A stretch of DNA of 64,000 bases from Candidatus Cryptobacteroides sp. (GTDB lineage Bacteria; Bacteroidota; Bacteroidia; Bacteroidales; UBA932): positions 510 to 64,509 of the forward strand of contig JBGUOB010000021.1 of NCBI GenBank assembly GCA_045117755.1. The letters run 5' to 3'. The translations under genes were made by a program, and so were the position numbers. Each line of letters starts with the position of its first letter. Position 1 is the stretch's first letter. This document shows positions 1-64,000 of the stretch, piece after piece. The notes under the pieces were generated by a model. That model was not told where the DNA came from. It worked only from the letters and a program-made list of their open reading frames with translations, and did no database searches.

Positions 1-349
1 CGCCATGGGAACGGTGGCTGCCGAAGATGAAGTCGTCGGTGGTGAGGTTGTAAGCCATACCCACGGCGGCGGCCTCCTGGCCGGCGGACAGGTGGGCGGG
101 ACCCGGGTTGTTGTAGGCGACACCGTTGTAGCCGCCCGTCGTCTTGACGAGGTTCAGCATCGTCTCGAACTCCCGGATGACGGACATGTCACGGTAGATG
201 CGCTTGAGGTCGTCCTTCGTGAAATGCCCCTCGTCCAGCTCGTCCTTCACGGACTTGCTGTACTGCATTACGGGGATTTCCGGGAACTTGATCTCGTGCT
301 CCTTCGGGCGGAGCACTTCATTGGGGTCGATGTATAAGGATTTCGGCAT
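1..349 (-). CDS. 2-oxoacid dehydrogenase E1 component, alpha-type N-terminus (partial, runs off the window start; possibly an alpha/beta fusion)
   Basis: Not in the ORF track. Manual translation from ATG at 349: MPKSLYIDPNEVLRPKEHEIKFPEIP...PGPAHLSAGQEAAAVGMAYNLTTDDFIFGSHRSHG. It carries the E1-alpha HLxxGQEA and SHRxHG motifs and starts 3 nt after the lpdA stop. Confidence 0.85.
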   Translation of the reverse strand, partial: MPKSLYIDPNEVLRPKEHEIKFPEIPVMQYSKSVKDELDEGHFTKDDLKRIYRDMSVIREFETMLNLVKTTGGYNGVAYNNPGPAHLSAGQEAAAVGMAYNLTTDDFIFGSHRSHG

Positions 350-352
350 GGC

Positions 353-1732
353 TTATTTCAGGGTGAAAACGGTTTCTTTCAGGATTTCGGAGACGGTCGG
401 GTGCGGGAAAACGACCTCCTTGAGCTGCTCCACGGTCATTTCCTGTTCGATGGCGATGCAGGCGCTGTGGATCATCTCGGAGCAGGGGTTGCCCAGCATG
501 TGGACACCCAGCACCTCGTGGTATTTCTTTCCCACCAGGACCTTGCACAGGCCTTCGCCGCGTTCGTTCTCGGCGACGAAACGGCCGGAATAGGCCATCG
601 GGAGTTTTACGACAGTACAGTCGATGCCCTTGGCCTGGGCCTCGCTTTCGGTAAGGCCGACGCCGGCCACCTCGGGATTGGTGTAAACCACGCCCGGAAT
701 GGCATTGTAGCGCATGCGGTCTTTCTTGCCCAGGATGTTGTTGATGGCCACTTCACCCTCGCGCGAAGCGGTATGGGCCAGCATGGAGAAGCCGGTCACG
801 TCGCCGGCGGCATAGACATTGGGGATGTTGGTGCGCATCTGCTCGTCCACTTTTACGCCGCAGGGCTTGCCGCCGCGGTTCAGCAGCATCTCCACACCCA
901 GCGTCTCCAGACCGAAGCCGGCAATGTTGGCGCGACGGCCCACGCTCACCAGGATCTTGTCCCCGCTCACGCGGCAGACCTTTCCTTCCGGATCTTCATA
1001 GACCACGGTATTGCCTTCGATGCCCGTTACCTTGCAGCGCAGGCAGAAGGTAACGCCTTTCTTGGCATAGATGCCCTGGAGCATCGTGCTGATCTCGTCA
1101 TCCATCGGACCGAGGATTTTCGGGAGCATCTCCACCACGGTCACCTTGGTGCCGATGGAATTGAAGAAGCTGGCGAACTCCATGCCGATCACGCCGCCGC
1201 CGATGATGACCAGTTCCTTGGGCTGCTCCTGCAGGGAGAGGATCTCGCGGTTGGTTACGATGACATCGCCGGCCTCTTTCAAACCGGGGATGGGCGGAAC
1301 CACCGCCTCGCTGCCCGTGCAGAGCAGCAGGTTGCGGGCCGTATAGTCATTGCCCTCGCAGGTGAGGGTGATGCCGTCGGCTCCGCGGCCCTTGATGCAG
1401 GCTTCGCCTTTGACGGTCTCGACCCTGGCGGCCTTCACGCCGGCTTTGACGCCGCCGACGAGTTTCTTGACCACCTTGTCCTTGCGGGCGATAATCTTGG
1501 AAAAATCGAACGATGCGCCGTCCACGTTTACGCCGTACTGGTCTGCGTGGCGGGCATAGTCAAAGACTTTGGCGCTGTAGAGCAGCGTCTTGGTGGGGAT
1601 GCAGCCCTCGTTCAGGCACACACCGCCCATTTCCCTTTTCTCGAAGAGGACGACCGAAAGGCCCTGCGCACCGGCGCGCTCGGCAGCGACATATCCGCCG
1701 GGACCTCCTCCGATAATGGCTAAATCATACAT
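353..1732 (-). CDS. lpdA: dihydrolipoamide dehydrogenase (E3)
   Basis: GxGxxG FAD motif, redox disulfide GGVCLNEGCIP, NAD site IIGGGVIG, C-terminal HPTVSE. Confidence 0.96.
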   Translation of the reverse strand: MYDLAIIGGGPGGYVAAERAGAQGLSVVLFEKREMGGVCLNEGCIPTKTLLYSAKVFDYARHADQYGVNVDGASFDFSKIIARKDKVVKKLVGGVKAGVKAARVETVKGEACIKGRGADGITLTCEGNDYTARNLLLCTGSEAVVPPIPGLKEAGDVIVTNREILSLQEQPKELVIIGGGVIGMEFASFFNSIGTKVTVVEMLPKILGPMDDEISTMLQGIYAKKGVTFCLRCKVTGIEGNTVVYEDPEGKVCRVSGDKILVSVGRRANIAGFGLETLGVEMLLNRGGKPCGVKVDEQMRTNIPNVYAAGDVTGFSMLAHTASREGEVAINNILGKKDRMRYNAIPGVVYTNPEVAGVGLTESEAQAKGIDCTVVKLPMAYSGRFVAENERGEGLCKVLVGKKYHEVLGVHMLGNPCSEMIHSACIAIEQEMTVEQLKEVVFPHPTVSEILKETVFTLK

Positions 1733-1749
1733 GGTTATCGTGTGGTATT

Positions 1750-3105
1750 TTAAAATTCAACATCCAGGTTTTCGATTTCCGTGGCAACCTGCTTGAGGAA
1801 GCGGGTGGCTTCGCCGCCGTCGATGGCGCGGTGGTCATAGGTGAGGCTCAGGCCCATGTAGGGGACAAAGGCCACCACACCGCCGCCCAGGTCTTTCGGA
1901 CGCGGGACGATGGTGCCCACGCCCAGGATGGCGCTCTGGGGTACATTGATGATGGGGGTGAACCACTCCACGCCGAATCCGCCCAGGTTGGATACCGTGA
2001 AGGAAGCGGCTTCCGGAGAAAGCAGGTCCGGATTGATGCTGCCCTTCTTGCTGTCTTCGGCCACCTTCTTGAGGTTCTTGGCCAGGCCGGTGATGTTCAG
2101 CTCATCTGCGTGCGGGACGGCCGGAACCATGAGGCCGCGTTCTGTATCCACGGCCAGGCCCAGGTTCACGCTCTTGAAGAGGCGCATGGCGTCTCCCAGG
2201 CAGTGGGAATTCAGGTTGGGGAACTTCTGCAGGGCCTTGATGACGGCATAGCAGACAAAGTCGTTGATGGTGATGTTGACATCCACCTTACCCTCTTCGA
2301 AGGCCTTCTTGGCTTTCTTGCGGAGCGCCTGGACCTTGCGGGCGTCGGCACCCAGCATATGGGTGAGCTGGGCGGAGTTCTGGAGGGAGTTGTACATGCT
2401 CTTCGCAATGAGTTTGCGCATGTTGGACATCTTCACCACTTCGAACTCGGCGCCTTCTCCGGCAATGTCGGTGTGGTTGGCTTTCCAGACCTTCAGGTCG
2501 GCGCCCTTCACGGCACCGTTCAGGCCGCTTCCCGTTCCGGGCGATGCAAGTCCGCCGTCGGCCATCCTGGCCTTGGCCAGTCCCGTCAGGGTACCCTGGG
2601 CGGCGGCGGCGGCTTCCACGTCGCGGGCGATGATGCGTCCGTGAGGGCCTGTTCCGGCAACGCGGCTGGTATCCACACCCTTTTCAGCGGCTATCTTGCG
2701 TGCGCGGGGCGATGCGGGTGCGCCGGAGGGTACTCCCTCAGCAACCTGTGCCACCCTCGGCATCATAAGAGGGAGGGATCCAGCCTCCTGGCTGGGAGGG
2801 GTCGAGCTTTGCGAGACGGTGGTCGAGGGAGTACCTGCATTGGGGGCGAATTCGGCAAAGGACTCGCCGGGTTCGCCGATGACCATTACATTCGTCAAAA
2901 CGGGAATCTCGTCCCCGTCCTTGAAAAAGACGGCAAGGACGGTTCCCGCCACTTTTGCTTCTTCCTCGAAGGTCGCCTTGTCGGTTTCATAACCGAACAG
3001 GATGTCCCCTACAGCGACCTGGTCACCCGGTTTTTTTTTGAATTCGGAGACGATGCAGCTCTCCACGGACTGGCCCTGTTTGGGCATAATGACGACATGT
3101 GCCAT
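1750..3105 (-). CDS. dihydrolipoamide acyltransferase (E2) of a 2-oxoacid dehydrogenase complex
   Basis: Single lipoyl domain (ETDKAT), E3-binding domain (ASPRARKIA...GTGPHGRI), catalytic DHRAIDG. Confidence 0.94.
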   Translation of the reverse strand: MAHVVIMPKQGQSVESCIVSEFKKKPGDQVAVGDILFGYETDKATFEEEAKVAGTVLAVFFKDGDEIPVLTNVMVIGEPGESFAEFAPNAGTPSTTVSQSSTPPSQEAGSLPLMMPRVAQVAEGVPSGAPASPRARKIAAEKGVDTSRVAGTGPHGRIIARDVEAAAAAQGTLTGLAKARMADGGLASPGTGSGLNGAVKGADLKVWKANHTDIAGEGAEFEVVKMSNMRKLIAKSMYNSLQNSAQLTHMLGADARKVQALRKKAKKAFEEGKVDVNITINDFVCYAVIKALQKFPNLNSHCLGDAMRLFKSVNLGLAVDTERGLMVPAVPHADELNITGLAKNLKKVAEDSKKGSINPDLLSPEAASFTVSNLGGFGVEWFTPIINVPQSAILGVGTIVPRPKDLGGGVVAFVPYMGLSLTYDHRAIDGGEATRFLKQVATEIENLDVEF

Positions 3106-3121
3106 ATATTATGTGAATGTT

Positions 3122-3160
3122 AAAAAACAACGTAGTCCCGACCTGCTGGACGGGACTACG
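3122..3160 (-). terminator. probable intrinsic terminator after rpoC
   Basis: 10-bp stem CGTAGTCCCG/CGGGACTACG followed on the minus strand by TTGTTTTTT. Confidence 0.65.
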
Positions 3161-3189
3161 AATATAGCAAAAAATCAGGGAAAAACCTA

Positions 3190-7440
<4,251 letters not shown>

Positions 7441-7461
7441 ATTACGTTTCGTTCAAACCAA

Positions 7462-10400
7462 TTAATCCAAAGTAACCTTGAGACCAAGACCACGGAGTTC
7501 GTGGAGGAGTACGTTGAGGGACTCCGGGATGCCTGCGGGCGGCATGGGGTCGCCCTTGACAATCGCCTCGTAAGTCTTGGACCGTCCGACGACGTCGTCG
7601 GACTTGACGGTCAGGATCTCCTGCAGGGCGTTGGCTGCGCCGAATGCCTCGAGCGCCCAGACTTCCATTTCACCGAAGCGCTGGCCACCGAACTGGGCCT
7701 TACCGCCGAGCGGCTGCTGGGTGATGAGGGAGTAAGGACCGATGGAACGGGCGTGCATCTTGTCGTCGACCATGTGGCCGAGCTTGATCATATAGATGAC
7801 ACCCACGGTCGCAGGCTGGTCGAAGTAGTCGCCGGTGCCGCCGTCGCGAAGCTGGGTCTTACCGAAACGGGGAACGCCAGCCTTGTCGGTGTAGGCGCAG
7901 ATCTCGTCGATGCTCGCACCGTCGAAGATCGGGGTGCTGAACTTCAGGCCCAGGCGGGCGCCAGCCCAGCCGAGGACCGTCTCGTAGATCTGTCCGAGGT
8001 TCATTCGGGAAGGCACGCCGAGCGGGTTCAGCACGATATCCACGGGAGTACCGTCCTCGAGGAACGGCATATCCTCCTGGCGGACGATCTTCGCGACGAT
8101 ACCCTTGTTACCGTGGCGGCCGGCCATCTTGTCACCCACCGTGATCTTGCGCTTCTTGGCGATGTACACCTTGGCAAGCTGCATCACGCCGTTCGGGAGT
8201 TCGTCACCCACCTTGATCTTGTCCATCTCACGCTTGCAGATCGCCTGCTCGGTCTTGAGGGCGATGCAGTAGTTGTTGATGAGGTCGCGGATCAGGAGGT
8301 TGGCGTCCTTGTCGGTCGTCCACTTGGCGGACGTGATGTTGGTATAGTCGATGCTCTTGAGCATCTCGGTGGTGATCTTCTTGTCCTTCGGGATGATCTC
8401 CACGCCGTAGAGGTCGGAGATACCGGCGCTCTTGCGGTTCTTCGTGAGGATCACGAGCTTCTGGATGAAGTCGGCGTACAGCTTCTCGGCCTTGCGGTCG
8501 AACTCGGCCTGACGCATCTCCAGACGGGTCTTCTGGTCGTTCTTGGCCTGGCTCTTCTTGCCGGTCTCCTTGGAGAGCTTGGCATAGAGGGCCGTACCGA
8601 CGACCGTACCGCTCAGGGACGGGTTGGCCTTGAGGGAAGCGTCCTTGACGTCGCCGGCCTTGTCGCCGAAGATCGCCTTGAGGAGCTTCTCCTCCGGGGA
8701 CGGATCGCTCTCACCCTTCGGGGTGATCTTACCGATCATGATGTCGCCCGGCTCGATGTGGGCGCCGATACGCACGATACCGTCCTCGCCGAGGTTCTTG
8801 GTGGCGTCCTCGCTGACATTCGGAATGTCGGAGGTGAGCTCTTCCATGCCGCGCTTGGTGTCGCGGACCTCGGTGAGATACTCGTCCACGTGGATGGAAG
8901 TGAGGACATCCCACTTCACCATCTCCTCGGAGAGCACGATGGCATCCTCGTAGTTGTAACCCTTCCAAGGCATGAAGGCCACCATCAGGTTGCGGCCGAG
9001 GGCGAGCTCGCCGTTCTGCGTGGCGTAGCCCTGGGTCAGCACCTGGCCCTTCTCCACCTTGTCGCCCTTGGATACGAGCGGCGAGAGGCAGATCGTGGTG
9101 CTCTGGTTGGTGCGACGGTAGATCGGCAGCTTGTAGACCGTCTCCTCCGGGGAGAAGCTGACGAATTTCTCGTCCTCGGTCTGCTCGTAGCGGATGCGGA
9201 TCTCGTTGGCGTCCACGTAGGTGACTTCACCCTTGCGCTCGGCGATGAACTGGGTGCGGGAATCCAGGCAGACGCGCTCCTCCAGGCCGGTACCCACGAT
9301 CGGGGACTCCGGCTTGAGAAGGGGAACGGCCTGGCGCATCATGTTCGCACCCATGAGGGCGCGGTGCGCATCGTCGTGCTCCAGGAACGGAATGAGGGAG
9401 GCCGCGACCGAAGCCATCTGGTTCGGAGCGACATCCATATAGTTGACTTCTTCCTTCGTGACGACCGGGAAGTCAGCCTCGAGGCGGCACTGGATGCGGT
9501 CTTCGAGGATGTTGCCGTCGTTGTCCATGCGGACGTTGGCCAGGGAGACGAGCTTGTTCTCTTCCTCCTCGGCGCTCATGTAGTGGCAGCCGGCGGCCGT
9601 CAGGTCCACCTTGCCGTCCTTGACGTCACGGTACGGAGTCTCGATGAATCCGAGCGCGTCGATGCGGGCATAGACGCACAGGGAGGAGATCAGACCGATG
9701 TTCGGACCTTCCGGGGACTCGATCGGGCAGAGGCGGCCGTAGTGCGTGTAGTGCACGTCACGGACTTCGAAGCCCGCGCGGTCGCGGCTCAGACCGCCGG
9801 GACCGAGGGCGGAAAGACGACGCTTGTGGGTGATCTCGGCCAGCGGGTTGGTCTGGTCCATGAACTGGGACAGCTGGCTCGTGCCGAAGAACGAATTGAT
9901 CACGGAAGAGAGCGTCTTCGCGTTGATCAGGTCGATCGGGTTGAACTGCTCGCTGTCGCGCACGTTCATGCGCTCGCGGATGGTGCGGGCCATACGGCTC
10001 AGACCCACGCTGAACTGGTTGGCCAGCTGCTCGCCGACCGTGCGGACACGGCGGTTGGACAGGTGGTCGATATCGTCGACCGCAGCCTTGGAATTGATCA
10101 GCTGGATGAGATACTTGATGATCTCGATGATGTCGGTGTTTGTCAGGACGCGCACGTCCGGAGCGATGGTCAGGCCGAGCTTCTTGTTGAGGCGGAAGCG
10201 GCCGACATTGCCCAGGTCGTATCTCTTCTCGGAGAAGAAGAGCTTGTCGATGACGTCGCGGGCCGTGCTTTCATCCGGCGGTTCCGAATTGCGGAGCTGT
10301 TTGTAGATGTAGTTGACAGCGCCGAGTTCGGTATTGGTAGGATCCTTCTGCAGGGTGTTGAAGATGATGGCGTACTCGTTGGAGCCCACCTCATCCTTCT

Positions 10401-11283
10401 GCAGGAGAATGCTCTTCTCATCGGCTTCGAGGATGGCCTCGATGGTGTTGTCGTCGAGGATCTCGCCACGGTTGACGATGATCTCGATACGCTCAACGGG
10501 GGTCACCTCGCCGGTGTCCTCGTCGATGAAGTCCTCGAACTTGGTCTTCAGCACGTTGTTGGCGAGCTTGCGGCCCTTGCCGGCCTCCAGGTTCTCGGGC
10601 GTCACCTCGATCTCGTCGGCCAGGTCGAAGATATCGATGATGTCTTTGTCCGCGTTGTAACCGATCGCACGCAGAAGCGTGGTCACGGGCAGTTTCTTCT
10701 TGCGGTCGATGTACGCGTACATCACATTGTTGATGTCCGTAGCGAACTCGATCCAGGATCCCTTGAAGGGGATGATGCGGGCGGAATAGAGCTTCGTGCC
10801 GTTGGCGTGCATGCTCTGGTCGAAGAACACGCCGGGGGAGCGGTGGAGCTGGGACACGATGATACGCTCGGATCCGTTGATCACGAACGTACCGGCGGGC
10901 GTCATGTAGGGGATGTCCCCGAGATAGACGTCCTGCACGCGGGTGTCGAAGTCTTCATGCTCCGGATCCGTGCACGAAAGGCGGAGTTTTGCCTTGAGCG
11001 GAACGTTGTAGGTCAGTCCGCGCTGCAGGCACTCCTCGATGGAATACTTCGGAGGATCGATAAAGTAATCGATGAACTCAAGCTTGTAGTTGTTCCTCGT
11101 ATCCTCAATCGGGAAGATTTCCTGGAATACCTGATAAAGGCCTTCGTTCTTGCGGTTCTCCGGCGTAGTCTCCAGCTGGAAGAAGTCCTTGAAGGACTTG
11201 AGTTGCACCTCCAGCAGGTCCGGATACTCCAGGATCTTGGATGTTGCGAAGTTAATACGCTTATTTGTTGCCTTTTTTGACAT
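7462..11283 (-). CDS. rpoB: RNA polymerase beta subunit
   Basis: [53 protein letters not shown]. Confidence 0.99.
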
Positions 11284-11332
11284 ATTCTGCCGATGGAAAC
11301 GGTTGGAAATGAAAGAAAAACTTAAATACGGA

Positions 11333-11373
11333 AAAAAGGTTTAGAGCCTGTTAACCCGGCTCTAAACCTGTTT
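11333..11373 (-). terminator. terminator/attenuator between rplL and rpoB
   Basis: Stem AGGTTTAGAGCC/GGCTCTAAACCT followed by a T-run on the minus strand; same position as the known rplL-rpoB attenuator in other bacteria. Confidence 0.65.
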
Positions 11374-11400
11374 GTCCCCGAAAGCAGGGAGAGGTTGGAG

Positions 11401-11775
11401 TTATTTAATCTCAACCTCAGCGCCGGCTTCCTCAAGAGCAGCCTTGAGGGCCTCGGCCTCTGCCTTGGAAATCTTCTCTTTCACCGTGGACGGGGCACCG
11501 TCAACGAGATCCTTCGCTTCCTTCAGACCGAGACCGAGCTCAGTCTTCACGACCTTGATCACGTTAAGCTTGGCCTGACCGGCATTCTTGAGGATGACGT
11601 CGAACTCAGTCTGCTCAGCCTCAGCGGCGCCAGCGGCACCACCCTCAGCGGAGACGACCACAGCGGCGGCTGCAGGCTCGATACCATACTCTTCCTTGAG
11701 GATCTTTGCAAGTTCCTGAACGTCTTTTACAGAAAGGTTAACCAACTCTTCTGCAAGGGCTTTAACATCTGCCAT
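11401..11775 (-). CDS. rplL: 50S ribosomal protein L7/L12
   Basis: EQTEFDVIL...[24 protein letters not shown]; operon position. Confidence 0.98.
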
Positions 11776-11807
11776 AATTTTATACTTTTTAATTGTTAAT
11801 ATTTTGC

Positions 11808-12446
11808 TTATTCTGCTGCAGGAGCCTCAGCTGCCGGGGCCTCTTCGGCGGCCGGTGCAGCCTCTTCTGCGGGAGCGGGTGCAGCTTCTGCTGCAGGAGC
11901 CTCAGCGGCCGGAGCCGCGGCGGCGGGCTTTGCAGACGCGATCTTCTCGTCGTCTGCCTTGCCCTCGGATGCGTTCTCGAGACCGCCGATGACGCGCTGG
12001 ATCGGGCTCTGGAGGAGGGCGATGATATCGCCGATGAGCTCTTCCTTCGTCTTGATGGCAGCGAGCTGGTCGAGTTTGTCTGCGCCGATGAAGACGCAAT
12101 CCTGCACATAAGCGCCCTTGACGATCGGCTTCGCGAAGCCTTCACGCTGGAGCTTCTTGATGAGCTTACCAGGTGCGGAAGGGACGTTGGTGTACATGAT
12201 GGCGGTGTTGCCGACCAGGGTCTCGGACAGAGACTTCACTTCTTCGTTCTCCAGGCCCTTGAGGACGTGGGCGAAGAGGGTGTTCTTGACAACGCTCAGG
12301 ACAATGCCTTCGTTGAAGCACTCACGACGGAGCTTGCTCGTCTGTCCAGCATTCAGCCCGGCAATATCGGTAATGTAGAAATTAGGATACTGCTGAAGCT
12401 GCGCTGAGATGCTTTCAATAATTTGACCTTTTGCTTCTTTTTTCAT
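11808..12446 (-). CDS. rplJ: 50S ribosomal protein L10 with Ala/Glu/Pro-rich C-terminal extension
   Basis: L10 core ([28 protein letters not shown]); lies between rplA and rplL. Confidence 0.96.
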
Positions 12447-12458
12447 AATATTGAATTT

Positions 12459-13166
12459 TTACTCAGCACCTTTGGAGAGGAATGCCTTGAGATCGATTTT
12501 AACACCGGGGCTCATCGTGGAGCACAGGGCTGCGCTCTTCATATAGGTACCCTTGAGGGCCTGCGGCTTGAGCTTCGCGATGGCGTTGAGCACCTCCGCG
12601 GCGTTCTCATAAAGCTGCTCGGCGGTGAAGGATGCCTTACCGATGCCCGTATGAACAATACCGGTCTTGTCGACCTTGAAGTCGATCTTACCGGCCTTGG
12701 AAGCCTTGACGGCAGCGCCGATCTCCATGGTGACCGTACCGGTCTTGGGGTTCGGCATGAGGCCGCGGGGACCGAGGACTTTACCCAGGGCACCCACCTT
12801 GGCCATCACGGAAGGCGTACAGACGATGACGTCAACGTCCGTCCAGCCACCCTTGATCTTCTCGATGTACTCGTCCAGGCCCACGTAGTCGGCGCCGGCT
12901 TCCTTGGCCTCGTTCTCCTTGTCGGGAGTACAGAGGGCGAGGACGCGCACCACCTTACCCGTTCCGTTCGGAAGGGTGACCACGCCACGAATCATCTGGT
13001 TGGCCTTACGCGGGTCAACACCGAGGTTCGCGGAGAGCTCGACGGTTGCATCGAATTTCGTAAACGTGATATCCTTTACCACCTGGCACGCCTCAGCGAG
13101 CGTATACAGCTTGTGAGAATCAAACTTCTCAGCGACTGCTTTCTGATTCTTAGTCAAAGTTGCCAT
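12459..13166 (-). CDS. rplA: 50S ribosomal protein L1
   Basis: [36 protein letters not shown]. Confidence 0.98.
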
Positions 13167-13180
13167 AACGCGTGTCGATT

Positions 13181-13624
13181 TTAAAGGTTCTCGGGGAATT
13201 CACCGGTGACGGTGATACCCATGCTTCTAGCGGTACCTGCCACCATGCGCATCGCGGATGCGAGGGTGAAGCAGTTGAGGTCCGGCATCTTGCCTTCGGC
13301 AATCGCTTTGACCTGGTCCCAGGTGACGGAGGCGACCTTCTTACGGTTCGGCTCGCCGGAAGCCTTGTCGATCTTGGCGGCTTCTTTCAGGGACACAGCC
13401 ACAGGCGGCTGCTTGACTTCGAAGGTGAAGGACTTATCGGAGTAGACCGTAATGACAACGGGAAGGGTCTTGCCAGCCTGGGCCTGCGTGGCTGCATTGA
13501 AAGCCTTGCAGAAATCCATGATGTTCAAGCCTTTGGAACCGAGTGCAGGTCCTACCGGAGGTGCAGGATTGGCAGCTCCGCCTTTGATTTGGAGCTTAAT
13601 GAATCCGGTAACTTCTTTTGCCAT
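13181..13624 (-). CDS. rplK: 50S ribosomal protein L11
   Basis: [23 protein letters not shown]. Confidence 0.98.
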
Positions 13625-13632
13625 GATAAATG

Positions 13633-14199
13633 TTATTCTTTAGTTACTTGCGTAAAGCTGAGTTCGAGTTGGGTCTTTCTTCCAAAGATCACCACAATTA
13701 CTTTGACCTTGCTCCGGTCTTCCAGAATCTCGTCGACGACGCCGCTGAAGCCACTGAACGGACCGTCCGTGATGCGCACGGACTCGCCGATCTCGTAGTT
13801 GACGAGGGTCTCGGCCGCGCTGTCAGCATTCTCGTCCTGAACGCCGAGGATCCGCTGGGCCTCTTCATCACGAATAGGCACCGGGATGCGCTCGAACTGG
13901 GCACCGGTGGTCGTTTTCTTTTCGGTCAGGAAACCGGACATGCCGGGGACAAGGTTGCGGATGATGTTCTCAAGCTTGGCACTGAGCTCGGCATGGATCA
14001 ATACATAACCAGGGAAAAGCAGCTTGTCGACTGCCTTTCTTTTGCCGTTTTTCGTGACAATTTCCTTTTTTACGGGAACCAGTACCTGAGCAACTGAATC
14101 CTGAAGTCCGCTTCTTTCGATCTCTTTCTCGAGATACTCTTTAGCCTTCTTCTCCTTCCCTCCTGCTGCCCGCAGAACGTACCATTTCATTTCGCCCAT
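13633..14199 (-). CDS. nusG: transcription termination/antitermination factor NusG
   Basis: NGN domain (WYVL...FPGYVLI) and KOW motif ([16 protein letters not shown]); follows secE. Confidence 0.97.
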
Positions 14200-14211
14200 A
14201 ACGAGTCAAGA

Positions 14212-14400
14212 TTACAATGTGTAGATTCCGGTCATCAGAGATTGGAAAGCGAAATCGATCACCCAGAGCACAAGGGCGAGGACGATGGTCGTGACAATGA
14301 CGAGCAGAGCGGAGCTCTGAAGCTTCGTCCACGTCGGCCAAGTCGTCTTCTTGGTGAGCTCGGTGAAAGACTCTTTGCAGTAATTGATAAACTTTCTCAT
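14212..14400 (-). CDS. secE: preprotein translocase SecE
   Basis: Start at ATG 14400 (MRKFINYCKESFTELTKKTTWPTW) plus one TM helix; lies between tRNA-Trp and nusG. Confidence 0.93.
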   Translation of the reverse strand: MRKFINYCKESFTELTKKTTWPTWTKLQSSALLVIVTTIVLALVLWVIDFAFQSLMTGIYTL

Positions 14401-14481
14401 CTTTACATTTAATGGACGCCGCGAAATGGAAGCGGGAGGGCGGCGTCTGTTAAACAATTACCAAATCGTAACCTTTGATAT

Positions 14482-14555
14482 TGGCAGGGGAAGCAGGAAT
14501 CGAACCCACATTGACGGTTTTGGAGACCGCTGAATTACCATTATTCTATTCCCCT
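14482..14555 (-). tRNA. tRNA-Trp(CCA)
   Basis: AGGGGAA acceptor stem, anticodon loop CTCCAAA, T-loop GTTCGATTC, encoded 3' CCA. Confidence 0.96.
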
Positions 14556-14607
14556 GTATAAGGCGGAGCGGGTCGCGAAACCCCCTCCGCCTCTGTGCTA
14601 ATCGAAA

Positions 14608-15795
14608 TTAGTCAAGGATCTTGATCACCTGACCGGCACCGACCGTACGGCCACCCTCACGGATAGCGAAACGGAGGTTCTCGTTCAGAGCAACCGGAGT
14701 GATGAGCTGGACGTCGATCTCCACGTTGTCACCAGGCATAACCATCTCGACACCGGCCGGGAGAGTGATCTCACCGGTAACATCCAGGGTGCGGATGAAG
14801 AACTGAGGACGATACTTGTTGTGGAACGGCGTGTGACGGCCACCCTCTTCCTTCTTCAGAACGTAGATCTGACCGAGGAAGTGCTTGTGCGGGGTGATGG
14901 AACCCGGCTTGGCGATAACCTCACCACGCTTGACTTCCTTCTTGTCGATACCACGGAGGAGGAGACCCACGTTGTCACCAGCCTCACCCTGATCGAGGAG
15001 CTTGCGGAACATCTCGACGCCAGTGACGACGGTGCTCTTCGGCTTGTCGTTGAAACCGACGATCTCAGCGGCGTCGTTCACGTGAACGGTACCCGTCTCG
15101 ATACGGCCGGTAACCACGGTACCACGACCGGTGATGGAGAAGATGTCCTCGATAGGCATCAGGAACGGCTTCTCGTTCTCACGGACCGGAAGGGGAATGT
15201 ACTCATCGACAGCGTCCATGAGCTCCATGACCTTGGCCTCCCACTCAGGCTCGCCGTTGAGGGCGCCGAGGGCGGAACCACGGATGACGGGAGCGTTGTC
15301 ACCGTCGAAGTCATACTTGCTGAGGAGGTCGCGGACCTCCATCTCGACGAGGTCAAGCATCTCAGCGTCGTCCACGAGGTCGACCTTGTTCAGGAAGACG
15401 ACCATCTTCGGAACGTTCACCTGCTTGGCGAGGAGGACGTGCTCGTTGGTCTGAGGCATCGGACCGTCGGTAGCAGCAACCACCAGGATAGCGCCGTCCA
15501 TCTGGGCAGCACCGGTAACCATGTTCTTCACGTAGTCGGCGTGGCCCGGGCAATCGACATGCGCATAGTGACGATTGGCGGTCTGGTACTCGACGTGAGC
15601 GGTGTTGATGGTGATACCACGCTCCTTCTCTTCAGGGGCGTTATCAATCTGATCGAAAGACTTGACTTCGCTCAGACCCTTGGAAGCCAGCACCTTGGTG
15701 ATAGCTGCGGTCAGAGTGGTCTTGCCATGGTCAACGTGGCCGATCGTGCCAATGTTGACATGCGGTTTATCCCGCTTGAAAACTTCTTTTGCCAT
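14608..15795 (-). CDS. tuf: elongation factor Tu
   Basis: [21 protein letters not shown]; 395 aa. Confidence 0.99.
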
Positions 15796-15852
15796 AATAT
15801 TACGTTTAAAAGTTTGTTTACAAATTAAAACCGGCTTTTCAACCGGCTTTTG

Positions 15853-15924
<72 letters not shown>

Positions 15925-15931
15925 AATATTT

Positions 15932-16006
15932 TGGAGCGGGGTAGGAGAATCGAACTCCCATTTCCAGCTTGGAAGGCTGGCATAATAGCCATTATACGAA
16001 CCCCGC
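15932..16006 (-). tRNA. tRNA-Gly(TCC)
   Basis: GCGGGGT acceptor, anticodon arm CCAGC-CTTCCAA-GCTGG, encoded CCA. Confidence 0.95.
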
Positions 16007-16043
16007 TTGTTGGAGTAGTCGTTCCGTTCTACTTCCGCTTCAG

Positions 16044-16125
16044 TGGGCAAGGATGGATTCGAACCACCGAAGGTAAAACCAGCAGATTTACAGTCTGCCC
16101 CATTTGGCCACTCTGGTACTTGCCC
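16044..16125 (-). tRNA. tRNA-Tyr(GTA)
   Basis: GGGCAAG acceptor, anticodon arm GCAGA-CTGTAAA-TCTGC, long variable arm. Confidence 0.95.
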
Positions 16126-16149
16126 AATTATTTTACATTGCTGATCGTG

Positions 16150-16223
16150 AGCCGATGGAGGGAATCGAACCCACGACCTTGAGATTACAAATCACACGCT
16201 CTAGCCAACTGAGCTACATCGGC
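16150..16223 (-). tRNA. tRNA-Thr(TGT)
   Basis: GCCGATG acceptor, anticodon loop TTTGTAA, T-loop GTTCGATTC. Confidence 0.94.
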
Positions 16224-16260
16224 AATGTATTATTTCAAAGTCCCCCTGTTTTTTAGGGAC

Positions 16261-16294
16261 TGCAAAGATAGGAACAATTTCCTATTTTCCAAAA
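16261..16294 (-). promoter_or_regulatory. Bacteroidetes sigma-A promoter of the tRNA-tuf operon
   Basis: Minus-strand TATCTTTG (-7 consensus TAnnTTTG) at 16263-16270, TTTG (-33) about 20 nt upstream overlapping the dxs 3' end. Confidence 0.7.
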
Positions 16295-18147
16295 ACTTTT
16301 TCCAAACTTTTTTTGATCCCCGCGGTGTCGATCCCGCAAGCCGCCTGCTGCTGGGACTGCGAGGCCTGCACCACGAAGCTGTCCGGGATGCCGAGGCCGT
16401 CCAGGGTCACGGGGCAGCGGTGGGCGGCGACCCATTCGCTGACGGCGCTGTACAGTCCGCCGGCCAGGCAGCCGTCCTCCACCGTGATGAGGTGGCGGTA
16501 GCGGCCGGTGACCTCCGTGAGGAGCGCCTCGTCGAGCGGCTTGAGGAAGCGGACGTCGTACACGCCCACGCGGCCGGGCCAGTCGGCGGCGGCCTCCAGG
16601 GCGCGGTTCGCGACTGGGCCGAGGGCCAGGATGGCGACCTCGTCGCCCTCCAGCAGGGTCTCGCCGCGGCCGATCTCCAGCGGCTCGCCCGGCGCTTCCC
16701 GCCAGGGCGTGCCTTCGCCCATCCCGCGCGGGTACCTTATAATAAAGGGTCCCGCTTCGTGCGCGCACGCGGTGTACATGAGCCGCTTGAGCTGCACTTC
16801 GTCGCGCGGTGCGCTGACGACGATGTCGGGGATGCTGCGGTAGGCGGCCAGGTCGAAGGCGCCGTTGTGCGTGGCACCGTCTTCGCCGACCAGGCCCGCG
16901 CGGTCGAAGCAGAGCACGACCGGCAGGTGCTGGAGCGCCACGTCGTGGATGATCTGGTCGTAGGCGCGCTGCGAGAAGGCGGAGTAGAGGTTGCAGACCG
17001 GTTTCATGCCGCCGGCGGCGAGGCCGGCGGAGAAGGTGACGGCGTGCTCCTCCTCGATGCCCACGTCGAAGAAGCGGTCGGGATGGCGCGCCGCCAGCAG
17101 GTTCATGCCGCAGCCGGTGGCCATGGCGGGCGTGATGCCGACGATGCGGCGGTCCGCCTCGGCGAGCTCGCAGAGCACTTCGCCGAAGACATCCTGATAG
17201 CGGTCGCGCGCGTGCGGCGCGTGGACGCGTTCGCCGGTGGCGGGATCGAAGTGGCCGGGCGCGTGCCAGGTCACGGGATCCGCCTCGGCGGCGGGATAGC
17301 CTTTGCCTTTGACTGTCAGGCAGTGCAGCAGGCGCGGGCCGGTCAGGTCGTGGAGCTTGCGCAGCGTGCGGACCACCTCGGCGATGTCGTTGCCGTCGAT
17401 CGGGCCGAAGTAGCGGAAGCCGAGCGACTCGAACAGGGCGCCGCCGGGCTTGCCGACGAACCAGGACTTGAGGGCGCGGACCCAGCGCTGGATGAAACGC
17501 CGGAAGGCGTGGTCGCCCAGCAGGTTCCAGATCCGGTTCTTGAAGCGGTTGTAGGAGCCGCTGGTGGTGATGTTCAGCAGGTAGCGGTGCAGCGCGCCCG
17601 TGTTGCCCTCGATGGACTGGTTATTGTCATTGAGGATGACAAGCAGGTCCGCGCGGCTCTCGCCGGCGTTGTTCAGGCCCTCGAAGGCGAGGCCGCCCGT
17701 CATGGCGCCGTCGCCGATCAAGGCGATGACCTTCTCGCCGCGCTCCTGCATGCGCGCTGCCTCGGCGAGGCCCAGCGCGGCGGAGATAGAAGTGGAGGAG
17801 TGCCCGACGCCGAAGGCGTCAAACGGACTCTCGTCCCGGTTGGGGAAGCCGCTGATGCCGCCCTTCGTGCGCATCGTGGCGAAGGCATCGCGGCGGCCCG
17901 TGAGGACTTTATGGGCGTAGGCCTGGTGGCCTACGTCGAAGACGAACTTGTCGGCAGGGGTGTCGAAGACATAATGCACGCCCACGATGATCTCCACGGC
18001 GCCCAGGCTGGAAGCCAGGTGGCCGGGATTGTGCGCGCAGACTTCGATGATGTACCGGCGCAGCTCGGCGCAGAGCGTCCGCAGCTGGTCGGTGCTGAAG
18101 CCTTTGATGTCGGCAGGACTGTTGATGCTGTCGAGAAGTTCGTACAT
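16282..18147 (-). CDS. dxs: 1-deoxy-D-xylulose-5-phosphate synthase
   Basis: GHLASSLG, DVGHQAYAHK, GHSSTSISAALG, GDGAMTGG, DVGIEEEHAV, DRAGLVGEDGATH. Confidence 0.97.
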   Translation of the reverse strand: MYELLDSINSPADIKGFSTDQLRTLCAELRRYIIEVCAHNPGHLASSLGAVEIIVGVHYVFDTPADKFVFDVGHQAYAHKVLTGRRDAFATMRTKGGISGFPNRDESPFDAFGVGHSSTSISAALGLAEAARMQERGEKVIALIGDGAMTGGLAFEGLNNAGESRADLLVILNDNNQSIEGNTGALHRYLLNITTSGSYNRFKNRIWNLLGDHAFRRFIQRWVRALKSWFVGKPGGALFESLGFRYFGPIDGNDIAEVVRTLRKLHDLTGPRLLHCLTVKGKGYPAAEADPVTWHAPGHFDPATGERVHAPHARDRYQDVFGEVLCELAEADRRIVGITPAMATGCGMNLLAARHPDRFFDVGIEEEHAVTFSAGLAAGGMKPVCNLYSAFSQRAYDQIIHDVALQHLPVVLCFDRAGLVGEDGATHNGAFDLAAYRSIPDIVVSAPRDEVQLKRLMYTACAHEAGPFIIRYPRGMGEGTPWREAPGEPLEIGRGETLLEGDEVAILALGPVANRALEAAADWPGRVGVYDVRFLKPLDEALLTEVTGRYRHLITVEDGCLAGGLYSAVSEWVAAHRCPVTLDGLGIPDSFVVQASQSQQQAACGIDTAGIKKSLEKVFGK

Positions 18148-18157
18148 GCGGGTCCGG

Positions 18158-19528
18158 TTACTGTTTCTTGATGTTCGGCAGTTCGAGGCCGTAGCCCTTC
18201 TTGCGGTCTTCCTTCTTCAGCAGGAAGCTGAAAATGAAGGCGAGCACGCCGAAGCTGGAGAAGACCAGCATCGGGATGAAGTAGCCGCCGGTCGAGCCGC
18301 GCAGCGAGCCGATCAGCATCGGCACGAGGCAGAGGCCGATGTTCTGCACCCAGAAGATGAGGCAGTAGGCCGAACCGAGGATCTTCTCGTCGATGATCTT
18401 CGGCACGGACGGCCACAGGGCCGCGGGCACGAGCGAGAAGCTCACGCCCAGGATGACGATCAGCGTGACGGCCAGACCCTTGGACGGGAAGGCGGGCAGC
18501 AGGAAGGCGAAGCTGAGGTGGCAGGCGATCATGATGATCGAGCCGATCATCAGCATCGTGGCGCCTTTGCCCTTGTGGTCCAGGAAGATGCCCAGGACCG
18601 GAGTCAGTACCATCGCCAGGATGGGGAAGACGCTGAACAGGCGGGCGGCCGTGGCGGCGTCGATCTGCAGGGTCTCTTCCAGGAAGTTCGGCGCGTAGCG
18701 CTGGAACGGGAAGATGGCACTGTAGTACAGCACGCAGAGCAGAGCCACGATCCAGAACATCTTGCTCTTGAAGATGGCGCCGAGGTCGCTCACGTGGAAC
18801 TCATCCTCCGGGGATTTCTCTTCCGTGGCGAGGCCGGCGGCGACCAGCTGCTTGTCGAACTTGCTGTCCATGAAGGCGAAGATGATGAAGTTGACCAAGC
18901 CGATGCAGAGCAGGGCGCCGCAGAATCCGACCGGAGCCATGATCGAGCCGTCGAACTTGGCGGAGATGATCGGGGCGATCCACATCACGCCGAACACGCC
19001 CAGACGGGCGATGGCCATCTCGAGGCCCATGGCGAGGGCCATTTCCTTGCCCTTGAACCATTTGGCGAGAATCTTGGAGACGTTGGTGCCTTCCATCTCG
19101 CAGCCGCAGCCGAAGATCATGAAGCCGAGCGAGGCCATCTTGGCGCTGGCGGGCATCTCGACCCACCAGGAGCCGAGCCACTGGGCGAGGGCGGTGGTCT
19201 GGAACCAGTCGCTGACGCCGACGAATTTGATGCCGGCGCCGAGGACCATCAGGCCCGCCGACAGGATGCCGGAGAACTGGACGCCGAGCTTGTCGAGGAT
19301 GATGCCGGCGAGAATCAGGAAGCCGCAGACGTTGAGGATATATTCGGATGCGGCATAGGTGCCGAACACGCCGCTGTTCCAGCCGAGGTTGGTCTCGACG
19401 AGGGACTTGAGCGGGGACATGACGTCCACGAACATGTAGGCGAAGAACATCATCAGCGCCACGAGGACCAGGACGGTCCAACGCGCCACCGGATTGTCGT
19501 TCATCAGCCGTTGAATCTTTTCAGTCAT
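18158..19528 (-). CDS. MFS transporter (substrate unknown)
   Basis: 456 aa, about 12 hydrophobic helices, GIILDKLG and GIFLDHKG loop motifs. Confidence 0.9.
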   Translation of the reverse strand: MTEKIQRLMNDNPVARWTVLVLVALMMFFAYMFVDVMSPLKSLVETNLGWNSGVFGTYAASEYILNVCGFLILAGIILDKLGVQFSGILSAGLMVLGAGIKFVGVSDWFQTTALAQWLGSWWVEMPASAKMASLGFMIFGCGCEMEGTNVSKILAKWFKGKEMALAMGLEMAIARLGVFGVMWIAPIISAKFDGSIMAPVGFCGALLCIGLVNFIIFAFMDSKFDKQLVAAGLATEEKSPEDEFHVSDLGAIFKSKMFWIVALLCVLYYSAIFPFQRYAPNFLEETLQIDAATAARLFSVFPILAMVLTPVLGIFLDHKGKGATMLMIGSIIMIACHLSFAFLLPAFPSKGLAVTLIVILGVSFSLVPAALWPSVPKIIDEKILGSAYCLIFWVQNIGLCLVPMLIGSLRGSTGGYFIPMLVFSSFGVLAFIFSFLLKKEDRKKGYGLELPNIKKQ

Positions 19529-19550
19529 AGGTGAGTCGCTTATTGTTTCC

Positions 19551-19678
19551 GGCGGTTCCGTCCTCCCACTCCGGGACCCGTAGCCACCCTCGGCTTCGTA
19601 AGAGGGAGGGGCCCGCTGACGCAGTCAGTGGGAGGGGTCGCGAAGCGACGGTATCCGGAGTGGGAGGACGGAACTGCC
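19551..19678. repeat. ~128-nt multi-stem palindromic element, copy A (intergenic)
   Basis: 24-bp terminal inverted repeat (19551-19574 / 19655-19678, one G-T pair) enclosing internal hairpins; core homologous to 29372-29489 in the opposite orientation. Confidence 0.85.
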
Positions 19679-19692
19679 AAAATGGTAATCAA

Positions 19693-20241
19693 TTAGAACG
19701 GGAGATCGTCGGTCGGACCTTCGTCGGCGACGGGTGCTGCGGGTGCGACCGGGGCGGCCTGCGGGGCGGGCTGCTGGTACGCGGGCTGCTGCGGGGCGGG
19801 AGCGGGCTGCTGATAGCCGCTCTGGCGCTGGTAGCCACCCTGCTGGGGATAGCCGCCGCCCTGCTGGTCAGCCGGGTAGCCGGCGCCGTCGCCGTCGCGG
19901 CGGCCCAGGAGCTGCAGCGTGTCGACGTTGATCTCGGTGGTGTATTTCTCGGCGCCCTGGGCGTCGGTGTATTTGCGGGTGCGGAGTTTACCTTCGATGT
20001 AGAGCTGCGTGCCCTTGCGCACGAAGCGCTCGCACACGTCGGCGGGCTGGCCCCAGGCGACGATGTTGTGCCATTCCGTATTCTCGCGGGTTTCGCCGTT
20101 GCGGTCGCGGTAGCGCTCCGAGGTGGCGAGGGTGAATGTGGCGACTTTGCGGCCCTGATTGCCAGGGTTGTTTCCTTCGAGGTAACGTACATTGGGGTCT
20201 CTTCCAACGTTACCGATCAGCATGACTTTGTTCAGTGACAT
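19693..20241 (-). CDS. ssb: single-stranded DNA-binding protein
   Basis: True start MSLNKVMLIGNVGRDP at 20241; TEWHNIV, IEGKLRTRKY, Q/P/G linker, DDLPF tail. Confidence 0.97.
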   Translation of the reverse strand: MSLNKVMLIGNVGRDPNVRYLEGNNPGNQGRKVATFTLATSERYRDRNGETRENTEWHNIVAWGQPADVCERFVRKGTQLYIEGKLRTRKYTDAQGAEKYTTEINVDTLQLLGRRDGDGAGYPADQQGGGYPQQGGYQRQSGYQQPAPAPQQPAYQQPAPQAAPVAPAAPVADEGPTDDLPF

Positions 20242-20321
20242 AATACATAAAATTTTAGTTTCACAAGATAGGGATTTTTTGCCGAATTGCACGTATATTT
20301 GCCCTGCAATCTTCCGAAAAG

Positions 20322-20819
20322 ATGACGATTTCTCTCACCGGATTCATGGGCTGCGGCAAGAGCAGCACGGGCCGGGCGCTCGCGGAGCGTCTCGGGGCGC
20401 GTTTCGTGGATCTGGATGCGCAGATCGTCGCCCGCGACGGCCGCCCGATTCCGGAGATCTTCCGTGACGGCGGCGAAGCCGCTTTCCGCGCCATCGAGCT
20501 GGAGACGCTGCGCGCCGTGCTCGACGCGGCCGACGCTGCGCAGGGCGACACGGTGCTGGCCCTCGGCGGCGGCACGCTGACCGTCCCCGCTGCGCGGGAA
20601 ATCCTGCTGGCGCGCACGAAGTGCGTCTTCCTGCGGACGCAGCTCGCGACCATCCGGGAGCGGCTCGGCGCCGCTGACGCCTCCCGCCCGCTCTTCGCCG
20701 ACGCCGAGGCGCTCTTCGCCCGCCGCGCGCCCATCTACGCCCAGGCGCCCTTCGCCGTCGATACCGACGGCCTTACCCCTGCCGAAGTCGCCTCCGCCAT
20801 CCTCTCCGTCCTCAAATAA
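20322..20819 (+). CDS. aroK: shikimate kinase
   Basis: GFMGCGKSS P-loop, GEAAFRAIE, ALGGG; upstream TATATTTG at 20294-20301. Confidence 0.94.
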   Translation: MTISLTGFMGCGKSSTGRALAERLGARFVDLDAQIVARDGRPIPEIFRDGGEAAFRAIELETLRAVLDAADAAQGDTVLALGGGTLTVPAAREILLARTKCVFLRTQLATIRERLGAADASRPLFADAEALFARRAPIYAQAPFAVDTDGLTPAEVASAILSVLK

Positions 20820-20843
20820 GGCCCTTTTTGAGGATAGGGAAAG

Positions 20844-21020
20844 CTATTTTCCCAGGATATGTGCGAGTTTTTCATCGCCCTCGATCTCCTCGTCCGTGAA
20901 AGTGGGGAGAATGTCGATCATGCTGCCGACGCGTTCAGAATGTGGAATCGGAAAGGAAACCTCGGGATATTCCGGCTCATTCCGAACGTCTGTCTTCGGC
21001 AAGGACTCGAGATGTTCCAT
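20844..21020 (-). CDS. small acidic hypothetical protein (58 aa)
   Basis: Below the ORF-track cutoff. MEHLESLPKTDVRNEPEYPEVSFPIPHSERVGSMIDILPTFTDEEIEGDEKLAHILGK; ATG 18 nt after the higA stop, same strand. Confidence 0.5.
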   Translation of the reverse strand: MEHLESLPKTDVRNEPEYPEVSFPIPHSERVGSMIDILPTFTDEEIEGDEKLAHILGK

Positions 21021-21038
21021 TATGGGTAAGTTGTATTG

Positions 21039-21398
21039 TTAAAGTCCCAACATGGCAGCTGGAGCGATGCCCAGTGCGACGCAAAGCCGGCTGGCGATGC
21101 GAAGCGTCGGCTCCGAACGACCGGAGATATAGTCATTGATGCGCGACGGGCTGACTCCGACCTGGTTTGCAAGATCCTTTTGGGTCATGGCTTTCTCGGT
21201 CAAGGAGGCCTGAATCAACTCCGCCGGGGTCGGCTTCTCGATGGGGAAGTGCTCCTTCTCATATTCAATGACGATATCGGAATAGATAGAAAGCTCTACT
21301 GCCTTCTCCTCATTCGGGTCATCGCCGCTGACCAGAGGAAGCAGATCTTCGATGCGTTCCAGCGCATACTGATATTGCATTTCCGTGATACGTCCCAT
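21039..21398 (-). CDS. higA: HigA-family antitoxin (XRE HTH)
   Basis: YEKEHFPI segment, C-terminal HTH MTQKDLANQVGVSPSRINDYISG; downstream of the toxin. Confidence 0.88.
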   Translation of the reverse strand: MGRITEMQYQYALERIEDLLPLVSGDDPNEEKAVELSIYSDIVIEYEKEHFPIEKPTPAELIQASLTEKAMTQKDLANQVGVSPSRINDYISGRSEPTLRIASRLCVALGIAPAAMLGL

Positions 21399-21401
21399 AG
21401 G

Positions 21402-21701
21402 CTATATTGTTGATGCGTCTATCTTGTCATATTCTCTGTGAGTTCCGACAAAGCGGATAAAGAGATATCCCATTACGAATTTCGCCACAACTACCAAGCG
21501 GTATTTGTTCCCTCCGATGTTGAAAACATAGTGCTGATTGCCGACACAGTCTGTTGATGCGAAATCTTTTCGGATGTCCGTCAGCCCTTTCCATTGCGCG
21601 TCTTCTGCGATAGAATACCACCGTTCCAGCGGAGTCTTGGCGTCCTCTCGCCCTGGCTGGCTGTAGAAGTCCTTCAATATCTTATGCGACACAATTCTCA
21701 T
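21402..21701 (-). CDS. higB: HigB-family toxin (RelE-like mRNA interferase)
   Basis: MRIVSHKIL, VFNIGGNKYRLV, FIRFVGTHREYDKID; toxin-first order; -7 element TACCTTTG at 21721-21728. Confidence 0.9.
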   Translation of the reverse strand: MRIVSHKILKDFYSQPGREDAKTPLERWYSIAEDAQWKGLTDIRKDFASTDCVGNQHYVFNIGGNKYRLVVVAKFVMGYLFIRFVGTHREYDKIDASTI

Positions 21702-21781
21702 ATCTCCGTCTTTGTCTATGCAAAGGTAGAGATTATTTTGAAATTCGCAATAACTGTATGAAAAAATTCTGTATTACGGAA

Positions 21782-22567
21782 TTATTGGAGTGCTGAGTTG
21801 CCGGCCGGGTAGTGCGTCTGGATCATCCGGATCAGGTAGACGACGGTGCCAATGCAGAACAGCAGCGAGACGCCGACGACCAGATATTCCACGGCCGGGG
21901 AACCAAAGTACTCCGCGAGGGTTTCGGGCTCGCCTTCTTCCGCCATCATGGCAGCGAAGCAGACAATCGTATTGTTGATGACATGCATGAAGATTCCTGG
22001 CAGCAGACTGCCGGTCCGCCAGCAGATCCAGCCCAGCAGCAGGCCGATCAGGAAGGTGAACGGCAGCTGGGAAAGATTAAAATGCATCAGGGAGAACAAC
22101 AGGGCGGATAAGAGGATGGCCAGCCAGGGCTTGCCGTAGGTTCGGTCCCATCTCAGCAGCGCATTGAGCACAGCGCCCCGGAAGGCGAATTCTTCCGCGA
22201 TTGGAACGAGCACGCCGATGACCAGTACGCCCCAGATCGTTTGACACGCGGATTCCATCATGTCCACCAGACCGCCGTCCGGGAGGTCGAGCGTTTCGTT
22301 CATTGCCGCCTCCGGGAGGAAGAAAAAGAACAGGGTCAGCAAGCAGGGAACCAAGATGGTCCAGGGGCGCACGGAGAAGGTCTCCTTCGCAAGGCGGACT
22401 TCGCCGTTCCAGACGAAATAGACACAGGAAAGCAGCGAGGATATGGCGAATGCGATGATGATAGCGGTCCCTTTGTCCGCGTTATCTCCGAGAGCGATGA
22501 CGGTCGGGACGCCAGCCAGTAGCTGCAGTCCGAAGAAGATGAGGATATATTTTAGTGCTTTTTTCAT
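21782..22567 (-). CDS. CPBP (CAAX/Abi) intramembrane metalloprotease
   Basis: Motifs AEEFAFRG, FSLMH, HVINN; multiple TM helices. Confidence 0.9.
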   Translation of the reverse strand: MKKALKYILIFFGLQLLAGVPTVIALGDNADKGTAIIIAFAISSLLSCVYFVWNGEVRLAKETFSVRPWTILVPCLLTLFFFFLPEAAMNETLDLPDGGLVDMMESACQTIWGVLVIGVLVPIAEEFAFRGAVLNALLRWDRTYGKPWLAILLSALLFSLMHFNLSQLPFTFLIGLLLGWICWRTGSLLPGIFMHVINNTIVCFAAMMAEEGEPETLAEYFGSPAVEYLVVGVSLLFCIGTVVYLIRMIQTHYPAGNSALQ

Positions 22568-22588
22568 GATTCCGGTGATTGAATGGTG

Positions 22589-23047
22589 TCAGAACTCGTA
22601 CAGGTACAACCCGGTTTCGTCGTCGTATTTGCGGCCGATCTTGGTGTCGCCGAACTTGTCGACCAGCAACTCGCAGGCGCCGTTGATGCGGGCGCTGAGC
22701 AGATGTCCGCCGACGCAGCTGTAGTCCGCGCGGCTGCAGGTCACGTGGATGTGCAGGAAGGGCTCCCCGTCTTTCTTGGAGATGTTGCCGGTGATGTTGG
22801 TAATCTCCATCTGCTCGGTGAAGGTCCTGTCCACGTACTGCTTCGTGGCCGGGTCGTACATCCGGAAGGTAGCTTCACTGATGGCCCCGATACCGCGCAC
22901 CTGGCCGCAATGGATATTCATGAGTTTGCAGAAATCGGTGAGGGCCCGCATGAGCTCTTCATGGTTGTCGATGCTGACGATATAACGCGGATTCCCGTCC
23001 TCGAAGAGATTGGAACTGAACCGCCGAACTATCTTGTAGTTGTACAT
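22589..23047 (-). CDS. PPC/DUF296 domain protein
   Basis: GQVRGIGAIS, MEITNITGNIS, FLHIHVT, GGHL motifs; likely start MYNYK at 23047 (ORF track extends to 23125). Confidence 0.85.
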   Translation of the reverse strand: MYNYKIVRRFSSNLFEDGNPRYIVSIDNHEELMRALTDFCKLMNIHCGQVRGIGAISEATFRMYDPATKQYVDRTFTEQMEITNITGNISKKDGEPFLHIHVTCSRADYSCVGGHLLSARINGACELLVDKFGDTKIGRKYDDETGLYLYEF

Positions 23048-23174
23048 CGGGTAACACACTTTAGCGTTATTACTGTCAAATATACCGAAATCCGGGCTTA
23101 TAAGCAAGCCCGGATTTCGCCCCAAATTAATTTACCGTAAGGTAATACTCTTATAGAGTCTTCTTAAGGATTGT

Positions 23175-23294
23175 TTATTTGTCCTGGCTCTTCTTAACGA
23201 GGCCTTTCTTGGAGAGCCAGCGTACTACAACGGGGGTAAGGACCCCAGCCATTATTGCCGCGAATACTACGACAAGGATTTGTTTCCAGTCCAT
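23175..23294 (-). CDS. small single-TM protein (39 aa)
   Basis: Below the ORF-track cutoff. MDWKQILVVVFAAIMAGVLTPVVVRWLSKKGLVKKSQDK: hydrophobic helix plus basic tail, 13 nt after the upstream small ORF. Confidence 0.5.
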   Translation of the reverse strand: MDWKQILVVVFAAIMAGVLTPVVVRWLSKKGLVKKSQDK

Positions 23295-23307
23295 CTAAAA
23301 TAATTCG

Positions 23308-23502
23308 TTAGGATCTGCTATCCAAACGCTTTTTCCTTTCACGTACGTAGGAACGGTGAATGGCAAGGGGGACAACTACGACGGCAACAATTGACAGCGT
23401 GAGAAATCTGTCCCAGTCGAACTCGTCAATAAACAGAAGGGTTGTCGCGATTGCCACGATGGCAATCAAGATTTGTGACAATATATGTTTAAACATATTC
23501 AT
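23308..23502 (-). CDS. small two-TM membrane protein (64 aa)
   Basis: Two hydrophobic stretches and a basic tail RERKKR. Confidence 0.55.
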   Translation of the reverse strand: MNMFKHILSQILIAIVAIATTLLFIDEFDWDRFLTLSIVAVVVVPLAIHRSYVRERKKRLDSRS

Positions 23503-23641
23503 CGCAGGTCTTGTTTACGGTGTTTGTCGAGGACTTCGGATATGCCGTTCTTTCAGGTTAATGATCGTTTTTTAGCTTAAAAAACCAAGAGTATCGCGAT
23601 AGTCTGTTGTTTGACGAGGCCCTCGACAAACAGCCGTTTTC

Positions 23642-24034
23642 TTATTGTTGCATTTCCTTATGCCATGCGTAAAGGACCACCTCGCCGTTCAGCTCTTCCG
23701 TGATGTAAACCACGTCGGGCTTCTGCTGGAACTGCAGGACGTCCGGCAGGATGGAAGTATGTTCCTTCGTGATTCCGGATTCGACATCGACCATGCGGAC
23801 GGAAACCGGCTGCGCGGGCGTCGCCCAGACGAACACCAGTCCGGTCTGATCGTCGACATCAACAGGTGTGCACTCGCAGATCTCCGGCCGGACGACGATG
23901 ACGCCGCCGCCAGGGATGTGGACGATTGCTCCGCCAGGGGTGTTGCTGCCCGGCCCCGGCCCCGGACCCGGGTCGGCGACGGCTGCCGCCGAAAAGAGTA
24001 GCGTGTTAAGCAGAATGATTAAGAGTCTTTTCAT
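23642..24034 (-). CDS. secreted hypothetical protein (DUF3244-like beta domain suspected)
   Basis: Signal peptide MKRLL...AAAVA, (PG)n linker, ~80-aa beta-rich domain; -7 element TAACTTTG at 24066-24073. Confidence 0.7.
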   Translation of the reverse strand: MKRLLIILLNTLLFSAAAVADPGPGPGPGSNTPGGAIVHIPGGGVIVVRPEICECTPVDVDDQTGLVFVWATPAQPVSVRMVDVESGITKEHTSILPDVLQFQQKPDVVYITEELNGEVVLYAWHKEMQQ

Positions 24035-24181
24035 GTATTTGTAAATATTGTGGTATCTCCCAATGCAAAGTTAGGAAAGATCATGCAGAAATGCACGTTA
24101 CAGCGTATTACAAATGCAAAATTAACACACTGATTATCAGCGCGTTGTATTTTTGTCGCGTTACATCCGGCTTTCGAACCG

Positions 24182-25852
24182 TTAAGAGAGGCTGTTTGCA
24201 AAGTCTGATCCGGCCTCTCCCATGGAGAGGAAGAGTTTTTTGTAGCGGCTCTTCCGGGTCCTCACGGATTCTTCCGTCATGTCGAGGATGAAGCTGATGC
24301 TCTGGGGGGTGAACTTGGCAAAAAACAGGACCAGGAGCTGAAAATCCAGTTCCTTCATCTTGTGCTCTGAAGTCTCGGAGAAAGTGGAGCGCAGCCTGGA
24401 GATGATCCCCCGGCAGTTCATGTCCAGCGCTTTCTCGATGGTGGGAATGAACTGGTCGTCTTTTCGCAGCGACCGGAGCTCCGAGCGGAACTGCGCGATG
24501 ATATCTTCCTTCTGCAGTTTTCCGCTCGACTCTTTTCGCGGAGACAGGGCCTCATTGGTCCATGAGAAATAGGTATCGGTCAGGTCCTGCATGATGCGGA
24601 TCTTGTCCTGAACCATCAATGACAGGATGGCGCCGGCGCCTTTCTGCCGTTCCTGGAGAAGCGAGAGCTCCATGGACAGGCCTTCCACCCGCTCCATTTC
24701 CTTGATCGCCTGCTTTTTATGCCGTTGCAGCGCAAAGTAAGTGGCCAGGAAGATCGTCGACAGCAGGGTGGCGATCAGGACAAACCAGAGAACCAGGATC
24801 TTGTTATGTGCATTCTCGGAGGCATATCTTTCTTTGAAGTAGGCCTTCTGTGTATGTGTCAGGGATCTGGATAGTTCGTTTCTGACCACCTCGTTCTGCA
24901 ACTGCATGGCTGCTTCGGCGGCTTCGTAGGCTTCCTTGTACTCCCCGCGGAGCAGCTGGATCTTATTCCTGCAGGAGAAATAGACCGTGCTGTCGTAAGG
25001 CGTAACCATCTGCTCGGAGATGACATGCAGGTAACTGTCGGCCTCCGCATGCTGACCTGCCCGCTCCTTGATGACGGCCATATTCCCGAGGCCGAGCAGG
25101 CCGAGGGGGAAACCGAGGGACATGGCCTTCTCATAATGCGCGCGGGCCTGTTCGAATTCCTGGTCCCAATAATGGATGTCGGCTCGCAGTTCGAGCAGGG
25201 TGTAACGTAGTCCGGGGTCGGCATCCAGGTTGTGCGCCAACAGTGAATCGGCCATCTCGATGGCCCGCTGCCGGTCGCCCAGGTTGTAGTTTTGCCTGGC
25301 CACGTCCATGCGGGAGAAGTCGGCGGAAAGCTTTTCCCCGGCCTGGTCAAAAGCCTCCACGGCTTTCTGGGCATGATCCAGCGCGGTCTGGATGTCATAA
25401 TTGTTCGCGTACAGCGAGCAGAGATGCTGGTTGGCGAGCCCGAGATAATGATAATCCCGCAGTCCGTCGGCCAGTTCCCCGGCCTCGTTGAGCAGGAAGG
25501 TCGCTTCGGCGCTTTCCCCGACACGCTCCTTGATCACGCCCCAGTAATACGCCGCCTTCATCCGCTCCTCGGCCGTTCCGCAGTGGCGATAATAGTCATA
25601 GGCGGCCTGGATGGAGGCATCGTCCTTCGCGTCAGCGTGATTTTTGATTTGCGCCATGGCGCGGAGCAGGGCGTATCTCGCCTCCAGCTTCCTGGAAGCC
25701 GGTTTTTCATTTGAAAGTTGTTCCAGAATAAGGAGCGCACTGTCCGGCCGGGAGGCCATCAGGCCCTCCGCTTCGTCCAGGGCCCTGCGGGGGCCGGACG
25801 AGCAGGCGGCAATACACAGTACGCAGGCCAGGAGAAGCGCAAGGTGTCTCAT
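24182..25852 (-). CDS. membrane-spanning TPR-sensor / HTH transcriptional regulator
   Basis: Lipoprotein-like signal (CIAAC), TPR-like helices, TM ILVLWFVLIATLLSTIFLATYFAL, coiled coil, C-terminal LuxR-like HTH (TPQSISFILDMTEESVRTRKSRYKK). Confidence 0.75.
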   Translation of the reverse strand: MRHLALLLACVLCIAACSSGPRRALDEAEGLMASRPDSALLILEQLSNEKPASRKLEARYALLRAMAQIKNHADAKDDASIQAAYDYYRHCGTAEERMKAAYYWGVIKERVGESAEATFLLNEAGELADGLRDYHYLGLANQHLCSLYANNYDIQTALDHAQKAVEAFDQAGEKLSADFSRMDVARQNYNLGDRQRAIEMADSLLAHNLDADPGLRYTLLELRADIHYWDQEFEQARAHYEKAMSLGFPLGLLGLGNMAVIKERAGQHAEADSYLHVISEQMVTPYDSTVYFSCRNKIQLLRGEYKEAYEAAEAAMQLQNEVVRNELSRSLTHTQKAYFKERYASENAHNKILVLWFVLIATLLSTIFLATYFALQRHKKQAIKEMERVEGLSMELSLLQERQKGAGAILSLMVQDKIRIMQDLTDTYFSWTNEALSPRKESSGKLQKEDIIAQFRSELRSLRKDDQFIPTIEKALDMNCRGIISRLRSTFSETSEHKMKELDFQLLVLFFAKFTPQSISFILDMTEESVRTRKSRYKKLFLSMGEAGSDFANSLS

Positions 25853-25875
25853 GCTTGTCAGGGCTGCCGGATGCT

Positions 25876-27609
25876 TTACAGGATATCTTCCCGCTCGCGG
25901 ATGTCGCGGATGCGGAGCTGGATGGAGGCGGAGCCGCGGTAGTAGTTCTCCACGATGGCGTAGCAGACGTCGATCGGGTTGCCTTCCCGGATATAATCGT
26001 AGTAGTCCGCCATGTTAAAGGCGATCGAAGGGATCTGGTGGTAAGGCTGGGACTCCTGGATGAGGTCGAGCTTGAGGTGCACGCCGCCCCCGCCGACCTT
26101 GCGGCCCGAGCCGGCGTCATAGACGTTCTCGGTCATGAAGATCGGGTTGTTGTTGCCGGGCCCGAAGGGCTGGAACTGCTTGAGGATGCGGGAGAATTTG
26201 GGCGTGATCTGCGCGAAGTCCAGCTTCGCGTCGATCTCCACGACGGGGATGAGCATCTCGGACGTGATCTTGCCGGAGATGAAGCGGTCCATCCGCCGGG
26301 CGAATTCTTCCAGGTTCTCCTCTTTCATCGTGAGGCCGGCGGCATACACGTGCCCGCCGAAGTTCTCCAGCAGGTCCGCGCAGCTCTCGATGGCGCCGTA
26401 CAGGTCGAAGCCGGCGATGCTGCGGGCGGAGCCCGTCACGAAGCCGTTCGACTTGGTCAGCACGACCGTCGGTTTGTAATAAGCCTCCACGAGGCGGGAG
26501 GCGACGATGCCCACGACGCCCTTGCTCCACTTGGGGTTATAGACGATCGTGGCGTTCTCGCGGGCGAGGCAGGTGCCGGACTGGACCATTTCCAGGGCCT
26601 CCTGGGTAATCTCCCGGTCGATATTCTTGCGCTCGTTGTTGTTCTCGTTGATCTTCTCGCCGATGCGCATCGCCGTCATGGCGTCGGTGGCCTTGAGGAG
26701 CTCCACCGCCAGGCGGCCGGACTCCATGCGTCCCGCGGCGTTGATGCGCGGGCCGATCTTGAAGACGATGTCGTCGATGGAAATATGTCCCGGCTCCAGG
26801 TTGGAGAGCGTGATCATGGCGGCGAGGCCCTTGCAGGGGTTCTCGTTCAACTGCTTGAGGCCGAAGTGGGCGAGGATGCGGTTCTCTCCGACCATCGTCA
26901 CGAGGTCGGAAGAAATGCTGACCACCAGCAGGTCGAGCAGGGGGATCAGCGTCTCGAAGGGGACGCCGAACTGCTTCGAATAGGCCTGCACCAGCTTGAA
27001 GCCGACGCCGCAGCCGGACAGGTCGTCGAAGGGATATTCGCAGTCTTCCCGTTTGGGGTCGAGCACGGCCACGGCCTTGGGCAGCGAGTCTTCCGGCAGG
27101 TGGTGGTCGCAGATGATGACTTCCAGGCCCTTGCTGCGGGCGTATTCCACCTTGTCGATGGCCTTGATGCCGCAGTCGAGCGTGATGATGAGCTTGAATC
27201 CGCCGTCCGCGGCCCAGTCGATGCCCTTGTAGGACACGCCGTAGCCTTCGTCATAGCGGTCGGGGATGTAGAAGTCTACCTGGTCGGTGAAACGCTGGAT
27301 AAAGGAATAGACGAGTGCGACGGCGGTCGTGCCGTCCACGTCGTAGTCGCCGTACACGAGGATCTTCTCGCGCTGGGTGATGGCGCGGTGCAGCCGCTCC
27401 ACCGCCTTGTCCATGTCCTTCATCAAGAAGGGATCGTGGAGGGCGTCCAGTGAGGGGCGGAAGAAACAGCGGGCCTGCTCAAAGGTTTCGACGCCCCGCT
27501 TGACGAGGAGTTCGGCCAGCACCCTGTCGATGCCGACCTCCGTCGCGAGCCGTTCGACCTTGGCGGGGTCGGCCGGTTCCTTGAGTATCCACTTGCATTC
27601 TTTCGCCAT
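25876..27609 (-). CDS. recJ: ssDNA exonuclease RecJ
   Basis: YGDYDVDG, ITLDCG, DHH, GPRINAAGR, GGHVYAAG; true start MAKECKW at 27609 (the ORF-track extension overlaps lysS). Confidence 0.96.
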   Translation of the reverse strand: MAKECKWILKEPADPAKVERLATEVGIDRVLAELLVKRGVETFEQARCFFRPSLDALHDPFLMKDMDKAVERLHRAITQREKILVYGDYDVDGTTAVALVYSFIQRFTDQVDFYIPDRYDEGYGVSYKGIDWAADGGFKLIITLDCGIKAIDKVEYARSKGLEVIICDHHLPEDSLPKAVAVLDPKREDCEYPFDDLSGCGVGFKLVQAYSKQFGVPFETLIPLLDLLVVSISSDLVTMVGENRILAHFGLKQLNENPCKGLAAMITLSNLEPGHISIDDIVFKIGPRINAAGRMESGRLAVELLKATDAMTAMRIGEKINENNNERKNIDREITQEALEMVQSGTCLARENATIVYNPKWSKGVVGIVASRLVEAYYKPTVVLTKSNGFVTGSARSIAGFDLYGAIESCADLLENFGGHVYAAGLTMKEENLEEFARRMDRFISGKITSEMLIPVVEIDAKLDFAQITPKFSRILKQFQPFGPGNNNPIFMTENVYDAGSGRKVGGGGVHLKLDLIQESQPYHQIPSIAFNMADYYDYIREGNPIDVCYAIVENYYRGSASIQLRIRDIREREDIL

Positions 27610-27615
27610 ATCATA

Positions 27616-27645
27616 CAAAGATAATAAAATAATTTCGTAATTTTG
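27616..27645. promoter_or_regulatory. back-to-back divergent promoters recJ/lysS
   Basis: Minus TATCTTTG 27616-27623 and plus TAATTTTG 27638-27645 within a 43-bp gap. Confidence 0.65.
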
Positions 27646-27652
27646 CGCCATT

Positions 27653-29194
27653 ATGGCAGAATATAGCGAACAAGAATTGATCCGCCGCGAATCGCTGGCG
27701 AAACTGAGAGAATTGGGGATCGAGCCGTACCCGGCCGCTGAATACCCCGTGAACGCCACCGCGGCGCAGATCCTGGCAGAATTCGACCCGGAGAAGGGCA
27801 ACCTGCAGGACATTTGCATCGCCGGCCGCCTGATGAGCCGCCGTATCATGGGCGCCGCCTCTTTCGGCGAGCTCCAGGACGAGACCGGCCGCATCCAGAT
27901 CTACGTCAAGCGTGACGAGATCTGCCCCGGCGAGGACAAGACGATGTACAATACCGTCTGGAAAAAACTGATGGATATCGGCGATATCGTGGGCATCAAG
28001 GGCTTTGCCTTCATCACCCAGACCGGCCAGCTGAGCGTGCACGCCAAGGAGCTGACGCTGCTGAGCAAGTCGCTGCGCGTGCTGCCGATCGTCAAGGAGC
28101 AGGACGGCCAGGTGTTCGACGCCTTCACGGATCCGGAGCTCCGCTACCGGCAGCGCTATGTGGACCTGATCGTCAATCCGCAGGTCAAGGACGTTTTCTT
28201 CAAGCGGGCCAAGATCATCGCGACGATGCGCGAATATTTCAATGCCGCCGGCTGCCTGGAGGTGGAGACCCCCATCCTGCAGGGCATCCCGGGCGGTGCC
28301 ACCGCACGTCCGTTCATTACGCATCACAATGCACTCGATATTCCCCTCTACCTGCGTATCGCGAACGAACTCTACCTCAAGCGCCTGATCGTGGGCGGCT
28401 ATGCGGGTGTGTATGAGTTCGCGAAGGATTTCCGCAACGAGGGCATGGACAAGACGCACAATCCGGAGTTCACCTGCATGGAGATCTATGTGGCCTACAA
28501 GGACTACAACTGGATGATGAAGTTCGTCGAGACGATGCTCGCGAAGATTTCCCTCGCCGTGAACGGCACCACCAAGGTGAAGATCGGTGAGAACGAGGTC
28601 GATTTCGGCGGGACGTACCGCCGGCTGCCGATCCTCGAGGCCATCAAGGAGTACGCCGGCGTGGATGTGAAGGGGATGGACGAGGACGAGCTGCGCGCTA
28701 CCTGCAAGAAACTGAATGTGGAGATCGAGCCTTCCATGGGCAAGGGCAAGCTGATCGATGCGATCTTCGGCACCTATTGCGAGGATAAGCTGATCCAGCC
28801 GACCTTCGTCACCGACTATCCGGTGGAGATGTCTCCGCTGACCAAGCGCCACCGTACGGATCCGACGCTGACCGAGCGCTTCGAGCTGTTCGTGTGCGGC
28901 AAGGAGCTGGCGAATGCGTATTCCGAGCTGAACGATCCGATCGATCAGCTGGAGCGTTTCGAGGAGCAGGCTGCGCTGAAGAGCAAGGGCGACGACGAGG
29001 CGATGTATATCGATATGGACTTCGTGCGCGCGCTGGAGTACGGCATGCCGCCGACTTCCGGCCTGGGTATGGGTATCGATCGTCTGACGATGTTCATGAC
29101 GGGTCAGACGACGATCCAGGATGTGCTTTTCTTCCCGCAGATGCGGCCGGAGAAGGTGCTGAAGAAAGAGAATAAGGAACAGCAGGCAGAGTAA
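27653..29194 (+). CDS. lysS: lysyl-tRNA synthetase (class II)
   Basis: [49 protein letters not shown]. Confidence 0.98.
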
Positions 29195-30084
29195 TGGCCG
29201 AGGTCATCACGTCGCCTTCGAATCCGAAGATCAAACGGCTCCTCGCGTTGCAGCAGAAATCGTCTGCGCGGCGCGAGGCCGGTCTTTTTGTCGTCGAGGG
29301 TCAGCGTGAGCTTCAGCATTGCATCGATGCCGGGTTTGACATCGATACTATTTTCGTCTGCACTTCGCTCGGCGGAGGCGCTCCCCTGCAAAACTTCGCG
29401 CTTCGCGCTCATCCCTCCCAACCTGGCGGTTGGGCCCCTCCCGTTCACGAGGCCACGGGCGGCCACGGTTTTGCTGGGGAGGCCTCCGCACTCGCTGCGT
29501 CGCAGACGAAAGTCTTCGAGGTGACGCCGGAGGTGTATGCAAAGATTGCAATGCGAGAGGGGACGGAAGGCATCATGGCTGAAGTCAGGACACCCGAGAG
29601 AAAGTTGGCGGATCTGGAACTGCCGGAGAATCCGTTGATCGTTGTGCTGGAGAGCGTCGAGAAGCCCGGAAATCTGGGCGCGGTGCTGCGCAGCGCCGAT
29701 GCGGCGGGGGCCGATGCGGTGCTGATCTGCGATCCGCTGACCGACCTGTGGAATCCGAACCTGATTCGCGCGTCGATCGGGGCCGTGTTCACGGTGCCGT
29801 GCGTGGCCTGCAGTTCTGCCGAGGCCATTGCGTTCCTGAAGGCGCGCGGCATCCGCATCCTGACGGCGCAGCTGCAGGATTCTTCCCTCTATTATGATTG
29901 CGACATGACCGTCGGCACTGCGCTCGTGATGGGCACGGAAGCGACCGGGCTGACCGATGCCTGGCGCGCCGCGGCCGACGCACATATCCGTATTCCGATG
30001 CTCGGCCGCCTGGACTCGCTGAACGTGTCCGTGTCAGCCGCCATCCTCCTTTTTGAAGCCGTCCGGCAGCGACAGAATGGATAG
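29194..30084 (+). CDS. TrmH/SpoU-family RNA 2'-O-methyltransferase with in-frame palindromic insertion
   Basis: EKPGNLGAVLRSA, MGTEATGL, IPMLGRLDSLNVSVSA; low-homology 49-aa stretch between FVC and KVFEV. Confidence 0.92.
   Translation: MAEVITSPSNPKIKRLLALQQKSSARREAGLFVVEGQRELQHCIDAGFDIDTIFVCTSLGGGAPLQNFALRAHPSQPGGWAPPVHEATGGHGFAGEASALAASQTKVFEVTPEVYAKIAMREGTEGIMAEVRTPERKLADLELPENPLIVVLESVEKPGNLGAVLRSADAAGADAVLICDPLTDLWNPNLIRASIGAVFTVPCVACSSAEAIAFLKARGIRILTAQLQDSSLYYDCDMTVGTALVMGTEATGLTDAWRAAADAHIRIPMLGRLDSLNVSVSAAILLFEAVRQRQNG
29372..29489. repeat. ~118-nt multi-stem palindromic element, copy B (in-frame in CDS)
   Basis: Terminal inverted repeat 29372-29394 / 29468-29489; core homologous to copy A at 19551-19678. 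Confidence 0.85.
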
Positions 30085-30736
30085 ATTCGGCCTCATCGGG
30101 CATCCCATTGCCCATTCTTTCAGCCCTGCGCTGTTCACCGCCGCCTACGGCGGGAAATATCCCTACGATCTTATCGAGACGCCCGACTTCGAGGAAGCCT
30201 GGGCGCGTTTCCTCGCCGGCTACAAGGCGATCAACGTGACGGCGCCGTTCAAGGGCAATGCCTACGACCGCGTGGACTGGCGCAGCCCGGAGTGCGAGCG
30301 CGCCGGAGCGACGAACCTCGTGGTGAAGACGCCCGAGGGGACGAAGGCTTATAATTCCGATTACCGCGGGGTGAAGTCCCTGCTGGAACCGCTGGGCTGC
30401 CGCACCGCGGCCGTGATCGGCTTCGGAGGAGCCGGCAAGGCCGCGCTCGCCGCCGCCGAGGACCTCGGCCTCGACACCCGCCTGTACCGCCACGCCGAGG
30501 TGGCCGGTGGTGTGAGCGCGGACATCATTATCTATACGCTTCCGCGCGCCGTCGAGGGCATCGAGCGCCTCGACTGCGCCCATCTGCTGGAAGCGAATTA
30601 CAAGGATCCCTGCCTCGCGGGCCGTCCGGGCTACATCCCCGGCTCCGCCTGGCTGCTCGCCCAGGCCGTCACGGGCTATGCCCTCATGACGGGCAAACAG
30701 CCGGATCCCGCTCCGATGGCGGCTGTTTTCAGATAG
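30077..30736 (+). CDS. aroE: shikimate dehydrogenase
   Basis: Start MDRFGLIGHPIAHSFSP at 30077 (8-nt overlap); NVTAPFK, GATN, NSD, GFGGAG. Confidence 0.88.
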   Translation: MDRFGLIGHPIAHSFSPALFTAAYGGKYPYDLIETPDFEEAWARFLAGYKAINVTAPFKGNAYDRVDWRSPECERAGATNLVVKTPEGTKAYNSDYRGVKSLLEPLGCRTAAVIGFGGAGKAALAAAEDLGLDTRLYRHAEVAGGVSADIIIYTLPRAVEGIERLDCAHLLEANYKDPCLAGRPGYIPGSAWLLAQAVTGYALMTGKQPDPAPMAAVFR

Positions 30737-30757
30737 TATTAGGAATCAGTGACTTAT

Positions 30758-30793
30758 AAAATTACTCCGGGGAAATTTCCCCGGAGTAATTTT
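30758..30793. terminator. bidirectional terminator between convergent aroE and parC
   Basis: Perfect 36-bp palindrome AAAATTACTCCGGGGAAATTTCCCCGGAGTAATTTT. Confidence 0.75.
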
Positions 30794-30819
30794 GTAATTA
30801 TTTGGTAATCAATGGATTC

Positions 30820-33585
30820 CTAAAACAGGGTCGGTTCGTCGAACAGGTCACCGGGGAGGTCCGGGACGTCTTCGATGGCCGGAGATTCCGGGTCTTCGCC
30901 CGGAATGACTGCAGCGGGGCCCGGAGTGGCTACCGGTTCGTCATTCGTCGGCACCTCCAGCTCGTCATTCGCCGGCTCGACCGGCGAATCTCCTTCCTCC
31001 TCCTCTTCCGGCTCATCCACGATGAGCGGCTCGACGAAGCGCACGCTCTTGACCTCGCCGCGCTCGGCGCACTTCTTGCCCTTGGCGGCGTAGCCCTTCT
31101 TGCCGATCCATTCCTCGGCCTCGATGGCCTCCGGCTCCTTGTCCTCGAGTTTCCAGACCACCTCGTAGCGGGCGTGCCTGTCGCCGCTGAGGTCCACCAG
31201 GTAGGACTTGGGGGCGTCGGAGATGAAGCTGAGCGGGGTGTTGTCGCTGACCACGAAGGAGAAGCGCTTGACGTAGAAACTCTTGACCGCGCCGTCCCAG
31301 TAGAGGGCGGTGAAGGTCTTGTCCGGGTCGAACTTCTCGATCAGCAGGACATCGCCCTGGTAGCGGTTGACCAGGTCGAAGGAGGTGGTGTAGAAGGTGC
31401 CGTTCTTGAACACGGCGAGCACCTTGTCGTCATCCTTGAACTGGCCGAGGTACAGGCCGTGGCCGTCCTCGTTGAGTTTCTGGATGTCGGTGTCGTACCA
31501 GATGTCCTTGCCGGTGATGGTGCTCACGCCCTTGCTCTTGAGGGTGATGTTGCGGATGGCGTTCTTGCTCACGAGGTTGCCGCGGGCCGTCTTGCTCTTG
31601 ACCGCGAGGGTGGAGAAGTCGTACTCGAAGCTGGTCTTCTTGAGCTTCGGCTTGGGGCGCAGGGCCACGCGCACCGTCTCGGCCTCGCCGTTGTGGTTGG
31701 CGGTGAACCAGACGATCTGCGAGCCTTCCTCGCCGGTGGTGATGTCGTATTCCTTGTCGCGCGTGATGGAGGTCACGGCAAAGCGCTTCGCGTAATAGAT
31801 GGAGCTCTTGCCTTCGCGATAGATGACGTTGTAGATGGTGCGGGAGTCGCCGCGGTTGAACAGGCCCACGTACAGCAGGTCCTTGCCGAAGAAGGCCTTG
31901 TCTTCCACCTTGGTGATGCGGTACTTGCCGTCCCGGCCGATGACGATGACCTCGGAGAGGTCGGAGCAGTCGCTGATGAACTCGCCGCCGTCGTCGCGCT
32001 TCAGGCCGATGCCCACGAAGCCCTCCGCCAGGTTGGCGTACAGCTTCGCGTTGTTGTTGATGACCTTGGTGGCGGCGATGGTCTCGAAGCCGGTCAGTTC
32101 GGTGCGGCGCGGGTAGTCCTTGCCGTATTTCTTCTTCAGGGCCTTGAACCAGTCGATGGTGTAGCGGTCGATGTGCTCGATGTTGTCACGCACGACGGCC
32201 ATCTGCTCCTCGAGGGCGAGGATCTTCTCGTCGATGGCCTTGGTGTCGAACTTGGAGATCTTGCGCACCGGCTTCTCCACGAGCTTGAGGATGTCCTCCA
32301 TCACGATCTCGCGGTGGAAGAGGTCCTGATACTGCTTCATCTGCGAGAAGATGTCTTCGAGCTGGGTCTCCCAGTCTTTCTGGTCCTGCTCGAGGACCTT
32401 GTAGATGCGGTTCTCGAAGAAGATGCGCTCCAGGGAGCTGTAATGCCAGTCGGCCTCCAGTTCATCCAGCTTGATCTGCAGCTCCTGGAGCAGCAGGTCG
32501 CGGGTGTGGTAGGTACCGTACTCGAGGATGTCGTGGACCGTCAGGAACTGCGGTTTGTTGTCCTTGATCACGCAGGCGTTCGGCGCGATGTTGACCTCGC
32601 AGTCGGTGAAGGCGTACAGGGCGTCGATGGTCTTGTCCGGGGAGACGTCGTTGGGCAGGTGGATGAGGATGTCCACCTTGTCGGTGGTCATGTCCTCGAT
32701 CTTCTTGATCTTGATCTTGCCCTTGTCCTTGGCCCGGAGGACGGAGTCGATGATGTCCTTGGTGTATTTCCCGTAAGGGATTTCCGTGATGGCCACGGTG
32801 TTCTTGTCGATCTTCTCGATGCGGGCGCGCACCTTGACGGAGCCGCCCCGCTTGCCCTGCATGTACTTGCTGCAGTCGGCGAAGCCGCCGGTGGGGAAGT
32901 CGGGGTAGATCTCGTAGGGCTTGCCCTCGAGGATGGCCACGGACGCGTCGAGCAGCTCGTTGAAGTTGTGCGGGAGAATCTTGGATGCGAGACCCACGCC
33001 GATGCCTTCTGTGCCCTGCGCGAGCAGGAGCGGGAAGCGCACCGGGAGTTCGGTCGGCTCCTGGTTGCGGCCGTCGTAGGAATTCATCCAGTGCGTCACC
33101 TTCGGGTCGAAGACCACCTCCTTGGCGAACTTGCTGAGCCGGGCCTCAATGTATCGGGGCGCGGCGTTGGAGTCGCCGGTGAGGATGTTACCCCAGTTAC
33201 CCTGACAGTCCACGGTGAAGCCTTTCTGGCCCAGCTGGACGAGGGCGCCGAGGATGGACTGGTCGCCGTGCGGGTGGTACTGCATGGCCTGGCCGACGAT
33301 GTTGGCCACCTTCGTGAAAGCGCCGTCGTCCATCTTGTACATGGCGTGCAGCACGCGCCGCTGCACGGGCTTGAGTCCGTCCACGATGTGCGGCACGGCC
33401 CGGTGCAGGATCACGTAGGAAGCGTAGTCCAGGTACCAGTCCTTGAACATGCCGGAGAGCTTGAACTTGTGTGCGTCCGCCTCCAGCATCTTGTCAAAGC
33501 GGCCCGAGGATTCCCCTTCGTCGTCAATGACCTTGTCGTCGTCTTCGATGATCTCTTCTTCGGTGATGATATTCTCTTCTTCCAT
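30820..33585 (-). CDS. parC: DNA topoisomerase IV subunit A (Bacteroidetes type)
   Basis: DGLKPVQRR, HPHGD, catalytic AAPRYIEARL; 921 aa with acidic tail. Confidence 0.88.
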   Translation of the reverse strand: MEEENIITEEEIIEDDDKVIDDEGESSGRFDKMLEADAHKFKLSGMFKDWYLDYASYVILHRAVPHIVDGLKPVQRRVLHAMYKMDDGAFTKVANIVGQAMQYHPHGDQSILGALVQLGQKGFTVDCQGNWGNILTGDSNAAPRYIEARLSKFAKEVVFDPKVTHWMNSYDGRNQEPTELPVRFPLLLAQGTEGIGVGLASKILPHNFNELLDASVAILEGKPYEIYPDFPTGGFADCSKYMQGKRGGSVKVRARIEKIDKNTVAITEIPYGKYTKDIIDSVLRAKDKGKIKIKKIEDMTTDKVDILIHLPNDVSPDKTIDALYAFTDCEVNIAPNACVIKDNKPQFLTVHDILEYGTYHTRDLLLQELQIKLDELEADWHYSSLERIFFENRIYKVLEQDQKDWETQLEDIFSQMKQYQDLFHREIVMEDILKLVEKPVRKISKFDTKAIDEKILALEEQMAVVRDNIEHIDRYTIDWFKALKKKYGKDYPRRTELTGFETIAATKVINNNAKLYANLAEGFVGIGLKRDDGGEFISDCSDLSEVIVIGRDGKYRITKVEDKAFFGKDLLYVGLFNRGDSRTIYNVIYREGKSSIYYAKRFAVTSITRDKEYDITTGEEGSQIVWFTANHNGEAETVRVALRPKPKLKKTSFEYDFSTLAVKSKTARGNLVSKNAIRNITLKSKGVSTITGKDIWYDTDIQKLNEDGHGLYLGQFKDDDKVLAVFKNGTFYTTSFDLVNRYQGDVLLIEKFDPDKTFTALYWDGAVKSFYVKRFSFVVSDNTPLSFISDAPKSYLVDLSGDRHARYEVVWKLEDKEPEAIEAEEWIGKKGYAAKGKKCAERGEVKSVRFVEPLIVDEPEEEEEGDSPVEPANDELEVPTNDEPVATPGPAAVIPGEDPESPAIEDVPDLPGDLFDEPTLF
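30881..30909 (-). repeat. REP-like palindrome (GTC-tagged), in parC tail
   Basis: Minus strand reads GTCATTCCGGGCGAAGACCCGGAATCTCC. Confidence 0.7.
30963..30993 (+). repeat. REP-like palindrome (CGTC-tagged), in parC tail
   Basis: CGTCATTCGCCGGCTCGACCGGCGAATCTCC. Confidence 0.85.
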
Positions 33586-33589
33586 AGGA

Positions 33590-34471
33590 TTAGTCTTCGT
33601 ATCCGAATTTGCGCAGTTCGCGCCGGCTCTCCCGCCAGTCGGGATCCACCTTTACGTAAATCTGCAGGAAGACTTTCTTCTGGAAGAAGTCTTCCATATC
33701 GATGCGGGCCTGGGTGCCCACTTTCTTGAGGGCCGCGCCCTGGCGGCCGATGATGATGCCTTTCTGGGATTCGCGCATCACGTAGATGACGGCGCCGATG
33801 TCATAGCGCTCCGCCCCTTCCTTGAAACTCTCGATGCCCACCTCGCAGCAGTACGGGATCTCCTCCTTGTAGTTCAGCAGGATCTTCTCCCGGATGATTT
33901 CCGAGGCGAAAAAGCGGAGGTTCCGGTCCGTGAAGGCGTCTTTGTCAAACCACGGCGGGCATTCCGGAAGCCGTGCGAGGACGGCGTCCAGAATGCTCTC
34001 GAGGTTGAACTTTTCCTGGGCGGAAGCCGGGATGACCGTGGCCGCGGGCAGCTTCTCCTGCCAGTAGGCGAGGAGTTCCGTCACGCGGGGCTGGTCGCTG
34101 ATGTCGATCTTGTTGACTACCACGATCACGGGGCACTCCACCTGGGAGAGCTTCTCCACGTATTCGCTGTTCTTGTCGGGGGTCTCCACCGTGTCCGTGA
34201 CATAGAGGATGACGTCGGCGTCGCCGATGGCGCCGTCCACGAAGTTCATCATGTTCTGCTGGAGACGGTAGCTGGGCTTGAGGATGCCTGGCGTGTCGGA
34301 GTAGACGATCTGCCAGTCCTCGCCGTTCACGATGCCCATGATGCGATGGCGCGTGGTCTGCGCCTTCGCCGTCACGATGGAGAGCTTCTCGCCCACCAGC
34401 GCGTTCATCAGCGTGGACTTCCCGACGTTCGGGTTGCCGATGATGCAAACGAATCCGGAGCGGTGTGCCAT
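33590..34471 (-). CDS. era: GTPase Era
   Basis: GNPNVGKST, QTTR, DTPG, NKID, KH domain GIIIGRQG. Confidence 0.97.
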   Translation of the reverse strand: MAHRSGFVCIIGNPNVGKSTLMNALVGEKLSIVTAKAQTTRHRIMGIVNGEDWQIVYSDTPGILKPSYRLQQNMMNFVDGAIGDADVILYVTDTVETPDKNSEYVEKLSQVECPVIVVVNKIDISDQPRVTELLAYWQEKLPAATVIPASAQEKFNLESILDAVLARLPECPPWFDKDAFTDRNLRFFASEIIREKILLNYKEEIPYCCEVGIESFKEGAERYDIGAVIYVMRESQKGIIIGRQGAALKKVGTQARIDMEDFFQKKVFLQIYVKVDPDWRESRRELRKFGYED

Positions 34472-34472
34472 A

Positions 34473-35858
34473 CTATACGTAAGCCCCCATCTTGAGAATG
34501 TTGGTCTCGCCCTCGGTGAGGTAGCGCCACTCGCCCTTCTTGAGGCCCTTCTTGGTCAGGCCCGCGAAGTACACGCGGTCGAGCGCCTTGACGGTGTAGC
34601 CGAGGGTCTCGAAGATGCGGCGCACGATGCGGTTCTTGCCCGAGTGGATCTCGATGCCGAGCTTGCGCTTGTCCTTCTCGTCGATGTATTCGAGTTCGTC
34701 AGCCTGGACTTCACCGTCGCTGAGCTCGATGCCGGCGAGGATGCGGTCGAAGTCTTCCTGGCTGAGCGGCTTGTCGAGGGCCACCTGGTAGATCTTCTTC
34801 TTGTCGTAGGAGGGGTGCGTGAGGCGCTCGGCGATCTCGCCGTCGTTGGTCAGCATCAGCACGCCGGTCGTGTTCTTGTCGAGCCGGCCCACGGGATACA
34901 CCCGGGTGGGGCAGTTCTTGACGAGATCGACGACGGTCTTCTCGGCGTGGGGGTCGCTGGCCGTGGTGACGAAGCCCTTGGGCTTGTTCATCACGATGTA
35001 CACCTTCTCTTCGCCCTTGAGGCGCTCGCCGTTGAAGCGGATGTCGTCGGTGAAGACGTTGACTTTCGTACCCAGCTCGGTCACCACCTCGCCGTTGACG
35101 GTCACGACACCGGCCTGGATGAGGGTGTCGGCTTCGCGACGGGAGCAGACGCCCGAGTTGGCGATGAACTTGTTGAGGCGGACGGTGTCCTGGATCGGCA
35201 TGGTGTACGGCACCTCGGTGCTCTCGCTGCCGTTCACGACGGGACGGCGGCTGATCATGCGGTTGATGCCCTCCGTGGATTCACGGGTGAAATTGGGTTT
35301 GCGGCCCGGCTTCTTGGCGCCGGGTTTCGGACGGCCGGGGCCGCCCATCGGCTTGCGCGGGCCGGCGTTTCGGTGCTCGCCGAAGCTGCTGCGCCCCTCG
35401 TTGTTGTACGGGCGCTGGGGACGGCCTTCGCCGTACTGGCGCGGCTTGCGGTCGCCGTAGCCGCCTTCGCGGTTGCCGTAGCCGCCTTCCCGGCTGCTGT
35501 AGCCGCCGTTGTCGCGGTGGCCGTAGCCACCCTCGCGGTTGCCGCCGTAATTGCTGCGGCCTTCGCCGTACGGGCGGCGCTCGCCGTCGTCGGAGCGGCG
35601 GGAGCCATAGCTGTTGCCGCCGTGGCTGCCGTAATTGCCGCCGCGGCTGCTGTAGCCGCCGTTGTCACGGTGGCCGTAACCGCCCTGGCGGTTCTCACCG
35701 TAGGGACGCGGCTTGCGGTCGCCGTAATAGCTGTTTCTCTGCTCGCCGGACTCGCTGCGATGCGCGCCGGGCGTGTACTCTACTTTTTCGGATGCGGGGC
35801 GGGGCCCCATCGTTTTCCGCGGTCTAAGTTTTCGGCCTTCTTTGGTAAACTGGTCCAT
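34473..35858 (-). CDS. RsuA/RluB-family rRNA pseudouridine synthase with long disordered N-terminus
   Basis: S4 domain (RLNKFIANSGVCSRREAD), catalytic VGRLD, GKNRIVRR. Confidence 0.93.
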   Translation of the reverse strand: MDQFTKEGRKLRPRKTMGPRPASEKVEYTPGAHRSESGEQRNSYYGDRKPRPYGENRQGGYGHRDNGGYSSRGGNYGSHGGNSYGSRRSDDGERRPYGEGRSNYGGNREGGYGHRDNGGYSSREGGYGNREGGYGDRKPRQYGEGRPQRPYNNEGRSSFGEHRNAGPRKPMGGPGRPKPGAKKPGRKPNFTRESTEGINRMISRRPVVNGSESTEVPYTMPIQDTVRLNKFIANSGVCSRREADTLIQAGVVTVNGEVVTELGTKVNVFTDDIRFNGERLKGEEKVYIVMNKPKGFVTTASDPHAEKTVVDLVKNCPTRVYPVGRLDKNTTGVLMLTNDGEIAERLTHPSYDKKKIYQVALDKPLSQEDFDRILAGIELSDGEVQADELEYIDEKDKRKLGIEIHSGKNRIVRRIFETLGYTVKALDRVYFAGLTKKGLKKGEWRYLTEGETNILKMGAYV

Positions 35859-35862
35859 CTCT

Positions 35863-36642
35863 TTACTTGAGGTTAAAATAATAAGTAATTGTGCCCTCCT
35901 GCATGGCGGGAGCGTCCGCGCTCATGTTGAAATGCGTCTCCAGGGCGGCTTTTCTCGCTGCCGCAGAGAGGGTTTTGTCCAAAACGGTGGTGCCGTCGCC
36001 TCCCGGCACGGCCTTGACTACGTTGCCGTAGTTGTCCACCCAGATATTCACGACCACGATGCCGCTCTCCTGCACGTTGTAGACCGGCCGGGGCAGGTTG
36101 CCCACGGTGTTTCGGCCCTGCACGTGCGCGTTGGGTTTGCCGTCGGTGCGGCCGGCTTCCGTGTTGCCTTTGGCCTGTCCGGCCTTGAAGGCATCCGTCG
36201 GCTCGTCCGCCGCGTGCGGTGCGGTAAGGGTCGTATCTTTTCTGGCCATGCCCGGGAAAGCAGCGCGCGGATCCAGCGCGGGCTCTTTCGGCGTCACGGC
36301 CGGCACCTCCACGTCACCGGCGGGGTCGGGCTGCGTCTGCGGGGTCTCGTTGGGCCGGTCGGCCACATACGGGGACTCGCTCTGCTGCGCCAGTTCGACG
36401 GGACGCGTGAGGTCAGTCTCCTCCGCCAGCGGCTGCTCGCCCTGCAACTGCTGCTCCAGGATTTCGGGCGCTTCGCTGAAATCGATGAGCATGGGCTGCT
36501 CCTGCGGCGGGGGATAGAGGTACTTCAGACCCGAGAAGGATACGAGCACGACGGCGCAGACGTGTACGATCCCCGACAAGACGATGCCGGTGATCCTGGC
36601 GTTGCGTTCGCGCTTCTGTATGAATCTCTGGTCGTTCTGCAT
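35863..36642 (-). CDS. TonB-like energy transducer
   Basis: N-terminal TM with His (GIVHVCA), Pro/Glu-rich linker, TonB C-domain (GIVVVNIWVDNYGNV...GTITYYF); follows exbBD. Confidence 0.85.
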   Translation of the reverse strand: MQNDQRFIQKRERNARITGIVLSGIVHVCAVVLVSFSGLKYLYPPPQEQPMLIDFSEAPEILEQQLQGEQPLAEETDLTRPVELAQQSESPYVADRPNETPQTQPDPAGDVEVPAVTPKEPALDPRAAFPGMARKDTTLTAPHAADEPTDAFKAGQAKGNTEAGRTDGKPNAHVQGRNTVGNLPRPVYNVQESGIVVVNIWVDNYGNVVKAVPGGDGTTVLDKTLSAAARKAALETHFNMSADAPAMQEGTITYYFNLK

Positions 36643-36645
36643 GGC

Positions 36646-37056
36646 TTACTCTGGCTGTGTGGCCAGGATAACTTTGTAATGATTACGCTTGGCGATGTTC
36701 ATGACCTGCACAATCTCGCCGATCGGCACGCTCTCGTCGGAGAAGATCGAGAAGGTCGGATCCTCTTCGTTCTGGAGCAGTCCCACGATTTCGTCCTCCA
36801 CGTCGGAGAATGCCACCGGGTTCTGGGCGCCGTTGATGTGGTAGGTATAGCGGTCGTCGCCCCAATCCTTGATGGAGACGCTCACCGTGGCCTTGGCGCC
36901 CACCTGGCCGGTGCTTTTCGGGAGCAGGAGCTTCAGGGCGTTGGGGTTGACCAGGGTGGAAGTCACCAGGAAGAAGATCAGCAGCAGGAACACGATGTCC
37001 GTCATCGAGGACATCGCGATGTTGGGATCCGCCTTGGTGATTCGCTTGAGGGCCAT
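36646..37056 (-). CDS. exbD: ExbD/TolR protein
   Basis: SSMTDIVFLLLIFF TM motif. Confidence 0.92.
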   Translation of the reverse strand: MALKRITKADPNIAMSSMTDIVFLLLIFFLVTSTLVNPNALKLLLPKSTGQVGAKATVSVSIKDWGDDRYTYHINGAQNPVAFSDVEDEIVGLLQNEEDPTFSIFSDESVPIGEIVQVMNIAKRNHYKVILATQPE

Positions 37057-37058
37057 CG

Positions 37059-37757
37059 CTATTCCGCTTTATTCGCATCGGCGGCGGGTTCGCCGAGCAT
37101 ATCCATGAACTTGATGGTCGCGCTCTCCATGCTGTACACCAGGCTGGAGATGCGGGCCGTCAGGAAGTTGTAACCGAAGTAGGCGAGGATACCGACGATC
37201 AGACCGCCGACCGTGGTGATCATGGCGGTGTAGATGCCGCTCGACAGGAGCGTGATGTCGATATTGTTGCCGGCGTTGGACATGTTGAAGAACGCCTGCA
37301 CCATGCCGATCACCGTGCCGAGGAATCCGATCATCGGAGCGCCGCCGGCGATGGTGGCAAGGTAGGGAAGTCCCTTCTCCAGGCGGGCCACCTCCACGTT
37401 GCCGACATTCTCGATGGCGGCCTGCACGTCCGTGGCGGGCTTGCCGATGCGGGCGATGCCGGCCTCGACCATCCGGGCGACGGGCGCGTCGTACTTGCTG
37501 CAGAGCGTGTGCGCGGACTTGATCTTTCCCTCATGGATGTAATCGCGGATGTCGTTGATGAAGTCCTTGTCGATCTTGCCGGCCTGGCGGATGATCCACC
37601 ATTTCTTGCCGAAGATGTAGATAGCGATGATCGACAGGGCGAGGAGCACCCACATGAGCGGGCCGCCTTTCGCGGCCATTTCGAAGAGGGAATACGACAT
37701 CTCCTGCTGCACGGGTGCAGCCTGGGCGATGTCTGTCTGGAGAAGCGTGAACAACAT
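37059..37757 (-). CDS. exbB: ExbB/MotA/TolQ proton channel
   Basis: APMIGFLGTVIGM, ALxTT-like AMITTVGGL; -7 element TATATTTG at 37819-37826. Confidence 0.93.
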   Translation of the reverse strand: MLFTLLQTDIAQAAPVQQEMSYSLFEMAAKGGPLMWVLLALSIIAIYIFGKKWWIIRQAGKIDKDFINDIRDYIHEGKIKSAHTLCSKYDAPVARMVEAGIARIGKPATDVQAAIENVGNVEVARLEKGLPYLATIAGGAPMIGFLGTVIGMVQAFFNMSNAGNNIDITLLSSGIYTAMITTVGGLIVGILAYFGYNFLTARISSLVYSMESATIKFMDMLGEPAADANKAE

Positions 37758-37901
37758 ATTTAAGTGCTTTGGTTAACCAACAATTAGCAAAAAAACTGCC
37801 CATTAAGGCATAATCGTACAAATATACGATTATTTAGCTAATTCCGCAAACCAATTCCGGCTCCGCTTTTCCGTCTGCTGCTCGCAGGTAGCGTGACAGA
37901 A

Positions 37902-40508
37902 TTAAATGACCTCCAGATCGGTGTCGGGCAGCCAGCCCTGGCGGCCGTCGGCGAGCTCGATGTTGCGCCAGGAGCCGACGGTGTCGAGGAGCCGCACCTT
38001 GGTGCCTTCGTGAAGGACGAAGAGGTCCTTCGCGGAGTCGCGGCCCGGGGCGCTCTGGACGGTGGTGACGGCGCGCGTGACGATGGCGCTGTCGGCCTTG
38101 CGGTAGTCCGCCCGCTGCCAGAAGGCGAAGCTCAGGCAGAGAACCGCGAGCACCAGCGCCACGATGCCGCCGATGAAACCGCCGCGTCGCGCCGCCACGC
38201 TGCGTCCCAGCAGGAACAGCAGCACGCAGGCGAGCGTCACGGCCAGCAGCACCAGGAAGAGCGCCGACCAGGTGTCGGAGGGCAGCAGCCAGCAGAGCTT
38301 GCGGCCCCAGACCGACAGGAAGAACTCCGGCACGGCCTCGATCTTGTCCTGCAGCTGGGTCTGCGCAAAGGCCAGGTTATAACGGGCGTCGGCGTAGGAA
38401 GGATCGAGCTTGAGGGCCCGCTCGTAATTCAGGATGGCGTGGGCCAGGTCGTCCTGCTTGAACAGGGCGTCGCCCAGGTTGCAATACAGCTGCGGCGATT
38501 CCAGCCCCAGGGCGCGGAGGTCGCTCCAGGCCTTGGCGGCGCCGGCCCAGTCGCCGTCGGTATAGGCTGCGACACCGGCCGTCCACAGGGAATCGGCATA
38601 ATCGACCTGCTGCGCGGACGCGAAATGCGCGGGCAGCAGCAGGAGCAGCGCCAGCAGGGCGGCGGCGCCCGATTTGCGCGGAACTCTTCTCATACTGTCG
38701 TCGATGGCGGAAATGACCGAGACCGCCTTCTCGTAATGGGTATTCATGGCATCGTGCCCGGCGTCCGGCGCGTAGCGCGCGAATTCGCACGCGTCCAGCA
38801 GGCCGGTGAAATCGGCCGCGACGCCCTCCGGAACCCCGTTCTCCGTCAGCCGGGCGGCGATGTTCTCCTTGCTGAGGTCGGCGGCGTCCAGGTTGAGCTT
38901 GTCGGAGACGAAGCCCAGCAGGGCGCGGTGCAGCTCCTCGTAGAAGGCCGTGTAGAGGTTGCCCTGCAGGAAGGACCCCGCCTGGGCGAGCCGCTTGCGC
39001 GCCATCTTCGTGGCACCGCGGTTCTTGCTGCCGACCACGTCGGCGCGCCGGGCGGCGAGCCCGCGCAGGAGGAGCCAGGCATTGAAGGCGAGCACCAGCA
39101 GCATGAGGGCGACGATCCAGAAGGCGAGCGAACCCGTGAAGAAATACCCCACGGAAGAAAGCGTGCCCGGCTTCGTGGCGATGAAGCGGATGTCGCTGCC
39201 GAGGTCGCGCACGTCCTTGCCGCGGGAGCTCTGGACGAGCTGGCCGCCGGCCGTGCCGCCGCCGGTGTCGGCGCCCTTGCCGACCCGCACCGGCAGCTCC
39301 TGGCTGCGCAGGGTCACGTATTTGCGCGAAGCGAGGTCGAAATAGCTGTATTCCACGGGCCCGAGGACGAAGTCGCCGTGGCTGCGCGGAATGAAGGGAT
39401 ATTCGAATACTTTGCCGCCGGCCACGTCGGAGACTTTGACGTCATAGACCTCGAAGTCCGGCGGGAAGGAAATCTTGGGTGCCTCCAGCAGGGAAGTGTT
39501 GCCGCTGCCCGTGACGGTGACGCGCAGCGAGGCGGCGTCGTGGGTGAGCAGCGAATCGCGCGTCAGCGCCGCGCTCATCTTGAATGAGCCCACGCCTCCG
39601 CCGAACGAGGCCGGCGCACCGGCGGGCAGGGCGCTGACCTGGATGGTCATCGGCTGCGTGGTCACGCGCTTGCGGATGGTCTGGTAATCATCCTGGAAGA
39701 AATCGTCGAAAATGCTGCCGGTCGAAGGGCGCTGCGTGCGCACGTTCACCAGGCAGACCAGCTCGGCCGGGTCGATGGTGACCTCGCCCGCCTTCTGCGG
39801 CACGAGGTTCCAGCTGCGGAGCACGGCACTGTTGTAGATCTTGTCGCCGACGCTCTCGCGGCGGAATTCGATCTGGCTGGGCGCCTGCACTTCCTGGCTC
39901 CAGAACCCGTTGAAACTCGGGAACTTGGCATCCTCGAAACCGGCGATATTCACCCGCTGGTAGAGCTTGAGCGTGGCGGTGACCGTCTCGCCCACCATGA
40001 CGTTGCGCTTACTCAGCGTCAGGCGAAGATACATGTCGTCCGCCGACACGGTGCCGGTTTGCGCACTGCTCTGCTGCCCCTGCTGGGAGCGGCCCTGGCT
40101 GGCCTGCCCCTGGCCCTGGGCGGCGCCATCGCTGACCACTTCCACCGTCGGGCGGGCGGAGACCAGGCGGTTGCCCTTCACCGTTGCCTCCGCGGCGGCC
40201 AGCTGGAAGCGGCCGATGCTCTTCGGAAGCAGGATGTAGGTGTAGGTCGTCTGCGAGGTGCGCGTGGTCTTGCCGTTGATCATGTTGACGGAGGTCGAGG
40301 TGCCGCGCTGCGGACCCCAGACGAGCTGGAAATCCGAACCGGGCTCCCACTTGAAGTCGCTCGGCTTGTCGTCGCCGCTGATGATGAACGTGACGTTGAA
40401 CTGCTCGTTCACGCCCACGAGGTTGGGCGCCTGGACTTTGATGGTCGTCTGGGCGGAAGCGGCCAGCGCGCACAGGGCGGCCGCAAGCAAGGCTATGAGT
40501 CTTTTCAT
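37902..40508 (-). CDS. batD: BatD-BatE fusion protein
   Basis: N-terminal BatD repeats and TM; C-terminal TPR + TM + SH3 (LHEGTKV...LADGRQGWL) typical of BatE; start MKRL at 40508 overlaps the batC stop. Confidence 0.85.
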   Translation of the reverse strand: MKRLIALLAAALCALAASAQTTIKVQAPNLVGVNEQFNVTFIISGDDKPSDFKWEPGSDFQLVWGPQRGTSTSVNMINGKTTRTSQTTYTYILLPKSIGRFQLAAAEATVKGNRLVSARPTVEVVSDGAAQGQGQASQGRSQQGQQSSAQTGTVSADDMYLRLTLSKRNVMVGETVTATLKLYQRVNIAGFEDAKFPSFNGFWSQEVQAPSQIEFRRESVGDKIYNSAVLRSWNLVPQKAGEVTIDPAELVCLVNVRTQRPSTGSIFDDFFQDDYQTIRKRVTTQPMTIQVSALPAGAPASFGGGVGSFKMSAALTRDSLLTHDAASLRVTVTGSGNTSLLEAPKISFPPDFEVYDVKVSDVAGGKVFEYPFIPRSHGDFVLGPVEYSYFDLASRKYVTLRSQELPVRVGKGADTGGGTAGGQLVQSSRGKDVRDLGSDIRFIATKPGTLSSVGYFFTGSLAFWIVALMLLVLAFNAWLLLRGLAARRADVVGSKNRGATKMARKRLAQAGSFLQGNLYTAFYEELHRALLGFVSDKLNLDAADLSKENIAARLTENGVPEGVAADFTGLLDACEFARYAPDAGHDAMNTHYEKAVSVISAIDDSMRRVPRKSGAAALLALLLLLPAHFASAQQVDYADSLWTAGVAAYTDGDWAGAAKAWSDLRALGLESPQLYCNLGDALFKQDDLAHAILNYERALKLDPSYADARYNLAFAQTQLQDKIEAVPEFFLSVWGRKLCWLLPSDTWSALFLVLLAVTLACVLLFLLGRSVAARRGGFIGGIVALVLAVLCLSFAFWQRADYRKADSAIVTRAVTTVQSAPGRDSAKDLFVLHEGTKVRLLDTVGSWRNIELADGRQGWLPDTDLEVI

Positions 40509-41233
40509 CACCAATTCTTTTCTTTCTGACGGGACTTCAGCAGGGCGGCCTTCTCCTTGTTCACCTTGTCCTGGGTCTCCTTCTCCTTGGCCTGGATGGC
40601 CCGCAGCATCTGCTGGGCCTGCTGGGGAGAAATCTGGGGCTCCTGCTGCTGTTGTTGCTGCTGTTTGTCCTGATTATTCTGATCCTGCTGATCCTGGTTC
40701 TGATTCTGATCGTCGTTGTTCTGATCTTGATTCTGGTCCTGGTTCTGCTGGTCCTGGTTATCCTGATTCTGGTCCTGGTCCTGATTCTGCTGGTTGTCGC
40801 CGCCACCGCCGCCCTGCTGGTTCTGCAGCATCTTCTTGGCGTAGATGTAGTTCTCCTTGGCGTCGAGGTCGGCCGGATCCAGCAGGAGCGCCTGCCGGAA
40901 AGCCTCCACGGCGGCCTGGTAATCCTGCTGCTGCAGCGCGGCGTCGCCGGCGTTGTAGTGGTACTGCGCCGGCAGGCCCGGCTGCTCCTTCACGCGCTCC
41001 AGCGCCTTGGCCGCACCGGCCCAGTCCTCCTGGCGGTAGAGCGCGGAGGCGAGGTCGTAGTTCGCGGTCACGGAGGTGGAATCCTTGAGCACCGCCTTGC
41101 GGTAGTCAATCTCGGACTCCTTGAAGCGGCCGCGGGAGAACTTGCGGTTGCCGGCGCGCACGTCGTGCTTGTCGGCTTGCGCAAAGGCAGGCAGACCGCA
41201 GAGAATCAGCAATATGACTAGAAACTTCCTCAT
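40508..41233 (-). CDS. batC: BatC (TPR protein with Q/N/D-rich linker)
   Basis: Signal peptide, TPRs, QNQD repeats, ISPQQAQQMLRAI...EKETQDKV...EKNW. Confidence 0.88.
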   Translation of the reverse strand: MRKFLVILLILCGLPAFAQADKHDVRAGNRKFSRGRFKESEIDYRKAVLKDSTSVTANYDLASALYRQEDWAGAAKALERVKEQPGLPAQYHYNAGDAALQQQDYQAAVEAFRQALLLDPADLDAKENYIYAKKMLQNQQGGGGGDNQQNQDQDQNQDNQDQQNQDQNQDQNNDDQNQNQDQQDQNNQDKQQQQQQQEPQISPQQAQQMLRAIQAKEKETQDKVNKEKAALLKSRQKEKNW

Positions 41234-42231
41234 TCGAACAAGCGTTTTTTGGCGCGCCGCTCGCCGATCAGCATCTCCAGTACGAAGAAGAGCAGCGCGG
41301 CGGCGAAGAAATACATATACTGCTCGTCATATTCCTCGAAGACGACGTTGTTGAAGCGCTCGTCCTCGAGCTTGCGGATCTCGTCGAGGATGGGGTTGAG
41401 GCCGAACTCCTCACCGCCCGCGTGGACATAGGCGCCGTTGCCGACGGAGGCGATCTTCTTGAGCGTCTCCTCGTCGAGGCGGGTCACGACGATGTTGCCG
41501 TCCTTGTCCTTCATCAGGTCGCCGTCCTTGGGGATGGGCTGGCCCCGCAGGGAGCCGACGCCGACCGTATAGACGCGGATGCCCGTGGCGGCCACCTCCC
41601 GGGCGGCGTCGACGGGGTCGTCCTCGTGGTTCTCACCGTCGGTGATGACGATGATGGCGCGGCTCTTCTCGCTCTGCGTGCTGAAGCTCTTGGCCGCCGT
41701 GAGGATGGCGTCGCCGATGGCCGTGCCCTGCACGGGAACCGACTGGGTATCAATGGAATTCAGGAACATCTTGGCGGACACGTAGTCCGTCGTGATGGGC
41801 AGCTGCACGAAGGAGCTGCCGGCGAAGATGATCAAGCCGATGCGGTCGCCGTCCAGGCGGTCCACGATGCGGGAGATGGCCAGCTTGGCCCGCGACAGGC
41901 GGTCCGGCGTGTAGTCCTGCGCCAGCATCGAATTGGACACGTCCAGGCAGATCATGATCTCGGCGCCCTTGGTCTCGCGCTCCACCAGCTTGGCGCCCAG
42001 CATCGGGCGGGCCAGGCCGATTGCGAAGCAGGCGAAGCCCAGGCAGAAAAGCACGGTCCGCCACCAGCCCTTGGCGCCGGACCAGGAAGGCATCAGCGCG
42101 TCCACGAGCGCCTCCTCGCCGAAGCGGCGCACACGGCGCCGGCGGCCGCGCCGCAGCAGGGCGTAGCCGAGCAGGATGACCGGGACGAGCAGCAGGAGCC
42201 ACAGGAAATGGGCACGGGCAAACATCAACAT
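41230..42231 (-). CDS. batB: BatB (vWA domain)
   Basis: MIDAS DVSNSM, QGTAIG, ITDGENH. Confidence 0.9.
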   Translation of the reverse strand: MLMFARAHFLWLLLLVPVILLGYALLRRGRRRRVRRFGEEALVDALMPSWSGAKGWWRTVLFCLGFACFAIGLARPMLGAKLVERETKGAEIMICLDVSNSMLAQDYTPDRLSRAKLAISRIVDRLDGDRIGLIIFAGSSFVQLPITTDYVSAKMFLNSIDTQSVPVQGTAIGDAILTAAKSFSTQSEKSRAIIVITDGENHEDDPVDAAREVAATGIRVYTVGVGSLRGQPIPKDGDLMKDKDGNIVVTRLDEETLKKIASVGNGAYVHAGGEEFGLNPILDEIRKLEDERFNNVVFEEYDEQYMYFFAAALLFFVLEMLIGERRAKKRLFE

Positions 42232-42232
42232 A

Positions 42233-43216
42233 TTACGGCATCCTCCTCAATAAAAGTACAACCAGCAGTTCGAGCAGCAGGCAGATGAGCGCAGCCACGC
42301 CGAAGCGCCCGAACAGTTCCTTGTAGACGGGGAAGCTGTCCACGGTGGTGCGGGCCTTCTCCATCTTGTTGATTTCCGAATAGATCTCCGCGAGCTTGGT
42401 GTTGTCCGTCGCGCGGAAGTAGCGGCCGCCCGTGGCGTCGGCGATGCCCTTGAGCAGCTCCTCGTCGATCTCGACCTGGACCTTCTGCATCTCCACGCCC
42501 CAGGGGGTCATGACCGGGTAGGGGGCCATGCCGTTGGCGCCCACACCGATCGTGTAGACGCGCACGCCGTAGGTCTTGGCGATCTCGGCGGCCGTCTGCG
42601 GGGCCACCTCGCCGCTGTTGTTCACGCCGTCCGTGAGCAGGATCACCACGCGGCTCGGCGCATCGGAGTCCATCATCCGGGCCACGGCGGTGGCCAGGCC
42701 GTTGCCGATGGCGGTGCCGTCCTCGATGAGGTCGGTCTGCACCTCCTTCATCAGGTTGATGAGGGTGGCGCGGTCGGTCGTCAGCGGGCACTGCGTGAAG
42801 CTCTCGCCTGCGAAGACCACGATGCCCATGCGGTCGGAGGGCCGCTGGGCGATGAATTCAATGGCGATGTCCTTGGCCGCGCTGAGGCGGTCCGGCGTGA
42901 AGTCCCGCGCCAGCATACTCGTCGAGACGTCCATCGCCAGCACGATGTCGATTCCTTCCGTGTCGCGCTTCTCCACCTCGCTGGACGAGCGCGGGCGCGC
43001 CAAGGCCACGATGATCAGGCAGAGCGCGGCGGTGCGCAGCACCATCGGCAGATGCCGGATCACGCCCAGCGCCGAACGGCCGCCCTGCAGCCAGGGCGTC
43101 GCCTTGGAGACGCGCAGGTGCGGACGCCGCCCCGCCAGCTCGCGGTACACGTAGAGTGCGACGAGCAGCAGCGGCACGATCAGCAGCCAGAGGAGGGAAG
43201 GATACTCAAAGTTCAT
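42233..43216 (-). CDS. batA: BatA (vWA domain)
   Basis: Start MNFEYP at 43216; DVSTSM, GTAIGNGL, LTDGVNN, GGRYFRATDN. Confidence 0.92.
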   Translation of the reverse strand: MNFEYPSLLWLLIVPLLLVALYVYRELAGRRPHLRVSKATPWLQGGRSALGVIRHLPMVLRTAALCLIIVALARPRSSSEVEKRDTEGIDIVLAMDVSTSMLARDFTPDRLSAAKDIAIEFIAQRPSDRMGIVVFAGESFTQCPLTTDRATLINLMKEVQTDLIEDGTAIGNGLATAVARMMDSDAPSRVVILLTDGVNNSGEVAPQTAAEIAKTYGVRVYTIGVGANGMAPYPVMTPWGVEMQKVQVEIDEELLKGIADATGGRYFRATDNTKLAEIYSEINKMEKARTTVDSFPVYKELFGRFGVAALICLLLELLVVLLLRRMP

Positions 43217-44165
43217 GTTCGTTCTTCTGCTCCTCCTCAAGCACGGTCTGGTAGGTCGAAGTCACGAAGCGCACGGCCGTCGGCAGCGCGCGGGCGTTGT
43301 CCTCGTCGGAAGCGGTGTGCTTCGCGAATTTGACGAAGTCGGCGCATTCGAAGACGCCCCGCAATTCCTCGCGCAGGTCCGCGGGCAGGTCTTCCGCCTG
43401 CTTGAGCGCGTCGAACAGCTCGGCCGTCGTCATCTCCGGCGCATCCACGCCGAAGCGGTCTTCGATATAGGTCTTGAGGGCATCGGTGATGCCCGAATAA
43501 TAGGCTTTCTGCTTGTCTGGCGCCCAGAACTTGTCGCCGCGCCACTTGTCCAGTTCGCGCAGCGCCACGATGTAGGCGGGATCCTTCTTCTGTTCGCCGG
43601 CCGCGGCCGTGCTCCGGCGGCGAAGCCACCAGACGAGCACCGCCACCAGGGCGGCGAGCAGAAGGACGCCGCCGATCCAGGGAAGCGTTTCCTTGAAGGT
43701 GACCGGGTAGCGCAGCTGCCCCTTGATGTCGTGGATCTGGAAAGTCGCCGTGTCCACGGGCATGGTCTTCACCTCCATGTCGAGGCCCTCGAAAACGAGG
43801 GTGTCCGTCCCGCGCAGCACGGGGATGGGCGGCAGGTGATAGGTGCCCTCCTCGAAGGGGGCCAGCACGATGCTGCCGCGGATGTTGTAAAGCTGCGCGC
43901 GGCCCTTGCCGCCGGGCTGGCGGACGCGCAGGGTCGCGGTGGTGTCGAGCTGCCAGCTGCGCACGAGCGTGAGCGTGTCGTTGCTCGCGTTCGCGAAATC
44001 GGGCAGCGCGATGGGTGTGCCCTCCGCGAGGCTGTCCAGCTGGAAGCCGTATTCGAGCTGGTCGGCGATGAGGATGGAGTCCCGGGGCTGGAGCTGCTTG
44101 AGGTAAGCCTGCCCCGCCGGGACCATGTCCAGCATGGCTGCCAGTATGAGTGTCAACACTTTCAT
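43206..44165 (-). CDS. Bat-operon membrane protein (conserved hypothetical)
   Basis: Position between DUF58 and batA; single TM; EMTT..L and ADFVKFAK motifs. Confidence 0.75.
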   Translation of the reverse strand: MKVLTLILAAMLDMVPAGQAYLKQLQPRDSILIADQLEYGFQLDSLAEGTPIALPDFANASNDTLTLVRSWQLDTTATLRVRQPGGKGRAQLYNIRGSIVLAPFEEGTYHLPPIPVLRGTDTLVFEGLDMEVKTMPVDTATFQIHDIKGQLRYPVTFKETLPWIGGVLLLAALVAVLVWWLRRRSTAAAGEQKKDPAYIVALRELDKWRGDKFWAPDKQKAYYSGITDALKTYIEDRFGVDAPEMTTAELFDALKQAEDLPADLREELRGVFECADFVKFAKHTASDEDNARALPTAVRFVTSTYQTVLEEEQKNEHEL

Positions 44166-45064
44166 CTTCGGTTGAACAGGGCCATCAGGCCCTTGACATA
44201 ATCGTCGTCCGTGGCAATGTCCACGTGATCGACCTGGTATTTGTTCAGCAGGCTCTCCTGGAGGGTCGACAGCTCGGCGAACCAGCGCTCATAGGCGGCG
44301 CGGACCTTGCGGCTGTCCGTGTTGATCCACGCTCCGTCGCCCGTCTCGCTGTCCTTGATGTGCACGAGGCCGACGGCGGGCAGCGCCCGTTCGCGGGGAT
44401 CGTGCACCTGGATGACGCTCAGGTCGTGGCGGTTCACCGCCACCTTGAGCGCTTCCTCGTAGCGGGGGTTCCCGGCGGCGTCCGTGTCGAGCATGTCGCT
44501 CAGCAGGAAGGCCGTACATTTCTTCTTGATGGCGTTCGTGAGGAACTTCAGCGCGGCGCCGATGTCCGTGCCGTCGGAGGCGGGCTGCAGCTCCAGCATC
44601 TCACGGATGATGTGCAGCAGGTGCGAGCGGCCCTTTCCCGGCGGGATGAATTTCTCGACGCGGTCGGAGAAGAAGAGGGCGCCCACCTTGTCGTTGTTGA
44701 GGATGGCGCTGAACGAGAGGACGGCCGCGATCTCCGCGATGCGCTCGCGCTTCGTCTCCGCCGCCGTGCCGAAGAGGCCCGAGCGGCTCACGTCCACGAG
44801 CAGCACCACCGTCAGCTCGCGCTCTTCCTCATAGACCTTCACGTACGGAGCACGAAGGCGCGCCGTCACGTTCCAGTCCATGGAGCGCACGTCGTCCCCC
44901 CACTGGTACTCCCGTACCTCGCTGAAGGCCATACCGCGGCCCTTGAAGGCCGAATGGTACTCGCCGGCGAAGATCTGGTGGGAGAGCGCCTTGGTCTTGA
45001 TCTCGATCTTCCTGACTTTCTTCAGGAGAGCGGTCGCACTGGTATTAAGGGACGATGACGGCAT
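44162..45064 (-). CDS. DUF58 family vWA-like protein
   Basis: GRGMAFSEVREYQWGDDVRSMDWNVTAR, EEERE, DVSRS. Confidence 0.93.
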   Translation of the reverse strand: MPSSSLNTSATALLKKVRKIEIKTKALSHQIFAGEYHSAFKGRGMAFSEVREYQWGDDVRSMDWNVTARLRAPYVKVYEEERELTVVLLVDVSRSGLFGTAAETKRERIAEIAAVLSFSAILNNDKVGALFFSDRVEKFIPPGKGRSHLLHIIREMLELQPASDGTDIGAALKFLTNAIKKKCTAFLLSDMLDTDAAGNPRYEEALKVAVNRHDLSVIQVHDPRERALPAVGLVHIKDSETGDGAWINTDSRKVRAAYERWFAELSTLQESLLNKYQVDHVDIATDDDYVKGLMALFNRR

Positions 45065-46037
45065 TGATGACCTGATCGATGATCTCTTCCGGGGTCACGT
45101 TCTCGGCTTCGGCCTCGTAGGTCAGGCCGATGCGGTGGCGCAGCACTTCCGGACATACGGCACGCACGTCCTCGGGGATGACATAGCCGCGGCGCTTGAT
45201 GAAAGCGTAGGCCTTGGCCGCCATCGACAGGCTGATGCTCGCACGCGGCGAGCCGCCGAAGGAAATGAGGTCCTTCAGGTTCTTCAGCCCGTACTCCTCC
45301 GGGGTGCGGGTGGCATAAACGATATCCACGATGTAACGTTCGATCTTCTCGTCCATATAGACGTCGCGCACGACGTTGCGGGCGCGGACGATGTCTTCCG
45401 GACTCACGACGGCGTTGGCTTTCGGGAAGCTGCCGCTGTTGTTCATCCGGATGATGAGTTTCTCTTCATCCTTCTTGGGGTAGCCCACGACGACCTTGAG
45501 CATGAAACGGTCCACCTGGGCCTCCGGGAGGGGGTAGGTACCTTCCTGCTCGATCGGGTTCTGGGTGGCCATCACGAGGAAGGGCTGCGGCAGCGCGTAG
45601 GTCTGGTCGCCGAGGGTCACCTGGCGCTCCTGCATGGCTTCGAGCAGGGCGGACTGGACCTTGGCCGGGGCACGGTTGATTTCATCCGCCAGCACGAAGT
45701 TGGCGAAGACGGGGCCCTTGTGCACCTCGAAGGCTTCTTTTTTCTGGGAGTAGATGAGCGTGCCCGTGACGTCGGCCGGCAGCAGGTCGGGGGTGAACTG
45801 GATGCGGCTGAACTTGGCGTTGACAGCCTGGGACAGGGTGCTGATGGCGAGGGTCTTGGCCAGACCCGGCACGCCCTCGAGGAGGATGTGGCCGTCGGCC
45901 AGCATCGCGATCATCAGGTTCTCCACCAGGTGCTTCTGCCCCACGATGACCTTGCCCATCTCCAGGGAGAGGAGATCCACGAAAGCGCTCTCCTGCTGGA
46001 TGCGCTCGTTGAGCTCCTTGATGTTTACACTTTCCAT
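45045..46037 (-). CDS. moxR: MoxR-family AAA+ ATPase
   Basis: EGVPGLAKT, RIQFTPDLLPAD, LADEINR, ATQNPIEQEGTYPLPEAQVDRF; likely start MESVNI at 46037. Confidence 0.95.
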   Translation of the reverse strand: MESVNIKELNERIQQESAFVDLLSLEMGKVIVGQKHLVENLMIAMLADGHILLEGVPGLAKTLAISTLSQAVNAKFSRIQFTPDLLPADVTGTLIYSQKKEAFEVHKGPVFANFVLADEINRAPAKVQSALLEAMQERQVTLGDQTYALPQPFLVMATQNPIEQEGTYPLPEAQVDRFMLKVVVGYPKKDEEKLIIRMNNSGSFPKANAVVSPEDIVRARNVVRDVYMDEKIERYIVDIVYATRTPEEYGLKNLKDLISFGGSPRASISLSMAAKAYAFIKRRGYVIPEDVRAVCPEVLRHRIGLTYEAEAENVTPEEIIDQVINAVIVP

Positions 46038-46064
46038 ATTATTCATTAATTTTGCAGTCAGCTT

Positions 46065-46886
46065 ATGCGCTATCTTGTCAAGCTTTCGTACAACGGCGCG
46101 GACTTCTGCGGTTGGCAGATCCAGCCCGATGCCCCGAGCGTCCAGCAGGCGCTCGAAAGCGCCCTGTCCACCCTCCTGCACGCCCCCGTGGCCGTGACCG
46201 GCGCAGGCCGGACCGATACGGGCGTCAATGCAATCGGCTACGTCGCGCATTTTGACGCAGCCGGGGATCTTGACACGCATCAATTATGCTACAAATTAAA
46301 TGCCATTCTGCCCCGTTCGGTGGTGATTCATGAGATCGCTCCGGCGGCCCCGGATTTCCACGCCCGCTTCGACGCCGCGCGGCGCGAATACACCTATTTC
46401 CTGCATCGGGTGAAGGATCCGTTCGTGGACGCATTTTCCTATCTCTACACCTTCCCCGGCGTGGATTTCGAGCGGATGAACGAGGCCGCGCAGGCCCTGC
46501 TGGGACAACACGATTTCCGCTGCTTCGAGAAGACCGGCGCCGACTCCAAGACCTCGCTCTGCACGGTCTCGGAAGCGGCCTGGCACCGCTACACGCCCAC
46601 GCATCTGCAGCTGACCGGGCGTGAGGGGGGAGAAGACTACTGGTATTTCCGCATCGCCGCCGACCGGTTCCTCCGCAACATGGTCCGGGCCGTCGTCGGC
46701 ACCCTGCTCGAGGTCGGGCGCGGCAAGCGCACCGTCGCCGACTTCCAGTCCCTCGTCCTCCCGGTTTCGTCCTCCGCCGGCTCCGATTCGTCATTCGCCG
46801 GCTTGACCGGCGAATCTCCCGCCCGCTCCCTGGCCGGCGAATCCGTTCCCGGCAAAGCGCTCTTCCTCAGCGAGGTCCGTTACTGA
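46065..46886 (+). CDS. truA: tRNA pseudouridine(38-40) synthase with in-frame REP insertion
   Basis: GWQIQP, GRTDTGVNA, FHARFDA, ADRFLRNMVR; -7 element TAATTTTG at 46047-46054. Confidence 0.96.
   Translation: MRYLVKLSYNGADFCGWQIQPDAPSVQQALESALSTLLHAPVAVTGAGRTDTGVNAIGYVAHFDAAGDLDTHQLCYKLNAILPRSVVIHEIAPAAPDFHARFDAARREYTYFLHRVKDPFVDAFSYLYTFPGVDFERMNEAAQALLGQHDFRCFEKTGADSKTSLCTVSEAAWHRYTPTHLQLTGREGGEDYWYFRIAADRFLRNMVRAVVGTLLEVGRGKRTVADFQSLVLPVSSSAGSDSSFAGLTGESPARSLAGESVPGKALFLSEVRY
46789..46819 (+). repeat. REP-like palindrome (CGTC-tagged), in truA
   Basis: CGTCATTCGCCGGCTTGACCGGCGAATCTCC; 1 nt different from the copy at 30963. Confidence 0.88.
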
Positions 46887-47917
46887 TCTTCCTCTGTCTC
46901 CGTATCGATGACCTGCGTCTGGCCTTCCACTTCGAAGGTCAGGGTCGCTCCCGTGTCGCGGACGTCCAGGGTGACGGGGGCGCCCATCAGCAGGGGCAGG
47001 TTCACGTCGCCGTGGCCCGCCGGGAAGCCGCACAGCACCGGGATGTCGCGGTCCTTAAGATAACTGCAGATCATTTCCTCGACGCTGTCGTAACCCAGGT
47101 TGGCCTCGCAATCGGTGAATTCGCCGAGGATGACGCCCCGGCAGCGGTCGAATACGCCGCCAAGGAGCAACGCGTTGATCATCCGGTCGATGTGGCTCAT
47201 GTCTTCTTCTACTTCTTCCAGGAAAAGAATGATGCCTCCCGCCTGGGTGGCGTCGGCTTCCGTGCTGAGGATGGGCGTGATGCAGCTCAGGTTGCCGCCG
47301 ACCAGCACGCCCTGCGCGAGGCCCGGCTGGTTGAGCGGGTGGGCGGGCACTTCGTACTGCGGAACGGTTCCGTAAAGGAGGTCGCGCAGCAGCGTGTTCG
47401 TCAGTCCTTCGCCGTGGGAACGGGCCATCAGCGAGCACATCGTGCCGTGGACGCTCATCACCCCGGCGCGGTTTTCCATCCCGTGCAGGGTGGTGATGTC
47501 GCTGAATCCGATGAGCCATTTGGGATGCTTGGCGAAAGTATTCAGGGGCAGCATCGGGATGAGGTGGATGCTGCCGTAGCCGCCCCGGATGCTCAGGATG
47601 GCCTTGATGCTCGGGTCCTTCAGGGCCCATTTCAGGTCCGCAAGGCGCTCCTTGGGCGTGCCGGCATAGTAGCCCAGGTATTCCTTGTTCGCGTTCGGCC
47701 CCAGGACTGGCTTGAAGCCCCAGGCGCGGAGGATGGCGGAGGCGGTGTCGATATTCGCCTTGGGCGTGAAATAGGCGGGCGAGATGAGGGCGATCTTGTC
47801 GCCCGGCTGCAGTGCGGACGGCTGCACGCAGGACAGCACGGCCTCGGGTTCGATGACCTTCGGGGTGCAGGACAGCAGCACCGTCGCTGCCAGGAGGAGG
47901 GGGAAGAATTTTCTCAT
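46880..47917 (-). CDS. S66-family LD-carboxypeptidase (lipoprotein)
   Basis: Lipobox LLSC; RGGYG, GFSD (Ser), GGNL, FLEEV (Glu), AGHG (His). Confidence 0.9.
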   Translation of the reverse strand: MRKFFPLLLAATVLLSCTPKVIEPEAVLSCVQPSALQPGDKIALISPAYFTPKANIDTASAILRAWGFKPVLGPNANKEYLGYYAGTPKERLADLKWALKDPSIKAILSIRGGYGSIHLIPMLPLNTFAKHPKWLIGFSDITTLHGMENRAGVMSVHGTMCSLMARSHGEGLTNTLLRDLLYGTVPQYEVPAHPLNQPGLAQGVLVGGNLSCITPILSTEADATQAGGIILFLEEVEEDMSHIDRMINALLLGGVFDRCRGVILGEFTDCEANLGYDSVEEMICSYLKDRDIPVLCGFPAGHGDVNLPLLMGAPVTLDVRDTGATLTFEVEGQTQVIDTETEEDQ

Positions 47918-47930
47918 GACGTGAAGGGGG

Positions 47931-50900
47931 TTAAGGGGCTACGGTAACCGCCGGAGCACCGTCGGCGTTCGCGCGGTAATGGGGTGCATACAGGGACTCG
48001 ATCACGGGGACGGGGCTCTGGAAGGTACCTTCCTGCGTCACGAAGTATTCCTCGGTGATCGTGGTATGCTCTTCGGGGTAGCTGTCGAACCAGAACTCGG
48101 TCCGGTCTGCGAGCACGCTGCGGTAGCCCTGCGGGGTGAAGCTGACCCAGCCGGTGATGGAGATCGGGCGGAGCCACCAGCCGTAGCGGCCGGAGAGCTG
48201 GTCCGTCGGGCGGAAGGCCGCCGGACGCGGGGCCGTGAGCCGCACGAAACTGCGGTTCTCCTCGTTCCAGATTTGATAAGTGGCTGTGATCTTGTCGCCG
48301 ACATGCAGGATGTCGCCGTCCTGGAGCGGCTTCCCGTCGCGGGTGAAGCTGCGGGAGACGGTGAACCCGTTGCCGGCTGCACGGATCTGTGCGAAGGGCA
48401 GGGTTGTGCTGGCAGACAGGGCGAGGACCTTCGTCTGCAGGGTCTCTTCCGTGCCTTGCAGCACGCTGCCGATGGCCTGGATGTAGGCGGGGTCGTCCTC
48501 CCACTGCTGGGTCTCCTTCTGGACCATGATCCAGAGTCGGATTCCCTCGGCGATGTCGTTATGGCCGCAGGCGGTCAGCAGGTCGCAGATCAGCGCATGG
48601 GCGTAGAGCTCGCTCTCGAGCAGGCCGCGCCAGGGCATGACGGCGTTCGGATAATAGGTGCCGCCGCTGCGGTGCGGCTCGGCGTACTGGAGCAGGGATG
48701 CGATGTCCTTGTCCAGCGACCTGGCGAGCCGGCCCTTGGCCAGGAAGGAAATGCCCCAGGCATGGGCGAGGGCGGTGCCGCGCGGGTCCGTGAGCAGGGC
48801 GCGCAGGGTCTTCATCCGGCGGGCCTTGTCGAAGACCTGGCCGTTCAGGCCGCGCTTGGAACCCGGCACGAGATAGGCCCGGACCTCCTTCCTGAAGGCG
48901 CGGAGCACCTTGGCGTCAGCGCCCTTCGGTGCGAAATCGACGGCCGGATACAGCGCCCGGACGTGCAGGTATTCCTCCAGGCTGAGACCGCCGCACCAGA
49001 TGGGCCGCGCGCGGTCGCCCAGGAAGCTCCGGTCGAGGTACTGGACGGCCGCCGGGAGGGCTTCCGCCAGCGCCTGCGGGCAGGCGTCGCCCAGGTTGGC
49101 GAGCCGTTCCAGCAGGGTGGCGGTGAGGATGGGCGACGAAGTCATGCCGGCGAACCAGCCGAAACCGCCGTCGGCGTTCCGGCAGGCGAGGATCTTCTTC
49201 ACCATCTCGGCGCGCTCCTCAGCCGTAGCCCCCGGACCCTTGGCGCCGGGCAGCCGGTCGAGCAGGAAGTTGGCGTAGAGTGCCTCGGACTGGTCGAGGA
49301 GGTTCTCGCAGGTCGGGAGAACCTTCTCGGGAATGGCCTCCTGGAGCATGCCCAGGATGGAAATCTCCCGCAGGGCTGTCTCCGCGCCGCGCACATTGAC
49401 GAACTCGCTGCGCAGCGCGGCGAGGACGGTTTCCCGGTCCATGCCGGCGCGCAGCAGCGCGGAATGCGCCTCCGTGATGGTCTGGACGGCCGGATGGACC
49501 GGCGTGACCACGAACACGGCGTCGGAGCCGAAGTCGGCCTCGTCGGCCGTGAAGCTGACCAGCATGCCGAGGTCCTGCAGCTTCGGAGCGGACAGCTCGC
49601 AGCTGAAATCGGCCGTGCCGTAGGCCGGGACGCTGATATGCGCCGTCTTCTCGGCGACGGTCGGGGCGGTCTTGTAGTCTTTCCCGTTGAGGAACTGGAC
49701 GGCGACGCGTCCGGCGACGGGGGCGCCCTTGCTGTTGGACACGGTCACGCGGGCGACGTAGCGGTCGCCTTCATAGAGGTATTGCGGCTGCACGACGGCC
49801 ACCTTGACCGGCAGGGTCACGACCATCTCCTGGCGGAGGGTCTCGTTGTGGAAGGCCTTGTCGTGCGCGAACAGCTGTACGTAATAGGTGGAGAGTTTGT
49901 CGGCAGTGGCGAAGCGGAAGGTCACCACGCCGTCCTCGTCGGCGCGCAGGAAAGGCTCCCAGGCAATGGTGTTCGCGAAGTTCTCGCGCACGGAGAGCTC
50001 CTCCGTGATTTCTTCTTGCTCCTCCTCTTCCTCGATGTCCAGGGCCTCTTCGCGCAGTGCGAACGCCGGAGCGGTATCGTAGAGGATCGCCTCGTCCGAG
50101 AGGGATGCGTTCTTGGCCAGGAGACGTCCGCGGCTAGACCCCATGACGATCGGAGCGCCGAAAGCATAGGCCCTGTCTTCGCCGGGCGTGGGCAGGTAGT
50201 TCACCGCCGGCAGGGAGCGGAGCGCGGGGCTGACGCTGTGCCAGACATTGTTCCGGATGGTCTCCGTGCTCTTGTCGAAGATGGTGGCGGCCACTTCGGT
50301 GCCCGCCGCCGTGCGGATGGTGAAGCTGTAGTCGTGGTGCGGCGCCGTCGTGTCCAGGAAGCGGCTGAAGCTCAGCGGCAGGCGGACGGTCTGCCTGGGA
50401 CGGTAGGAGCTGACGCTATAGGAATAGTCGCGCCCGTCGCGGAACCAGAATACCTGGAGGGTCAGGTTCTCGGGGTAGTCGGCCCGGCGCTCGAAGCGGA
50501 TGAGCTGCAGGGAGCCTTCCCGGCCGCGCTCGCCGCGCAGGCGGACGATGCGCTTCTCCAGCAGGCGGTTGCCGTCGCCGTAGAGCTCGACCACGACCCA
50601 GGCCGGCCCCGTCGTGGCACCGACCTGCAGGGCGATGCTCCGGCCGTCGTCCGCGATTTCCTTGATGAAGCAATGGACGTCCATGTCCAGGGCCGTGTCG
50701 CTGTCGGCGGCCTTGACGATCTCGTGCGTAGCCTCGTTCCGGAAGTCCTTGCCGGCATCATTGGCGGCCGTGGCGACGGCCTTGAGCTCATACAGGCCGG
50801 AGGGGAGTCCGGACAGGTCGATGGGCGTGGCCTCTCCGTTGGTCGTGGTGCCGGACAGGACAGTCTTGCCGTCGCGCAGGACGGCATATTCGATCCGGAG

Positions 50901-53114
50901 ATGCGGATGGGTGAGGGTATTCTTTTCGTAGCCCAGCTGGAAGCAGACGCGGGCCTGGTCCTCGCCGATGATGGAGCCGCCGAATCCGCGTCCGACACTG
51001 TCGAATTGGCCGGGGGCCTTGTTCAGGACGGAGATCCGGACGGGCAGGCGGGAGAAGACGTTGACAATCCGGGTGAATTCCAGCGTCTCGCCCGTGGCGT
51101 CCGTCACGCGGACGGTAACGGCCAGGCTGTGGTTGTAGTAATCGCCGTCCGGGGCCTGGAAGCGGATGCTGAAATCGCCCGAAGCTGTGGGTGCGAGTTC
51201 GCCTTCGGCCAGGACCAGGCTCCGGTCGGTGACGGTGTAGTGCGCCGTGGCAGTACCGAGCCGGTGGCCGGAATAGCTGTGGATATTTCCTTCCACGAGC
51301 ACCTTGTCCGTGGGCAGGTAGAAGCGGTCGTCGGGCTTCCAGCTGAGCTCGAAGCTGGGCAGCACGAATTCGTCCGCCCGCACCTGCGTGGAGCAGACGG
51401 TGCGCTTGCCTTCGCTGACCGAGATGCGGTACAGGCCGCCGCGCTCGCCTTGCTTGAGGACGAAGGCGCCTGCGGCCGTGCCGAATTCATTGGTGGTCAG
51501 GTCCTGTTCGCCGACGGTCTTGCCGCTCGGGTCGGTGAGGGTGGCGTGGAGCCGGATGCCCGCGGGGCGGGTGGCGTATTCGTAGGTCCCTTCGTAGAGG
51601 AGGACCTTGTAGTGCACGGTCTCGTCGGGGTTGAAGGCGCTGCGGTCGGTGATGATCATTCCGTGCTGCGTGCGCGGATTGTCGTTGCTGACGGCCTCCC
51701 GCTTCTTATAGTAAAGATCGCAGCGCCGGGTGGCGCGGAGGCGTCCGTCGAGCCGGGCGACGGCCTGGATCTCATGGCCCCAGCGCTTCTCGCCGAGGTG
51801 GCGGGTAAAGGACTCCGGAAGGTAGGTGAAGCCGTCGAGCTCCAGGCCCGCGATCTGCTCCAGCTGCTTCCCTTCGCTGTCGTAGAGGAAGAGGTCGCAG
51901 CGCTGGACCGGCTCGCCCGTGAGGTAGTCCGCCACGTAGACGCCATAGCCGTCCAGGTCGCGTTTGGTGGCGATGGAGAGGGTGTATTTGTCGTATTCGC
52001 TCTCCGTTTCCACCTTGCCGCCCGAACATTTCAGCGTGTAGGTCTTGTCGTCCAGGTCGGGCAGCCGGAGGCTGAGCGTGTCTCGGACGTAGAAGCGCTG
52101 GGCGGGGTTGTCCACGGTGGTGCTCCAGACTTCGCGCTTGCCGTCCAGGATGCGGACCTTGACGGAAGTGAGGTTGCGGGTCAGGAGGGTGGCGACGCCC
52201 TGGTCGACATTCAGCGAAAGCTGCGGGGCGGTCAGGGTCTCGAGGATCTCGTCGGCCCGGTCGGCGCAGTCGGCGATGGCCTTCTCCTCGCCCGAGAACT
52301 TCTTGCGGTCGGCGATGAGGGCCCGGCAGTCGTCGGCGAGTTGGCGGTAGTCCTCGGGACTGCCGTCGTGGCGGTTCAGGAACTCCTGGCGCGTGCGGAG
52401 CAGCCAGTCTCGCGCGAGCAGGGCGACGGCCTGGCCTTCGTGCGCCCGGGCATATTTTTTCATCTGCCCTTCGATGTCGTTCGCATCGGCATAGCCTCTC
52501 CGGATGAAATAGAATTCGACGAAGGCGTCGAAGGGGTAGCGCCCGGCGAAGTAGTCCCGGACGGCGTATTTGACGCTCGGGGTCGCGCCCTTGTCGAGCA
52601 CGCTCCAGAGGGTGTATTCGTAATCGTTGGCGATGCGGGGCAGCAGGGCCGGGGAGAAGACGTGGCCGGTGGCGTCGCTGTCGCGCTCGTAGAATTCCGG
52701 ATTGTGCGCCTGCAGCAGCTGCGCCTTTTTCTCGTTGGCATATTCCAGCAGCTGCGGCGCGCTGTGCCGGCTCCGGCGCTCGAAGAAGACGGCGACGGGT
52801 TCGCCGAACTGCTCGAGATCTTTGCGCGCCTCCCGCGTGAGCTCGTCGCGCAGCTTCCAGTTGGAGGAGCAGCGCACGTCCACGTAGGTCCAGCAGGCGT
52901 CGTAGTAGTCCCAGGCGAGGTGCCGGGCGGCGGCCTCCTTCTTGATGCGCACGAGGATGTCGGCCTGGTCCTTGGGCCGGTCGGCGTCGGACGCCTTGTC
53001 GAATTCGGCCCAGAGCCTGGTCAGCGTATGTCCCCGGTCGTCCTTGGCGCCGGCGGGAAGGGAAATGGTCATAAGGGTTATCAGTGTCAGTGTAAGTAAC
53101 TTAATGGCTTTCAT
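47931..53114 (-). CDS. alpha-2-macroglobulin family protein
   Basis: Signal peptide; TDRSAFNPDETVHYK, TNEFG, EFVLPSF (MG2), VRENFANTIAW, DGGFGWF; 1727 aa. Confidence 0.88.
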   Translation of the reverse strand: MKAIKLLTLTLITLMTISLPAGAKDDRGHTLTRLWAEFDKASDADRPKDQADILVRIKKEAAARHLAWDYYDACWTYVDVRCSSNWKLRDELTREARKDLEQFGEPVAVFFERRSRHSAPQLLEYANEKKAQLLQAHNPEFYERDSDATGHVFSPALLPRIANDYEYTLWSVLDKGATPSVKYAVRDYFAGRYPFDAFVEFYFIRRGYADANDIEGQMKKYARAHEGQAVALLARDWLLRTRQEFLNRHDGSPEDYRQLADDCRALIADRKKFSGEEKAIADCADRADEILETLTAPQLSLNVDQGVATLLTRNLTSVKVRILDGKREVWSTTVDNPAQRFYVRDTLSLRLPDLDDKTYTLKCSGGKVETESEYDKYTLSIATKRDLDGYGVYVADYLTGEPVQRCDLFLYDSEGKQLEQIAGLELDGFTYLPESFTRHLGEKRWGHEIQAVARLDGRLRATRRCDLYYKKREAVSNDNPRTQHGMIITDRSAFNPDETVHYKVLLYEGTYEYATRPAGIRLHATLTDPSGKTVGEQDLTTNEFGTAAGAFVLKQGERGGLYRISVSEGKRTVCSTQVRADEFVLPSFELSWKPDDRFYLPTDKVLVEGNIHSYSGHRLGTATAHYTVTDRSLVLAEGELAPTASGDFSIRFQAPDGDYYNHSLAVTVRVTDATGETLEFTRIVNVFSRLPVRISVLNKAPGQFDSVGRGFGGSIIGEDQARVCFQLGYEKNTLTHPHLRIEYAVLRDGKTVLSGTTTNGEATPIDLSGLPSGLYELKAVATAANDAGKDFRNEATHEIVKAADSDTALDMDVHCFIKEIADDGRSIALQVGATTGPAWVVVELYGDGNRLLEKRIVRLRGERGREGSLQLIRFERRADYPENLTLQVFWFRDGRDYSYSVSSYRPRQTVRLPLSFSRFLDTTAPHHDYSFTIRTAAGTEVAATIFDKSTETIRNNVWHSVSPALRSLPAVNYLPTPGEDRAYAFGAPIVMGSSRGRLLAKNASLSDEAILYDTAPAFALREEALDIEEEEEQEEITEELSVRENFANTIAWEPFLRADEDGVVTFRFATADKLSTYYVQLFAHDKAFHNETLRQEMVVTLPVKVAVVQPQYLYEGDRYVARVTVSNSKGAPVAGRVAVQFLNGKDYKTAPTVAEKTAHISVPAYGTADFSCELSAPKLQDLGMLVSFTADEADFGSDAVFVVTPVHPAVQTITEAHSALLRAGMDRETVLAALRSEFVNVRGAETALREISILGMLQEAIPEKVLPTCENLLDQSEALYANFLLDRLPGAKGPGATAEERAEMVKKILACRNADGGFGWFAGMTSSPILTATLLERLANLGDACPQALAEALPAAVQYLDRSFLGDRARPIWCGGLSLEEYLHVRALYPAVDFAPKGADAKVLRAFRKEVRAYLVPGSKRGLNGQVFDKARRMKTLRALLTDPRGTALAHAWGISFLAKGRLARSLDKDIASLLQYAEPHRSGGTYYPNAVMPWRGLLESELYAHALICDLLTACGHNDIAEGIRLWIMVQKETQQWEDDPAYIQAIGSVLQGTEETLQTKVLALSASTTLPFAQIRAAGNGFTVSRSFTRDGKPLQDGDILHVGDKITATYQIWNEENRSFVRLTAPRPAAFRPTDQLSGRYGWWLRPISITGWVSFTPQGYRSVLADRTEFWFDSYPEEHTTITEEYFVTQEGTFQSPVPVIESLYAPHYRANADGAPAVTVAP

Positions 53115-53126
53115 AGCGTGTCTCTA

Positions 53127-54356
53127 TCAAGGGTCAAACATTCCGATTGCCTCTGCTACAACAAAATTGCTGCCACCGATGTACAGCAGGCATCCCGGGA
53201 TGTCGGCGGCGGCTTCCAGCGCCTGCCGGACACCCGCCTGCACATCGCCGCAGACGGTGCATCGGAAGCCCTCGAGGCGCGCGGCGAGCGCGTCGGCGGG
53301 CAGGGCCCGTTCCCCCTTGGGGGCCACGAGGAAATAGTGCGCGTCGCGGGGCATCAGCGGCCGGATCCCGTCGAGGTCCTTGTCGGCCATGATGCCGAAG
53401 ACGATGAGCAGCGGCCGGCCGCATTCGCGCAGCCGGCGGAAGTTGATCTCGAGCGCGGGCGGATTGTGCCCGATGTCACAGATGACCTCGGGCTGCTCGC
53501 GGAGGCGCTCCCAGCGGCCGCGCAGCCCGGTGCGGGCGGCCGTGGCGGCGATGGCCTGCCGGTCCGGCTCGACGCCCAGCAGTTCCAGGGCGGCGAGGGC
53601 GGTGCGCAGGTTGGCGGCCTGGCAGGGGCCGGTCAGGTCGGTGTCGAACAGCTCGACATCGAAATCTTCCGCGAAGAAAAGCGGACAGGGAACCACGCTG
53701 GCGCGGGCCTCGAAGACGGGCGCCGTCTCGTCGTCCCGCTGGCCGCAGAGCGCGGGGACGCCGGGCTTGAAGATGCCGGCCTTCTCGGCGGCGATGGCGC
53801 CGCGGGTCGCACCCAGCAGCGCGCAGTGGTCCAGGCCGATGCTGGTCACGACGGCGAGCTCGGGCGTGAGGATGTTGGTGCTGTCCAGGCGGCCGCCCAG
53901 GCCGACTTCGATCACGGCGATGTCCACCTGCTGGCGGGCGAACCACCAGAAGGCGAGCCCGGTCGTGATCTCGAAGAAGGACAGGTTTTCGAAATCGTTC
54001 TGCGTGAGGAAGTTGAATACCTCCTCACGGGGAATCATCGACCAGCCGCCGGGCTCCACGAGCTTGATCCGCTCGCGGAAATCCACCAGGTGCGGCGAGG
54101 TGTAGAGCCCGACGCGCAGGCCGCTCGCGGACAGGGCGGCCGCGAGCATCGAGCTCACGGATCCCTTGCCGTTGGTCCCGGCCACGTGGATGGAACGGAA
54201 TTGCTGCGAAGGATGTCCCAGGGCGGCGTCGAAACGCTGCATGCCGGCCAGTCCGGGCTTGTAGGAACCGGTGTTGAAACCGGTGTTCTGCACGCTCGGA
54301 TGCCGCTTGTACAGCTCCTCCAGGAGCCGGTCGTATAGGTCTGTTGTGTAGTTCAT
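53127..54356 (-). CDS. folC: folylpolyglutamate synthase/dihydrofolate synthase
   Basis: HVAGTNGKGS, YTSPHL...RERI, EVGLGGRLDSTN, EKAGI, DIGHN; start MNYTT at 54356; -7 element TAAATTTG at 54372-54379. Confidence 0.95.
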   Translation of the reverse strand: MNYTTDLYDRLLEELYKRHPSVQNTGFNTGSYKPGLAGMQRFDAALGHPSQQFRSIHVAGTNGKGSVSSMLAAALSASGLRVGLYTSPHLVDFRERIKLVEPGGWSMIPREEVFNFLTQNDFENLSFFEITTGLAFWWFARQQVDIAVIEVGLGGRLDSTNILTPELAVVTSIGLDHCALLGATRGAIAAEKAGIFKPGVPALCGQRDDETAPVFEARASVVPCPLFFAEDFDVELFDTDLTGPCQAANLRTALAALELLGVEPDRQAIAATAARTGLRGRWERLREQPEVICDIGHNPPALEINFRRLRECGRPLLIVFGIMADKDLDGIRPLMPRDAHYFLVAPKGERALPADALAARLEGFRCTVCGDVQAGVRQALEAAADIPGCLLYIGGSNFVVAEAIGMFDP

Positions 54357-54406
54357 AGTTGCAACTGATTCCAAATTTAGTTAAATTTACACGTTTTTAT
54401 TACGGC

Positions 54407-55534
54407 ATGGCAGAAAAAACGACAGCGTTGCACGCGAGCTACGTCATCGACGGAGTGCAGGAGGAATACACGCCTGCGCAGTTGCTGGATGCGGTGACGG
54501 AGCCGGAGGGGCGGCATTCCCAGACCGCTCCGGCGGAGGCGCGCGTGGTGGACGAGACCGTGGACCCGGTGTGCCGGGTGCCGGCGCTCGACCCCGACTG
54601 CATCGATGCCTACCTGGATGCCGTCTGCTCGACGCAGAAGCTGGTCCCGGCCACGGCGGCCGACGCCTATGCCCGCGTTCGCGTGGCCTCGGCGCTCATC
54701 GATACGCTGTGGCGCACCGGCCGTTTCCGCCTCGGCGACCTGCGGCTGGACGCCTCCTGGCGCTGGAACGAAGCGCCGGTCGGCGCGCGGGCGGCCTTCT
54801 ACGATTCCGTGCGGGCCGCGGCGGACTATGTCGATGCCCTGGGCGTGAAATTCAGCGGCTACCGCTACGCCCGGACGACGGGCGCCTCGGAGCTGACCCT
54901 GCGCACCCGCATCACCCGCGAAGCGGACGAAGAAGATTTCGGCTTCGTGAGCGAACCCTACCGTTCGGAACATCCCCAGCTCGGCGCGCGCCGGTCCTGT
55001 CCCGGCACGCTGGCCCCGGACCCCCAGAGCTGGGTGGTCTATATCCCCTTCGACACCTCCGACTACCGCCTGGGCGGCTCGCTTTTCGCGCAGGTCCTGG
55101 ACGTGGGCGGCGGCGCCAGCCCGCAGATCACGGACGCTGACTATTTCATGGACTGCCATGAGGTCGTGCGGGAGCTGGTCGAGGACGGGATCCTGCTGTC
55201 CGGGGCCACGGTGGGCGAAGGCGGCCTGCTGCGGACCGTGAAGCAGATGACGGAGAAGGCCGGGCTGTGCCTGGACCTGTCCGACGTGATGCGTGCCTAC
55301 CAGGAGCAGGACGTCCTGCGCATCCTCTTCGCGGAGGTGCCTGGCGCCGTGATCCAAATACACGATGCTGATTTTGACTATCTGGACGCGGAGCTGCTGC
55401 TCCAGGATGTCGCGTTCTTCCCGTTGGGCCATCCGGTCCCCGGGCAGCCGGGCATCCGGGTCAAGGCTTCGGCCAAGTCCGGAATACAGACGATTTTGGA
55501 ATCCCTGATGCAGAACGCGGAAGGGGAGGACTGA
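54407..55534 (+). CDS. degenerate stand-alone PurL-like (second PurM-repeat) protein
   Basis: Segments resemble the C-terminal synthetase half of large PurL (DASWRW, YRLGGSLFAQ, DADYF, GEGGL, ILFAEVPGAVIQ); no glutaminase or N-terminal domain. Confidence 0.65.
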   Translation: MAEKTTALHASYVIDGVQEEYTPAQLLDAVTEPEGRHSQTAPAEARVVDETVDPVCRVPALDPDCIDAYLDAVCSTQKLVPATAADAYARVRVASALIDTLWRTGRFRLGDLRLDASWRWNEAPVGARAAFYDSVRAAADYVDALGVKFSGYRYARTTGASELTLRTRITREADEEDFGFVSEPYRSEHPQLGARRSCPGTLAPDPQSWVVYIPFDTSDYRLGGSLFAQVLDVGGGASPQITDADYFMDCHEVVRELVEDGILLSGATVGEGGLLRTVKQMTEKAGLCLDLSDVMRAYQEQDVLRILFAEVPGAVIQIHDADFDYLDAELLLQDVAFFPLGHPVPGQPGIRVKASAKSGIQTILESLMQNAEGED

Positions 55535-55549
55535 ACCACATAGTTTTTT

Positions 55550-56890
55550 ATGGGAAAACCAAAGATTTTCGTGCTGGACACCAATGTGATCCTGCACGAC
55601 CACAAAGCCATCCGCAAATTCCAGGACAACCACCTCGTGATCCCGGTCGCCGTGATCGAAGAGGTGGATAAGTTCAAGAAAGGCAACGATGCGCTCTCTT
55701 ACAATGCGCGCGGTTTCATGCGCGATCTGGACCGGATTACCAACGGCAAGAGTTTCGGCGAGCACGGCCTGCCGATCGGCAAGGACCTCGGCTACATCAA
55801 GGTCGAACCCAACCATCCCTTCGAAGGGGAGTACGCGGACTTTTTCGCCGACGACATCCCGGACCACCGGATCCTCGCCACGGCAATGTGGGTGCGGGAC
55901 CATCATCCGGACACCTTCGTCGCGCTGGTGACCAAAGATATCAACCTGAGAATGAAGGCCAAGGCCATTGGCATGGCGGTCCAGGACTACTTGACCGACA
56001 AGGTGGCCGACGAGCAGATCGAGGAGGCGCAGCGCGAGGTGCAGATGCTTGACGTGGACAGCATCATCCTGCAGGAGCTGGCCTACGGACCGGAGACCGC
56101 CATCGAGTGGCAGCGCATCCTCAAGGTCCAGCCCAAGCCGAACCAGATGTTCAAGTTCCGCTGGGCCGGCGGCAACGACGAGCTGGTCTGCGCCCGCTTC
56201 GACGCTTCCCGCAACCGCATCGTGCTGGTCAAGAACCGCGAGGCCTACGGCATCCGGCCGCGCAACGAGGAGCAGAAGCTCGCCCTCGACGCCCTGCTGA
56301 ATCCCAAGGTGGAGCTGGTCTCCCTGACCGGCGGCGCCGGCACGGGCAAGACCCTGCTGGCCCTGGCGGCCGCCCTGGAGCAGGAGCGGGACTACGAGCA
56401 GATCTTCCTCTCCCGTCCGACCGTGATTCTGGGCAACCAGGACCTGGGCTTCCTGCCCGGCGACCAGAAGCAGAAGATGAGTCCCTTCCTGCAGCCGCTG
56501 ATGGACAACCTCAATGTCATCAAGAGCCAGTTCCGCCCGACCTCCAAGGAGGCGCAGCGCATCGAGGCCATGCTCACGCAGGAGAAACTGATCATCGAGC
56601 CGCTCGCCTATATCCGCGGACGGAGCCTCGGCCGCTGCTTCTTCATCATCGACGAAGCGCAGAACCTCACCCCGCACGAGATGAAGACCATCATCACGCG
56701 GGCCGGCGAGGGGACCAAGATGGTCTTCACCGGCGACATCTTCCAGATCGACCAGCCTTACCTGGACCAGTGGTCCAACGGCCTGACGCACCTGGGCGAA
56801 AAGATGTACGGCCAGCCGCTGTTCCAGCACGTATTCCTGCGCAAGGGAGAAAGAAGCGAACTTTCCGAATTGGCGGCAAAATTGCTATAA
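55550..56890 (+). CDS. PIN + PhoH ATPase (PhoH2 family)
   Basis: FVLDTNVILHD PIN domain, DHRIL, GGAGTGKT, YIRGRS, IIDEAQN, GDIFQID. Confidence 0.92.
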   Translation: MGKPKIFVLDTNVILHDHKAIRKFQDNHLVIPVAVIEEVDKFKKGNDALSYNARGFMRDLDRITNGKSFGEHGLPIGKDLGYIKVEPNHPFEGEYADFFADDIPDHRILATAMWVRDHHPDTFVALVTKDINLRMKAKAIGMAVQDYLTDKVADEQIEEAQREVQMLDVDSIILQELAYGPETAIEWQRILKVQPKPNQMFKFRWAGGNDELVCARFDASRNRIVLVKNREAYGIRPRNEEQKLALDALLNPKVELVSLTGGAGTGKTLLALAAALEQERDYEQIFLSRPTVILGNQDLGFLPGDQKQKMSPFLQPLMDNLNVIKSQFRPTSKEAQRIEAMLTQEKLIIEPLAYIRGRSLGRCFFIIDEAQNLTPHEMKTIITRAGEGTKMVFTGDIFQIDQPYLDQWSNGLTHLGEKMYGQPLFQHVFLRKGERSELSELAAKLL

Positions 56891-56951
56891 AACGAAAAAT
56901 TTTCGTAAATTCGCGCCTTGATTATAAAGAAGTAATACTAAACCATATTCT

Positions 56952-59678
56952 ATGTTCGAGATTAAGAAACGTGTCTATCGTTTCGGTGGCAAGACCGCCG
57001 AGGGCGATGGATCCATGCGTGAGCTCCTGGGTGGTAAGGGAGCCAACCTGGCCGAGATGAGCAAGCTCGGCATGCCGGTGCCTGCCGGCTTCACCATTAC
57101 GACTGAATGCTGCGCCGAGTACTATCAGCTCGGCGGCGGCTACACCGAAGACCTCAAGATGGAGGTCCGCGGTGCGCTCAATGCCACGGAAGCCCTCATG
57201 GGCAAGAAATTCGGCGATCCCAACGACCCGCTCCTCGTGAGCTGCCGCTCCGGCGCACGCAGCTCCATGCCGGGCATGATGGATACCATCCTCAACATCG
57301 GTCTGTGCTCCGCGACCATCCCGGGCATGATCAAGAAGACCGGCAACCCCCGCTTCGTGTATGACGCCTACCGCCGTCTCATCATGATGTACTCTGACGT
57401 CGTGATGGAGAAGGCCGAGGGCATCGAGCCTGCCGACGGGCAGGGCATCCGCCAGCAGCTGGACCGCATGATGGCCGAGCTGAAGGAGAAGAAGGGTTAC
57501 GCATCCGATACTGATATTACCGCCGACGAGCTGAAGGACCTCTGCGAGAAATTCAAGAAGAAGGTCAAGGAAGTGCTCGGCGTCGAATTCCCCGATACCG
57601 CCCAGGATCAGCTCTGGGGTTCCATCGGTGGCGTGTTCAAGTCCTGGAACGGCAAGCGCGCCATCGCGTACCGCCGCATCGAGAAGATTCCTGATGACTG
57701 GGGCACGGCCGTGAACGTCCAGTCCATGGTCTTCGGTAACATGGGCAATACCTCCGCCACCGGCGTTGCGTTCTCCCGCAACCCGGCCAACGGCGACAAC
57801 CGTTTCTACGGTGAGTGGCTGATCAACGCCCAGGGCGAGGACGTGGTCGCGGGTATCCGCACCCCGAACCCGCTCAACGAGGCCACGAAGAACGATCACA
57901 ACCGCAACCTCGAGTCCCTTGAGAAGGCGATGCCGAAGGTGTACGAAGAGCTCGACGGCATCCGCAAGCGTCTGGAGACCCACTTCCACGACATGCAGGA
58001 CATCGAGTTCACCATCCAGGAGGGTGTCCTCTGGATGCTGCAGTGCCGTATCGGCAAGCGTACCGGTCTGGCCGCCCTGCAGATGGCGATGGACATGCTC
58101 GACGAGGGCATGATCGACGAGAAGACCGCCGTGATGCGCGTCACCCCGTCCCAGCTGGACGAGGTGCTGCACCCGATCCTCAACCCGACCTCCGAGAAGG
58201 AGGCCAAGGTGGTGGCCAAGGGTCTGCCCGCTTCCCCGGGCGGAGCCGTGGGTACGCTCGTGTTCACGTCCGAGGCTGCCATGGAGGCTGCCGCCGCCGG
58301 CAAGAAGACCATCCTCGTCCGTGAGGAGACTTCTCCGGAGGACATCCAGGGCATGCGCGCTTCCGCCGGTATCCTCACCACCCGCGGTGGTATGACCTCC
58401 CACGCCGCCCTCGTGGCGCGCGGCTGGGGCAAGTGCTGCATCGTGGGTTGCGAATCCATGAAGATCAACCTCGAGGCGAAGACCCTGACCTTCGCCGGCG
58501 ACAAGAAAGTGTATAAGGAAGGCGACTGGGTGTCCCTCAACGGTTCCAAGGGCAACGTGTATGCCAAGAAGATCGAGATGATGGACGCCAGCGAGAACCC
58601 GACCTTCCTGAAGTTCATGTCCATCGTGGACAAGTACCGCCGTCTGGGTGTGCGTACCAACGCCGACACCCCGGAGGATGCCCAGAAGGCCCTCGACTTC
58701 GGCGCCGAAGGCATCGGCCTCTTCCGTATCGAGCACATGTTCTACGGCAAGAACTCCGAGACCCCGCTCGCCAAGCTGCGCAAGATGATCCTCTGCACCA
58801 CCGACCGTGAGCGCAAGGATGCCCTGGCCGAGCTCGAGCCGTTCATCAAGGCTTCCGTCAAGAGCACCCTCAAGGTGATGGACGGCAAGCCGGTGGTGTT
58901 CCGTCTGCTCGACCCGCCGCTCCACGAGTTCGTCCCGACCACCAAGGAGAAGACCGCCGAGGTGGCCAAGGAGCTGGGTATCAGCGCTGCTGAGGTGACC
59001 CGCCGTGGCGAGAGCCTGCACGAGGTCAACCCGATGATGGGTCTGCGCGGCGTGCGTCTGCACGTGGCCTACCCGCTCATCGCCGAGACGCAGTACCGCG
59101 CCATCTTCACGGCCGTGGCCGAACTGACCCGCGAGGGCTTCCACCCGCAGCCGGAGATCATGATCCCGGTCACGGTGTCCGCCCGCGAGCTGGGCTTCCA
59201 GCGCGCCATCTGCGAGCGCATCAAGGCTGAGGTCGAAGTGGCCAACGAGATGATCATCCCGTACAAGTTCGGTACGATGATCGAGATCCCGCGCGCTGCC
59301 CTGACCGGCGACCGCATGGCCCGTACCGCCGAGTTCTTCTCCTTCGGTACGAACGACCTGACCCAGATGACCTTCGGTTTCTCCCGCGACGATGTGGGTA
59401 CCTTCATGGGTAACTACCTCGGCCACAAGATCCTCGATAACGACCCGTTCCAGACCATCGACACCAAGGCTGTCGGCAAGCTGGTCGAGATCGGTATCCA
59501 GGGTGGTCGCGCCCGTCGTCCGGAGCTGAAGTGCGGCGTCTGCGGCGAGCACGGCGGCGACCCTGACTCCATCGCCTTCTTCAACAAGATCGGCGTGGAC
59601 TACGTCAGCTGCTCCCCGTTCCGTGTGCCGATCGCCCGCCTGGCTGCGGCTCAATCCGCCATCAAGCAGTCCGAGTAG
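56952..59678 (+). CDS. ppdK: pyruvate, phosphate dikinase
   Basis: GGKGANL, SMPGMMDT, GGMTSHAA (phospho-His), FSFGTNDL, CGEHGG. Confidence 0.98.
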   Translation: MFEIKKRVYRFGGKTAEGDGSMRELLGGKGANLAEMSKLGMPVPAGFTITTECCAEYYQLGGGYTEDLKMEVRGALNATEALMGKKFGDPNDPLLVSCRSGARSSMPGMMDTILNIGLCSATIPGMIKKTGNPRFVYDAYRRLIMMYSDVVMEKAEGIEPADGQGIRQQLDRMMAELKEKKGYASDTDITADELKDLCEKFKKKVKEVLGVEFPDTAQDQLWGSIGGVFKSWNGKRAIAYRRIEKIPDDWGTAVNVQSMVFGNMGNTSATGVAFSRNPANGDNRFYGEWLINAQGEDVVAGIRTPNPLNEATKNDHNRNLESLEKAMPKVYEELDGIRKRLETHFHDMQDIEFTIQEGVLWMLQCRIGKRTGLAALQMAMDMLDEGMIDEKTAVMRVTPSQLDEVLHPILNPTSEKEAKVVAKGLPASPGGAVGTLVFTSEAAMEAAAAGKKTILVREETSPEDIQGMRASAGILTTRGGMTSHAALVARGWGKCCIVGCESMKINLEAKTLTFAGDKKVYKEGDWVSLNGSKGNVYAKKIEMMDASENPTFLKFMSIVDKYRRLGVRTNADTPEDAQKALDFGAEGIGLFRIEHMFYGKNSETPLAKLRKMILCTTDRERKDALAELEPFIKASVKSTLKVMDGKPVVFRLLDPPLHEFVPTTKEKTAEVAKELGISAAEVTRRGESLHEVNPMMGLRGVRLHVAYPLIAETQYRAIFTAVAELTREGFHPQPEIMIPVTVSARELGFQRAICERIKAEVEVANEMIIPYKFGTMIEIPRAALTGDRMARTAEFFSFGTNDLTQMTFGFSRDDVGTFMGNYLGHKILDNDPFQTIDTKAVGKLVEIGIQGGRARRPELKCGVCGEHGGDPDSIAFFNKIGVDYVSCSPFRVPIARLAAAQSAIKQSE

Positions 59679-59695
59679 ACTCGGCCTCGTCCATG

Positions 59696-59734
59696 AAAAA
59701 AGGCCTGGAAGCAAATCGCTTCCAGGCCTTTTTT
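59696..59734. terminator. bidirectional intrinsic terminator ppdK / DUF389
   Basis: A-run, 12-bp stem AGGCCTGGAAGC/GCTTCCAGGCCT, T-run. Confidence 0.85.
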
Positions 59735-59736
59735 CT

Positions 59737-59766
59737 GTCATTCGCCGACTTGATCGGCGAATCTCC
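59737..59766 (+). repeat. REP-like palindrome (intergenic copy)
   Basis: GTCATTCGCCGACTTGATCGGCGAATCTCC; compensatory G-C to A-T change in the stem. Confidence 0.85.
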
Positions 59767-59768
59767 GG

Positions 59769-61106
59769 CTAATTGACAATGACGATGACGTTGTCGATGC
59801 CGAGGCGGACGCGGAGCCACTGCTCGATCCGTTCGCGCCCCTCCTCCTGCAGGGGCTGGACGCTGTGGATGATGGCGACGACGGCGGCGGAAGCCTGGCC
59901 GTCGGAAGCCTCCACGCGCTGGCCGCGGGTGAGCGTCACCTCGGTCACGCCGTCATACTGGGCGGCGATTTCCCGGGTGATCAGCTCGGAAGGCAGCTGC
60001 TGCGCCTTGTAGAATTCGATGGCCGTCGAGAGCGAATCCACCTGACCCTTCAGGCGGCGGATTTCCTCGTTGTGGCCGTCCATCAGGCCGCGGATGAGCT
60101 CGGACTCGGACATGATTTCATTCTGGTAGGCGGCATCCTCGTGGATGACGATCTGGGCCCGCGTGATGCCGACTTCCTCGGCGTTGAGGTAGAGCCGCTC
60201 CCGGGCGGAGGATTCCAGTTTCTCGCCGGCCAGGTACAGCTCGAGGGTGGAGGGCTTGCTCTCGATGTTGGTGTGATAGTCGTAGATGATGCTCTTGCCC
60301 AGGTTCTTGTTCTGCTCGACGAGCAGGCGGGCGCTGCGGGCGAAATTGTTGTCCCGGATCATCTCCATGGCCGAGAACACGCTCGGGACCAGGAGGAGGA
60401 TGAGGATCAGGGTGATCCAGCGTGCGCTGCGCCGGCTCTTGAGCTCATCTTCGCCCACGGGGGTGAAGTGCAGCAGGTAGCGGACCGAGACGAAGGTGGC
60501 CAGGGTGATGAAGACGGTGTTGATGATGAAGAGGTAGAAGGCGCCGACGATGAAGTGCCAGTCCAGGTGCGATAGGCCGTAGCCCACCGTACACAGCGGC
60601 GGCATGAGGGCGGTGGCGATGGCCACGCCCGGAATCACGGTGCCGCCCTTCTCCTTGCGGGAATTCTCCAGGATGCCGGCGAAGCCGCCGAACAGGGCGA
60701 TGAACACGTCGTAGAGCGTCGGGTTGGTGCGCGCCAGCAGCTCGGTCTGGTGCTCCAGCTCGAGCGGGGAGACCAGGTAGAAGAGGGTGGAGGCGAGGAT
60801 GCTGATCACCACCATGACGGCGAAATTCTTGAGCGCTTCCTTGACCAGCGCGGTGTCGTTGGTGCCCAGGCCCAGGCCGAATCCGAGGATCGGGCCCATC
60901 ACCGGGGAGATGAGCATGGCGCCGATGATTACCGGGATGGAATTGAGGTTGAGGCCCACCGACGCGATGATGATCGCGCACGCGAGAATATAGACGTTGG
61001 GACCGCGGAAATGGATGCCGTTGCGGATGTTGATCGCCGCTGCATCTACGTCCACGTGGTCCCGCATGTTGACCAGAATCCTGAGAAATCGAGAAAACTT
61101 GTTCAT
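59769..61106 (-). CDS. DUF389 membrane protein
   Basis: IIGAMLISPVMGP, ELLARTNPT, PGVAIATALMPPL. Confidence 0.9.
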   Translation of the reverse strand: MNKFSRFLRILVNMRDHVDVDAAAINIRNGIHFRGPNVYILACAIIIASVGLNLNSIPVIIGAMLISPVMGPILGFGLGLGTNDTALVKEALKNFAVMVVISILASTLFYLVSPLELEHQTELLARTNPTLYDVFIALFGGFAGILENSRKEKGGTVIPGVAIATALMPPLCTVGYGLSHLDWHFIVGAFYLFIINTVFITLATFVSVRYLLHFTPVGEDELKSRRSARWITLILILLLVPSVFSAMEMIRDNNFARSARLLVEQNKNLGKSIIYDYHTNIESKPSTLELYLAGEKLESSARERLYLNAEEVGITRAQIVIHEDAAYQNEIMSESELIRGLMDGHNEEIRRLKGQVDSLSTAIEFYKAQQLPSELITREIAAQYDGVTEVTLTRGQRVEASDGQASAAVVAIIHSVQPLQEEGRERIEQWLRVRLGIDNVIVIVN

Positions 61107-61125
61107 ACCGCTATTCTTTGTCGTA

Positions 61126-61154
61126 CAAATATAAGGATATAATTGTTATATTTG
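61126..61154. promoter_or_regulatory. divergent promoter pair
   Basis: TATATTTG on minus (61126-61133) and on plus (61147-61154), forming an inverted repeat. Confidence 0.7.
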
Positions 61155-61186
61155 TAGATGCTGAATAACCAAAACACACCCACGAT

Positions 61187-63418
61187 ATGGCAAAGAAACA
61201 GACGAACGGTTATCCCTGGAAATTCTGCTCCCTGGGTGGAGTAGTCCGGGTGAACATCACGTCGGGCGAGGACATCGCCCATCTGGGCGAGCTGGACCAG
61301 AAACTCTGGACGGTCCTGAGCTGCCCGACGAAAGATCTGGAATTCGAAGAGCAGACGCTGAAACTGATCGATGCCGACGGCGACGGCCGCGTCCGGGTGG
61401 ACGAAGTCGTCGCGGCCGCACAGTGGCTGACTTCCGTCGTGAAAGACAAGGATGCCATCCTGAAGGGCGACAGCGTGTTGAAGCTCGACGGCATCAACAC
61501 GGACTGCGAGGCCGGGCAGAAACTCCTCGGCTCCGCGCAGCACATCCTGAAGAACCTCGGCCTGGACAAGGACGAGATCAGCGTGGCGGATGCATCCGAC
61601 AGCGTGGCCATTTTCAAGGATACGAAATTCAACGGCGACGGCGTGATTACGCCGGTCTCCGCCGACGACGAGGCGCTGAAGGCGCTGATCGCCACCATCG
61701 CGGAGAAGGCCGGTTCCACCCCCGACCGCTGCGGCGAGGCCGGCATCACGGCCGAGCACGTCGAGGCGTTCTACGCCGCCCTGGCGGAGTATGCCGCCTG
61801 GCAGGACGCTGCCGAGGCCGGCAAGAAAGAGATTTTCCCGTATGGGGAGAACACTGCAGCCGCCCTGGCCGCCTGCGAAGCGCTGAAGGACAAGGTGGCC
61901 GACTACTTCATGCGCTGCAAGCTCATCCGTTTCGACGATGCCGTGACGGCCGCCGTGGACGTGTCCGTCGACCGGCTGGGTGCCATCAGCGACAAGAACC
62001 TCGCGACGCAGTCCGAGGAGATCTCGTCCTGTCCGCTGGCGCGGCCGACAAAGGACGCCGTCCTTCCGTTCGATGCCATCAATCCGGCCTGGCAGGCGCA
62101 GTTCGCTGCGGTCAAGGCCCTGGTGCTGGATGTCGATTTCCCGAAGGCGAAAGGCATCACCGAGGCCCAGTGGGCGGAGGTGCTCGCGAAGTTCGGTGCC
62201 TATCAGGCCTGGATGGCCGACAAGAAGGGCGCTTCCGTGGAGGCCCTCGGCCTGGAGGAGGTCAAGGCCCTGCTGAAGGCCGACCGCAAGGCGGAGCTGC
62301 TCGCGCTGCTCGAGCAGGACAAGGCCCTCGAGGCGGAGTCCCTGTCGATCGACGACGTGAAGAAGCTCATGCTCTACTATCGCGATTTCGCGAAGCTGCT
62401 TCGCAACTATGTCCTCTTCACGGACTTCTACGGCCGCGCGGACGGTACCCGCGGCATCTTCGAGGTCGGCAAGCTCTACATCGACGAGCGCTGCTGCGAC
62501 CTCTGTATCAAGATTACCGACATGGGTGCGCACGCCGACATGCCCAAGCTCAGCGGCATGTTCCTGCTCTACTGCAAGTGTACCTCCAAGACCAAGGGCG
62601 AGACGATGGACATCGTGGCCGTGATGACCGACGGCAAGACCGACGACCTCCGTCCCGGCAAGAACGGCCTGTTCTATGACCTGGACGGCGGCGACTGGGA
62701 TGCCGTGATCACCAAGGTGGTCGAGAACCCGATCAATCTGAAGGAGGCCTTCTGGAGCCCCTACCGCAAGGTGGCGCGCTTCGTTTCCGAAAAGATCGAC
62801 AAAGCGGCAGCCGAAAAGGATGCTGACGCGATGGCCAAGCTGACGGCCGTCGCGGACACCAAGCCGGGCGATGCGCCCAAGCAGCCGTTCGACATCGCCA
62901 AATACGCCGGCATCTTCGCGGCCGTCGGCATGGCCATCGGCGCCATCGGCGCTGCACTGGGCCTGATCGGCGAATCGCTCAGCAAGATGCCTTGGTGGAA
63001 GATCCTCGTCGTGATCGCCGCCGTGATGCTTCTCATCTCCGGCCCCGCCTGCTTCATCGCCTGGCGCAAGCTGCGCAAGCGCAACCTGGGCCCGGTGCTC
63101 AACGCCAACGGCTGGGCCATCAACTCCAAGGTCCTGGTCAACGTCCTCTTCGGTAAGAAGCTGACCAGCGTAGCCAAGTACCCGAAGCTCAAACTCAAGG
63201 ATCCGTATGCCAAGCGGACGCCCTGGTGGCGCAAGTGCCTGCGCTGGCTGCTCATCCTGGCGGTCGTCGCCTTCGGCGTCGCCTACTTTACCGACAACCT
63301 CGGGTGGATGGGCATCGAGCGCAAGGCGAAGACCGAGCAGGTCGAAGCCGCGCCGGCTGCAGAGGAAATTCCGGCCGCGGAAGAGGTAGTTCCGGAAGCA
63401 GCCGAAACCGCCGAATAG
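61187..63418 (+). CDS. uncharacterised EF-hand-containing membrane protein
   Basis: Canonical EF loop DADGDGRVRVDE, helical middle region, three C-terminal TM segments, AEP-rich tail. Confidence 0.75.
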   Translation: MAKKQTNGYPWKFCSLGGVVRVNITSGEDIAHLGELDQKLWTVLSCPTKDLEFEEQTLKLIDADGDGRVRVDEVVAAAQWLTSVVKDKDAILKGDSVLKLDGINTDCEAGQKLLGSAQHILKNLGLDKDEISVADASDSVAIFKDTKFNGDGVITPVSADDEALKALIATIAEKAGSTPDRCGEAGITAEHVEAFYAALAEYAAWQDAAEAGKKEIFPYGENTAAALAACEALKDKVADYFMRCKLIRFDDAVTAAVDVSVDRLGAISDKNLATQSEEISSCPLARPTKDAVLPFDAINPAWQAQFAAVKALVLDVDFPKAKGITEAQWAEVLAKFGAYQAWMADKKGASVEALGLEEVKALLKADRKAELLALLEQDKALEAESLSIDDVKKLMLYYRDFAKLLRNYVLFTDFYGRADGTRGIFEVGKLYIDERCCDLCIKITDMGAHADMPKLSGMFLLYCKCTSKTKGETMDIVAVMTDGKTDDLRPGKNGLFYDLDGGDWDAVITKVVENPINLKEAFWSPYRKVARFVSEKIDKAAAEKDADAMAKLTAVADTKPGDAPKQPFDIAKYAGIFAAVGMAIGAIGAALGLIGESLSKMPWWKILVVIAAVMLLISGPACFIAWRKLRKRNLGPVLNANGWAINSKVLVNVLFGKKLTSVAKYPKLKLKDPYAKRTPWWRKCLRWLLILAVVAFGVAYFTDNLGWMGIERKAKTEQVEAAPAAEEIPAAEEVVPEAAETAE

Positions 63419-63419
63419 C

Positions 63420-64000
63420 ATGGAGAAATCGAAGTTCTTCTCCCGCGCAAAGGCCAATGTCGGCCTGTTCTGTGAAGTCTTCCCGCCCGTGATGGACGGC
63501 GTGTCCGTCTGCATGGAGAATTATGCCTACTGGCTCCAGAAGAAGGTGGGCGGCGTGGCCGTCGTCACGCCCCACGTCCCGAAGGCGGACTACAGCGTGC
63601 ATGAGTATAAGGTCTTCGACTACATGTCCATTCCGGTGCCCAAGCGGCGCCCGTACATGACCGGCATTGCGGCGTTCGACCCGACCTACCTGGCCAAGAT
63701 CGCCACGACGCGCTTCAAGATCGTGCACGCGCATACGCCTTTTTCCGCCGGTTCGGCGGCGCTGAGCATCTCCCGCGCGCAGAAGATTCCGCTCGTGGCC
63801 ACGTTCCACTCCAAGTACCGCGACGACTTCAGCAAGATCCTGCCGAAGCTGGTCGTGGATATGATGATTGACTCCGTCGTGGACTTCTTCGAGCGCGCCG
63901 ACCTGGTCTGGGTGCCGCAGGAGTCGGTCATCGACGTACTTCGCGAATATGGCTACAAGGGCCACGTGGAAGTGATGGACAACGGTTCCGACCTCGTGGC
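63420..64000 (+). CDS. GT4-family glycosyltransferase (partial, runs off the window end)
   Basis: Not in the ORF track. MEKSKFF...FCEVFPPVMDGVS...IVHAHTPFSAG...IPLVATFHSKY; ATG 1 nt after the upstream stop. Confidence 0.85.
   Translation, partial: MEKSKFFSRAKANVGLFCEVFPPVMDGVSVCMENYAYWLQKKVGGVAVVTPHVPKADYSVHEYKVFDYMSIPVPKRRPYMTGIAAFDPTYLAKIATTRFKIVHAHTPFSAGSAALSISRAQKIPLVATFHSKYRDDFSKILPKLVVDMMIDSVVDFFERADLVWVPQESVIDVLREYGYKGHVEVMDNGSDLV

Follow-up and report, generated by a model that had tools for sequence, protein, structure and literature searches.

Foldback repeats with a conserved core and variable arms form a family in gut and rumen Bacteroidales

The window, a 64,000-nucleotide stretch of Candidatus Cryptobacteroides DNA, holds three copies of a palindromic repeat. 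Copy A (19551-19678, plus strand), recognized by its fold, a covariance-model match and a filled orthologous site, lies between two minus-strand genes: ssb upstream (19693-20241, ending ...DDLPF*) and an MFS transporter gene downstream (18158-19528). It is intergenic, flanked by the ssb stop (19693) and the MFS start (19528), with 15 nt separating the ssb stop from the repeat. Its folding strand is antisense to both genes, as the first-pass annotation of this DNA had stated for the ssb-MFS transcript. In the predicted fold, an outer stem (P1) with 28-nt arms pairs 19551-19578 with the 3′ arm at 19650-19678 and encloses three hairpins (-93.1 kcal/mol with RNA parameters, z = -8.3, with 0 of 200 shuffles folding as well; -48.9 kcal/mol with DNA parameters, z = -7.9). 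The 5′ part of the core (19579-19606, plus strand) reads CGTAGCC-A-CCCTC-GGCTTCGTAA-GAGGG and contains hairpin P2 together with a pseudoknot-type pairing of AGCC (19582-19585) with GGCT (19592-19595), which is backed by R/Y covariation across the family, with helix 2 100% paired. Hairpin P3 (19612-19632) reads CCCGCTGAC-GCA-GTCAGTGGG, with a G·T at its fourth pair and a C(GCA)G loop, and hairpin P4 (19637-19649) is a C(GAA)G mini-hairpin, GTCGC-GAA-GCGAC.

Copy B (29372-29489, minus strand), identified by fold, covariance-model match and comparison of TrmH orthologues, shares the architecture of copy A (-87.1 kcal/mol, z = -5.4), and imperfect pairing extends to about 29353-29508. It sits in frame and free of stop codons within the linker of a TrmH/SpoU-family RNA methyltransferase gene (29194-30084, plus strand; assigned from Pfam and orthologues), with its folding strand antisense, and adds about 36 residues relative to TrmH orthologues of 258-260 aa. 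Copy C (2729-2835, plus strand), found with the covariance model and by its fold, resembles copies A and B in architecture (z = -2.7) and carries a variant core, TGCC...GGCA rather than RGCC...GGCY, that also occurs in the TrmH insert of locus L126. It lies in frame and antisense in a 2-oxoacid dehydrogenase E2 acyltransferase gene (1750-3105, minus strand), in the linker between the lipoyl and E3-binding domains. All three window copies are antisense to their local genes. Because the elements are palindromic, the opposite strands of copies A and B fold almost equally well.

The sequences that the first-pass annotation quoted for copy A (plus strand) and copy B (minus strand) are confirmed, as are the folds it described. 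Copy C, the position of copy B within a TrmH-family gene and the RGCC/GGCY pairing go beyond that annotation. By chance, 0.03 occurrences of the 23-base core pattern GGCYTCGTRANNGGGAGGGGCCC would be expected in the window, which has two; together with the fold shuffles, this rules out chance or low complexity as the source of these copies. A covariance model of the family matches copy A at 19565-19664 (80.4 bits, E = 1.5e-19), copy B with 100 bits (E = 7e-25) and copy C at 2733-2831 (59.4 bits, E = 8e-14). A fourth, weak match at 35508-35629 is a GGY-type low-complexity coding repeat and was discarded. The flank of copy A is 95% identical to genome RUG13447, where the orthologous site, L055, is likewise filled.

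The repeat belongs to a real family that has not been described before. We scanned a GTDB set containing one genome per species for the exact 22-base core pattern GGCYTCGTRANNGGGAGGGGCC and obtained at least 120 further stretches, bearing out the earlier proposal of a repeat family. The restriction to Bacteroidales guessed at the time also holds: among the matches listed, 118 lie in Bacteroidales/Bacteroidia MAGs from ruminants, horse, chicken and human gut, including Candidatus Cryptobacteroides, Egerieisoma and ‘Bacteroides sp. CAG:770’. The other two, in Gemmatimonadota and Roseomonas, match by chance, as nothing else of the element is present there. Single genomes hold several core matches, with at least seven in RUG13447. 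The covariance model, built from 48 copies, returned 132 matches in about 1 Mb of fetched loci from dozens of genomes, along with the three copies in the window. The flanks of these copies are mostly unrelated, placing them at non-homologous loci, and the flanking sequence yields an additional copy roughly every 70 kb, suggesting that each genome carries tens of copies.

Searches of Rfam 15 at gathering thresholds returned only tRNAs, in the window (five) and in 17 loci, and a search around copy A at E ≤ 10 gave only noise, which eliminates a known RNA family. PLSDB (plasmids) and INPHARED (phages) contain no matching record and IMG/VR yielded only two matches, both at contig ends, which argues against a plasmid or phage origin. 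A literature search found no description of the repeat either, in line with the initial failure to match it to a named family. Overall, the family is specific to one group of gut and rumen Bacteroidales, comprising Cryptobacteroides, Egerieisoma and their relatives.

The element is about 100-150 bp long, with a conserved core of about 75 nt and no internal ORF. In 113 segmented copies, the 5′ half consists of the 5′ arm, CGT-R-GCC, R, CCCNN, GGC-Y-TCGT-R-A and NNGGG, and the 3′ half of AGGGG, CCC-R-(P3)-Y-GGG, AGGG(A/G)T, P4 or nothing, 1-3 nt, and the 3′ arm. The outer-stem arms have a median of 25 Watson-Crick pairs as measured by an X-drop stem caller; minimum-free-energy folds over-extend these stems. 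Arm sequence diverges fast between copies and complementarity is kept. On the folding strand, the core (CGTRGCC...GGGAGGGG) is predicted to form a four-way junction with P2 and the pseudoknot-type helix, a variable P3, and P4. A G-quadruplex formed by the four G-runs was rejected as a conserved requirement, since the fourth run is only GG in several copies (GGGAAGG).

Base pairing is the constant feature of this plan. The compensatory changes first noticed in stem 2 are family-wide: the three outer pairs of P2 are invariant and the two inner pairs take four forms, all of them paired (GT/AC 74, AT/AT 16, TC/GA 11, GC/GC 7). The claim that stem 3 and the outer stem vary yet still pair also stands, with the conserved base of stem 3 (P3) corrected to CCC-R...Y-GGG; paired cells make up 94.1% of a model-fitted alignment containing 107 distinct copies, compared to 68.0% after column shuffling. 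The covariation test that the first-pass annotation had called for gave a strong result, with a score of 0.569 versus 0.150 in shuffled alignments of the 107 copies, a value that none of 500 shuffles reached, and controls in which pairing partners were slid gave only 0.05-0.10. P1, P2 and P3 also emerge independently when RNAalifold is applied to an unfitted MAFFT alignment. The repeat is thus neither a pair of copies that fail to covary nor an already described Rfam or REP family.

Covariation also extends beyond these helices. The R of CGT-R-GCC and the Y of the P2 loop are G-C in 69 copies and A-T in 37, with no exceptions among intact copies, and T-A in the variant core of copy C. This covariation indicates that RGCC pairs with GGCY. 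From sequence, the pairing could make an H-type pseudoknot together with P2, or it could form a different hairpin in competition with P2. A second, non-Watson-Crick covariation links the purine after GCC to a purine in the P2 loop (G..G 78, A..A 27, two exceptions). P3 and P4 are hypervariable in both sequence and length; P3 is at times 40-60 nt longer, and P4 is absent from 14 of 83 copies. The GNA mini-hairpins noted in the window copies prove to be a family feature, with C(GNA)G loops dominating: of 75 P3 loops, 36 are C-G-closed GNA and a further 18 C-G-closed GNNA (together 54/75), and 31 of 48 P4 loops are GNA, with a C-G closing pair in 41 of 48. Hirao and colleagues reportedly found that d(C-GNA-G) makes exceptionally stable DNA mini-hairpins.

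One particular strand of the element is the folding strand, as shown by one P3 pair that is mostly G·T or A-T. This fourth pair is G·T (G·U) in 63 copies, A-T in 36 and G-C in 6 (n = 105), with a like trend in the RNAalifold alignment, so the G-T pairing seen early on copy A’s plus strand is a feature of the family. In most copies, G·T at this position leaves a C·A mismatch on the opposite strand. Interior mismatches of the outer stem, scored symmetrically, are skewed in the same sense, with 41 G:T versus 22 A:C (p = 0.02). Measured against local GC skew, the elements divide 66:49 between the two orientations, no significant bias (p = 0.14; a noisy measure from 8-kb flanks).

We analyzed the genomic context of 107 assessable copies, calling host frames with a GC3 > GC1 rule calibrated on known genes in the window; a longest-ORF rule is unsuitable, with shadow ORFs common in GC-rich DNA. 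Sixty-seven copies fall between genes or no more than 40 codons from a gene end, 26 lie deep in open frames (18 antisense, 8 sense), and 14 are ambiguous. Read directly from the consensus, the sense strand is interrupted by stop codons at two places, TGA or TAA within the P2 loop and TGA or TAG following GGGAGGGA; all three antisense frames are open. The excess of antisense copies inside genes is what stop codons on the sense strand would produce. The copies deep in genes, about a quarter of the total, are in frame in either orientation and usually occupy linkers between domains. Beyond TrmH and the E2 acyltransferase, host genes encode UvrD (in a linker), a radical-SAM protein, an MFS transporter, a DUF5107-TPR protein and TruA. 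Copies survive where they are harmless, either between genes or in frame in protein linkers.

The in-gene copies are open, and their sequence is predicted to be translated as part of the host protein, as would be expected if the unit of conservation were a peptide module inserted into proteins. Most copies are intergenic, however, and conservation tracks base pairing rather than codons. Moreover, the linkers of TrmH orthologues contain B-type cores in antisense, and A-type and variant cores in either orientation, in at least three different frames. One DNA core read in several frames and both orientations excludes conservation at the protein level, and we give the peptide-module explanation next to no credence.

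Several features of the core would suit an RNA, and we considered whether it could be a functional structured RNA (a small RNA or ribozyme-like RNA) from one or a few source genes, dispersed as mostly inert copies, with the long outer stem as the closing helix of the RNA. The multi-helix junction with pseudoknot covariation, the conserved G·U/A-U pair in P3, the non-Watson-Crick G..G/A..A covariation and the strand specificity of the fold all fit such an origin. So does a subfamily found in differing genomic contexts (L025, L050, L053 and L078) that, in the folding orientation, has about 46 conserved nucleotides upstream of the element and a terminator-like hairpin with a T-run downstream. On the other hand, the core matches no Rfam family, its dominant loops are C(GNA)G triloops, where an RNA would usually have GNRA or UNCG tetraloops, and a conserved internal promoter is absent. 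The orientation of the copies, antisense to local genes in 3 of 3 window copies and 18 of the 26 deep in reading frames, also counts against an RNA, and neither a reverse transcriptase nor another partner gene recurs within 2.5 kb of the copies. We know of no bacterial system that disperses short RNAs as DNA copies. An RNA origin is a serious alternative, though on balance we doubt it.

Filled and empty alleles at orthologous loci, whose existence the first-pass annotation had proposed to look for, are best seen in the TrmH gene. We compared the 120 closest TrmH orthologues. In 16 of them (proteins of 258-260 aa) the linker between two anchor motifs measures 34-36 residues, nine have short remnants, and about 95 contain one or two elements; element-bearing orthologues are 291-350 aa long, double insertions included. 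Comparison of P0063 (empty) with P0075 (filled) shows a clean insert of 126 nt with both arms inside it, and P0101 (empty) and P0009 (filled) are 94.2% identical with a 99-nt difference. In three filled/empty comparisons the junctions show 2-6 nt of ambiguous microhomology, so the ends of the element cannot be set to the base. No clear target-site duplication or target motif appears in these comparisons, and no transposition intermediates or excision junctions were seen in the sequences compared.

A deletion from TTGCGG to TTGCCGG, both located at the stem base, would turn a P0009-like allele into P0101. Hairpin potential is kept in five of six ‘empty’ TrmH linkers examined (the exception is P0096). 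In P0071 and P0076 the linker resembles what the arms would leave behind after deletion of a copy, and that of P0071 (z about -5) reads as arms plus a P4 remnant. At least some empty TrmH alleles are thus secondary losses that leave palindromic footprints and, given palindromic linkers in nearly all of them, the empty alleles may in general be secondary losses rather than never-occupied sites. The element may alternatively prefer pre-existing hairpin targets, in which case the palindromes in empty linkers would be its targets instead of its footprints. Both orientations of the core at one site are no proof of separate insertions, as recombination between the arms could flip the core. Presence/absence variation also occurs at truA (empty in the window, filled in L064) and at L088 (empty, with L045 and L102 filled); the truA comparison and one in the MFS context of L072 are too rearranged or diverged to resolve junctions at the base level, and those at L088 too diverged for base-level reading.

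The P0101/P0009 pair suggested that the outer stem might be made from the target by inverted duplication. This does not hold in general: it is contradicted by the presence of both arms within the 126-nt insert of P0075 and by a subfamily (L008, L034, L097 and L074) whose arms are homologous across all 30 nt at unrelated loci in different genomes, with those of L008 and L074 nearly identical. Arm homology at unrelated loci shows that the arms belong to the element and are inherited with it. Two paralogues in one genome, L096 and L112, have 19 of 24 arm bases in common and three compensated differences (sequences read directly), and in each the pairing runs on past the inherited arms for another 11-17 bp specific to the locus. 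Between orthologous copies, the core is almost identical and the arms and P3 change in concert. Read directly, copy A and L055 differ at several positions of the 5′ arm and show four complementary double changes within 25 bp, L023 and L101 differ by a one-base indel that is present in both arms, and a crude position-wise count over orthologous pairs finds 31 positions at which both sides have changed and the pair is kept. Such concerted change would fit repair, either templated correction of one arm by the other in an extruded hairpin or mismatch repair within a hairpin intermediate, and/or selection that keeps the arms paired.

The persistence of orthologous copies across species, with the core conserved and the arms compensated, would also be expected of an architectural or regulatory palindrome of the REP/ERIC sort that the host maintains as a terminator, mRNA stabilizer or protein-binding site, and that is spread by recombination and inherited vertically without active mobility. 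The many copies just past gene ends (part of the 67 of 107 that are intergenic or near a gene end) suit such roles, whereas the copies within coding regions, at least a quarter of the total, suit them poorly. Presence/absence differences at 94% gene identity, double insertions, and nearly identical copies at unrelated loci in different genomes likewise speak against this explanation, which we regard as improbable.

The first-pass annotation had named a HUH/RAYT-type substrate as an example and had proposed looking for linked Y1/RAYT or IS200/605 transposases, but nothing specific speaks for this example: when all ORFs up to 2.5 kb from about 120 copies were clustered, only housekeeping families and orthologous contexts emerged, and no transposase-like gene was recurrent. 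An IS200/IS605- or RAYT-type (HUH, Y1) transposase encoded elsewhere could nonetheless cut and join the folded top strand. The strand-specific fold, the lack of an evident target-site duplication and the near-precise loss of copies would fit such a substrate, as would the non-canonical covariation, which resembles the interactions between guide and cleavage-site bases in IS608. In addition, the core starts with GTAG or GTGG, resembling the REP 5′ tetranucleotide. The element, however, is a single symmetrical foldback without distinct left-end and right-end hairpins; its ends are variable and lack a fixed flanking tetranucleotide, its orientation bias is not significant, and no Y1 gene lies within 2.5 kb of any of the roughly 120 copies. 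At 100-150 nt and often intragenic, it is also unlike REPs. Taken together, we find a Y1 substrate distinctly unlikely.

The explanation we favor, with about even chances of being correct, is that the repeat is a non-autonomous selfish foldback element recognized via its folded core, probably as single-stranded DNA. Non-autonomy follows from the missing internal ORF and the lack of a recurrent transposase-like gene nearby. The form recognized would be a folded single strand, most probably ssDNA exposed during replication or transfer, and an enzyme encoded elsewhere would recognize the junction core and copy or insert the element. A conserved centre with free ends would follow from recognition of the folded junction. 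The inherited arms would then drift quickly, with their complementarity kept by arm-to-arm templated correction and/or selection, and deletions running from one short repeat to another at the stem base would remove copies, leaving palindromic remnants. We favor ssDNA based on the mini-hairpin loops, the independence from the direction of host transcription, and the concerted evolution of arms in situ. Against this explanation, a pseudoknotted multi-helix junction, a conserved R·U pair and a purine-purine covariation would be expected in functional RNAs more than in known ssDNA transposon ends, and one subfamily has the terminator-like hairpin and T-run at its 3′ side. Element orientation also shows no significant GC-skew bias; strictly lagging-strand ssDNA transposons such as IS200/IS605 do show an orientation bias.

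We also entertain, as a rather unlikely extension, that the repeat represents a new class of structure-addressed element in which the pseudoknotted centre is the sole sequence-specific part and the ends are simply the limit of pairing, or else a new ribozyme or protein-binding RNA fold that seeds dispersed copies. The enzyme acting on a structure-addressed element might belong to a family new to transposition, and might either move the element in the form of folded ssDNA or copy it from a folded RNA, with the arms homogenized within a hairpin intermediate. The RNA-seeding variant would be a bacterial counterpart of SINEs.

Among known systems, the family is of the palindromic-repeat/MITE kind with an unusual architecture: a conserved centre, free arms and a strand-specific fold. 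By analogy, Rickettsia palindromic elements (RPEs) appear closest in behavior, and ERIC sequences appear similar in size and copy number. RPEs are palindromic repeats of about 100-150 bp that lie in frame and are translated in unrelated housekeeping genes, with no known transposase (PMC10969869). The in-frame hosts here (TrmH, E2 acyltransferase, TruA, a radical-SAM protein and UvrD) are of the same kind. RPE copies, however, show conservation over their whole length and code for a conserved peptide, whereas here only the centre is conserved, the arms differ, several reading frames are used, the junction and pseudoknot covary, and G·T pairs are strand-specific. Since the hosts here are Bacteroidales, descent from RPEs, which are set apart by their description, is very unlikely. 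ERIC/IRU sequences are imperfect palindromes of about 127 bp. They number tens to hundreds of copies that can face either way, most of them between genes and a few inside one, and they have no established means of spreading (reviewed in PMC10969869). They too are set apart by description, being conserved along the palindrome, with no known multi-helix core, and found in another phylum. Records of ERIC-bearing E. coli are not among the matches listed for the present repeat, nor are plasmid-type records.

REP/BIME sequences (REPINs) are structure-defined palindromes thought to act as ssDNA hairpins and have a GTAG-like 5′ motif, but REPs are simple extragenic hairpins of 20-40 nt linked to a REP-flanked RAYT gene, unlike an element of 100-150 nt with four helices and a four-way junction that is often intragenic and has no Y1 gene nearby. 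Classical MITEs (Correia/NEMIS, RUP) are similarly short, non-coding, multi-copy and foldable, with inverted repeats at their ends and insertion polymorphism. Their terminal repeats are conserved and match a parent IS, and they have target-site duplications; here, in contrast, the ends are the least conserved part, with arm sequence common within subfamilies only, and no locus examined contains a parent IS with these ends. IS200/IS605-derived elements (PATEs) have unlike end hairpins and insert 3′ of a fixed tetra- or pentanucleotide, whereas this element is a single symmetrical foldback and the flanks of related copies lack a common motif. Integron attC sites are also folded ssDNA hairpins recognized by structure, with variable paired sequence and one active strand. 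They conserve R''/R' boxes at the stem base and vary at the apex, the reverse of the conserved apex and variable base seen here, where contexts are housekeeping genes rather than cassette arrays or integrase loci.

If our favored explanation is true, the family would be a second well-documented case, and one outside Rickettsia, of palindromic selfish DNA that routinely writes additional peptide segments into housekeeping proteins, in this case in abundant, uncultured rumen and gut Bacteroidales. With its pseudoknotted conserved centre, free arms and one folding strand, the architecture inverts the usual logic of transposon ends. It suggests that what is recognized is a single strand in its folded form, and that the putative enzyme recognizing it could be identified by phylogenetic profiling. 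The repeats also have practical consequences for genome analysis. They break MAG assemblies, with several family matches located at contig ends, they generate length variants of conserved marker proteins, and they mimic invertons or terminators in automated screens. The present covariance model can be used to annotate them.

A third copy of the foldback repeat, with a variant core (TGCC...GGCA, GGGAGGGATCC), is found at 2729-2835 of the window. This copy lies in the linker of an E2 acyltransferase encoded on the minus strand at 1750-3105, where the reading frame is kept. A core of this type is also present in the element inserted into the TrmH gene of locus L126.

In four TrmH orthologues, P0071 (locus L131), P0076 (locus L132), P0100 and P0119, the linker is short or "empty" and resembles what a deleted element would leave behind. 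The P0071 linker, TTCGAAAAC...AGCGAAAAAGTTTTCGA, reads as the two arms and a remnant of the variable hairpin P4, with a fold z of about -5. In P0100 the core is gone and both arms are retained, and in P0119 the 3′ part of the element alone is retained. Double insertions are found in the TrmH proteins P0008, P0018 and P0033. Similarly paired copies lie in opposite orientations at locus L069 (3697-3794, minus strand; 3866-3962, plus strand), where they are separated by 70 nt and both fall within a single long ORF. An element is also present in the truA gene of L064, from the genome RUG12515, and absent from the same place in the window's truA (46065-46886; element-free site at about 46600-46615). 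Since the flanks of the two genes are only about 73-77% identical, this junction cannot be read at the base level.

The two RUG13447 paralogues, L096 and L112, each show 11-17 bp of additional, locus-specific complementarity beyond the arm portion common to both, and this extra pairing falls within apparent coding sequence. At the orthologous locus represented by L003, L004, L046 and L095, the arms are nearly identical (20-22 of 22 positions) and the P3 stem is wholly different between species (CCGC/GCGG, GGCC/GGCC, CTCC/GGAG), so the turnover of P3 can outpace that of the arms.

Tandem arrays adjoin the elements of L118, L044, L059 and L083, all four of which represent one orthologous context. 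In L118, where the arrays span 4680-4761 and 4918-5147, a 36-nt repeat (2.3 copies) adjoins the element and duplicates the distal portion of its 3′ arm, and the element is bordered on its opposite side by an array of 72-nt units (3.2 copies).

Seven loci (L025, L050, L053, L078, L052, L022 and L116; element ±100 nt) form a subfamily with an enlarged P4, GTCGGAAC-TYG-TTCCGAC. About 46 nt upstream of the element are conserved in four of the seven, and most carry a downstream terminator-like hairpin with a T-run; the outer flanks are unlike. The mobile unit could thus be larger in this subfamily, or the subfamily could represent a source copy that is transcribed.

A GGY/RGG-like low-complexity coding repeat (GCCGTAGCCGCC...) at 35440-35700 gives a weak, false covariance-model match because it includes CCGTAGCCACCC. 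It belongs to the N-terminal end of a pseudouridine synthase with an S4 domain (34473-35858, minus strand).

A core housekeeping block occupies 3190-16223 on the minus strand, with two very long ORFs that we take to be rpoC and rpoB, a probable tuf gene, tRNA-Trp and a cluster of tRNAs in the order Thr-Gly-Tyr-Thr. Over nearly the whole window, the plus strand has a positive GC skew.

Follow-up and report, generated by a model that had tools for sequence, protein, structure and literature searches.

In the 64,000-nt stretch of 'Candidatus Cryptobacteroides' DNA analysed here (the window), the gene for a TrmH/SpoU-family methyltransferase is interrupted by a palindrome without losing its reading frame. 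Very probably this palindrome is a copy of a nested-palindromic DNA repeat family that was inserted in frame into the RlmR-like gene and is read through as a loop of the protein. The family is an undescribed coding palindromic repeat that resembles the Rickettsia palindromic elements (RPEs), and it is confined to an uncultured gut and rumen clade of Bacteroidales around 'Candidatus Cryptobacteroides'; we found no account of it in Bacteroidales in the open-access literature. The first-pass annotation of the window had inferred that a dispersed palindrome adds an in-frame peptide loop here, as RPEs do. This is supported by at least 14 related genomes in which a family core can be recognised at this site, and by the other genes that carry a copy: all ten host open reading frames (ORFs) tested have full Pfam domain sets and are real genes, among them those for DnaX, RNase R, RibF, TilS, a FolC-like protein, TldD and YgiQ.

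The methyltransferase gene has lysS and an aroE-like gene as neighbours. Its product begins with an L30e/MRM3-like substrate-binding domain, for which only profile positions 1-49 of 84 are matched in Pfam, all upstream of the insert, and the SpoU_methylase profile (PF00588) is covered from position 2 to 142 of 142 (E 8e-38). Alignment to the Thermus structure 4x3l recovers the SPOUT motifs NLGAVLRSA, LVMGTEATGL and IRIPMLGRLDSLNVSVSAA, three of three, as expected from the earlier claim that the motifs downstream of the insert are intact. The closest solved homologues in a search of PDB sequences are Thermus 4x3l and 9h1k (E 4e-55). Foldseek places the predicted model nearest to RlmR (9h1k; 37% identity, TM 0.78 normalised to the target), with further fold matches to AviRb and RlmB. 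No NCBIfam equivalog cut-off is reached. By homology, the host enzyme appears closest to Thermus RlmR (TTHA0275), the 23S rRNA U2552 2'-O-methyltransferase, and a shared substrate is putative at this identity. The same protein, identical throughout, is encoded on five independent contigs, and its cluster at 90% identity has 32 members.

The palindrome had been flagged at 29372-29489 as a hairpin inside an uninterrupted ORF. Both the hairpin and the ORF hold, the latter being open over its full 296 codons, but the limits given were too short, and the palindrome spans 29352-29511 (Table 1). Folded as RNA, positions 29350-29510 reach -84.6 kcal/mol (z -5.1), a value equalled by none of 200 shuffles; folded as DNA, positions 29345-29518 reach -50.7 kcal/mol (z -6.3). 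The outermost stem of 10 bp pairs TTTCGTCTGC (29352-29361) with GCAGACGAAA (29502-29511), which are the codons of FVC and QTK.

Table 1. Features of the methyltransferase locus, of the element within it and of the other family copies in the window
Feature	Position	Strand	Evidence
TrmH/SpoU-family RNA 2'-O-methyltransferase gene, RlmR-like, 296 aa	29194..30084	+	Uninterrupted ORF; Pfam PF00588 and PF22435
Flagged palindromic element, 118 nt, in frame, coding for about residues 60-99	29372..29489	+	Folding; family profile match at 29390-29468, E 3e-15
Full imperfect palindrome	29352..29511	+	MFE structures; flank inverted repeat also in relatives
5' outer arm GGCGGAGGCGCTCCCCTGCAAAAC, copy-specific sequence	29371..29394	+	Pairs with 29468-29489
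3' outer arm GTTTTGCTGGGGAGGCCTCCGC	29468..29489	+	Folding; compensatory changes in relatives
Conserved 73-nt core with three small hairpins (A, B, C)	29396..29468	+	Alignment of 55 copies; covariation
Core hairpin A, GCGC-TTC-GCGC	29398-29408	+	Alignment of 55 copies
Core hairpin B, CCCAACC-TGGC-GGTTGGG	29417-29434	+	Alignment of 55 copies
Core motif GGGCCCCTCCC	29432-29442	+	Alignment of 55 copies
Core hairpin C, CCCGT with ACGGG	29440-29444 with 29455-29459	+	Alignment of 55 copies
Core pairing, GGCC with GGCC	29451-29454 with 29461-29464	+	Alignment of 55 copies
Intergenic family copy, subfamily-B core, unrelated 34-bp arms	19551..19678	-	Inverted repeats I3 and I4; family profile match at 19578-19665, E 8e-15
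Third, more degenerate copy, in frame in an E2 acyltransferase gene	2729..2835	-	Family profile match at 2745-2820, E 1e-10

The core profile finds three copies in the window, and their outer arms have no sequence relation to one another. The first-pass annotation had called the methyltransferase insert the same element as the intergenic copy, which is correct for the core, where the profile matches both, and incorrect for the outer arms. The intergenic copy is flanked by an SSB gene (19693-20292, - strand) and an MFS transporter gene (18158-19528, - strand). The third copy lies in a 2-oxoacid dehydrogenase E2 acyltransferase (ORF 1750-3105, - strand), in the linker that joins the lipoyl domain to the E3-binding domain; Pfam places these domains on either side of the insert (Biotin_lipoyl, residues 4-75; E3_binding, residues 130-164). 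Coding copies thus make up two of the three in the window. Beyond the window, at least 119 further stretches with a family core are present in species-representative metagenome-assembled genomes (MAGs) of Bacteroidales. Of 93 evaluable copies, 23 lie in a frame that stays open for 300 nt or more in each direction, and most copies are intergenic. Relative to the core, host genes occur on both strands, the verified coding copies dividing about 12 to 8 by orientation. The unit is 110-160 nt long; its arms (median 26 bp) vary from copy to copy but pair almost perfectly. A collection of 2.9 million viral contigs has just two matches to the family, on which ground a phage origin was rejected.

At the orthologous site the element occurs in both orientations, and also doubled, extended or partly deleted. 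Exact inversions in which the ORF is kept and the length is unchanged separate orthologue L003 from L006 and L205 from L206; between genomes with opposite orientations, the rest of the gene differs by 6-9%. When reverse-complemented, the L006 linker can be aligned with L003 over its whole length, host-codon stems included. In-situ inversion therefore explains the difference in orientation, and independent insertions need not be invoked. The inverted repeat of the flanks is also present in L001 and L003-L007. In the closest relatives, the short alleles (L001, L004 and P0101/L204) still contain pieces of the arms, and the P0101 junction has a TTGC microhomology. We rejected these alleles as the pre-insertion state on account of such remnants; they resemble deletions associated with the hairpin more than virgin sites. 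The orthologue alignment proposed earlier as a way to the empty allele thus yielded shorter linkers, but in close relatives not virgin ones. Because no unambiguous virgin site with identical flanks was recovered among orthologues of this locus, the insertion event is read from distant ones; it is these more distant orthologues, together with the Thermus structures, that suggest a short ancestral state.

Inversion with retention of the ORF and of the length, at arms that are inverted repeats of 20-30 bp around a core of about 75 nt, is also what would be expected of an intragenic inverton. The arms would then be recombination sites, and the locus a programmed, reversible switch between two loop peptides within a population. 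Bacteroides does have intragenic invertons, in which an ORF segment flanked by inverted repeats is likewise inverted, recoding the protein with the frame kept (PMC10028968). Those segments are flipped by enzymes in clonal populations, whereas the present element is a high-copy repeat whose orientation differs between genomes only: the inversions are fixed differences between genomes 6-9% apart, not within-strain variants. Moreover, no recombinase could be linked to the element, its peptides are of low complexity and unconstrained, and spacers between inverted repeats can be inverted by template switching alone (PMC8604942). With a quarter of the copies in unrelated genes and most of them intergenic, a selfish repeat fits better, and we regard an inverton as improbable.

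The core is much the slowest part of the locus to change. Its divergence is 2 of 73 positions against 41 of 144 fourfold sites (25-28%) in the same gene (Fisher p 1e-6), and in the comparison with L002 it is 1 of 73 against 40%; overall, the core evolves about ten times more slowly than fourfold-degenerate sites of the methyltransferase gene. In the RNase R copy the corresponding values are 4 of 69 and 58%. What preserves the core is either purifying constraint or concerted evolution. Such strong conservation in situ, which would not be predicted for a purely selfish and decaying repeat, points to function or to ongoing gene conversion.

In the 55-copy alignment, 95.5% of the cells in core helices are paired, with 120 double changes and 0 one-sided ones. 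The arms vary freely yet stay complementary through double changes of Watson-Crick type only; arm mismatches comprise 34 G-T, 64 A-C and 101 others, so that wobble is not enriched, and compensatory double changes are seen in the arms of the close relatives L201 and L203. The tag position covaries as well, reading GT-N-G with N being G in 26 copies, A in 20, T in 7 and C in 1. The element behaves as a DNA-level structure, because G-T intermediates are missing and both orientations relative to transcription occur. A functional mRNA structure, such as an RNase III site, a translational pause or a stabiliser, would explain the conservation differently. It would suit the very stable predicted RNA fold, the stems kept paired by compensatory changes, and the other two window copies, which also lie in the transcribed orientation for their gene context. 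We consider it very improbable, however, since with no one-sided changes there are no G-U intermediates at covarying pairs, wobble is not in excess in the arms, and both orientations are common among verified coding copies. Nor does an Rfam family match: at the gathering threshold the whole window gives five tRNAs only, and permissive scans of the methyltransferase and intergenic copies give only chance miRNA and lncRNA matches, on which grounds we rejected a known RNA family. A raw asymmetry in energy between the strands stems from the shared core, and hence was set aside as not being independent evidence.

A template-switch mutation of the native linker, in place of insertion of a mobile repeat, would give the palindrome a local origin. 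The outermost stems are indeed host codons (FVC and QTK), the 5' arm GGCGGCRACGCTYCC resembles GGCGGAGGCGCTCCCC of a short allele, and hairpins can arise by template switching (PMC8794818). This origin is nonetheless highly unlikely, given that the 73-nt core is shared with unrelated loci at E 1e-10 to 1e-15 and occurs at more than 100 other sites. Sharing across loci refutes a local origin of the core, and at most outer parts of the arms grew in this way.

The near-direct repeats reported earlier on either side of the element, CACTTCGCT (29361-29369) and CACTCGCT (29489-29496), are both there. Their interpretation as a target duplication, CACT(T)CGCT, is not supported by the family as a whole or by the short alleles. 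Across 89 copies, the boundaries of which are approximate, the longest flanking direct repeats follow the same length distribution as in a control made by pairing flanks from different copies. The right-hand repeat matches GCTTCCGCT, which is present already in the short allele L001, and the pair is not kept in relatives such as L203. The flanks of the element are related as inverted, not direct, repeats. REPINs are mobilised by RAYT (HUH Y1) transposases. For transposases near the copies, a phmmer search of 1.46 Mb of DNA flanking the elements gave 0 matches to an IS200 TnpA query; the test is a weak one, RAYTs being distant from such a query.

In translation, the FVC and KVFEV blocks enclose the insert peptide TSLGGGAPLQNF...ALAASQT, at the very place to which the first-pass annotation had assigned a stretch of low homology. 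Host residues 56-98 align with only about nine residues in Thermus 4x3l/9h1k, and the linker measures 8-20 aa (24-60 nt) in species-level orthologues and solved homologues, in agreement with the earlier statement that homologues are much shorter here. A long, conserved orthologue segment unrelated to the intergenic element, which would speak against the insertion, was looked for and is not present. One tryptic peptide to be expected from the insert is AHPSQPGGWAPPVHEATGGHGFAGEASALAASQTK.

The N- and C-terminal blocks share one frame in 81 of 81 orthologous loci. Occupied alleles have ten different lengths (138-246 nt), every one a multiple of three and without stops, and at this one gene site the element is read in at least five registers or orientations across orthologues. 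An open reading is not automatic, since of its six frames a family copy has on average only 2.8 open. A frame that is always open in such varied alleles argues that the element is read through, and we infer that it is transcribed and translated straight through. That transcript excision or ribosome bypass leaves the protein without the loop is exceedingly unlikely: a strong hairpin between the similar CACTTCGCT and CACTCGCT superficially recalls signals for such events, but removal would free length and stops, which are instead held to multiples of three and to open frames, and the flanking repeat varies in relatives.

In the structure prediction proposed earlier, the insert takes the form of a disordered loop of the N-terminal domain. 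This AlphaFold model is of moderate quality, with a mean pLDDT of 68 and an alignment of 43 sequences behind it. Residues 61-103 fall below pLDDT 50, lack secondary structure and are flanked by strands at 49-55 and 106-110; the remainder superposes on RlmR. The insert, roughly 40 residues long and coded for the most part by the hairpin, is thus predicted to give a disordered surface loop of about 38 residues, rich in Gly, Pro and Ala, that the enzyme would tolerate. The peptide itself appears to be without constraint, because relatives read the same site in both orientations and in several frames, and the encoded sequences are of low complexity.

In the explanation that we favour, insertion of a repeat copy with read-through, the copy would have entered the region coding for a loop of the N-terminal RNA-binding domain, where selection on the host gene would demand no more than that the frame stay open and the length be a multiple of three. 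Dispersal would proceed by copying or transposition acting on the DNA hairpin, without target duplication, and the perfect arms, in-situ inversions and partial deletions would follow from replication template switching and slippage at the inverted repeats. Template switching, also in coding DNA, makes the arms of inverted repeats uniform and flips the spacer between them (PMC8604942, PMC8794818); it explains the upkeep of the arms and the flipping seen here, not the origin or dispersal of the core. In-frame palindromic repeats are known in Rickettsia and other bacteria (PMC10969869, PMC3733652).

A bolder reading, possible but doubtful, takes the core as a functional DNA module under selection in every copy, for example a binding or processing site for a domesticated hairpin-recognising enzyme or a structure-specific DNA-binding protein, in a lasting partnership like that of REPIN and RAYT. 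The self-correcting palindromic arms would make intragenic copies into invertible cassettes that switch a host protein between two loop sequences. Were it true, the clade would carry a genome-wide system that serves as a conserved DNA signal and at the same time diversifies protein loops. The findings raise the question of what holds a 73-nt core near invariant while synonymous sites diverge by 25-58%, and why the sequence of the arms is free but their complementarity kept. A host or enzyme partner of the core, if there is one, would make the family a new REPIN-like system in Bacteroidota; should inversions occur within populations, selfish repeats would be tied to intragenic recoding. In-frame palindromic repeats have been regarded mostly as an oddity of Rickettsia, apart from scattered REP and ERIC examples in other bacteria, and the same habit is now seen to be extensive in gut and rumen Bacteroidales that are abundant and uncultured, with essential genes among the hosts (DnaX, RNase R, TilS, RibF and the rRNA methyltransferase). 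Unexplained indels of 30-60 residues are to be expected in MAG annotation and orthologue alignments, as are spurious disordered loops in structure predictions.

MITEs have terminal inverted repeats in common with a parent insertion sequence and create target-site duplications. Bacterial MITEs found in genes (ERIC/RU, Correia, Nezha) are, like the present family, small non-autonomous inverted-repeat elements for which in-frame fusions are possible (PMC2759123, PMC10969869). In the Bacteroidales family, however, the termini vary between copies, there is no duplication signal and no parent element was seen. Intragenic REPs, or GTAG/CGTC repeats (Di Nocera et al. 2013, PMC3733652), are also GC-rich palindromes and mostly intergenic, and some copies code for 20-80 residues in genes of replication, repair and RNA metabolism. 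REPs and REPINs share with our family a DNA hairpin as the likely substrate and the lack of a target duplication. A REP is a single stem-loop of 20-40 bp with a GTAG/CGTC tag, whereas the Bacteroidales unit has 110-160 nt and three inner hairpins; REPIN arms are conserved, whereas here the arms are the variable part. A GTAG/CGTC-tagged REP was rejected, since the tag position is variable and covaries.

By behaviour, the closest likeness is to RPE-1 and the other RPEs. Both are dispersed palindromes of 100-150 bp, a large share of both lies in frame within unrelated housekeeping genes that remain intact, and the inserts of both are predicted at the protein surface (PMC10969869 for RPEs). Their hosts differ in phylum and base composition. 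RPEs are described as encoding one conserved peptide each, whereas the Bacteroidales family is read in at least five registers and in both orientations. Unlike in RPEs, only the central core of the family is conserved, the arms being copy-specific, and in orthologous copies that core is far more conserved than neutral sites.

The first-pass annotation placed a hairpin within an uninterrupted TrmH/SpoU-family ORF, and this is borne out: the region folds strongly both as RNA (29350-29510, -84.6 kcal/mol, z -5.1) and as single-stranded DNA (29345-29518, -50.7 kcal/mol, z -6.3). Its limits, 29372-29489, were drawn too narrowly, as the palindrome runs out to 29352-29511 through an outer 10-bp stem formed by the host's own FVC and QTK codons. 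Downstream, the SpoU domain is intact, as claimed (PF00588, profile positions 2-142 of 142, E 8e-38); the MRM3-like substrate-binding domain is matched at the first 49 of 84 profile positions only. Among solved structures, Thermus thermophilus TTHA0275/RlmR (4x3l, 9h1k) and 1ipa come closest. Host residues 5-55 and 99-296 match these chains, and residues 56-98 lie opposite only about 9 residues. In an AlphaFold model based on an alignment of 43 sequences (mean pLDDT 68), residues 61-103 score below 50 in pLDDT and form no secondary structure; strands 49-55 and 106-110 border them. The rest superposes on RlmR (target-normalised TM 0.78, 37% identity) and on other L30e-SPOUT methyltransferases. 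The model thus shows the insert as a disordered loop in the N-terminal RNA-binding domain, the kind of placement the first-pass annotation had proposed to look for by modelling. An assembly artefact is excluded because the exact protein occurs on 5 independent contigs and its close cluster has 32 members.

Features of the window, with strand and context
Feature	Position	Strand	Remarks
TrmH/SpoU-family ORF	29194..30084	+	uninterrupted, 296 aa
Outer stem of palindrome	29352-29361, 29502-29511	+	TTTCGTCTGC, GCAGACGAAA
Conserved core	29396..29468	+	subfamily A
NGCC/GGCN helix	29451-29454 with 29461-29464		alignment A4 columns 110-113 with 120-123
Tracking bases, hairpin C region	29446, 29460		alignment A4 columns 105, 119
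Intergenic family copy	19551-19678	-	between SSB gene and MFS transporter gene
Third family copy, more degenerate	~2729-2835	-	found by nucleotide profile of core
2-oxoacid dehydrogenase E2 acyltransferase ORF	1750-3105	-	holds third copy
33-nt hairpin repeat	30964-30996, 46790-46822, 59737-59769		GTCATTCGCCGGCTTGACCGGCGAATCTCC, 9-bp stem
ParC/GyrA-like ORF	30820-33585	-	putative name, from reading the translation
TruA-like ORF	46065-46886	+	putative name, from reading the translation
Five clustered tRNA genes	14485-16223	-	sole Rfam matches in window

The intergenic copy had been called the same element; it shares the hairpin interior but not the arms. The third copy sits in frame in the stretch of its host that links the lipoyl domain to the E3-binding domain (peptide about GTPSTTVSQSSTPPSQEAGSLPLMMPRVAQVAEGVPS), so that 2 of the 3 family copies in the window are coding. 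When one genome per GTDB species was scanned with the core motif GGGCCCCTCCCNNTNACGNNGCC, at least 119 stretches carried it. Every match listed comes from an uncultured Bacteroidales MAG; the sources are rumen, horse, chicken and human gut, and several of the MAGs carry the name Candidatus Cryptobacteroides. A viral collection of 2.9 million contigs gave only 2 matches. Residence within genes is a general habit of the family: of the 93 copies with enough flank, 23 lie in a frame that stays open for 300 nt or more on each side, and all ten host ORFs tested (DnaX, RNase R, an FAD-dependent protein, an HI0933-like protein, TldD/PmbA, a FolC-like ligase, RibF, TilS, YgiQ and an RlmI-like methyltransferase) keep their Pfam domains complete around the insert. 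No Rfam family matches the repeat, no description of it was found in the literature searched, and an IS200-based protein search for a mobilising enzyme in 1.46 Mb around the copies, a weak one with an approximate query sequence, gave no match.

Each copy consists of a conserved core of about 73 nt enclosed by arms whose sequence varies from copy to copy (median 26 bp, range 13-51, 92.8% Watson-Crick paired), the 5' arm usually ending in AAAC and the 3' arm starting with GTTT. The core comprises, in order, a small hairpin A; (A/C)TCCCTCCCA, hairpin B and GGGCCCCTCCC; hairpin C; and C(N)ACGG. It occurs as subfamilies A and B and as a variant with an extended hairpin B. Measured on 55 copies, pairing in the three core helices is 95.5%, with 120 double (compensatory) changes and no one-sided (G-U type) change; shuffled and slid controls fell far below these values. 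Since such wobble intermediates are missing, wobble pairs are not in excess among arm mismatches (G-T 34, A-C 64, other 101) and both orientations occur relative to host genes, the comparisons suggest that the structure is important in DNA, not in RNA. A further four-pair set, NGCC/GGCN, covaries at N (G-C 26, A-T 20, T-A 7, C-G 1); because its pairs share bases with the 3' strand of hairpin C, it would be either an alternative structure or a knot-like fold.

Several variations on this plan were also seen. The extended hairpin B has about 45 extra nt with a conserved tip (..CTGCAAGCNNGCTTGC..), is found at loci L003, L053, L007 (TrmH site), L085, L092 and L103, and adds about 14 residues in TrmH orthologues (proteins of 310-311 aa). 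The base before ACG in the hairpin C loop, C or T, tracks the variable base of GGG(C/T)GG near-perfectly across different stem backgrounds (C with C, T with T, one A with T, one exception), which is not Watson-Crick covariation. The copy at about 6900-7100 of locus L145 has exceptionally long perfect arms of about 38 bp (CAGGCTGATAGAAATAAGAGACCCGCATCCGACAGAC...), a 20-bp perfect hairpin in place of hairpin A and a predicted fold of -135.7 kcal/mol.

At the TrmH site, orthologues with 69-95% identity fall into length classes of 258-260, 291-297, 300-330 and 349-350 residues in a protein search, and every difference maps between the FVC and KVFEV blocks that flank the insert. Across 81 species-level loci, linker DNA measures 24-60 nt in distant orthologues, which agrees with the much shorter linkers proposed earlier, and 138-246 nt in some 20 of the closest species; a core can be recognised in 14 or more of these. 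The site holds subfamily A in sense (window, L002, L014, L011, L013), subfamily B in sense (L003, L053, L024) or antisense (L005-L007, L015), two elements (L009, L010), partial elements (L008, L044) or arm-only remnants (L004). In the orthologue L010:3001-3987, with a 246-nt linker, another short palindromic unit (..GGAGGTCCATCCGAATGTACCTCCGGC..) occurs twice in tandem 3' of the family element, also in the translated frame.

The N- and C-terminal blocks share frame in 81 of 81 loci, and each of the ten distinct occupied linker lengths is a multiple of three without a stop codon, which argues that the element is translated and against excision or ribosomal bypass. Such openness is not automatic, as family copies average only 2.8 stop-free frames of six. 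Moreover, the peptides are wholly different between registers (GGAPLQNFALRAHPSQ..., HGSQPRQTSGCAGPLP..., AAAPENRSHPRLRKREGP..., GGLPCKTVATRGFVNGG...), so selection would act on the open frame and not on a specific peptide.

The near-repeats CACTTCGCT and CACTCGCT do flank the element where previously placed, but their reading as a target duplication is unsupported. Direct repeats flanking 89 copies are no longer than in a control pairing flanks of different copies, and the short allele L001 already has GCTTCCGCT at the place of the window's GCACTCGCT. Instead, the two flanks are inverted repeats of each other: when the entire L006 linker is reverse-complemented, it can be aligned with that of L003 over its full length, host-codon stems included. 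Likewise, the sense copy L205 is an exact inversion of the antisense copy L206, down to an asymmetric one-base arm bulge that moves along. In another short allele, P0101/L204, the 3' arm (CGGGGAGGTCTCCGC) is retained and the junction shows TTGC microhomology, so that this allele resembles the product of a slippage deletion and not a virgin site. Together, the inversions and this arm remnant show that the element inverts and decays in place. Both have been described as results of template switching between inverted repeats during replication (PMC8604942, PMC8794818), a mechanism that may act here.

The family behaves like Rickettsia RPEs (PMC10969869) and intragenic REPs (PMC3733652). It fails as a member of the named families on the features tested. 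It has neither the conserved peptide nor the preferred frame of RPEs, neither the conserved termini nor the target duplication of MITEs, and it lacks the single stem-loop of 20-40 bp, tagged with a fixed GTAG or CGTC, of REPs/REPINs; unlike in the latter, the arms vary and the centre is conserved. The element shares the anatomy of an intragenic inverton (PMC10028968), although orientation differences here are seen only between genomes.

The most interesting point is the conservation of the core, which is unexpected for a decaying selfish insert. With fourfold-degenerate sites as yardstick, the window differs from L201 and L203 (93-95% protein identity) by 25-28% at those sites, 16-18% in the arms and 2/73 in the core (Fisher p 1.2e-6 for core against fourfold sites). 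The two core changes together make up a single compensatory pair in hairpin B, and the arms hold two further compensatory pairs. Against L002 the figures are 40% and 1/73, against L014 49% and 11/73 (mostly in paired positions), and between the RNase R copies L099 and L146 58% and 4/69. Because core changes are far fewer than fourfold-site changes, either purifying constraint or gene conversion between copies keeps the core as it is, and the constraint acts at the nucleotide level, independent of reading frame.

The window also contains an unrelated 33-nt hairpin repeat, with 2 of 3 copies inside ORFs: one in the acidic C-terminal tail of what we take to be a ParC/GyrA-like protein and one in the C-terminal part of a presumed TruA-like protein. 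The third copy sits after a terminator-like hairpin.
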